The position numbers and the translations under genes are program-made. 64,000 nt of DNA, from positions 26,970,001-27,034,000 of the forward strand of contig NC_088805.1 in NCBI RefSeq assembly GCF_011386835.1, given 5' to 3'. Origin of the DNA: Chrysemys picta bellii. Taxonomy: Eukaryota. Numbering within the stretch: the first letter of the stretch is position 1; each line of letters starts with the position of its first letter. The notes under the pieces were generated by a model that saw only the letters and a program-made list of their open reading frames with translations, searched no databases and had not been told where the DNA came from. Shown here one piece after another: positions 1-64,000 of the stretch.

Positions 1-279
1 TACAAAAGCGTCACAGGACATTACTGAAAAATTGCTGACTTTCTCATTTTTAATATAGAATTATAAAATTGGAATATAAATGTTGTACTTACATTTCAGT
101 GTATAGTATATAGAGCCATATAAATAACTCTTTGCATCAAATGTTAGTTCGTAGTGACTTCACTAGTGCTTTTTATGTAGCCTGTTGAAAAACTAGGCCA
201 GTATCGAGATGAGTTGATGTGCCCCCTGGAAGGCCTCTGCGTACCCTGTCTACACTTACCCCTGGTTGAGAGCCAGTGC
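1..279. mobile_element. Terminal fragment of a hAT-type DNA transposon, truncated by the window edge
   Basis: AT-rich body ending in CCCCTGGTTGAGAGCCAGTG, which resembles the CAGTGGTTCTCAACC-type hAT terminal repeat. Family assigned from memory of sauropsid repeats. Confidence 0.5.
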
Positions 280-284
280 TATAA

Positions 285-383
285 GGTGAAACTCACCCCT
301 GTGGAGAGGCCACACCAGGCTGTGTTGTTCAGCCCTTAGGATATAGTGTGGTGTGATCTCTGCACTGGAATGAACTTCACCCC
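285..383. mobile_element. Small palindromic MITE-like element
   Basis: Imperfect inverted ends: GGTGAAACTCACCCCTGTGGAGAG ... CTCTGCACTGGAATGAACTTCACC. Confidence 0.45.
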
Positions 384-2462
384 CTCAGACGGTTTTACAG
401 TTAATTACTGTTCAGCTTCTATTGTCTCTCGTGACCAAAACTGTAAAACCCAGCCCCATGGCAGCACGTGGTAGGATCGACTGTTGGAATGAGTCAGGCT
501 GAGTTTTGTAGGCATCTTTGACCAAGCTCACTGCGGCGCTGAGAGCTAGGATCCTGCAGCCTTGCTAGCACGTGTCCGTGCATTCTCTGCATCTATTCAT
601 TATGTGAATAACTAGCGCTAACTCGCTCAAAGTTAAGTATACATGGGACTCAATGTAGGAGGGCCACAGCTAACATTTATTTTTAACTTGTTTTAAAAGC
701 ATTTAATTTTAAGAGTTTGACAATCTTGTTCTGGTCAGCAGATTAGTGTCTGTCTGTAAGAATGTTGATGTGATGTTTGGAATGTAACTTGCCATAACAA
801 TAGCAGTGCAGAGTTTGAACCAGCTGTCTTCAGTATAAGGACTTCTTATATGTGCCACCCACTGTAGTACTGGCAACTAGCTTTTCAAATGTGTCTCGTC
901 TCTGGGTGTACTAGTCCGAGGGCCAAGGTGTAAAAAGGGAGCACCACATCTCCCCTACTGATCAGTCCTGTTCCAAGCCATCCAGGGACAGTAGTCTTGA
1001 ATGGATACATCTCATGGGGGTACCACACGTATGTAACTTACAGCAGTTTTAGTTTAACAAACTGTGATCCTTATCTTTGTTACTTCCTTACCACTTACTT
1101 CCAATCTAGAGGATAAAACATCAGCCTGGGAGTTAGTCCAGCCAAGACAGCAGTCAGGTCTTTAGTTACCTTGACCAAGTAATCTAGCCATTTAGCTTTA
1201 GTTTTGCCTTTGGGGATCCTTGATTGAAAGGCACCATGTAAATGCAATGTATTAGAAATATAGCAACTTGGAAGCATCTGTTATATGCAATGATGTATCT
1301 GTGCTCTGAAATTAGTTTATAGGAGAGGGGAGTGAAGCCAGACACTTTGTAGATTAGAGCTGAGTGATGAACTGTTGTAGTTTTCTAACTCCAGGAATCG
1401 GAATTACAGTGCTTAATGTACTTACAACAACACTACCATAGTAGGAAATAATTCCATAAGCAGAAAGACTGCTAACAATTTATTTCTAAGTCTCCCTATG
1501 TATTAAAAATGTACACGAGTTTTTTTGCAGAATTTTATAACAAGTATTATTGGAACAGTGTGATCTCAGGGCAGTAAAGCTTTAAATACTGCACTGTTTG
1601 AATGGAGAAATCCCAAATGATGATGATCACATTTGTTTAGCCTTGCTTGCTAGTGATGAGCGGGAGTGTCAAGAGATGGAGATTAGGGGGCATTACATTT
1701 AAAAGGTTACTGAAGCTCATTTTGGAAACTGCCTTAGAGAAAGAAACACTCTCCCTTTACCCCTTGGTCTTTCTAACTTTGCCTGGTTTGTTGGCTTGGC
1801 AACAGAGCATTCTAGGACATTTGGGGGCGCGAGGTTCTTTAATAGCCTTAAGAGTCTTGAATCCTAGTTTTGTGGAGGCCAAGATTAGTTGAGATAATGG
1901 CTGATGTGAGCCCACAACTTGAAGCTAGGAATCCAGCTAGTTGAGCTGAGGCAAGAGTTTCATAGGTCAGAGTCAGTTGGGGGCTAGAGGGCAAGTACAA
2001 TTGATCACAAGGGACCCTTTTGGCCTTAATCTGTGGCTCATGGGGAATATTAGTGGCCCTATATAATTTGGGGGTAAGGATAATCCTTATTTGCAAGATA
2101 GAAAAGGACCAACAAGTAAAAAATGAGTTGGGAAAAATGTTTATTTTGAAGTTTGTCAGAGGGATTTTACAAACAATGGAGAGCATTTAAAAAAATTAAG
2201 TGATCAAAGTACTCAACAGTGTCCCTTAACTACACGCTAGCCCCTGCACAGAGGAAAAAAAAAAGTCACACCAGCAAGGAGGTCAATACTGCAGGAAGAG
2301 CAGCTGGCATCTGCATAGTTCTAGTAGGAAAGATTGCAATGCTGTTGCTGCTAGTAATTGTCATCCTGGCATTAATATAAGACAGTGCTGAAGTATGTAC
2401 ACTTATACCTGCAGAAAACAAAGTGCATAAAATAACACGCCAAGTAGATATTGTAGAATAAA

Positions 2463-2468
2463 TTTATT
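2463..2468 (-). terminator. ATP2A2: Poly(A) signal (AATAAA) of the SERCA2a distal terminal exon
   Basis: TTTATT on plus is AATAAA on minus, about 750 nt after the 2a stop. It is followed on the minus strand by a U/GU-rich tract (GTGTTATTTTATGCACTTTGTTTT). Confidence 0.65.
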
Positions 2469-2607
2469 TACCTGAAACAATGAAATTAGGTGTGATGCTT
2501 ATTGTCAGCATTGAAATAGACAATTGATCTTCTTAACAACTTCTAAAGGTCACATGCAGTTGTTATAACTGACACTTTTTTAGATAAATGCATCACACAA
2601 ACACTTG

Positions 2608-2615
2608 TATTGCAC
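2608..2615 (-). promoter_or_regulatory. miR-25/92-family 8mer site (GUGCAAUA) in the SERCA2a 3'UTR, distal copy
   Basis: Plus-strand TATTGCAC reads GUGCAAUA in the mRNA, complementary to seed AUUGCAC plus an A1 anchor. Confidence 0.6.
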
Positions 2616-3010
2616 CAACATCTGTCTACTGCTTTAGATTTAATTAAATAAGTTACATTAGTGCAAGAGAGGTATCTTTGCACACAAAAAATAAAAAATC
2701 TGAAGTTATGAACCGGAGGCTTACAGTTTAAACATTCAACATCTGTATTTTTTTACTGAATTTATAAATAGTATAGCATATTGTACATAGCTGTTCATAA
2801 AGTAGTATGTTTAGATGATACAATACAGAAAGATTTGGCTACTTACAACTGAAGGCATGCATTAGTCTATTATACATTTTATACAGAGAAATATGGAAAC
2901 TTGGCTGACAGCTCCTTAATTTTGGCCTAATGTTTAAGAATAAACAGTCTTCTCCATGCAGCAAAGAAACCAAACTTCTCTGGAGATTTTTTTCCTGATT
3001 CGTTAAGCTA

Positions 3011-3018
3011 TATTGCAC
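3011..3018 (-). promoter_or_regulatory. miR-25/92-family 8mer site (GUGCAAUA) in the SERCA2a 3'UTR, proximal copy
   Basis: Second TATTGCAC on plus, about 200 nt downstream of the 2a stop codon. Confidence 0.6.
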
Positions 3019-3214
3019 ATTTGTACATTTGTATAACTGAAGCCCTAATGGTACCACACACTTCCTCCACAGAGCACACAATGAGTTTTGTTTTAGGAAA
3101 AGCAGGTTTTTGTTTTTTTACATGATACATGCAGAGGTTTTGCCAGATGTGTTGCTAAGACACATGCACGCAACAAAACAACCTTACATTTCTGCAAAAT
3201 TGTTTAGGAAGTGA

Positions 3215-3228
3215 TTACTCCAGCAATG
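3215..3228 (-). CDS. ATP2A2: ATP2A2 SERCA2a-specific terminal coding exon (G|CA TTG CTG GAG TAA = ALLE*)
   Basis: Acceptor CTTTCCTTTTCAG|CATTGCTGGAGTAA. The 14 coding nt complete the phase-1 codon from the exon-20 internal donor and match the mammalian 2a tail AILE*. Confidence 0.9.
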
Positions 3229-3810
3229 CTGAAAAGGAAAGAAAAAGGCATCAGTTAGTGAAAGGATGAATAATGCTATATCATTATAAAAGCAAGACTT
3301 GTAAGATCAATAGTGAGAGAAGAGAGAATGTTAAGTTGGATAACTGATGTTTTAATTGAAAGGACACTGTCAGGTTTAAAATACCTGAGCTTAAACACCG
3401 TGAGTGAAATCCTGCCCTTATTGAAATCACCAAAAGATTGAAGGTGAAAGAGTTAAAACCTAATTTCCTTTCATGTAGTTTTGCATTTCTCTGTCTGGCC
3501 AATGGAAATAGACAAGGCTCTTTTCACTTTCAGGTTCTTATGCACTGACTTAAGGTTTTAATATTTGAACTAACCCCTGCATGAATTTTAAAAAGTTTAA
3601 AAAAAAATTGTCATGGAAGTGTCTCTAAAAAAAAAAAAATAATAATTTCAGAAAGTTGCTAAAGTAAGTTTTGGCTCAAAGTTGACCTAAGTGTCCCTTG
3701 AATTATCCAGGTTATGCAACTAATTCTGGGAAAAGTCATTAAACTATATAGATAAGAGGGTTTGTAATAAAATGACTACTTTACCCTGTATTTAAGGATA
3801 AAAAACAATA

Positions 3811-3880
3811 TACACCTCTACCCCGATAACACACTGTCCTCGGGAGCCAAAAAATCTTACCGCGTTATATCGGAGGTGTA
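3811..3880. mobile_element. Internally deleted Tc1/mariner (Tigger-like) MITE with flanking TA
   Basis: TA-CACCTCTACCCCGATAAC ... CGCGTTATATCGGAGGTG-TA; related inverted ends with TA on both sides. Confidence 0.6.
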
Positions 3881-5290
3881 CTCTAATTCCCTACAGAGTT
3901 CTTAGGACTGCACTGTAAAACACTGCACTTAGCCCCTGTACATTGTAGGCTATGCTGCTGAGATTTTTCAGAGTATGCTTAATATTAATGCAATTAAAGC
4001 TGTGATTAGCAGAGATTAGGGAAACAATGGTTAGAAGTGCAAAAGGTAAATGAGACTAGTGCAAGAGAAACAGACAATTTTGTATCAGATTTACCTCTTT
4101 CCCCCTCCCATCTCAGCAAATTCCATCATCCTTCCTGTTTGAGCTGTTTTCTATTATATTCCACTTATCAGCTGTGTTCTTGGAAGAAGCTAGAGGCCTG
4201 CTGTACTGCATTTTATCACCATCAATTAAAACCTCATTTTCTTACATTTAAATGTTTATGAAACAGCCTTCCCACAAACATTAGCCATATAGCAATTGTA
4301 TAGAATGGAATTGTTTTATACAGTATCTTTCATATTTGGTCTCCTGAAGTGTTATCTAAAGTAATCAGATACCATTCATCTTCCATTTGTGTAGGTAAAA
4401 TGGAGCCGCCATTTAAATATGGCTCAGGAATAGCTCTTTGGATAGCAGATATTATTGAGAGGAAATAGCGACAAGAGTCCACGCTATCAAGACATCCGAG
4501 TAGCCCTAGACTAGATGCATCCGAACAAGTTACTTCACCAGCATCTTCCCTCCAGCTAGAAGCAACATTAGGTAAGATTTTCAGCATCCCACACAGGGTG
4601 CTCTTGTCCCAACCAAAGGGGATGCTTTCAGATTTTGACAAACTTTTTTCCAGCATAAGCCTTAGAAAGGCACCTCTTTCATCCAGCTCTCTTTCACCTG
4701 GCCTGCTACAAACAGAGGTTCCCCTATGCTGCTCGTGCATCAGGGATCCAAAAGATTAAGATTACCAAAGGAGAGCAGTAAGGAACCCAGGGTGCAATGG
4801 AGAAAGCTCAGAAGTGTGGAAAGGAAAATGGAAGCAGAGTCAAAAGGCACAGAAGTGTTCAAAGAAACACTGGTGCAGAGTCTGGAAAGGAGAAATGCAA
4901 GTTACTTTGCAGCTAATTACTAACAAGCTTCAACAAGATATTTGTCCATGGGATTATGAAGTAGGCTAAATGGATCCCTTATGAGTGAACACTTCACAGA
5001 CCTGTGCATATTTCCTTCCCTCTCCCCTCTACAAAATCTACCAAGTTTGGTTAGAAAGAATGTGGAAATTTCTCTTTTAGAAAAATAAACATGCAGTTGA
5101 CCCACATAATTGGGACTCAAAAGGAATTCTTCTAATATGAAAGTTTACATTTTGGCAAGAAATTCTACTTTCTTAGAACTAATGCAACTTTGTTTTGCTC
5201 AAGCTATTCCTTTGTGGTTGTCAGAACCCTTTCCATGTCTCATCCTTTTGACTAGAGACAAGATCCAAGCATATCAATGCTGTTTTTTAG

Positions 5291-6822
5291 TAGGGCTGTC
5301 AATTAATCACAGTTAACTCAATTATTGTGATTAAAACATTGATTAATCACACTTAATTGCACTGTTAAACAATAGAATACCAATTGAAATTTATTAAACA
5401 TTGTGGATGTTTTTCTACATTTTCAAAGTGTAGTGTACAGTGCTCACTTTATATTTTTATTTTATTACAAAGATTTGCACTATAAAAATGAAACAAAAGA
5501 TAGTATTTTTCAATTCACCTCATACAAGTACTGTAGTGCAGTCTTTATTGTGAAAGTACAATTTACAAATGTAGATTTGTTACATAACTGCACTCAAAAC
5601 CAAAACAATGTAAAACTTTAGAGCCTATTTCTTGTTCAGCAATCACTAAGACAAGCTTGTTTACATTTATAGGACAGAATGCTGCTGTCGTCTTATTTAC
5701 AATGTCACCTGAAAGTGAGAATAGGCATTCACATGGCACTTTTGTAACTGGCATTGCAAGGTATTTATGTGCCAAACGTTCATATGCCCTTCATGCTTTG
5801 GCCACCATTCCAGAGGACATGCTTCCATGCTGATGATACTCGTTTACAAAAAAAGTGTGTTAATTAAATGTGACTGAACTCCTTGGGGGATAATTGTACT
5901 TCTCCTGTTCTGTTTTACCTGCATTCTGCTATATATTTCATGTTCTAGTAGTCTCGGATGATGACCCAGCACATGTTCGTTTTAAGAACAATTTCACTGC
6001 AGATTTGACAAAATGCAAAGAAGGTACCAATGTGAGATTTCTAAAGACAGCACTCAACCCAAGGTTTAAGAATCTGAAGTGCCTTCCAAAATCTGAGAGA
6101 CACGAGGTGTGGAGCATGCTTTCAGAAGTCTTAAAAGAGCAACACTCCAATGTGGAAACTACAGGATCAAACTACCAAAAAAGATGCTGGTGGCATCTGA
6201 CTCATGTGGAAAATGAATATGCATTGGTCTGCACTGCTTTCAATTTTTATTGAGCAGAACTGGTCATCAGCATGGATGCATGTCCCCTGGAATGGTAGTT
6301 GAAGCATGAAGGGACATACAAATCTTTAGTGCATCTGGCACAAAAATATCTTGCAACGCCAGTTACAACAGTGTCATGAGAATGCCTGTTCTCACTTTCA
6401 GGTGACATTGTGAACAAAAATCAGGCAGCATTATCTCCTGCAAATGTAACCAAACTGGTTTGAGCGATTGCCTGATCAAGTAGAACTGAGTGGACTTGTA
6501 GGTGCTAAACTTTTACTTTTTTATTTTTGAATGCAGTTATTTTTTTGTACATAATTCTACCTTTGTAAGTTGCACTTTCATGATAAAGAGATTGCACTAC
6601 AGTACTTGTATGAGGTGAATTGAAAAATACTATTTTTTTACTGTGCAAATATTTGTAATACAAATAATATAAAGTGAGCACTGTACACTTTGTATTCTGT
6701 GTGGTAATTCAAATCAATATAATGTAGGAAACATCCAAAAAATATTTAAATAATGGTATTCTTTTGTTGTGTGACAGTGCGCTTAATCGTGATTAATTTT
6801 TTTAAATCACTGGACGGCCCTA
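5291..6822. mobile_element. Foldback hAT (ZBED1/Ac-like) transposon relic with about 550-bp inverted arms
   Basis: Ends TAGGGCTGTC ... GACGGCCCTA. Transposase remnants TALNPRFKNLKCLPKSER (plus, ORF 5894-6253) and a hATC dimerisation motif KYLAMPVTKVPCECLFSLSGDIV (minus, ORF 5563-5775), with a second copy of that motif on plus near 6330-6460. Confidence 0.85.
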
Positions 6823-8791
6823 CTTTAATTAGCTAGAGAGGAATACTGTAGTCTCACAAGTCCCTCCTTTCTTCCTCACTGATTCCTTATGCTACTTTTG
6901 CTCCCTCTGTAACACTTGCAAAGGGAAATTGGGCGGCCAGCAGACCAAGATAGTTCACTATGGTATCCTAACGTCTCCCTTTCTAATTCAGCATTCAAGC
7001 GGCTTTGAGCCATCCTAACTTTTGAGCAGCCTCTTACTGACACAAGATATCTTAAAGATTAAGTTGGGCATTGTCAAGTGTGGATTAAGGAAGCATTCTC
7101 AAAATTGAAGCCCAGGGTCAGAGGCTGTAGAGCACAAACAATAGCTCCCTGTTGGGCATCTGCTTAAGCTGGCTCACTCAGGAGCATGAAGGCAAACATT
7201 CATCCAGCAGAAGAATCAGTCTGATGGACCTTGAAGCTTGGCAGACCTAGGCCTCAGGCAGCTTAAGTCCCTCTCTGGTGACAACTCTTGGAAGGATAGA
7301 GGGTAAGATTCCTTAGGCTTTAATAATAGCAGCTGCCTTTGAAATAGCAGAGATGGGATAGAATCTGCACTTGCTTCAAGTTACATTTTTCACAATTAAT
7401 GCTTACTCATTTAACTGGTAGAGTGTGCTTTCGTGCTCCAACTTTAGATGATGCCCCTAACAATTATATTGCTAGAGCATAGAACCTCAGGTTTAAAGAA
7501 AAAGTTGAAGTCAACCCAGGTTTTTCCTCCTCTGTTCAGCCTGCTCCACCCCACAATCCAGATTTCCTACCTTCACCCTTAGGTGCCCAGTTTACATTCT
7601 GCTCTCTGTGCAGGAGCAGGGTTGCACACTGCTTCTAAAATCATGCAAGGAGGTCATTGGAGATGCATGAAACTCCCTTAAGATGGTGGGCAGTCTGCTT
7701 CAGAAACAGAAGCTTCCCCTCCCCACCCCCCAGAAAACCCAACACCACAACCCCCACCAACCAACCTTTCAAAATCCTTGGTTTTGAAATGGACAATCTT
7801 TGAAACCCTTAAAGTGTTCACTGTTGGTGCACTATTTAAATTCACAATGTTTAAAGGAAAAAGGCAAGTTTTGCTATTATCTAAATATTAAAGATGCTGA
7901 CACTACAGAAAACCTTAAATGTTATCTCCCCCCCCCAAAAAAGCCCCCCAACACCACCCCTCCCCACATGTAAACCTCAAATGGATTTGGTTTTAAGTGA
8001 CCAGAACAATTTAATGGCCTATTAACTTCTGTAAAAGCCAGTCATGTCCTCAGAGGATGGTTTGGTGAAATAGATGGAAAAGTTGTCCCAAAAGCAAATA
8101 AATTTTGTATCAATAGTATTCCTGAAGTTACACACACACAACCCACTGCCACTGGCTTGTACTTAAAATGCTTGGATTGTATGTGCCCCTTGTTCCAGGA
8201 TTTGTGGATCTGACATTCCAAAGGTTGAACACCTATAGCTCCCCCTGAAGCTCTGGGTGCAGATAACATTTCTGGAAACAGGCCCTATCTTTATAACTAA
8301 ATACCTTTATAACATTAAGTTAAACTTTAGCAAATGGGGTTAATTAATTGTAATTTTAATTATAAGGCAGTCCAGATTAGTGGTTTTAGTGACAGTGTGC
8401 GTCCTAAAGGCCTAATCCAGAGAAGATCATCTGTTATATTAGGGAAATTGCTGTGGAAAACTGTTCCCTGTCTTCCAAGAAGCAGGTACTCCCTTCTGAA
8501 TTGTGAATGCTGATAAGGCATTCTAAGTTTACACTGCCCCATGGATGTAGTTGTAAATCACTAGTTCTTGGGAAGGATGTGCATCTCGCTGCAAGGAGAG
8601 ATCCTTCCATCAGCCACACTAACGGCATTCAGCACAATACTAAAAAGTACATTAGTTAAGTGTTCAGGGACTTGTACTCTCCTACCAGATGACACTGATC
8701 TGATGAAACACCCCACAGTGAGCCACTCACACTAAATAGAAGAGGCTTTGCTGGCACACTAGTACTATTTCAAACAGGACTACATTATTGC

Positions 8792-9580
8792 TAAGGCCCT
8801 ACCAAATTCATGGTCCATTTTGGTCAATTTCATGATCATAGGCTTTTAAAAATCTTAAATTTAATTTCAGCTGTAGATCCTGACCCAAAAGGAGTTGTAA
8901 GGGGGGGGGGGGGGGAAGAGGGCACAAGGTTATTGTAGGGGGTTTGTAGTACTCCTACCCTTACTTCTGCACTACTGCTGGCAGCAGTGCTGCCTTCAGA
9001 GCTGGGCAGCTGGAGAGTGGTAGCTGCTGACTGGAAGCCCAGCTCTGAAGGCAGAGCTGTTGCCAGCAGCAGTGCAGAAGGATGGCATGGCATGGCATGG
9101 CATGGCCCCCTTTGAAGGCCCAGCTCTGCAGGAAGTAGCGCAAAAGTAAAGGTGGCAATACCCTACCAGGCCATCCTTACTTCTGCGCTGCTGCTGGCCA
9201 TGGCTCTGCCTTCGGAGCTGGGCTCCCAGTCAGCAGCCGCCCAGCTCTGAAGGCAGCTGTGCAGAAGGGTGGTGTGGTATAGTATTTGTCACCTTTACTT
9301 CTGTGCTGCTGGTGGGGCGCTGCTTCAGAGCTGGGTGCCCAGCTCTGAAGGCAGCAGCGCAGAAGTAAGGGTGGCAATACCATGACCCCCCTAAAATAAC
9401 CTTGCAACCCCCCTGAAACTCCTTTTTGGGTCAGGACATCCAATTTGAGACACACGGGTCTCTCCCTGTGAAATTTGTACAGCATGGGGTAAAAGCACAC
9501 TAAGGATCCGATTTCACAGGGAGAGACTAGATTTCATGGTCGTGACGTGTTTTTCAAGGTGGGGAGTTTGGAAGGCCCTA
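8792..9580. mobile_element. Non-autonomous hAT-type element with internal CTGCCTTCAGAGCTGGG repeats
   Basis: Inverted ends TAAGGCCCTACCAAATTC ... GAGTTTGGAAGGCCCTA. Internal GAAGGCAG/CTGCCTTCAGAGCTGGG motifs recur in both orientations; (ATGGC)n tract near 9081-9104. Confidence 0.7.
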
Positions 9581-9613
9581 ATCATTGCGTGCTAGGAAAG
9601 CTTGAGGGTGTCA

Positions 9614-9706
9614 ACATGATCTACACTGGCAGCTAAGAGTAACAGTACACAGTGCTCTGCAATTTACACCCTCTGATGCACATTGCCACACTGTGTAGAC
9701 AAGCCC
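9614..9706. mobile_element. Decayed PIF/Harbinger-type MITE
   Basis: Ends ATCTACACT ... GTGTAGACAAGCCC, the same terminal motif as the elements at 18762-19370. Confidence 0.45.
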
Positions 9707-10540
9707 TTGGTCTGCATATAGGAGGGACAACAACTAGTTGGGACTCATGTGCTGTGATTTCAGAGTGGTTTTATTTTATATTTATTGTATTTTGGGGGCA
9801 TTTAAGCTTCTGCATCTGAAACCAGGTGAAAGCATGGAACCTACATTATCCATGCCCTTCTGGAGCAGCTCAGAGTTCTTTGGTGCCTTTAATTGATCAG
9901 TTACCTTCAGCAAAGTAAGTTGAAAAGTAGTGGCCCAACTGCTATTAAACAGATTTAAACCAACACACCATCAGCCATTTGACAAAGCCACTATGCCCCC
10001 AGTGCTGCTCTCAAAAGCTCTGCACTGATCTGGCTGAGGTGAACAGGAATGTTCCTTTTTGTCTTTTCACATGAACATTGTACAAAGAAAGCGTTTCCAT
10101 TCAATGGAAACAATGGATTGTTCTGTTACACAGTGAGCACTCTAGGTACCTGAGAACATAATTGGAATGGATACAGTCAGCTGGGAAGCAGCATTTCACA
10201 TTTTCTATGGTGGGTGTATGTCTTCAGAATAAAGCAATGTCTGATCATAAGCATCAATATATTTTGCATTAATGCTTGGGTATCAAATTCAGGAGCAGCT
10301 GTCAATGGGTTTGAAAAAGCTTACAGTTGACTTGACCCAAGTGTGGGGTAAAGTTGGGCAAGATCTCTAATTTCTTGCTGCACTGAAGCTGCTGGTCCCA
10401 AAAAGAACTGATCCTGAATGTAAAGCAATTTGCTTCAATAATTTGGGCTTCATACTATAGGATGCATAGTCTAAAATGGTGATAATAATGTAGCACAGCA
10501 GAGGCTGACAAGACACAGCATGGAATGAAAGAAATTACTA

Positions 10541-10546
10541 TTTATT
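10541..10546 (-). terminator. ATP2A2: Candidate poly(A) signal for the SERCA2b 3'UTR
   Basis: First canonical minus-strand AATAAA I found after the 2b stop (about 1.37 kb downstream), followed by GU-rich GCTGTGTCTTGTC. The actual cleavage site is not verified. Confidence 0.5.
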
Positions 10547-11911
10547 CTTTGACATGTATACAGCATATGCCATTTTACAGCAAGTCACCACTGGGATGGT
10601 GAAATGGAAGAGAAATACTCACTTTAGTCGATGAACGTTGGAAGGCATTGGAGAAAAACACCACAGTTAGGACTGTTAATGACTTACACATTGTTGATAC
10701 AGGACTGAATTTGAAAACATGCTCTAACATTTATCATAATATAATGAAGGTGGTTAGTGCCACATTAAAATAAAAATAGTTCTATACAATATGTTCATTT
10801 GGTCATGTGCTATTTACAGATTTTACAAAAACACACACGAGCTTGTTATTTCTCTAAGTCAAGCTAGAACAAGGCCAGCAGAGTAACTCATAAAATGTGT
10901 AACTGATCAGTGCCCCAACTAAAAGTGTAAGAAATCCAATTTCTAACTATGCAGTGCAAGTTATTTTTTCCAGGTCACATTACAAAAGCCTTGATCTAAG
11001 ACTGAAAAACATCTGACACACGTAAATAAGGTATTAAAAACGGAACTTAAGCCATCTTTTAGAGTTAAAAAAAAAAAGAAATAGAATTTTCTTTGTCCAT
11101 TTAAAAGTTTAAGCTAGACTGAAGTAGTGCCCCCTCTCCCCCAGTAAAGTGGGCAACACTGGCAAAACAAGGTTTGTTATAATAAAATACATTAGACATT
11201 TAAATAAATAACCTTAAAATACTACGTGTGTTGAAGGGATGACAGAAGAACCCAGCAGGTTCCACCTGGAATTATGTTTTCTGCACAAGCATGACTAGGC
11301 ATACTCTACCTCTTACAAAGACTGGGAGAAACAAGACAGTCAGGAACCTAAGATGAGGGGGCATAAGGAGGGACAAACAAAACAAAACAAAAAAACCACT
11401 GACTGAGGTAGCAGTACTCTCTGCCCAGTGCAGAAAAATCGGCTTATGAATAAAAAATAAACTGATATCAACTTAAGTTCAGATGATCATGCAAGAGACA
11501 GACAGTTGCATGCTTTTTTAGTTTTAGAAAACACATTCATTCCCTAAAATCTGCTACCAATTTAGTTTGATAGTGTCTGCTGGCTCAAAAAAAAAGTTTT
11601 GTTTTGTTTTTTTACAAGGATGAATAGACTATTAAACAGAACACTGTACATGCTTTTCATCTACAAAAAAATATTTGCATAAAATAGTGTTAGTTCTCTG
11701 TACATGTCAATGGACACTTTAGTTGTGTATAAAAGAGGAAAATATTGCCCCCACTGGAGTCAGAAAAAGCAAAACACAAAATCTAGAGTATGAAACCTCC
11801 ATCACCGGCAAATATGTTCATGTGAAAATTCAGCAGAAATCGACAGTTGCTTTAAACAATAAAAAAATTGATTAAGTTAAACATCTTTATGTAAAAGCAT
11901 CACTCTGTCAG

Positions 11912-12202
<291 letters not shown>

Positions 12203-12277
12203 TTAAATCCTTTTATTTATACACACAAAATAAATAAATAAAACTCTGTTTTTTCTTCTTTGAAATTTAAGGTATTA

Positions 12278-12505
<228 letters not shown>

Positions 12506-13496
12506 TCAACAAGGCACATTAGGCATCTTAGCAGGCCATAATTCTGTGCCCATGAAGTAAGAGTATTTAAGAACAAGACAGTTAGGGGGCTGCTGACACT
12601 TTTGGTCATTAATCAGTGTTCTGATTATTAAAGGTGGTTTTAAAAGTAAATAGTTGCTGTATTAGATAAAAAGATGTTACACAATACTTCAAAGAGCTAA
12701 CAGGGTTATACTGCTTTGAGTATTAGACTGCATTTTAAACTAAAATTACTGTCCATCGTAATTAGCAGAGAGTTTATACAAGATTACAGTTAGCACAAGA
12801 ATATTAAAATGGGCCTATTTAATACATCTAACAAACACAAACAACACTTTTGTTTAAATCCGTTTTCTGTGCAGGTTCAATTTAAGTTTTGGCTATACCA
12901 GAGGAGGTTTTTGTGCTGCAATATAGAGTTTAGGAAGAGGAATCTCAGATGTAGAGTATTTTAAATGTAGAGCTAATGTACCATCCTTAATTTTCAAGTT
13001 ATGATTTTTTTTTTAATTTAACTGACCTCCAATTTGTTTCTTCAAATACCCTTGGCATATTGTGCTATTTAGAGATTTCCATTTATAAATTAGTATTAAT
13101 TAGCTGAGGCACGCTCCCTTAGGGCAGGAAAAACTATTTCCCATATATTTAACAGTCTTATTTTAGGTCTCCTTAATATCACTCTATAGCAGAAGTATGA
13201 GGGATAATCTGATTGATGAGGCTTAAATTAAACAGTGGAAAATATCCTAGCAGTCTAATGCCAAAGTCCCAAGTGTGAATTGAAGGATTTAAAAGGATAC
13301 CTCTGCTTAGAGCACAAGATCTCAAATGTGATCTAGGAAAAACTATCCTTTGGCCTTCAATATACAAACTCAGGAATTCACCATTCCCTCACTATAATCT
13401 CTAGATATCTATTACTTATGTGTCCTTTCTTAATGCATAGACAGTTTGCTATCTAAAACTTAGAGCTTTTTGCCTGAAATTATCGAGTGAATCTCA

Positions 13497-13655
<159 letters not shown>

Positions 13656-13958
13656 CTACAACAGAATAAAACAAGCACTCATTATTTCAACAATGATGAT
13701 TACCTATTTACAAAAAAATTAAAGTGGGATGGTGCAGCAGTCCAGCACTAGGATTATAAAAGCCTGTGCCTAGAGAGGCCAACATCAGGAAGAATTACTT
13801 TTGACTTCATCTCGGATTCAAACAATTCACATAAATTTGATATGTATAGAAACTTTCCATAAAAAGACACCTATTTCCTTCAAAAACAGTTTAAAGAAAG
13901 TCTCTGGTATTCTACCTTTCAGCTTTTTATAGCTATTAACTCTGAATAAGCAGGATTA

Positions 13959-14189
<231 letters not shown>

Positions 14190-14959
14190 TTAAAGAAAAG
14201 AGACGCAATTTGTTTTTCTATATTATGAATAGTACGTATGACACAGTCTTGTTAACCTCACTTGAACTTCCTCCTCTACCATCACTTGGGCACACACATA
14301 CACAATGTAGCCTTTGCCCCTTTCCCGTAGAAGGAATCTGCTTTTAAACTGCCAAGTCACCATAATTGGAATCTGTCCAACTGTAAAGATCTTTTATGTG
14401 TTTATTGTAATTTAGGGCATACAGAGAATTCAACCATGGGCATGGCTCTGGAAAGTTAAACATTTAGTATATTTAGCAGAAAATAAATCTAACTTCTCAC
14501 TTTCCACTAAAAAAAGTATGAGTAATTAACTCTGTTCTACAGAGACAAAGTACAAATATGAATGTGCTGCAGAACAATTTGGTTAGATATTCATGACAGA
14601 TTTGGCCAAACCATTGTCATTTGCTGATTGAAAGAAAGGTTCTAGATACCAGGTGGGTGGCCTTCTGCTCCAGATCTGGCTTCTTCATTACTAAGTCAAC
14701 AAGCATCTTGCATTTCTCAATCCCTGAAGACAGTTAAGTAGCAATCCCAACCTGTCCTCAGCTGGAAGAGAGTATGTGGGGTGGAGACGGAAAGATTGGG
14801 ATGGGTCACAGGAAGGGGAAGGGAATGTTGTAGGAGAGGAGAGTGTGCGCTATCTAGGTGGAAACAAGTGTTCTGGACAGAGAACTCTAATTTAGCTTGA
14901 GCACATATGTCTACTGTGGGGTTCCTTCCTGTGAAACATTTAGCACTGGGCACTGCCAT

Positions 14960-15002
14960 AGACAGGCTATTGGACTAGATGGACCTCAGGTCTAATCCAA
15001 TG
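14960..15002 (+). mobile_element. Short CR1 3'-end fragment
   Basis: GGACTAGATGGACCTCAGGTCTAATCCA resembles the CR1 3' tail, which is seen inverted at 17781. Confidence 0.4.
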
Positions 15003-15334
15003 TAACAACAATTCCTACATTCTGAGATCAGATTATAAAAGGTTTAAGTTTGAACCAGCAGTAACACATGACATGACAGTGTTAAGGAGCCCATACATGC
15101 ACTGCTTTGCCTCATACCCATAAGACTTAAAACGAGGGCACTATGACTACAGGAGGTGTACTGGAAGTACTGGTAAATCTATTGGATAATTGATGGAACA
15201 AAGATTAAAAGGAGTGTGCTAGTTCAGCAGTACACTGTGCTAGCCTTCAAGACCCTAAAACATAACTGAAGACCATATAAATTCCAACAAGTCATTCACA
15301 TTACAAACAGTTAAAAAGAAAAGCTAGTGAGCTA

Positions 15335-15595
<261 letters not shown>

Positions 15596-16230
15596 TTATA
15601 AATACTCATCTACGTTTAGTTTTTAAATAATTCTGTTCCTTAGTAACTGGCAATGAAAAATTATGCTGTGTCTCATTATTTAATATTGGAAGCTAAATAT
15701 TCACATTGAGATAGCTAGGAATGTACATGCATTTTATAGCCAACAATAATTGAATAATGTTTAAAGTAGGTGCATTTTGTTTTGGTAGACTGAGGAGCTT
15801 TATTACTCTCTACCAGAGTAACCCTCACAAAGCACTAGGCTGCTTTCCGGAGTACTTGGAGGATATTGCTTCTACAGATCTATGCTCTTTGAGTTGTTTG
15901 GTAAAACAAATGGACCTGATGGAGCATTAAAAAGCAGTTTTCACCTAGTGGAGCCACTTCTTGAAGTCATCTATAAAGGGAGGCTTGCAAACTACTCCCT
16001 AAAAGTCTGCAACTGTTATAGAATTACAATATAACTGAGGGGCAAGATTCCATTGAACTAGATATCCTCCAGTCCTTGCACACATGCATTGGGGAATGCA
16101 ACCTCCCTTTGAGTCAGCATGGTTTAGGGTAGAACTACAGAAGTAGGGATCTGTAGCAATAACCGTCAGAAGGAGAACTGACATTAAGCCCTTGGAAAAA
16201 GGAGAGTCTTATGGCTTAAATACAAAAATG

Positions 16231-16335
16231 GGACTCAGGAGATCTGGGCTTTATTCCTGGCTCTGACACCAACTCACTCTGTGGTCTTGGGAAAGAGTCA
16301 ACTTGTGTGTTAGATTTCCCAACTGGTAGAATGCA
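16231..16335 (+). mobile_element. MIR/CORE-SINE-like fragment
   Basis: GGACTCAGGAGATCTGGGCTTTATTCCTGGCTCTGACACC...GTGGTCTTGGGAAAGAGTC resembles the tRNA-derived B box and the CORE domain. Confidence 0.55.
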
Positions 16336-16666
16336 GATTTGTCTATTTCAAAGGAGTCTTGCCCAAACGAAGCATTAAGGACCTATATTAGTGGACATTA
16401 CAGTCTGAAAACTAGAATTTGGGAAAACATCCAATAGTTCTTTGAAATATTTAACATCTGACTAGAAGTTTCTCAAAACATAGTGAATATATAATTAATT
16501 CCCTTAAGTATTTATATGCATTGCAATGCTCATCTCTTTTAAACATAGTTATTACTTCTAATAAACCTGTGTTCCCCAAATAGCATCTAGCAATATTGTA
16601 AGTTAAAACTGACTAGCTTCCATTACAGAAGTGCAAAATTAAAACAGAACCACTTCTTAAAACTTA

Positions 16667-16888
<222 letters not shown>

Positions 16889-18761
16889 CTAAAATACAAA
16901 GTTTAACAGAAAACGTGGGCACTTATATGCGGGGACTGGAAGATGATTTTACACAGGGGACAAAAATCTAAAGTGGGTGAGTAAGGAGGTGCAGAATTGA
17001 GATGGGGCCGTTAAGGTGAAGGACAGGAAGTTTAAACTTGATTGAACTGACAGGCACAGAAGATGACCTGAGTAGCAACAGTGTTTCCAATGCTGTTATT
17101 CTGATTATGCCTATAATCAACATGTGAACATTACAATACACACACAATGCAACTAGTTGAGACTGATTGCTGAAGTGCAAGGAAACTGGGTTCAAGAGAA
17201 ACCTCTCTATTTACTCCACCCAAACATCCACAATCAAGGGGACCACTACACAATATTCCTTGCTTGTCTAACAAAACTGACTCAGAGGTCAACTATCTTA
17301 GTTCTTCAGGCCATACACTTAGGTGCCCAAACCAAAAGACAGTTTGCTGATTTCCCATCTCTTACTCTAATTAGGCTGAAGAGAAGAAGTTTCTGCCTTA
17401 GGGAGATGGCAGTGCCTTTGATTTATTGTCCCAAGTGATCAGAGATGTGCTCAGATGCTTTGGGGGAGGGGGAAGGAAGGAAAAAGCCCAATTCTACCAA
17501 CTGGGTAAATTACAAGTACCATATTTTGTCAACGTTTTGGTGTGAACCAGTAAGATATTTCTGATGCTGAACTATGCCCACGATACCTTATTTTTAAGTA
17601 ATTTTTTGAACAATGCACTGCTGAACAACATTCCTAAAAAATGGAAAGAGCAATTGATGAAAGCTATCACTAGTTGGGTGAAAACTGATTCTAATTTCTA
17701 ATTTTTCAGGCTCCAATACATGCAATCATTTACCCATTGTCCTAGGAAAAATACAAGGGGTGGTCCCTCAAAGTTTAAGAGCAAAGGTCCATCTAGCCCA
17801 GTATCCTGTCTTCCGATAGTGGCCAATGCCAGGTGTCCCAGAGGGAATGAACAGAACAGGTAATCATCAAGTGATCCATCCCTGTCAGCCATTCCCAGCT
17901 TCTGACGTCCACCATCCCTGCCCATCCTGGCTAATAGCCATTGATGGACCTATCCTCCATGAATTTATCTAGTTCTTTTTTGAACCCTGTTATAGTCTTG
18001 ACCTTCACAACATCCTCTGGCAAGGAGTTCCACAGGTTGACTGTGCGCTGTGTGAAAAAAATACTTCCTTTTGTTTTAAACTTGCTGCCTATTAATTTAA
18101 TTTGGTGGCCCCTAGTTTCGTGTTATGAGAAGGAGTAAATAACACTTCCTTATTTACTTTCCTCCACACCAGTCATGATTTTGTAGACCTCTATCATATC
18201 CCCACTTAGTCGTCTCTTTTCCAAGCTGAAAAGTCCCAGTCTTATTACTCTCTCCTCATCCAGCAGCCGTTCCATACCCCTAATAATTTTTGCTGCCCTT
18301 TTCTGAATCTTTTCCAAGTCCAATGTATCTTTTTTGAGATGGGGTGACCACATCTGCACGCAGTATTCAAGATGTGGGTTTACCATGGATTTATATAGAG
18401 GCAATAGGCTCTCTCTTTCTTAATGATTCCTAACATTTTGTTCACTTACAGATCCTTTCGTAGCTCTTTGCAGTCTGGCTGGGACTTAACCATCTTGAGT
18501 AGTTTTGTATCATCTACAAATTTTGCCACCTCACTGTTTACCCCTTTTTCCAGATTATTTATGAATGTTAAATAGGACTGGGCCCAGTACAGACCCCCGA
18601 GGGACACTACTATTTACCTCTCTCCATTCTGAAAACTGACCATTTATTCCTACCCTTTGTTTCCTATCTTTTAAACAGTTATCAATCCATGAGAAAACCT
18701 TCCCTCTTATCCCATGACTGCTTACTTTGCTTAAGAGCCTTTGGTGAGGGACCTTGTCAAA

Positions 18762-19046
18762 GGGTATGTCTACACTTCCCGGAGGGTCCCACGGCAGGCA
18801 ATTGATGTTCTGGGATCGATTTATCGCGTCTGGTTAAGACGCGATAAATCGATCCCGGAAGTGCTCGCCGTCGACGCCGGTACTCCAGCTCGGCAAGAGG
18901 AGTACGCGGCATCGACGGGGGGGCCTCCCTGCCGCGTCTGGACCCGCAGTAAGTTTGGACTAAGGTACTTCGAATTCAGCTACGTTATTAACGTAGCTGA
19001 ATTTGCGTACCTTAGTCCGAAGTGGGGGCTTAGTGGGGACCAGGCC
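18762..19046. mobile_element. PIF/Harbinger-type MITE, copy 1, nested in CR1
   Basis: Ends GGGTATGTCTACACT ... AGTGGGGACCAGGCC, flanked by AAA. Perfect 19-bp internal stem at 18812-18830/18838-18856. Confidence 0.8.
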
Positions 19047-19049
19047 AAA

Positions 19050-19370
19050 GGCTAGGTCTACACTACGGGAGGGGGCTGGGGGTAGGGGGGGCGGAGAGGT
19101 CGACCTAAGATACGCAACTTCAGCTATGCGAATAGCGTATCTGAAGTTGCGTATTTTAGGTCGACTTACCTGGCTGTGAGGACGGCAGCGAGTCGACCGC
19201 TGCCGCTCCCCCGTCAACTCCGCTTCCGCCTCTCGCTGCGGTGGAGTTCCGGAGTCTATGGCAGAGCGATCGGAGATTGATTTTATCACGTCTACACTGG
19301 ACGTGATAAAAATTGATCCTTGATAGATCGATCGCTACCTGCTGATCCGGCGGGTAGTGAAGACGTGCCC
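19050..19370. mobile_element. PIF/Harbinger-type MITE, copy 2, a related family in opposite orientation
   Basis: Ends GGCTAGGTCTACACTAC ... GTAGTGAAGACGTGCCC, flanked by AAA. Its reverse complement aligns by eye with copy 1. Confidence 0.8.
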
Positions 19371-19726
19371 AAAGGCTTTCTGAAAATCCAAATTCACTAT
19401 ATCCACTGGATCCCCTTGTCCACATGCTTGTTGACCCCCCCCCACCCTCAAAAGAATTCTAGTAGATTGGTGAGGCATGATTTCCCTTTACAAAAACTAT
19501 GTTGACTATTCCCCAACAAATTATGTTCACCTATGTGTGACAGTTTTATTCTTGACTATAGTTTCAACCAATTTGCCTGGTACTGAAGTCAGATTTACCA
19601 GCCTGTAATTGCCGAGCTTAAAACAAAAAACAACAACAACTGAAATTTGTCAGATTTAGGCATTAGTTTGACGGGATATAATTTGTTTTAAAAGTAAAAT
19701 CTCTTTTACAGCCATGCAAGCTTCTA

Positions 19727-20107
<381 letters not shown>

Positions 20108-20561
20108 TTAGGAGACGCTTTTATTTCTTTGGTAGGACAGTACACAAATTATTTTCACAAGCCAAAGTAGCTCAAACATTAATTTATAAGAGGAAAATAG
20201 CATTTTTATCCTACAGTATCTAACAGTTTTTAATTCAGGCCTCTATAAACTTGCATGCCACCCCCGCCAACCCTACCTCGATGTTTGTTCAAAACTAGTA
20301 TGTGACAAGGTTCAGCAAGCATGCAATGCACATCAAGTCAGATTTTCCCCCACTTATGGGGCTCTTCCAGACTCATCTCTGTATTTTGGCATACTCAGTC
20401 TTCATGGTATCTTGCCTCAAATGTTCATTTCTTGTACTATGGTCTGAATCCAGACCATTTTGAAAAGCAGACTACAAGCGACACTGAGAAAGGAGAGGAA
20501 CTGAAATAGAACTGGGAAAAGACGGTTACTCACCGTTGTAACTGTTGTTCTTCGAGATGTG

Positions 20562-20726
20562 TTGCTCATATCCATTCCATTAGGTGTGCGCGCGCCGCGT
20601 GCACGATCGTCGGAAGATTTTTACCCTAGCAACACCGGCGGGTCGGCTGTGGAGCCCCCTAGAGTGGCGCCTTCATGGCGCTGAATATATACCCCAGCCG
20701 ACCCGGCGCCCCCTCAGTTCCTTCTT
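20562..20726. repeat. DIRS 3' inverted terminal repeat core (165 bp)
   Basis: Base-by-base identical to the reverse complement of 26581-26745. Confidence 0.95.
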
Positions 20727-20763
20727 GCCGGCTACTCCGACAGTGGGGACGGAGGGCGGGTTT

Positions 20764-20863
20764 GGAATGGATATGAGCAACACATCTCGAAGAACAACAG
20801 TTACAACGGTGAGTAACCGTCTTTTCTTCTTCGAGTGCTTGCTCATATCCATTCCATTAGGTG
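20764..20863. repeat. DIRS internal complementary region (ICR, 100 bp)
   Basis: 20764-20825 is the reverse complement of the element end 20517-20578, and 20824-20863 is the reverse complement of 26721-26760. The two halves overlap in TT. Confidence 0.93.
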
Positions 20864-20878
20864 ACTCCCAAGCCCAAC

Positions 20879-23767
20879 TTAGGTGGTGGGGTCGGAGTGA
20901 GACATTGCTGTGTGCAAAACCGCTGATCCAAAGGCAGCATCGTCCCTGGACTGCTGCACTAGTGCATAGTGTTCTGTAAACGTGTGGACTGACGACCAAA
21001 CCGCAGCTCTACAAATGTCCTGGATCGGAACTTGCGCCAGGAAAGCCGTCGAGGACGCTTGGGCCCTCGTGGAGTGAGCGGTGAGGTGCGGTGCTGAGAC
21101 ACCTGCCAGGTCATAGCAAGTCCGGATGCAAGACGTAATCCAGGAGGATAGGCGTTGTGAGGAGACCGGTGAGCCTTTCATTCGGTCGGCCACTGCAACG
21201 AAGAGTTGCGTCGTCTTTCTAAAGGGCCTTGTGCGGTCAATGTAGAAGGCCAGGGCCCTGCGTACGTCCAGGGAATGCAAACGTTGATCCTGGCGAGAAG
21301 CATGTGGTTTAGGGTGAAAGACCGGGAGAAATATATCCTGGTTGATATGAAATGGAGAAACCACCTTAGGGAGAAAGGCAGGATGTGGGCGGAGCTGCAC
21401 TTTATCCTTATGGAAAACTGTGTAAGGGGGCTCGGATGTAAGCGCCCTGAGTTCAGAAACGCGCCTTGCTGAGGTGATGGCTACGAGGAAGGCTGTCTTC
21501 CAGGACAGGTACAGAAGTGAACAGGTGGCCAGTGGCTCGAATGGAGGACCTGTGAGCTTGGAGAGAACCAGGTTGAGGTCCCACGTCGGAACGGGCTGAC
21601 GTTGTTGTGGGTACATCCGGTCTAAGCCCTTGAGGAATCTAACGACTATCGGGTTAGAGAATACCGAGGACGCGAGTTCCCCTGGATGGAAGGCCGATAT
21701 AGCGGCCAGGTGAACTCTAATTGAAGATATCGCCAACCCTTGCTGTTTTAGGGAGAGGAGATATTCCAAAATAAGAGGAATAGGTGCGTGCAATGGGGAC
21801 GTGGCTCGTTGTTCGCACCAACAGGAGAAGCGCTTCCACTTGGCCAAGTATGTGGTCCGTGTTGAGGGCTTCCTACTGCTCAGCAGAATCTGTTGGACAG
21901 AGTGTGAACACTGTTGCTCTGCCTGGGTGAACCATGGAGCAGCCACGCCGTGAGGTGGAGTGATTGCAGGTCGGGGTGACGCAGCCGGCCGTGGTTCTGC
22001 GTGATGAGATCCGGATACAACGGAAGCGGGATCGGTGTCTGAACCGAGAGTTCCAACAGCGTGGTGTACCAATGTTGTCTCGGCCACGCTGGAGCGACCA
22101 GAATTACCTGTGCCTGGTCTCTGCGCAATTTGAGCAGTACCTTGTGGACCAGAGGAAACGGAGGGAAGGCATAAAACAGGTGGTCTTTCCAGGGAAGGAG
22201 AAACGCATCCGAGAGGGAGCCTGGGGCTCGACCTTGCAGGGAGCAGAACACGTGGCACTTCCTGTTGTCTCGAGATGCAAACAGGTCTATCTGGGGAAAC
22301 CCCCACTTCTGGAAGACGGAATGTATGATGTCCGGACGGATAGACCACTCGTGCGTTTGAAAGGACCTGCTGAGTCGGTCCGCTAAAGTGTTCTGGACTC
22401 CAGGGAGGAACGATGCCGTGAGATGGATTGAGTGGGCGATGCAGAAGTCCCACAGGCGAATGGCCTCTTGGCATAGAATTGACGAACGTGCTCCTCCTTG
22501 CTTGTTGATGTAAAACATGGCCGTGGTGTTGTCGGTGAGAACTAACACACAGCGGCCCCGTAGGAGATTGAGAAATGCCTGGCACGCCAGGCGCACCGCC
22601 ATCAGTTCCCGAACATTGATGTGTAGGGCTAGCTGAGGTGCAGTCCACAGGCCCTGGGTATGGTGCTCGTTGAGATGGGCGCCCCAACCCAGAGATGAAG
22701 CGTCTGTGACCAGGTGCAGAGAGGGTTGTGGGGCGTGAAACGGCATCCCCTCGCAAACCACATTGTGATCTAGCCACCATGTGAGGGAGGTCAGGACCGA
22801 GTTCGGGATTGTGACCACCATATTCAGGCTGTCCCGATGTGGGCGGTATATTGATGACACCCAGGTCTGGAGTGGGCGAAGCCGAAGTCTGGCATGCCTG
22901 GTTACGTACGTGCAGGAAGCCATGTGACCCAGGAGGGTAAGGCACGACCTCACCGTGGTAGTTGGGAAGGCCTTGAGTCCTTGGATGAGGCTCGTGATGG
23001 TGCAAAAGCGATTGTCTGGCAGGATGGCTTGTGCGCGTCTGGAGTCTAGAACCGCACCGATGAATTCTATTCTCTGGGTAGGTTCTAGAGTGGATTTGTC
23101 CTTGTTGAGTAGGATACCCAACTTGTTGAATGTGCGCACTATTATGTGGACGTGATCGCGAACTTGTTCCTTGGTGCGACCACGTACCAGCCAGTCGTCT
23201 AGGTACGGGAACACCTGTATCCCTTGCCGACGAAGGTACGCTGCCACGACAGCCATACATTTCGTGAAGACCCGTGGGGCCGAAGATAGGCCGAAGGGAA
23301 GGACTGCAAATTGGTAGTGCACCCTGTTTACCACGAATCGGAGGAAGCGTCTGTGAGGCGGGTAAATAGCAATGTGAAAGTATGCGTCTTTCATGTCGAG
23401 GGCGGCAAACCAGTCTCCAGGATCGAGGGAAGGGATAATGGCCCCCAGAGAGACCATGCGGAACTTCAACTTTACTACGAATTTGTTGAGTCCGCGCAAG
23501 TCCAAGATGGGTCGCAGACCTCCTTTGGACTTGGGGATGAGGAAGTAACGGGAATAGAATCCCCTGCCCCTTAAATCCACCGGAACCTCCTCTATGGCCC
23601 CCATGGCGAGGAGCGTAGAGACTTCCTGTATAAGAAGTTGCTCGTGAGAAGGGTCCCTGAAGAGGGACGGGGAAGGGGGGGAGGAGGGGGGAAATGAAGA
23701 AAACTGGATAGCGTATCCCCTCTCCACCGTGCGGAGGACCCAACGGTCCGAAGTTATAAGGGACCAA
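20879..23767 (-). CDS. DIRS ORF3, tyrosine recombinase. The recognisable YR domain is about 20879-21934; the upstream part overlaps ORF2 in another frame.
   Basis: 962-aa open frame with SARRVSEL (catalytic Arg), HSTR at 21065-21076 (H-x-x-R) and EHY (Tyr at 20966-20968). The true start codon is uncertain. Confidence 0.9.
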   Translation of the reverse strand: MVPYNFGPLGPPHGGEGIRYPVFFISPLLPPFPVPLQGPFSRATSYTGSLYAPRHGGHRGGSGGFKGQGILFPLLPHPQVQRRSATHLGLARTQQIRSKVEVPHGLSGGHYPFPRSWRLVCRPRHERRILSHCYLPASQTLPPIRGKQGALPICSPSLRPIFGPTGLHEMYGCRGSVPSSARDTGVPVPRRLAGTWSHQGTSSRSRPHNSAHIQQVGYPTQQGQIHSRTYPENRIHRCGSRLQTRTSHPARQSLLHHHEPHPRTQGLPNYHGEVVPYPPGSHGFLHVRNQACQTSASPTPDLGVINIPPTSGQPEYGGHNPELGPDLPHMVARSQCGLRGDAVSRPTTLSAPGHRRFISGLGRPSQRAPYPGPVDCTSASPTHQCSGTDGGAPGVPGISQSPTGPLCVSSHRQHHGHVLHQQARRSTFVNSMPRGHSPVGLLHRPLNPSHGIVPPWSPEHFSGPTQQVLSNARVVYPSGHHTFRLPEVGVSPDRPVCISRQQEVPRVLLPARSSPRLPLGCVSPSLERPPVLCLPSVSSGPQGTAQIAQRPGTGNSGRSSVAETTLVHHAVGTLGSDTDPASVVSGSHHAEPRPAASPRPAITPPHGVAAPWFTQAEQQCSHSVQQILLSSRKPSTRTTYLAKWKRFSCWCEQRATSPLHAPIPLILEYLLSLKQQGLAISSIRVHLAAISAFHPGELASSVFSNPIVVRFLKGLDRMYPQQRQPVPTWDLNLVLSKLTGPPFEPLATCSLLYLSWKTAFLVAITSARRVSELRALTSEPPYTVFHKDKVQLRPHPAFLPKVVSPFHINQDIFLPVFHPKPHASRQDQRLHSLDVRRALAFYIDRTRPFRKTTQLFVAVADRMKGSPVSSQRLSSWITSCIRTCYDLAGVSAPHLTAHSTRAQASSTAFLAQVPIQDICRAAVWSSVHTFTEHYALVQQSRDDAAFGSAVLHTAMSHSDPTT

Positions 23768-24243
23768 GCACGGTGGAAGTGGGAGAGGCGATCCCGAAAG
23801 GAGGGGGCTGGATCCTGGGGGATGACTGGGGCGCCGTCCTCGACCGCACCTTCAAAAGTTCTGCCTGGGGCCTGAAGGTGGTCTAGGTGGCCCCTGGTTC
23901 TGGCCAGGTTGAGGGCCGGTCCACCTTCTTCTACCACCTCGCCCTCGCCTCCGGGCCGAGTCCTGTCTCTGACGAGGCGGGGGGGGGTAGAAGCGCTGAG
24001 GCTGCGGCCTAAACGGCCTGCGCTGGGGGCCCACAACATGCATCCCCAGGGAGCGCATGATTGTTCTCGAATCCTTGAGGCTCTGCAGGCGGGAGTCCGT
24101 CTTATCCGAGAACAATCCATGACCCTCAAAAGGCAGATCTTGTAGGGTTTGCTGCAGCTCCGGAGGCAAACCCGAAACCTGAAGCCAGGAGATCCTGCGC
24201 ATAGCGATACCCGAAGCCAGGGTCCTCGCCGCTGAGTCTGCAA
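21880..24243 (-). CDS. DIRS ORF2: reverse transcriptase, RNase H and Dam-like methyltransferase-like domain
   Basis: RPILDLR, LDMKDAYFHI, VLPFGL, YLDD (23194-23205), RNase H VTDAS / HINVREL / LTDN / ADRLSR, then DLFAS...YAFPPF. No stop over 787 codons. The track start is TTG, so the real start is uncertain. Confidence 0.93.
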   Translation of the reverse strand: MQTQRRGPWLRVSLCAGSPGFRFRVCLRSCSKPYKICLLRVMDCSRIRRTPACRASRIREQSCAPWGCMLWAPSAGRLGRSLSASTPPRLVRDRTRPGGEGEVVEEGGPALNLARTRGHLDHLQAPGRTFEGAVEDGAPVIPQDPAPSFRDRLSHFHRAWSLITSDRWVLRTVERGYAIQFSSFPPSSPPSPSLFRDPSHEQLLIQEVSTLLAMGAIEEVPVDLRGRGFYSRYFLIPKSKGGLRPILDLRGLNKFVVKLKFRMVSLGAIIPSLDPGDWFAALDMKDAYFHIAIYPPHRRFLRFVVNRVHYQFAVLPFGLSSAPRVFTKCMAVVAAYLRRQGIQVFPYLDDWLVRGRTKEQVRDHVHIIVRTFNKLGILLNKDKSTLEPTQRIEFIGAVLDSRRAQAILPDNRFCTITSLIQGLKAFPTTTVRSCLTLLGHMASCTYVTRHARLRLRPLQTWVSSIYRPHRDSLNMVVTIPNSVLTSLTWWLDHNVVCEGMPFHAPQPSLHLVTDASSLGWGAHLNEHHTQGLWTAPQLALHINVRELMAVRLACQAFLNLLRGRCVLVLTDNTTAMFYINKQGGARSSILCQEAIRLWDFCIAHSIHLTASFLPGVQNTLADRLSRSFQTHEWSIRPDIIHSVFQKWGFPQIDLFASRDNRKCHVFCSLQGRAPGSLSDAFLLPWKDHLFYAFPPFPLVHKVLLKLRRDQAQVILVAPAWPRQHWYTTLLELSVQTPIPLPLYPDLITQNHGRLRHPDLQSLHLTAWLLHGSPRQSNSVHTLSNRFC

Positions 24244-26371
24244 TGTCCAAGGAGGCCTGCAAGGAGGTCCGAGCCACCTTCTTGCCCTCCTCTACCATGG
24301 CTCCAAACTCTTCCCTGGACTCTTGGGGAATCAACTCCTTAAACTTCCCCATAGAGTTCCAGGAGTTGAAATTGTAGCGGCTCAGTAGCGCCTGTTGGTT
24401 CGCCGCTCTAAGTTGTAGCCCTCCGGCTGAGTAAACCTTACGGCCAAACAGATCGAGCCGCTTAGCCTCTTTTGATTTAGGCGCTGCAGCCTGCTGGCCG
24501 TGGCGCTCTCGTGCATTCACTGATTCCACCACCAGTGAACACGGTTGGGGGTGGGTATACAAGTACCCATAGTCCTTAGAGGGGACAAAGTATTTTCTTT
24601 CCACCCCTCTCGCTGTGGGTGGAATGGAGGCAGGAGTTTGCCATATCGTATCCGCATTCGATTGTATCGTGCGGATCAGAGGTAACGCCACCCTCGATGG
24701 GGCATCTGCTCCAAGGATGTTCACGATCGGGTCGTGCACCTCCACTATCTCCTCCGCCTGCAGGTCCATATTACGGGCCATCCTACGCAGGAGATCCTGG
24801 TGAGCCCGAAGATCTATCGGAGGGGGACCCGTACATGAAGTGCCCGCCACTGCCTCGTCCGGAGAGGAGGAAGAGGATGCCTCCGGTGGTACCGGATCCA
24901 AGGGGGGGTCCTGATCCCCTTGCTCTTGGGCCGGGGCATCACCTGCACTTGGGTCCCTGGTGTCGGGTGGCGTGGACACCGAAGCCTCCATGCCTCCTGG
25001 CGGAGGCCGAGAGATGGTGGATTCTGGGGCCCTTCTGACCGAGTGACCCGAGCGAGAGGTCGATGGTATTGGAGCCCCTTGCTCTTGGTGGTACGCCCAC
25101 GGGGTCCAAAACGACCAGTGAGATGGTCCATGAGAGTGGTCCTCTGCCATCTCTTGCCAGTGGCCGAAATTTTGTTCCTCGGCGTGCCCTTGAGGGGGGT
25201 ATGCCGATCTCGACAGGTCCTCCGAGGAACGAGACACCGATCTAGACGGCCATGGCGGTGCCGAGAGAGATGAAACCATCCCGGTGGGCTGCGGTGCCGC
25301 ACGGTGCCGGTCCGGAGATGATCTATCTCTGCGCGGTGCCGGCGATCGGTGCCGGGATCGCGACCGGTGCCGATGACCTCGTCGGTGCCGGGAGTCGGAT
25401 CTGGACCTCGACGAGGACCTGGAGTATGCCCGGTGCCGGGAGCGACCCCTCGACGTCGAGCGTCGACCGTAGCGGTGCCGAGAGCTACGTCTCGACGTTG
25501 ATCGGTGCCGACGATCATATCGGTGCCGAGACGAAGAGCGGTGCCGCGAAGAAGATCTTGGCCGCGAGTACGACCGGTGCCGAGACGGTATTCGGTGCCG
25601 GGACTGCGAGCGGCGTGGGGACCTGCTTCGGGACCTGGATCGGTGCCGAGGTTCCAGCCCTTGTGATGGCGGGCGCATCAAGGCAGGTTTCCCCCTCGAC
25701 TGGACCGTGCGAGTCAACGGTGCAATCGGTGCCGGTGGTTGAGGCGGTGCCGGCTCCGTGAGAGCTATTAAGTCTCTCGCTGCCGCGAAGGTCTCTGGAG
25801 TCGACGGGAGGCACTGTATCACCGCCGGCCTGGGGGGAGACGCTATCTGCACCGGACTCAACGGCCTCGGCGCCGGAGTCGACGGTGCCGGAGGCACCTG
25901 TTTTCGTTGCTCCACCGGTGGACGCGGCTCTACCCCCGGCACTGGGGGAGCTGGCGTCTTCGGCACTGATGTCCCCGTCTTATGGGCTTTTTTATGCCCT
26001 GGGGATAAGGACCGGCGCCGAGGCACTTGCTGTGTCTGCGGTGCCGACGAGGTCCGGTGCCGGGGAGGCTTGTCTGACGCCACTCGCGTGGTCGTCGCAG
26101 CCGGTGCCGCCGGGGCACTGCGCACCGAGGTGCTAGGTGCCGGGGCCTTGCTCGTGGAAGGAGTGTCCGGGCTAAGAGCCGCCTCCATCAGAAGTTGCCT
26201 GAGCCGAAAGTCCCGCTCCTTCTTGGTTCTCGGACGGAAGGCCTTACAGATTTTACACTTGTCTGTCTGGTGTGACTCTCCCAGGCACTTCAGACAGGAT
26301 TCGTGCGGGTCGCTCGTGGGCATAGGTTTAGCGCAGGAGGCGCACAGCTTGAAGCCGGGAGCGTTGGGCAT
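23852..26371 (-). CDS. DIRS ORF1, gag-like protein (N-terminal Cys/His finger, Pro- and Arg/Ser-rich linker, LAP2alpha-like C-terminal domain)
   Basis: ATG at 26371; CASC...HESCLKCLGESH...CKIC; RS-rich tract; WQTPASIPPT..ERKYFVP and RLDLFGRKVYS segments typical of vertebrate DIRS gag; 839 aa uninterrupted. Confidence 0.88.
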   Translation of the reverse strand: MPNAPGFKLCASCAKPMPTSDPHESCLKCLGESHQTDKCKICKAFRPRTKKERDFRLRQLLMEAALSPDTPSTSKAPAPSTSVRSAPAAPAATTTRVASDKPPRHRTSSAPQTQQVPRRRSLSPGHKKAHKTGTSVPKTPAPPVPGVEPRPPVEQRKQVPPAPSTPAPRPLSPVQIASPPRPAVIQCLPSTPETFAAARDLIALTEPAPPQPPAPIAPLTRTVQSRGKPALMRPPSQGLEPRHRSRSRSRSPRRSQSRHRIPSRHRSYSRPRSSSRHRSSSRHRYDRRHRSTSRRSSRHRYGRRSTSRGRSRHRAYSRSSSRSRSDSRHRRGHRHRSRSRHRSPAPRRDRSSPDRHRAAPQPTGMVSSLSAPPWPSRSVSRSSEDLSRSAYPPQGHAEEQNFGHWQEMAEDHSHGPSHWSFWTPWAYHQEQGAPIPSTSRSGHSVRRAPESTISRPPPGGMEASVSTPPDTRDPSAGDAPAQEQGDQDPPLDPVPPEASSSSSPDEAVAGTSCTGPPPIDLRAHQDLLRRMARNMDLQAEEIVEVHDPIVNILGADAPSRVALPLIRTIQSNADTIWQTPASIPPTARGVERKYFVPSKDYGYLYTHPQPCSLVVESVNARERHGQQAAAPKSKEAKRLDLFGRKVYSAGGLQLRAANQQALLSRYNFNSWNSMGKFKELIPQESREEFGAMVEEGKKVARTSLQASLDIADSAARTLASGIAMRRISWLQVSGLPPELQQTLQDLPFEGHGLFSDKTDSRLQSLKDSRTIMRSLGMHVVGPQRRPFRPQPQRFYPPPPRQRQDSARRRGRGGRRRWTGPQPGQNQGPPRPPSGPRQNF

Positions 26372-26580
26372 GAGCCCGGCCCCGCGGCCGGGGGAGAAAG
26401 GGGGGAGACGACCCCCTTAATCCCCTGGACTACTTAGAACAACTTTAAAACTACTTAACTAATTTACAACAAACTCTAGGACTATAACTATAACTACAAC
26501 TATGATACAACAAGATAAGCTAGGGAAAGTGGAGAACAGCTAAGCAGCGCTCCACAGTTCCAACGACCGTCAGGGGCGGT

Positions 26581-26745
26581 AAGAAGGAACTGAGGGGGCG
26601 CCGGGTCGGCTGGGGTATATATTCAGCGCCATGAAGGCGCCACTCTAGGGGGCTCCACAGCCGACCCGCCGGTGTTGCTAGGGTAAAAATCTTCCGACGA
26701 TCGTGCACGCGGCGCGCGCACACCTAATGGAATGGATATGAGCAA
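26581..26745. repeat. DIRS 5' inverted terminal repeat core (165 bp) with TATA-like GAATATATACCCC
   Basis: Identical inverted copy of 20562-20726. The element 5' end reads TTCTTCTTCGAGTG on minus from 26760. Confidence 0.95.
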
Positions 26746-27295
26746 GCACTCGAAGAAGAATGTTTTGTCTCTGTAATCCTGACTTTGTTCTAGTGCAGCA
26801 TTTTATGCAGCATCCTCTGGTTCTGAAACATAACACTGAGAAGAGTCTCAATGAGTTAAGCATATGGAGCAACTTAAAGTGTGTTCCTACCCTGAGAAGT
26901 GACTAAAAATGGCATTCTGTGTTTCCAAATGTATTATGTCTCTTTGCCTTCAGCTCAAAAGTGCTCAGTTCATAAGTTAAAAGGTGATCTAATTGCCGCC
27001 TTGCAGATGCCACCTGCACTCAGGGTCAAGTCTTTCTTTCTCATGCATACTGCTAGCAAGAGATTCTCCAAGCCAAATAATCTGCAACTTCAACTGTCTT
27101 CAAAAATGAAGTCCTAGTTATACATGTAATTGTACTGAAATATAATGGAGTTGTTCAGATAGTTGAGGGCAGAATCTTTACTAATGAAAATACAAGAGAA
27201 GGGAAAGAACCCAGCTTGACCCTCGGATTCCAAGGTGAGTTTGTAGGACAGGCAATTAGGAAACACTTGTAAACGGAGAAAATAAGAGCTTAAAG

Positions 27296-27490
27296 CAGTA
27301 GTTTCCAAACTGTGGAGCATTTCCCTCCTGGGGGAGAGGGAAAAGCGGGGCGCAGAGGAACGTTCGGAGCAGGTGCGGCAGGGCTCAGGCCAGCCCCCAT
27401 GGGGAACGCCCCTCAGCCCTGCTCTGCCCACAACCCTGGCCTCTGCTCTCAGCTCCGAGGGGGGAGTGACAAAAAGTTTGGAGACCACTG
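27296..27490. mobile_element. hAT MITE with perfect 8-bp target-site duplication GCTTAAAG
   Basis: TIRs CAGTAGTTTCCAAACT / AGTTTGGAGACCACTG (14/16); GCTTAAAG at 27288-27295 and 27491-27498. Confidence 0.9.
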
Positions 27491-27919
27491 GCTTAAAGTA
27501 AGTAACTGAAGCACAATACACAATTTCCCCAGTGCGATTTTTATGAATTACTTTTTCCAGAACCAAAATTTAAAGAGTCTCAGATACTATGTTGATGAGA
27601 ACTATAGGTAGTTTGAGAAATATATGTATTCTGCACCACAACATTAGCATTAATTGCAAAAGACCAGCCTGAATGGTACCTTACTAAAAACTTATAATCA
27701 AGTGTCTATGTATAGATCAGCCACCAGAAGCACCAAGAACAAATAACTTTTAGTCCAGACTCTGCTGGGGGAGTGATGCCAGGGGGTGAGGGAATTTAAG
27801 AACCCAAAGGATGCTCCTAATTTTGGTCCCCTGGATATCTCGCACAACTTGCTGTTGCTAAGCCATTGAGTCAGACCACATCTATTAATTCAGAAAAAGC
27901 TTCTGAAGTGTTATATTTA

Positions 27920-28297
<378 letters not shown>

Positions 28298-28459
28298 CTA
28301 CAGAAGCAAAGCAAGAAATGAGCAAATTTGTTCTCCATCACAGAATCATTTCACACAAGATAAGAAAGCAGTCCATCTCCAAAACTGATAACACTAGGCA
28401 CACTTTATGCTCATGGTTCAGCTACAATTAGTCTAAGCACAACTTCAAGAGTCATGTTA

Positions 28460-28627
<168 letters not shown>

Positions 28628-28698
28628 CTATGAAGGAGACATTATTAACATTTCATTCAGATTGCAACAACAACATAACTGAAATCACATACGGTTTA

Positions 28699-28878
<180 letters not shown>

Positions 28879-29072
28879 TTATTACTGCTATAAAAACCTT
28901 GGTCTTTGGCAAGTCACCACAGTGAAATTTCAAGTGATACAATGATTGGAAACAATACTTAGCAGATCTTGTTGCAGTTCATAATGAAAAAAAACAAAGA
29001 AATGAGTTTCTCCAAAATGTCAGATTTCACCAATCTTTTTTCCTCATCTTAAAAGGAAAACCGTTTTTGCCA

Positions 29073-29528
29073 CAGTAAAAGCTGTGTTATCCAGCACTTT
29101 ACCAACCAGAAAGCTCTATTGGGACAAGGGAGGGGGTGTGGGGTGCCGGATCCGGGTGGTGCTCACCTCGGGCAGCTCCCTGCAAGTGGCAACATATCCC
29201 TGCTACTTCTAGGCAGAGGTGCGGTTAAGTGGCTCTGCACACTGCCCCATCCCGTCTCGAGCGCTGGCTCTGCAGCTCCCAGTGGCCTGTCTAGGCGTGC
29301 CTCCACCTAGGAGCAGCAGGGACATGTCGCTGCTTGCGGGGAGCTGCCCAAGGTGAGTGCCACCCAGATCCAGTACCCCCCTCCCATGTCGCAACCCCGT
29401 CTCCTCCTGCACCCAAACTCCCTCCCCCTCTTAGTTAACCGGATTCCCCCCCCCCTACACACACATATTGTTTAAACTTACCAGCACCTCCCATTCTCCC
29501 AACATGCTGGATAACAAAGCTTTTACTG
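29073..29528. mobile_element. Tc1/mariner (Tigger-like) MITE with GC-rich interior
   Basis: 24-bp TIRs CAGTAAAAGCTGTGTTATCCAGCA / TGCTGGATAACAAAGCTTTTACTG (23/24). The expected TA flanks are not preserved (CA / GA). Confidence 0.75.
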
Positions 29529-29910
29529 GATTTTCCTAATTTATATTTGCAATGTATCATTTCAAGATAGAGATTTAGGACAAGCAGGAAAGCCTAGCAA
29601 CAGTGCCCTCTACATTGTTAAGGAGGAGACAGGTCTGAGTTCCAAGTTAGTCTCACTCTTAACTCAAGTTGCTCAACAAAGGTCCTCTCTAGCCAAATAA
29701 GGAGTGGCATTAACTGTTTCTTAAGGGACTAAGTGGTCTCCCTTAACCAGAAGAATAATGGTTATAACATTGTGCTTTATAGGTGTTTATATGGGAAATA
29801 GAATAGGAAGTCACTAACACCCTGAGAGTTTGCTCAAAAAATGTGAGGCACCTCCCAACTTTGGGGAAAGATACAAAGTAAATTTAGACAAGAACAAGCA
29901 TTTAACTTCA

Positions 29911-30114
<204 letters not shown>

Positions 30115-30912
30115 CTATGCTCTTACATTTCACCCATTTTTTCCTTAGTTAATCCCTCTATATACTGAATGATAGAAAACAACGCAAATTCATTGTTTAG
30201 TGAAGATTCTGAAGCAATGGTTCTCTCTCAGTTATAAGACGTGGCATTACAGAATCTGCACGAAAGAAACATTCTATCCTGAAAAATGCAAGGCAGAGTT
30301 AAAAATGAGAGCACTGTACCGTTAAACTAGGCTTTAAATAAGGAGTATGGATACAAATTTCTGGATTTTATTTTATGCTCCTCTTTTCATAAGGACTTAT
30401 GTTTTAGTGACATATTTCACCATTTTATGTTCCCACAAGGGCTCACTATGGCAACAGATTTTTGTTGTTGTTTCTTCCCTGTGTCACTCAGTTTTTAAGA
30501 TACAATCTACATTTATGGTGTTAAATAAGATAGGAGCAAGGAATGGGTCTAAGAGTTCACAGCTTAAGATAGACAAGACCAAAGACAAGAACAGCTATGG
30601 ATCAAAAGTTCAGATAAAAGAAGGTGTGGGAGTATTGATGGAAACAAGCGTTGGAAGGATTCCCGGAAGTACTGTTATAAGGAAGAACTTGAAGGAGAAG
30701 AGAGGGTGCTTGTTAAATAAGCAGAAGGAGGAGATTTGAAGCTTAGGGGCAAAAAGAGTAAAAGTAAAAAAGGTGAGAGTTTGAAAAGGAGATAAGCAAG
30801 TGTGGGAAAAAGGATGATGATTATTAACAGGTTTTACTATGGCTTTTGGAGTACACACACACACCCCCACCCACCCACCCCTCATATATATTAATGATTT
30901 ACCTTTACAAGT

Positions 30913-31030
30913 ATTATCCCCATTTTACAGTAAGAAAATGGAGGAACTGAGTTTAAGTGATTTGTAGGAGGTCCCACAGGAAATCTATAGCAGTGCTGGG
31001 AACAGAACACACAGATTGGACAGGGACTCT
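30913..31030 (-). mobile_element. MIR/CORE-SINE-like fragment
   Basis: ATTATCCCCATTTTACAG...GAAAATGGAGG...AAGTGATTTG resembles the inverted CORE segment. Confidence 0.55.
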
Positions 31031-31696
31031 CTCCTGTCACTTCTTTAATCACAAGACTATCCTCTTTTCTATTTCTAGTTTCCAGTAGAGAGAAATTATT
31101 TGCTTTCCAGGAGTGACCCACTCCTGATTATGGACATTAGCACCCAAACAGTTTCACGGTGGTATATGACATTAATAAGATTAATTTTGCAAATGTTAAC
31201 TTCATATATTAGAGCTACATCCCCTCTTTACTTTTCACGCTTAGATATTCACGTTAGAATGGTATTACTTATAGAGACTTATTTTATACAACATCAGCAT
31301 ACCTCTAGATTAGCATGAAATAATTATTGAGGCATTATGACAACTACTGCTGGTACTTTTTTTTTTTTTTTTTTTTTATAAGCCAGTGAATACTGACTAC
31401 CCCCTAAACAGAGGCTGTCCACCAGCATGGGTCCATTTTTCTCCTGTGTACTTCAATTGGAAAACAGACTACTGCTACATAGTACAACGTTTACTGTAAA
31501 CATACAGCAAATGTAGCTACATAGCAAGCTTTTTCCCAGTTATTTTGTAGTATTATAAATTATACAAATACTGGAACCTGTTGCTGTATACCATATAAAT
31601 AACTAGAAGTCCATATTAAAAAAAAAAAAAAAAGAATCTAAATGTAAGGTATCATCCCTTGTTAAATATTTTGTATATTAAGTTACAGCTACAAGC

Positions 31697-31697
<1 letters not shown>

Positions 31698-31728
<31 letters not shown>
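31698..31728. repeat. (AC)n microsatellite
   Basis: About 15 uninterrupted AC units. Confidence 0.95.
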
Positions 31729-31730
<2 letters not shown>

Positions 31731-33541
31731 TAACAAGAATTTGTGTTAATTACTTCAAATTCTCTCAGCCCTCCTAATTTTCATCTCATTTTACCTGTCA
31801 TAGGTTATGCTCTTTTCTATTGTCTTCATTTGGGTTGGATTTCTATTTTCTGAGGATAACTGTTTGGATAACCTCTGGAACCTTGTCATTTAACAGTACT
31901 GTTTTTTCTTGCCTTACTCTTCCCTGTGTTTCTGAGACTCAGTCATGGTGTGCACAAGTAGCCTCTGTGCAGAGTCTAGGGCACTTTCAATTTCTCCCTT
32001 TGAAATCTCCTTCACTAATCTAAGAGCCTAAAGTCAAATGTGAGTAATTTAAAGTTCGGAGTCAAAGTGACAGTTTTGGGCATGATCACTCCCTCAAGGA
32101 TAGTGAAGGTGTGCATAGGCCATATACACGGGTGCAGAGTGAAGTGAACAGAATAAGGTTTCATCAGAAATGGTATGGGGCCAACAGAGAAACAAGAGGA
32201 GTATTACATTTTAATATTTTGGCTGCATAGTCAATTCCATTAGAAAAACTGGTTCTAACTGATTCTACTGTTCCAATAGAAAACATATATGTTGCTTTTG
32301 AATTCATACTTTCAATGAATTTTTATAATTTTTTTGAGCTTTCTGAAAGCGCTAACGTGTTTCCTGAGATAGAGAAACTTCATGAAGTACCAAGACTTGT
32401 TTTTTGTTACTTACTATAAATTAGGTCATTTGTGTTTACATGTACATTTACTTTCATAAGTGCCTCCTTCCATCCACCTACATGGAAAATAATGGTTTCC
32501 TAGCCCTTAAAACAACAAAACAAAACCCCAAAAAACTAATTCTCGACTTACAGAGGAATGATTTTATTATTTTGATGTACTGGAGAATTATTTGCTTTAA
32601 AAATATTTTAAATCCAAGGTGAAGTCAGTCAGTTATTGATCCAAATGATTATAAACCACACACCCCACACAAACAAGCAAACAAAAAACCCAGTGGACTG
32701 AATGACTAAATCCACTCCAAGCAAAGATGAAGATCATCAATTTGCCTTAAGGACCTGAGGATTCAACTACCAGAATTTTTTATGGCAAGGTGACATACTG
32801 TAGCACTATGAAATGTACAAGCACAGTATCCTACACGAGCTCAAGGACTCTAAGTAAACAGAATATGGAATTACGACTATAATTTTATTTTATTAATAGG
32901 GCCTGACATCAGTCATCAATTTATGTTAACATTCCATCTTCACTGACTGGTATTGGGTAAGTGTAAATAGATAGGTACATGAAGATTCCTTATATGAAAA
33001 GGAAATTGCTACAAAGTCTTTTGGATGGCCCAAAATAACCTATTTCTTGACATGGAAATTTCAAGTCTTATTTGCAATTAACTTTTAAACAAAAAAGAAA
33101 ATTTACAGAATTAATAATTCTAAATATTGAGAACTCTATTCACTGCTATGAGGATTATCATTATGGACATTGCTAAAAACCTATTGACTTTTTGGAGCAA
33201 CATATGCCAAACCTCAAACTGTAAAGAGATGTTTAAAGTATATATTTCAACTCATTGTATAGGGAAATTTTGTAAATAAATCCTCATAAATTTAAATATA
33301 TCTGAAAAAGCATACCCTTCCCCCGCCCAAGAAGGAGTTATTTATTACAGCTCCTTTTCTCAATTTTTCTCTAATGAAAGATATTTTCTCTCTGGGGTGC
33401 GATCCTAGGATTCTCAGAATTCTAAGGATGAAAAAAAAAAAAAAAATCTCCATCCCACTAGTGTAACCTTATGTTTATTAACATTTCCACTGGAGACAAT
33501 AAAGCTATCAGCCTTTTCAAAAAAAAGTCAGTGGTTTAGAG

Positions 33542-33651
33542 CAGTGTTTAATCTTTTTGATATCAGGGACTGGCTTGCTGCCTTCCTAAACTGTGTCAAA
33601 AAAATCTCAGTGACCAGAGCCAGTCCATGGACCAGTTGTTGAGAAACTCTG
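33542..33651. mobile_element. Short hAT MITE with near-perfect 8-bp target-site duplication
   Basis: Ends CAGTGTTT ... GAGAAACTCTG; flanks GTTTAGAG (33534-33541) and GTTTACAG (33652-33659), 7/8 identical. Confidence 0.7.
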
Positions 33652-34091
33652 GTTTACAGCGTACAACTTTAGAAAAAGACCAAAGCTACTGTAGATACAT
33701 AGTAAGGGACCAATCCTTAAGCACTGATCTACAGAGTTCAAAGGGTACTGCAGGTCCTGAGCATCTATTCAAATTTGTCTTGAAAAAGGTGAATTCCAGA
33801 ACAGAGAGCAACCCAAAGAGTCAATGAATTCCTCAACTGTCCTCATAGGGGGCAATACTATTTGAGAGATTACAAGAATTTAAGATTTAAGTTTAAAACA
33901 GGTGACTATAACTTCCATAAAGGAATGGGAATGTAGGTCCCATGCAGCATCATTGAAAGATACTTATTAAACTACTAAAATCTTTTTTTTTTTTTTTTTG
34001 AAATCTAAATCTAAATCTAGAAAGCTTTCAACAAGAGAAATACCACAACCCTAATTCATCATTTCTGGAAGATTAGTTGTCAAGTGAACGA

Positions 34092-34096
<5 letters not shown>

Positions 34097-34123
<27 letters not shown>
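34097..34123. repeat. (AAAT)6 microsatellite
   Basis: Read directly from the sequence. Confidence 0.9.
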
Positions 34124-34365
34124 ATGTATATTTTAAGGATGCTTCATTAGATTTAGACTTTGCAGAATTTAACTTCCTTTCAGTAAGTTTTATTCTAGGC
34201 TAAAACAGGTCGTCTCTAACCTCAAATTTATATACACAATGGTTGAGAAACTCTGATACATTAACAAATGTTATCAGATACTTTAATATACTGAGCTGCC
34301 TATCAGTATGTACATGTACAACCAATGGATAAATTGGCAGACATTTAACATGAATGAAGCACTTA

Positions 34366-34488
<123 letters not shown>

Positions 34489-36788
34489 TTAGTATAATCA
34501 GACACTAAATTTAAATGGACTGAAATCAGTTTGAATTTGTCACATTATATATACATAAGACAAAATTTAAGAAGGAGCAATCCGTTCACAGAAAAGCTAA
34601 GACAGGCAGAAAGGATAGATACCAATTCTAAAATTCATCCTTGACAACATAATTTTATTTGCTCCAGATATTTAACCATGTGTGCATGCAACACTACTCT
34701 GTTATGTAAGCCAGGATTGTTAGTCTATCAACTGTGGTAACAGTGGAGCACGTTGATCAAAAGGGCTAAAAGTGACTGTCCCAATTCGAACTGCCTGACC
34801 TAGTCATGTACCCAGGTGATAATTCTAATTCTAGCAGATCTTTCTGGAGGTATGTTCCTAGGCTTCAGATACATACAATTCAGATATTAATTTTCTATGA
34901 ATTTGTTAAAAGCACAGTAGTCCCAAGGCAAGAAAAAAATAACCAGTTTGAAGACCGGAGTGGATTTATCTGTACAGACCATATCAGGTAAGATAGAATC
35001 ACAAAGTACTTCAGAGCAGTAAAGTCTGCTTCTAGATATCAGAGACCAAGAGAATATAGGTAATGTCCCACTCCAGGGAAGTGACCCTTTCCTATGAGCC
35101 TTTGAGTAAGAGCATTCCTATCTTCAGTTTTTTACTAAAGAAATTTGTTTCCAGTGTATTACTGTTTTGGAGGGCATTCAAATAGCTCAAGTACCCCTGC
35201 AACATATAATGGAGCGTAATTTCTAAAGTAGAGAATAAACTAGTGTTTGAGGAATGCAGATGCTCCCCCACCTCAGTCATCTGCATCCTTTAATCCTGTT
35301 TCCACAGCAGAGGAGCCACAGGCAGAACCAAAAATCAGATAAGGGGTCAAAAATCTAGTGCTTGAAGTTCTGATATTCCAAAATGACAAATGCCTTTTGA
35401 TAAACTACCCAGCTGATAGAGTGGCCATGGTGGAGAAACAAGAATCATTCTTTTATAGATCTGAAGTAATAGTATAGCATTGTGGAAAAATGTGATTGTA
35501 ATTGGTTACATAATATATTACATAATTGGCACCATTATATGAACCAGTCACAAACTTTCCCACAAAGTCATGCCGTTACATATATGACAGAGAAACAGGA
35601 CATTGCCTGCTTAACTGTTTTTAATCTAAAAACAGAGTCATGTTTCGGTAATGCCTCGCTTTTACTTTATCTACTCTACACTGCATTTTAGTTAAGCCTC
35701 TAATCCCATTGGTAGAAAAAACTGAAGTCTTAATAACAAGATAGTCAATAACTGCTCTTCATGATGGCTGAAAATTTTACAAAATACTTAAAATTCAGAA
35801 GGCAGACAGGTGGGTGAATTTGAAAGTCACTCCAGAGAATATGAAACTGCATCAGACTGAAAAGACAGTAACTCTTGTCCTAAATCTGTCATACAAACCT
35901 TTAAATTCCTACAAACATGTACAGGCTACAACTCAGCAACAGCACACTATATAGAAGATATAAATCTCACATGGAATTACCATGGCAAAGGCTTCTTGAA
36001 AAGCTAAGCATAGTGCCTCCTTAAGTGAAGTCAGAGGTAGCCGTACCACTTGTTTGCCATACTTTAATGTAGACAAGTTTCAGTTGCAAAATTTTAATGA
36101 TTTTGATTCTTCTGAAAACATGAATGAATCATGGTGCATAGGATCCAAAACACTCCGCTTTCTAAATATCAGAAAGGACTCATATTGCATTCCAAAAGAA
36201 ACCTTTATAAATGAATCTGAAAGTATCTGGATGTTCTTAAGAACATGGAAGCGCTCTGCTTTTTGGCACCTGAGTGATGAAATGACCCCTATGAAGGCTA
36301 GGGCAGTTATGCAATACCACTGCAAGTAACCTCCTCCAGAATACTAATGAGCAGCTGCTTTGTCTCTACACTACAATACTTAACTCTGTGTAAGACTAGC
36401 AATCTTGTTAAAAAGGAAAGAAGAAAAACCTGCCATTAATCAAGTGAGAATAAATAAATAGAATAATGTTTAAGAGTTTCTGGATTTTTGGGGGGGAAGG
36501 GGAGGTTCCCCAAATCTTTATAGCACATTTATACATTTAAAATTCTGGTCTGGTACAGTAATTTTGAACAGTATTTGAGGTCATGTAATGCAGCCAGCAC
36601 AGTAGCTCTAATATCTGATAATCACTTAACTACCCTTCAAGATTAGAAATATCTTCATCAGAATCAGAAACGTATCAACTTGTAAAATACTATTTCCAGT
36701 AAATTCCTGTTCAGAATTCCAAGTGGCAGGGCTGCATGAAAGATTGGAAATTGAACATGCAGCACAATAATACGCAGTTATGGTATAC

Positions 36789-37672
36789 TAGAGTTACCAT
36801 ATTCAAACATTTAAAAAAAAGAGGACACTCCACGGGGCCCTGGCCCCGCCCCCGGCCCTGCCCCAACTCCGCCCCTTCTCTGCCCCCATTCCAACCCCTT
36901 CCCCAAAGTCCCTGCCCCAACTCTGCCCCCTCCTCTGAGCACCCCGCATTCCCCCTCCTCCCTCCCGCTCTGATCTTGGTTGGGGGTTGCTAAGTGCTTC
37001 CCTGCTCCCCATTCGCCCCACAGCCCCTATGCCCTTGCCTGCCCTGCTCCTCCTCACCCTGCAGCCTCTGCACCCCCCCGCCCCTGCAGCCTCTGTGCCC
37101 CCTGCACCCCCCTGCCGCCTCTGTGCCCCCTGCTCCCCACTCGCCCTGCAGCCTCTGCGCCCCCTGCCTGCCCTGCCGCCTCTGCACCCCCTGCCTGCCC
37201 TGCTCCTCCTCGCTCTGCAGCCTCTGCACCCCCCTGCCCCTGCAGCCTCTGTGCCCCCTGCACCCCCCTGCCGCCTCTGTGCCCCCTGCTCCCCACTCGC
37301 CCTGCAGCCTCTGCGCCTCCTGCCTGCCCTGCCCCTGCAGCCTCTGCGCCCCCCCGCCGCTGCCTGCCCTGCTCCCCCCACTCACCCGGCAGAGGGAGAA
37401 CTGTGGGCTCCACGTGGACTCAAACACTGCCGTGCTGCTCTGTGGGGCAGGAGGGAGTGGGGGAGGGGGAGGGACTCTGGCTGCTAGAGGCCCCAGTGGC
37501 TGTGAGCGGCTTTCAATCAGGCCAGGCGTCCAATCAGCCACGCCGCACTCTGCATGAGGGGAAAGGGGAAATCCCGGACATTTCTTCTTGATTAGAAATC
37601 TCCCCCCGGACGGCCATTTAAAGCTGAAAAACCCGGACATGTCCGGGGAAACCCGGACGGATAGTAACCCTA
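36789..37672. mobile_element. Non-autonomous hAT element with perfect 8-bp target-site duplication TGGTATAC and an internal minisatellite
   Basis: TIRs TAGAGTTACCAT / ATAGTAACCCTA; TGGTATAC at 36781-36788 and 37673-37680. Confidence 0.9.
37020..37380. repeat. C-rich minisatellite (CCCTGCAGCCTCTG-type units) with a 156-bp higher-order duplication
   Basis: TGCCTGCCCTGCTCCTCCTC starts at 37036 and again at 37192. The tract is open in all six frames because of low complexity. Confidence 0.9.
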
Positions 37673-38780
37673 TGGTATACTACTTTAATCAACATTAGAA
37701 ACTATTTTTTGAAGAACAAAATCAGTCAGTTGCTTTACTCCCGTCTAGTATCAAAAGTGACATTGGCAATTGAATCAGTGCATGATTTTCATATCTGAAG
37801 GCATCTCAGATCTGAATTCTGGTCTACCAAATGAATCTTACAATACAGTGTACTTGAAATACTGCATAGATTTGAAATATTCAGGTATAAAGCTAGAGAA
37901 GATGGGATAAACAGAGGGAGGTACATCCTTTCATAGGATCTGATGCTATATGGTGGTGAAAACTCCTGTGCTCACTTGAGCCCCATCTATTATATTACAG
38001 CTTCCACCTTTGGAGTTGCAATGGTGGTGAATTATGGATCCCATTTTTGCTAGTGCAGGCAACCTCAGTGAGGAAGAGCTGATGAATTACAGAACTGAGG
38101 TGAAAGTTAGAAAGGGGGTAAAGGGGACAGTTTAATAGGACATGGAAGTTGCTGTAATTTGGTCATATTCCCATTGACGCTGCCCCTTTTCTTTTTTCAT
38201 GTCTATCTGCTAGAGTGGATGTCTGAGAGTCAGTACAGAGTTAGGAGCAACAATGCCCAGTATGAAGTAAATCAAAAGGAACAACAGCGTACAGTCAGAC
38301 TGTATAAGAATATTAAACACTTCATAGTCTGTAGCATTCTCTCACTCTATAAAGATCTCCAAGGGCCCACCTTCATAAAGCAAGATGTCTATTCACTTGC
38401 CTTCTGATATACAACCTGTTCTATACTTCTGGACGTGTGGACAGATTGTCCTAAGGAAAATGGCCCTGTTTTTAAAACTGTGTGGCATAAGACAGTTAAG
38501 AGAAAGGTATTTGCAAATGAAAAACGTTCCCATCAAGCGTGGGTACAGCTATTTTTGGCCATAACTAAATAAAGAAAAGATGAAAATCTTAAACATTACG
38601 TGGTGAAAAGCTGAACTGAAAGTGGAATAGTACTGTAGCAAATAAAGCAAGATTTTGACGGCATAAAAGCAAAGCTGATTACATTGTTTTATATAGGAAT
38701 AGAATTTAGGCAACGTTTAATAAGAGAACCTGGGGGGGGGGGGGGGAATAAAGGAAATGCAGAATAAATTAATCAATTCA

Positions 38781-39251
<471 letters not shown>

Positions 39252-41426
39252 CTAAAATGGAATCAAAAAAAGAAGGGAAAAGAGATTCGTAAGTCGTTCT
39301 GTGACAATATTGAAGTAGAGCTGTTGCATATCAGATTCACAGATAACTTTTTCTGCTAAGACATTAAGTTCTATCTGAAAGTTTGTTCTCTGATTTTGGC
39401 TAATTTAAGATGCAATGCTCATGTGGTTCACATATTTCACTGTTATCAGTTCTTGATAAGTTATTTTGGATTCTATTTTGACAGCCATTCTTTGTGAGGT
39501 CAGTAAGGTGGTATACATTAGTCCTTAAAAGGGCACGAGTACCCTTACCAAAAGGTATGTTCCTTATTAACCTGTGGAAGATCCACATAAAACAAAAGGG
39601 GAAGCTAATTATATAAGAAAAAGTGATAACACAATATGAAGTAAAATGGATACACTGAAGAATTTTTACTCTTTTAGTTAAAGAAATCTTAGTCATTTAA
39701 TGTAACAATTTGTAACAGTCATTTAAGCTTGAAACTAAAAGTAAAGCCAAAGTACTGTGTAGTCAAGGAGCTTTCCATTAACAATTGTGTCTGTTTCTAG
39801 CTAAACATCAAAGCCAAAAGAGCTTCTATGGGGGAAGAGGAATGAGTGGGAGACCTGTATATATTATGCTATCAGTTTGAAATACACCTGCTTTTCTAAT
39901 TTTTTAAACTGTTCAAGACTCAATTCCAGAGAAGCTGCTAGTAGATTAAGCTAGATTCCCCAATGCTTTCACTGCCACCTGCTCTGAGTACAAGATAGAT
40001 AGCCACCTACAAAAAGCCTACTACAAACATTAATTGCCATCACCATCATGTAAATGTAAGATCTAGTTCATGCAGTATAGTACTGGAAATACAGAGTGAT
40101 AGTGTTATGAAGGGTTAATGTTAGCAGGGTCACGTTTACCAAGAGATCATCAGTAAATCAAATGTGCTCTTAACACCAGAGTAGCTTCCTTACTGTTTTG
40201 AAAGTTAGGAAAGAGGATTAAAACAGCAGGTAGGAAGTGAGTGAAAAAATTCTTTGCATAGAAAGTTTAAAATGTTACATCAAACACCAGTAAGTCCTAA
40301 AACCTTAAGTAGGCAAGACTAAAAAATGTTGCCTCCCTTAACCATGTTAACATTTGTGAATCAATCTATTTCTATGTCCAGACTAGCCATTTGTACCTAC
40401 AATATCTATTTTTCTATATTTCATAAGAACCACCTTAATAAGTCCAGACTGCTTGGAGTTTCAGTTACATTTCTCTTTAAGTTTAATATTCCCCAATAAA
40501 TCCAAATATGCAGACTTTCCTTAAAGGATGGGCCAATGAAGAACTATTAATATTGACTCATAACATGCAGCATGACAAAATTCTTCTAAGACCTATGTCC
40601 AAATTCAGTCCTTGGGTAAGCAAGCACAACTCCACTCAAGTCAATGGGCTTACAGCCATGGTAGTGGTCACCCTTAAATCGCAAGGAAAGAATTTAATAT
40701 TTTGCTAACTCGAGCCCAATTCTGCCACCTGGTACACGCACCGAATATTCCTGGGCTCAAATGGGTGCCTTCATGAATATATTCAGAGAGAGAAAGAATG
40801 GCAGAATCAGACCTTGAAAAGCAAAGTTTACCAATAACCTATAATCATTCATTTACTATTTAATACTTAAGCATCCTAAAGCATTCAAATTTTTTGTCCA
40901 GTCTGTATGAAGCAATGAAATGGTGCATAGACTAAAATTAAGCTTCTAGTTCTCACTGAATATTCAGACACAGTATACAAATGAGGGAAGCTCAATTCAA
41001 ATCATTCCTCTTTATGAAATATTGCTAGTTCTTAAGAGGTGAAATGACATGGATTTCACAATTAGTTTCCAAGTGCACACACACTGGTAAAAGTCTTTTT
41101 TTTTAAATGTTTTTCTAGGATGTATGCAAATTTCTGCACCAAAAGTAGAAGTTAAATTTCTCGAGTTTATTTGGATTGAGAAATCCTTTCCTTAAGGATT
41201 CATTTTAATAAAGCAGACAGGATTTCCTCTTGGTTTCTAATCAATCTGAGGCGCTTGCTGCAGACAGCAGTTTATGTTTGGTAGAGTACAGCAAAGGTAG
41301 CATGTATATACTATTTATAGTGTTATTTAACCTGAATAACTCTTGAAATTCTAAGACTTAAAAAGCTCCACTAGCGTTCATTTGGTAAATTCTATATTGC
41401 TGTAAGTCACTAACTCTCATAACTTA

Positions 41427-41546
<120 letters not shown>

Positions 41547-44500
41547 TTAATGGGAGTTCGTATGTGTAATTTTAACTTTACTTGTAAACTGATCTAATAG
41601 AAAATATGGTATAAGCTTAAACTCCTTAAAATTGTATTTATCTTGTCATGGCACTTGCATATACTTTTCTTATAGCATTTCAATAAAGTTTTAATGGTTT
41701 CCATAGCCACACTTCCTGTTTCTTTTAAAGTAGATTGAAATCTAAGGCTTTATTAAAAAGGACTCAAAGGGAAGAATTACAATTTATACACAAGTGAGTT
41801 CATGGTTTTCCTTCAGTGGAGCATCCATTTTTAAGATTTTAAAACATTCAGACCCTATGCCTGATGTGGGTTTACACAACAAATACTACCAGAAAAGATT
41901 TTTCAGATAGAGTCTGAAAATATTGATAAGAAATTAATTCCAATGGAAGGTAGGAGTCCATACAAGATCCTGTTAGATTAAGGTCCATTCTCTTTCCTAC
42001 AATTCTTCTTCCTAGTCTTAGCCCTAAAGGTTCTGTAACTTCAGTAAAGAATGCACTTGTCTGCTGGTTCTCTGAACAAGAGCAGTTTAATCTAATCTGA
42101 CCTTATTCTTGCCTATATAAAATGTCAAAGAAAAGATCTAAGACACTAACTAGAAAAGGGCATATAAATCTACTGTATTCTTCATTACCACCTTTGAAAG
42201 GTACATTTTGATCTCCTGCCCAGAAATTCTAGATGGTAAACTAAACTTAGGTACTGAACAGTTTCCTCATGACGAAAGGTTTCTAGTTACATTTAGCATC
42301 TTATTTTTAAGATAAATCCTCTGTTTATGAAAAGAGGAACAGTTGGTCTCTTTATAAATAAATTCGTTTGTTTTTTTCCTTAATCAAAAGTACACACTGA
42401 ATTTGGACACTGCAAAAGTGATTCAACTAAGATCTACCAACTGAAATTTCTTGCTTGCTGTTCCGATATAAAATTCTATAAAAGGCTGCAAAATAATTAA
42501 GAATAATTCCCTGTAAAGCATCAGGAAAGTAACTGGACTGATTAATATAATCAAAAGCCAGACAGATACAATACTATATACTTCAGTGACATGAGAATTC
42601 ACATTAAAAAAAGCATACATAAAGCAAGCTATTCATATTTTTGGAATAAGTACCTCCAAAGTTTAAGTAACATTTAGAGTTTAAGCCAGGCTCTTTATTT
42701 TAAGAGAAAGCAGGGAGCTAAACAGCCCATTTTAAGTAGCTGACACTAACAACATTTTGTTTTTTAAAAAAGCTTTCGTTTTCTTTCTATATTTATCTCA
42801 GGTGGAATAGGATAAACAGAGAATGAGTTTTCTGGAAAAAAAAAAATCATCCAAATTTCAGAGGCCAGTTTAGCACTACAGTAACTTTGTGTTATGCCAT
42901 ATTTCAGACTGGCTAATATTAATATTTTCAAATTTCTGTATTAAGTTTTATTAGTTGCCTTCAAATTTGAGAAACTGATCAAATAAAATATGTTAGAGAG
43001 AAGTGGAAGGGGCCAATGAAGAAGAAAATGGTGACAGTTAATAGGTTACATTTATATTCCAGGATTTACCCTTCCCCTCTCCCCCTTAATGGTGTTACAA
43101 ATCAAAACTACCAGACTGCCCAATGCTATTCATTATAGCCCAGGACTTTGTCCTTGAGCATAAAGAGCCTATCATCTTTGTTGGGAGTGAGGAGGAAAAG
43201 GAACAGCCTAGAGAAAAGCATTACAGCCTCAGAGGATGATAGTCACTACAGAGGCCGAAATAATGAAGCTATGAATGTTGGGAAGGATTAAGAGGGACAT
43301 TAGGTAAAACTGAAATCCAAAATAAAAGGAAGATAAACTATTAATTCATTTGTCTAATCATTCACTGCTGTTGAGAAAAGACAACCAAATCATTTTTACA
43401 TGCCTTGAATGGACTATGGACAAGTGGGGCTCATGTCCAGATGTCTAGGCATCTGCCAGAAACACTCTAGCCTCCTTTTTCCTCTTATTACTTATTATTC
43501 CCACTTATTAATTTTAAATTAATCCACAAAAGCTATAGATTAGAATGTACAAGTTTTCAAGTACTTTAAAACAGTTTTAAGGGGGCGTAAGAGCACAGGA
43601 CGCAATCAGTACTTGGGTGGGGGGAGGGAAGGTTTGGACGAGAACAGTGTCCTTAGTTAGACAGTATGTTTTTGAAATCTACACATGGCTGAATGCACTT
43701 CTTTGCAAGGTCAATCTCTCATAAAAGCCACATGTTGCTATTGCATTTATTGAGTTACCTGTGATTTTAAGGTGTTAAATCTGGCTTATCACAAGCCTCA
43801 GGTGGTAGAGTGTAATATCTGGATTCCAGGGCCATACTAATAGCAGATTATAGCATACTATATAAGGTTTGTTCAGTACACATTTTCAAAATGAAAACAT
43901 CTTTACAAGCCACTGTTTGGACTGAGTATCAAAGCAAGTTTTGAAAGCGTTAGTTTATGTAGCTTTCAGCACTTCCAAGCTTACCACTTTCTCTTTCAGT
44001 TACAAGACTGACAGCTAGGTCAATGAGAAGTAGAAGTTGTAGCTCAGAGGAGCTTCTCACTGTGTGTGAATCCTGAAGAAACACACTACAGTACCATTTA
44101 ATTAAGACACTCCCCTTCATCTCCCTGATCAGGGTGAAATTTCTTAAGTCTGGCTGCTCTGCTAAATTAGAAACCCAGAAAAGAAAAAACCACCTTAGTA
44201 GTTAGAAATTCACCCAGACAGGAAAAATTCATTTTATTGAAACCTAGGGTCTCTTGAAGAGAAATTGAGCAAGAGTTTCTACTAAGCCCCAGTTTCTGCT
44301 TCTCGTCATCCTAGGTCAATCTGGATAACAAAGTCTTAAAAAGTTTATATATTATGTAAAACTCCCCATACCTCAAACAAAGGGTTTTGACCACTGTGTA
44401 GCCATGAAAGGAGAGGTGTAAACAAGTGATAGGGTCTTCAGAACTCAGGGTGTTTGACCACATTTTTCTGAATTTTTGTATGTTTGCTATCATAAGGTCA

Positions 44501-44764
44501 ATAAGACAATTTTGTTAAACCATGCACAAGACAGGCCCCTGAAGTCAAACAAAAAATAAATTCAGATTTGCTTTTATAAACGAGGAAAACTGATGTTTGG
44601 CAGATTCAGCATTTAAGAGTACTACAGTATCACATGTTGCATAACATACTTCATTTAATATGAGCTTCCGTAACTTTAAAAAAAAAAAGTTACTTATATC
44701 TGGGTAATACACAGAAAATGCTTGATCGTTCAAACCGAGTGAACTCCATAAATGGCAAACAATT

Positions 44765-45426
44765 GCTAGTGAGACAAGGTGGGTGAGGGAATATCTTATT
44801 GGTCCAACTTCTGTTGGACAGAGACAAAAGCTTTCGAGCTTACACACAGAGCTCTTCTTCAGGTCTGGGAAACCCTCGCATAAAGTATCACTGCTAAATA
44901 CAAGGTTTGAACAGATTAGCATAAGTAATTAACAGACCTCAAGGAAACATTCAAGGTGAAGTGACCTGTTAACACTCCTCCAGAGGAAAGGAACGGGGTG
45001 GGGGTTTGTTAGGGGGTTACAGATTGGATTTATGGCTTATTACAACAGTGTGTCTGTTCAGTCCATGATTTTTAGTGTCTAGCAAAGTTATGAATTTAAG
45101 ATCCCAGGCTTGTCTTTTGAAAGTGTTTTGCAGGTTTCCTTTGAGGATAGGTCAGATACAGTGATTGTTTTGTGAGAAATGTTCACCCACAAGTGATAGG
45201 GTGTTTTTGTCTTTTATTGTTTTCCTGTGAGAGTTCATTTGAGAGTGTAATGATTGTCTGGTTTCACCCACATAACTGCTATTGGGGCATTTAGTGCACT
45301 GGATAAAGTACATCACATGTTGTGGTAAGTATGTGTAGAACCCATGGATCTTGAAAGGGGTGTTATGTGTTGGGGAGGGGGTTGATCATTGTAGCAGTGG
45401 AGGTATACCCGAAGGTTTTGCATCTG
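44765..45426 (-). mobile_element. Penelope-like element 3' fragment (GIY-YIG endonuclease remnant and pLTR segment)
   Basis: Minus-strand 45355-45155 translates to FKIHGFYTYLPQHVMYFIQCTKCPNSSYVGETRQSLHSQMNSHRK...VGEHFSQNNH (GIY-YIG signature). The downstream segment contains CTGAAGAAGAGC...GCTCGAAAGC. Boundaries are approximate. Confidence 0.85.
44821..44867 (-). ncRNA. Minimal hammerhead-ribozyme-like motif of the Penelope pLTR (possibly inactive)
   Basis: 5'-AGAC CUGAAGA A GAGC (loop) GCUC GAAAG CUU UU GUCU-3': core boxes, stem II, AGAC/GUCU stem I, and an AAGCUU palindrome in place of stem III. Confidence 0.55.
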
Positions 45427-45792
45427 CACAAAGCAATTGCTAGTATAACCCAGTACTTCATATTTTTATATATGATTGGCCACAAATCAGTAGCCCCAAT
45501 TATGGTATCCTCTCTGATGTAGTTTCATTTTACATAAATGTATCTGCCAACAATCCCAATAAAACTTCAGAAACCCCATAAAGAAGAAAACTCATTAGTC
45601 TCCCACAAGTTGAGTCTATATAGCCAAGTATTTAGTAGTATATGTTCATCATTGCAATATGAGATTGCAAGATCATATTGTTCAACAGCCGTTGGCCGTT
45701 ATGATACAGTAACCAAGCAAACCACATTACTTAAGCAACTTGGGCCTGACAGTGAATCAAAACCAATTCTAAACATATACTTACATAACTCA

Positions 45793-45909
<117 letters not shown>

Positions 45910-48720
45910 TTAGAGAATTTAGTTATTCAGTAATGATTTATAAGCAATCACTCTATATCAACAAGTTTTTTAGGTGTTTGCTGAATAACTGCTCAGTAAG
46001 TGTTCAGTTAAATGATACTATCAGCATTTCCTATAGCTTTTGTAAGTTGCAATATTCTCTACAAATGTGTTATAAAATTCACTTTGAACTGCTAAAATAA
46101 TTCAGACTTGTATAAGCACTAAATAAATAAATCTGTTTGGTACAAGTCTCTGAAAAACAGAAATGAACACATTTTATGTTTCCATGAAGTTACTTCTCAG
46201 AACACCTTGAGATAGTATGGACAGAACATGGCCTACTAGAAGCTGAATGAGTTCCAGAAGCAACTGGAGAATATACATTTCAAAACTTTTCCATGTATCA
46301 AAAAACCCACAAACTACTGTGGTTCTCAGGCACCGATATTGGCTACTGGCTTTGACTTTCCCCTCCAGAAATTCTTTGCTTACACAGTATCATATTTGGC
46401 ACAAAAGAAATAGCTAAAGTTAGTCCTCAGCAATCCAAAGATGGGAAAAATACAGAGAATTTTCAAAGTTAAAAGAAAATATTTGAAGTTAATACAAAGA
46501 CTGCTGTACCCACTTGTTAGGGACCAATCGTGAATGTAATGCACTCCTACAAATATGCTAGTCATTGCAAAGTTCTAATGCTATATTCTAAACATGGTCA
46601 TACAGTGCAGAGGTCAATTTTAGATTTGAATAGTATATTGGCTTATTTTTTCCATAGCCTCATAACAATATGATCAGCTAACCATTAAGATACCAAGTTC
46701 TGAATCCCCATTTGTGAATTGTGATGACATTCACATGAGATATTTTCTGTCCTGGGATTGACTTTATATATTCTACCTACTAGATATTAATGCAAACATT
46801 TGAGAAAATCCTTTCCATCCTATGCCAGGAACAGTTTTCCAAAAATGTAGCCAAAGATAGGACAGTAAATAGGGAAGATGCTCCTGAAGATGCTAAAGAA
46901 TAAGCATGAGCCCAGAGCTATGTAGCTGGCTATTCTCTCCAGCATCTTCATTGTTTCCCCCCCCAGCATCTTCATTGGGTTTTTTAATCCCAAATTCATT
47001 CCCCTTTCTACTCCCTCTTATTCTGTTATTCCTGGTTTTCAAGTCACAGCAAAATGAACAGCTGCTCTGTCACCACCACCATTTTGTGAATCGGCCCAAG
47101 AAATTGGTTTGTGGAGGCAAATAAACCTGTTGAAACTTGTTAATCTAACTCACATTTCTGTACATCTCTTTATATGCTGTGTTTAACAATTTCTAATTGG
47201 TTAGTATAATACTTGTATCAAGTCCATTTCTATTCTTAATGTGGAAAGTCTCTAATTTCATTTATTGTGAAATAAAGCATACAAGTTCTGAAGGAAACGA
47301 AGAATCTGAATGCTTTGATTACTAGCTAGTTAGAACTGATCTTGTCAGTGGATGGAATCATTACAACAGTCCCTTTCTAGTATGTCCCTGCAGTAAAAAA
47401 GCAGGCTGCAATTCCTGCAGGAACTGCTTATGCAACTAGAAGCAATAGTGCACATAAAGAGAGTAACAGTGTCAATAAGCCAGCAAGAACGTTACAACCT
47501 TACTCAGTGTATACCAGTTAATAAGCAGAAAGGCCATGCGTGAGAGGTAGGATCTGAGAAGGAGGACTAAATGAACACTATTTTTAATTGTAAAAGCCCA
47601 ATTTAAAAAAAAAAGTTAATTCTGTGCTATATTCTCCATGATTGCTCACAAGGATAAAAATAATGCTAATTGGAAAAGTCTCCCTTCAGGTGACAAACTT
47701 AGAAGAACTACACTAATTTACAAAAAGTCCATCACATCTGTGTATATGAAAAAGGCCAATAAATAGCTAAATTCATTTTCCATTTTGTACCATTATTGCA
47801 TGTGAAAACTAATCTAAGCTACAGTGCCCTTGAGCAGTGAGAGAAAATAGCATTAGACAAACAATGACCAAGGCCAAAAATGGGAAAACTATTTGAATAT
47901 GCTCCCCGGATGTCGTGATGAGGTTTATATGTAGACATTTGATAGCAGCTGGTTTTCAGCTATCACAATTCCACAAGAACAGAAGTACAAAGTAGTATAG
48001 GTCTCGTCAATCTGTATGCGTACACTGTTGCTGTACTTTCAACAGCTGAGCATCTACTAGTATCTCAAATGTACTAATACATTTGACAAGGCTATATTAG
48101 AAGACTGGATCTCTTTACCCAGAACTTTACATGTACACAGAAAGTCACTGTAACCATCTAAAGCAGCACTTAAAAAAACAAAACAAAAACAAGACAGCAC
48201 ATTTTCTTTTAATTGAAAAGAACATGAAGGAAAATATACTTAAAGAAGTATCTTTATCTACTGCTTTTGAAGTTCTATAAACTGTTCAGCAAACTGGTCA
48301 GGACAGAGCTTTGGTCTGCTAGATTAATGATATCCAATGACCTGCTAATCCATGAAACAAATATTTACTTCTAGTCACTAACAATTGTTTTAGGCAAAAG
48401 GTATTGTGACCAAGTTAACATTTCATTGTTCTATAGTTTGCCAGCCTGTCCAAATGAATTTAAGACAGACACCATGTGCACAAAACATTGAAGTTGTACT
48501 AGGTGCCACAATACAGAACATAGATTTAGAAGAGTTCTGTTTCCTCCTCTATAGTCACAACCCAACCCTCCAATTCTTCCTCTTCCTTTAGAGCACAAAC
48601 TTTTTTATCCTGCAAGTAAGCTAAAAGATTTATTTTAAAAATTACATAGAATTGACATAGCTCTTTGATGATTGATGGTGCAGAACTTGGAATCTGCACA
48701 CATCCACATGGGATAGGCAA

Positions 48721-48843
48721 GTATTATTGCCATTTTACAGACAGGAAAACTGATGCAGAAAGACGAAGTGACTTGCTCTACGCCATAGCCCAGTAGTGGC
48801 AGAGCCAACATTAAAACTCAGGACTTCAATTCCTAATCCAGTG
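48721..48843 (-). mobile_element. MIR/CORE-SINE-like fragment
   Basis: ATTATTGCCATTTTACAGACAGGAAAACTGA...GAAGTGACTTGC...GTGGCAGAGCC...ACTCAGGAC. Confidence 0.6.
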
Positions 48844-49763
48844 TCCATATCTCCATCTATTCAAATCCACCTGTATGGCCAGTAACATAGGAAGTTTAGA
48901 TTACAAGCAGAAGTGATTCAAAGCTTGTTGCATTTTAAGACCACAGTCACATCTCTGAATATGTAATGCAGTTTACACAAAATTAGTCCGATGGACAGCC
49001 CCAAACAAGTTACAAGACTGCATTTCTCACTCACCCATTCTTACTCTCTTTCAGTGAAGACCACAATCAAGGTTCAAACCAGTTTACATAAGGACACTAA
49101 TGCAAAACCTTTTTATGATAAAATTAACCTTTTTAGGCATTTCCTCTGAGCTGTTCTAGTCAACATGATAGTTAAGACATTGGTAGCCATCTGGAGCACT
49201 GACTACACTACCACCAGTGCAACTTAAACTCTGGTAGTAATCACAAGAATTTTTTGGGGCAAAAAAGGTCTAGTATACACAATGTCTCAAAGTCACTGGT
49301 AGCTTCCTTCCTCTATATCATTCAACACTGGAAAGAAACCAAGTTTAATAAGCTGGTTTCAAATCATCCATAGAAACAATACAAGTATTTCAGAAGGACC
49401 AAGATATAAACCTAGGCCATAAACTAGGGTTGAAGCAAGCCAACAAAAACCTGAACACAAAGTATTTGGAACAGTTTTTGGCTGCTACAGAACTGCCACA
49501 AAGTGAGAGGACATAGAAATGACTAGGCTATGTGTTAGAGAGAGGAATTCCACTAAATTTCCTCCAAACATCTAAAGCTACTATTATATTTAATTGGATT
49601 ATTTTCCCCAGAAAGAAAATCAGAATTACAGTTGTGTGTGGTTTTTAGTTCCAAAAGTAGATTGTAGGATTACAATGCCTCACTCCAGAAGACTGAAAGA
49701 TTACCTAGACCTAGAGATAGTGGTTTTAGACCACTGATTTATGCATCATTTCTTTATAGATAT

Positions 49764-49851
49764 TGGCCCAAATCCTGCTTTCCTGGCTCATACAAGCAGT
49801 CCCATTGACTTCAAAATGGGTTCTATAAGTAAAGAAAGCAGGATTTTGCTC
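49764..49851. mobile_element. Small palindromic MITE-like element
   Basis: GGCCCAAATCCTGCTTTC ... GAAAGCAGGATTTTGCTC inverted arms around CCCATTGACTTCAA. Confidence 0.5.
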
Positions 49852-50000
49852 AGAAGTTTATTACTCTTTGTGCCACCAAAAAAATGGAATATTTTCCAGC
49901 AAAGTTTTAATACAAATTCTGATGTGCAATAAAGAAACTTGTTTTTAAAAACATATCATTAGCCAAAATAATAAGAGGTTTAAGTACTGCTCTAAACTCA

Positions 50001-50024
50001 GTGTGTGTGTGTGTGTGTGTGTGT
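50001..50024. repeat. (GT)12 microsatellite
   Basis: Read directly from the sequence. Confidence 0.95.

Positions 50025-64000: not shown

Follow-up and report, generated by a model that had tools for sequence, protein, structure and literature searches.

An intron of the painted-turtle SERCA2 gene contains a full-length DIRS1-like retrotransposon which, with a probability of about 0.85, was inserted in the germline recently as an autonomous element, still segregates and comes from a family of about a thousand near-identical copies that transposed until very recently. The element was analysed within a window of 64,000 nt (the whole stretch of Chrysemys picta bellii DNA under study, to which all coordinates refer). 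The SERCA2 copy is not special in itself among the members of its family.

Anatomy of the element and its place in SERCA2

An earlier note on this DNA had placed a full-length DIRS1-type element at 20517-26760, sense to SERCA2 and making up 78% of an 8007-nt intron. The extent and the intron share agree with our results (Table 1), and the DIRS1-type identity is borne out by both the anatomy and the proteins. The orientation is also as described, since the SERCA2 exons, like the element, are read on the minus strand of the window. The SERCA2 peptide is sauropsid-like. The insertion lies 445 nt upstream of a SERCA2 exon, and the element has a donor-like GGTGAGT at 20534, but no evidence of harm to this essential calcium-pump gene was found in this sequence analysis.

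Table 1. Positions of the SERCA2 intron, the DIRS1-like element and its parts in the window
Feature	Position	Strand	Remarks
SERCA2 intron, GT..AG, 8007 nt	20072..28078	-	Would measure 1763 nt if empty
Full-length DIRS1-like retrotransposon, 6244 nt	20517..26760	-	Sharp ends common to 23 other copies with unrelated flanks
5' (left) inverted terminal repeat (ITR), 184 nt	26577..26760	-	165-nt core identical to the other ITR
3' (right) ITR	20517..20730	-	Includes outer extension of ~30 nt, 20517-20547
Internal complementary region (ICR), 101 nt	20763..20863	-	Two halves with a 3-nt overlap; gives the sequence of the predicted circle junction
Crossover trinucleotide TTC (element sense)	26758..26760	-	Repeated at 20516-20518; empty-allele contigs start matching here
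gag ORF, 839 aa, ATG start	26371-23852	-	UGA stop at 23852-23854
pol ORF, +1 frame relative to gag	21880..24291	-	RT, RNase H and candidate Dam-like methyltransferase domain
990-codon open frame ending in recombinase	20879..23851	-	In the frame of gag; starts at the codon after the gag UGA
Tyrosine recombinase (Cre-like), 363 aa	20879..21970	-	C-terminal end of the 990-codon frame

The element is bounded by inverted terminal repeats and not by the split direct repeats of the PAT or Ngaro type. Measured along the arms 20562-20730 and 26577-26745, the ITRs are 99% complementary over 169 nt. The 165/165 identity that had been claimed for their core was confirmed by measurement, with a single mismatch directly after the core. 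As this mismatch was present in all 24 sampled copies, it is a feature of the family and not a sign of decay. The outer extension of the 3' ITR is missing from the 5' ITR and pairs with the ICR. One half of the ICR (20763-20826) is 100% complementary to 20516-20579 over 64 nt, and the other (20824-20863) is 100% complementary to 26721-26760 over 40 nt, the two halves overlapping at 20824-20826. The exact complementarity to both termini described earlier is thus real, and 23 of the 24 sampled copies show this pairing without a mismatch. None of these copies has a target-site duplication. The TTC stands at both junctions of the element in the SERCA2 intron and is kept in the empty-site contigs discussed below, and the first base of the 3' flank is C in 12/24 copies (P=0.001). 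The CpG observed/expected ratio of the element is 0.83, whereas the window outside it has 0.22, in line with the reported absence of CpG decay. No canonical poly(A) hexamer was found on the sense strand of the element, but chance alone predicts about one there, and the absence is not meaningful.

This anatomy, read together with the Dictyostelium DIRS-1 model, suggests how such an insertion could arise. Reverse transcription would act on a transcript without the outer ends, and the ICR would template the joining of both termini into the junction that it spells. The Cre-like recombinase would then exchange strands between the TTC(T) core of the junction and a TT(C) of the target that matches it, giving an insertion without target-site duplication. 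DIRS-1 cannot retrotranspose without its ICR (PMC7192593), and both the 3-bp junction model and the long overlap of the tyrosine recombinase (YR) and pol frames have been described (PMC3266345).

Coding frames and the gag-UGA-recombinase layout

The three long open frames and the canonical catalytic motifs of the earlier note were recovered, all three frames on the minus strand. YLDD and the RNase H acidic residues were read by eye in the translations, and the recombinase residues were identified by alignment. Pfam at default thresholds names only the RT, the recombinase, Dam-like and LAP2alpha-like matches being sub-threshold when taken alone. The gag protein has a Cys-rich N-terminus, a long Arg/Ser-rich stretch and a LAP2alpha-like C-terminal domain (Pfam LAP2alpha E=0.066, below the cutoff; atlas feature match of 0.96 to LAP2alpha clusters). 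The pol frame is open from 24291, the start in the ORF list being the first TTG at 24243, and ends at 21880. Its RT matches RVT_1 above the cutoff (1.3e-21) and, with the RNase H, is of the Ty3/Gypsy-like type. The RNase H match (RT_RNaseH, 4.3e-4) scores 20.8 bits, below the cutoff of 24.8, and a Dam match (PF05869, E=0.0022, 18.1 bits, cutoff 28.1) follows the RNase H at the expected place for the methyltransferase-like domain, which Ngaro and VIPER lack.

The catalytic domain of the recombinase lies in the 3' end of the long YR frame, beyond the overlap. Its homologues are about 940-980 aa long, with the YR domain spanning about residues 610-950. A single Pfam scan gave a sub-threshold match to Phage_integrase (7.5e-4), and a profile of 30 sequences matched Cre/Tre in the PDB at 6e-7. 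The structure model (pLDDT 88) was matched to Cre by Foldseek with an E of 1e-9 and a TM of 0.6-0.72. Among 30 aligned homologues, R170 is near-invariant (>=90%) and K202, H299, R302, W325 and Y335 are invariant. Collectively, these results support the presence of a tyrosine recombinase, in place of a DDE integrase, with a predicted Cre-like fold and conserved catalytic residues. The 990-codon frame overlaps pol over 656 codons that show no amino-acid constraint. This linker contains no stop, whereas 20,000 synonymous-codon permutations of pol gave 16.9 stops on average and never fewer than 4.

Gag and recombinase share one frame in this element, and the same holds for five divergent relatives whose recombinases are 39-44% identical, among them one frog genome and one marine metagenome scaffold. 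In all six elements this frame is broken only by a UGA after a U-rich codon, the next base being C in 5/6. The ~650 linker codons are free of stops though their amino acids are unconstrained. Two comparative loci with gag split across frames (L032 and L033) were left out, and a further one (L034) has a different type of layout, with RT and YR fused in one frame. Tentatively, programmed readthrough at the gag UGA may give long-overlap DIRS1-like elements their recombinase in the form of a Gag-linker-recombinase fusion, and pol (+1) would be entered by a shift at this stop or close to it. None of the six elements showed significant RNA structure in the 120 nt that follow the gag UGA (z -1.2 to +2.5), so a structured readthrough stimulator is not supported. 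Good P-site re-pairing for +1 slippage at the stop was seen in only 3/6 elements (UUU or CUU before UGA), which leaves the +1-shift half of the idea weak. No statement of recombinase production by gag-UGA readthrough was found in the literature searched. If the recoding is real, the single-frame gag-UGA-recombinase layout would explain the long overlap that has long been noted.

Allelic state, copy family and activity

In four other individuals, carrying three organism labels, a contig of 3.2-3.3 kb covers the right flank up to 26758. These contigs continue for 884-944 nt past 26758 without matching the element. Their lengths fit flank-to-flank continuity, with predicted ends on repeat edges near 19614 and 29072, and from these lengths and edges we infer that the tails are the left flank. 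The contigs thus support an empty allele at the insertion site in 4/4 other animals, with the tails assigned in this way. As the contigs of four others run across the insertion point and lack the element, this insertion is probably polymorphic, as the earlier note had suspected in proposing a polymorphic or species-specific insertion. An old, fixed insertion was rejected on the same contigs. Heterozygous carriers may exist among the four animals because contigs can drop rare variants.

The search for near-identical copies proposed earlier was productive. At least 23 other full-length copies were found in the genome, 98.7-99.7% identical, with unique flanks, the same termini and no target-site duplication, so the other family members are not all highly diverged. 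A 43-mer of the ICR junction occurs 1156 times in the genome, against 0 for the control, giving an estimate of ~1,150 copies. All frames are open in 20/24 sampled copies. Variants common to several copies are mostly synonymous in gag (41 synonymous to 14 non-synonymous), pol (30 to 6) and the recombinase (52 to 15), a strong excess in each (P 4e-8 to 4e-12), which indicates that the copies descend from lineages kept functional by selection. There are several sublineages with terminal branches of 0-10 substitutions. The sampled copies are dispersed, and only 1/24 adjoins another DIRS end. Another copy (L003), with 99.6% identity and the same orientation, is found 25 kb from the SERCA2 copy. A segmental or assembly duplication involving these two was rejected on their unrelated flanks and 25 differing sites.

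The SERCA2 copy has all its coding frames and cis elements intact. In a search of the whole assembly, only two of its substitutions were private, at positions 21830 and 25725, one synonymous in the recombinase and one changing Thr to Ile in a Pro-rich part of gag. Its nearest relative in the sample differs at 18 sites, and nine copies that share its rare alleles lie outside the sample and may be closer. The description of the element as very young is supported by there being only these two substitutions, by ITRs and ICR free of mismatches beyond the family-wide one and by the lack of CpG decay. Zero extra ITR mismatches give a 95% upper age bound of 2.8-11 My at assumed rates, and all ages depend on the substitution rate assumed. 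The earlier caution that ITR identity shows little decay and not activity applies with greater force, because ITRs just as clean were seen in 20/24 of the copies sampled. ITR identity thus does not set the SERCA2 copy apart, and as a clock for this copy it is uninformative.

A rather unlikely alternative is that the family has recently fallen silent, for example through piRNA or methylation, and that the SERCA2 copy is young and intact-looking with no transposition today. None of the runs recorded as RNA contains the element, and even the most similar pairs in the sample are 5-18 substitutions apart and not 0. DIRS repeats are methylated in painted-turtle gonads, and the DNA, methylome and transcriptome of this turtle are all rich in DIRS elements (PMC5438563). 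Small runs guessed to be RNA, none of them so recorded, contain 55-69% of the element's words, and contigs are silent on transcript strand or level. The distances between pairs come from 24 of ~1,150 copies, picked for likeness to the SERCA2 copy and not to each other. Against silence stand the segregating SERCA2 insertion, the intactness of 20/24 copies and one sampled copy without any private change. We favour a family that transposed until very recently and that may still be transposing. The SERCA2 copy may itself be competent for transposition, given a sequence with no disabling feature and a recently active family.

The filled allele is known from the assembly only, and the four other animals have an empty allele, as would fit a repeat misplaced in the SERCA2 intron during assembly or an insertion that arose somatically in the tissue used for sequencing. 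Either is very improbable: both junctions are precise and carry the exact termini of the family, and the TTC core is also found in the empty-site contigs. The two substitutions unique in the assembly further argue that the copy is not a duplicate of another locus. Slightly less probable still is an ancestral insertion with empty alleles produced by precise loss, such as excision by the recombinase at the TTC core. In principle, integration can be reversed by tyrosine recombinases, and the empty site is precise to a single base, but an empty allele occurs in all four other animals under three organism labels, the SERCA2 copy has almost no private change and no CpG decay, and we know of no report of excision of DIRS elements.

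Significance and relation to known DIRS elements

To our knowledge, movement of a vertebrate DIRS element has yet to be demonstrated, and activity has been deduced in the literature from the intactness of copies and from young age profiles. With its thousand or so near-identical copies and at least one insertion differing between individuals, the turtle family would make a concrete system for rates of DIRS transposition in an amniote, and turtles are usually described as a slow-evolving lineage. The family would also be useful for the study of target choice by tyrosine recombinases and as a source of presence/absence markers. With a sense insertion of 6.2 kb near a SERCA2 exon and another copy 25 kb off, effects on splicing or inter-copy rearrangement are conceivable in carriers.

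The only experimentally mobilised member of the group, Dictyostelium DIRS-1 (Malicki et al. 2020, PMC7192593), shares with the turtle element the ITRs, an end-restoring ICR, integration by YR and overlapping ORFs. DIRS-1 belongs to a distant host, is 4.8 kb long and targets its own copies in centromeres, whereas the sampled turtle copies are dispersed. Turtle DIRS1-like repeats with hundreds to thousands of copies and a gag homologous to LAP2alpha have been described (Abascal et al. 2015, PMC4495291), in a study on where the LAP2alpha domain came from, which left aside how old, intact or polymorphic single copies are.

Comparable in structure are vertebrate DIRS1-like elements of the Anolis AcDIRS2 type (Piednoel et al. 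2011, PMC3266345), which are ~6 kb long, encode gag, YR and RT/RH/MT with a long YR/pol overlap, and have ITRs of ~140-165 nt, a right extension of ~28-30 nt, a T-rich 3-bp junction and no target-site duplication. Their ICR is likewise in two parts, of 39-60 nt there and 40+64 nt in the SERCA2 copy. The turtle element differs in host and family, in its TTC(T) core, in its length of 6244 nt and in its very long Arg/Ser-rich gag. Putatively active Xenopus elements of the DIRS-37_XT type (PMC9210276) also have a LAP2alpha-like gag, RT/RH and YR, along with a Dam-like MT for which the turtle element has a candidate domain, and these families contain intact copies with conserved ITRs and ICR and amplified during the past few million years. 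The single-frame gag-UGA-YR layout is shared by one X. laevis copy (L036). In contrast to the Xenopus families, with a recombinase only ~41% identical, the turtle copy shows site-specific presence/absence between individuals.

Anatomy and proteins of the SERCA2 copy

The DIRS1-like element carries its long reading frames on the minus strand, as are the SERCA2 exons. It occupies 78% of its host intron, which is 8007 nt long and bounded by GT..AG, and its observed/expected CpG ratio is 0.83 compared to 0.22 in the remaining window. All points of the earlier note that were checked were confirmed, among them open frames, sense orientation, intron share and CpG content. A repeat scan of the window recovered the three inverted-repeat relations as that note had described them. 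Direct alignment of the inverted terminal repeats (ITRs) revealed an identical core of 165 nt followed by one mismatch, and an outer extension of ~30 nt on the 3' ITR only.

Features of the DIRS1-like element and its host intron (window coordinates)
Feature	Position	Strand	Description
SERCA2 intron	20072-28078	minus	host intron
gag	26371-23852	minus	839 aa
gag UGA	23852-23854	minus	stop codon
pol	24291-21880	minus	open frame
990-codon frame	23851-20879	minus	recombinase at C-terminal end
ITR arms	20562-20730; 26577-26745		169 nt, 99% complementary
ICR half	20763-20826		64 nt, 100% complementary to 20516-20579
ICR half	20824-20863		40 nt, 100% complementary to 26721-26760

The internal complementary region (ICR) totals 101 nt, with a 3-nt overlap between its halves, and spells the 3'-end plus the 5'-end of the element as their reverse complement. 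TTC is common to the predicted circle junction and the integrated copy, and the 3' flank opened with C in 12 of 24 sampled copies (P=0.001). From the model and experiments for DIRS-1 (PMC7192593, PMC3266345), a sub-genomic transcript would be converted to cDNA, the ICR would act as the template on which the ends are restored and joined, and the recombinase would insert the joined product at a short matching target.

In Pfam searches, pol matched RVT_1 (1.3e-21), with RT_RNaseH below threshold, and a permissive scan gave a sub-threshold Dam-like methyltransferase match at its C-terminus (E 0.0022). The permissive scan also gave SAM-like and Phage_integrase matches to the recombinase (the 363 C-terminal residues of the long frame). 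Because both were sub-threshold, the recombinase was put to further tests. Exhaustive searching recovered 10,950 relatives, and 30 relatives were aligned: K202, H299, R302, W325 and Y335 were invariant and R170 was near-invariant (≥90%); the profile of this alignment matched Cre/Tre at 6e-7. The leading match to the structural model (pLDDT 88) was Cre, along its full length (E 1e-9, TM up to 0.72); Xer and lambda integrases came next. Given its ITRs, its ICR, the methyltransferase-like match and a long overlap of the tyrosine recombinase frame with pol, the element is DIRS1-like as defined by Piednoel et al. 2011 (PMC3266345). Residues 590-756 of gag showed a weak LAP2alpha match in the permissive scan, and by language-model features the gag C-terminal domain was nearest to LAP2alpha-bearing chordate clusters (0.96), in agreement with Abascal et al. 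2015 (PMC4495291) and a Xenopus survey (PMC9210276).

Several further features were observed. Residues ~245-345 of gag (window 25344-25639), ~100 residues encoded by degenerate 18-nt repeats, are nearly all Arg/Ser/His and resemble splicing-factor RS domains; several alternative frames are open here on both strands, probably owing to base composition. Within the 3' terminal extension, a donor-like GGTGAGT lies in sense at window 20534 (element position 6227), 463 nt from the next downstream SERCA2 exon; the motif is a component of the terminus and ICR in every copy. Beyond the SERCA2 exon at 20071, the downstream intron holds a 245-nt SINE-like repeat (19370-19614) whose copies number in the thousands, with 87-91% identity. 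In a different SERCA2 intron, two overlapping ORFs of >200 aa on opposite strands (36980-37640) may be another repeat.

Family copies and a probable empty allele at the SERCA2 site

The near-identical copies for which the earlier note had proposed a search were found in the 2.37-Gb assembly: at least 23 further full-length copies are 98.7-99.7% identical to the SERCA2 copy (scoring covered 24 of 6069 first-look candidates). The 24 sampled copies have unrelated flanks, none shows a target-site duplication, and their terminal sequences are alike except in L003, a copy 2 nt short at its end. All three frames are open in 20/24, the ITRs lack any mismatch besides the family-wide one in 20/24, and ICR pairing is perfect in 23/24. 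A 43-mer spanning the ICR junction occurred 1156 times genome-wide at ≤3 mismatches, a count that may take in non-autonomous derivatives, compared to 0 for the reversed control. The copies group into several sublineages, whose terminal branches are 0-10 substitutions long. Variants common to at least two copies were mostly synonymous (synonymous:non-synonymous, gag 41:14, pol 30:6, recombinase 26:9; expected 0.28-0.29; P between 4e-8 and 4e-12), and the copies therefore stem from source lineages held functional by selection. This bias is the mark of autonomous elements with recent replication.

Five bases of the SERCA2 copy were singletons among the 24 sampled copies. Whole-genome 31-mer searches left two of them, at window 25725 and 21830, as private; the remaining three each occur at 1-5 other loci. 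Of the private changes, one is a synonymous substitution in the recombinase and the other replaces Thr with Ile in a Pro-rich gag segment. Two changes in 6244 nt correspond to ~0.16-0.64 My at assumed rates of 2e-9 to 0.5e-9 substitutions per site per year, an upper bound because reverse-transcription errors count too.

To assess other animals, we compared window 25700-27900 with contigs of four whole-genome runs: one run came from another sample bearing the organism label of the source, two came from samples with a second label, and a third label applied to the last. Each run contributed one contig, 3227-3290 nt long, that covered 26758-27900 with 1-7 differences and extended ~1200 nt rightward and 884-944 nt leftward, the left portion having no match to the element. 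The match begins at 26758, a 3-nt GAA (TTC in element sense) that is repeated at 20516-20518. If the left portion were the window's left flank, one end of each contig would fall near 19572-19632 and the other near 29100. At ~19614 a high-copy repeat of 245 nt stops, and at ~29072 another repeat starts; k-mer contigs are expected to break at such edges, which fits the predicted ends. We read these contigs, which may lose rare variants, as an empty allele at the SERCA2 site in 4/4 other animals, with the left tails assigned from lengths and repeat edges. On this reading they pass the insertion point without the element, in line with the earlier note's suggestion of a possibly polymorphic insertion.

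L003 (G000:C15:26958987-26965228) lies ~25 kb off, outside the low-coordinate side of the window, and is 99.6% identical to the SERCA2 copy (25 differences), in the same orientation and with unrelated flanks. The two form direct 6.2-kb repeats around the 3' part of SERCA2, which could allow unequal recombination. Another copy, L005 (G000:C1:862779-869022), adjoins the inverted end of a DIRS element that is more diverged (84-94% identity); insertion of DIRS into DIRS therefore happens in the family.

The gag-UGA-recombinase frame

The gag and 990-codon frames constitute one reading frame whose sole interruption is the gag UGA; relative to gag, pol lies in the +1 frame. Across the 656 codons overlapping pol, the 990-codon frame has 0 stops, compared to a mean of 16.9 and a minimum of 4 in 20,000 permutations of pol synonymous codons; the third frame of the pol region has 25. 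Stop avoidance spans the whole overlap, also upstream of the first in-frame ATG. The overlap amino acids are unconstrained (shared variants, 3 synonymous : 33 non-synonymous). Five divergent long-overlap DIRS1-like elements (L031, L035, L036, L037 and L038) share this layout; one comes from a Logan contig, two come from ENA metagenome contigs and two from amphibian-like assemblies. UGA is the stop in 6/6 elements, with the long frame running from the next codon and pol in +1. The codon before UGA is UUU, UUC, CUU or UUA, and the base after it is C in 5/6. No significant RNA structure was detected after the gag UGA in the six elements. The layout suggests that UGA readthrough might produce a Gag-linker-recombinase fusion. 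A search of the accessible literature found no paper linking DIRS1 to readthrough.

Relation to known DIRS1-like elements

DIRS1-like elements are known from lizards, frogs, fishes and turtles (PMC3266345, PMC9210276, PMC5438563, PMC4495291), and their anatomy, 3-bp junction and long overlap have been described (PMC3266345). Putatively active copies were reported in Xenopus (PMC9210276), and in the painted turtle, DIRS ranks with the most abundant repeats (PMC5438563). To this, the present analysis adds site-specific evidence for polymorphism of one copy in an essential gene, family-level evidence of very recent activity, and the putative recoding layout of the gag-UGA-recombinase frame.
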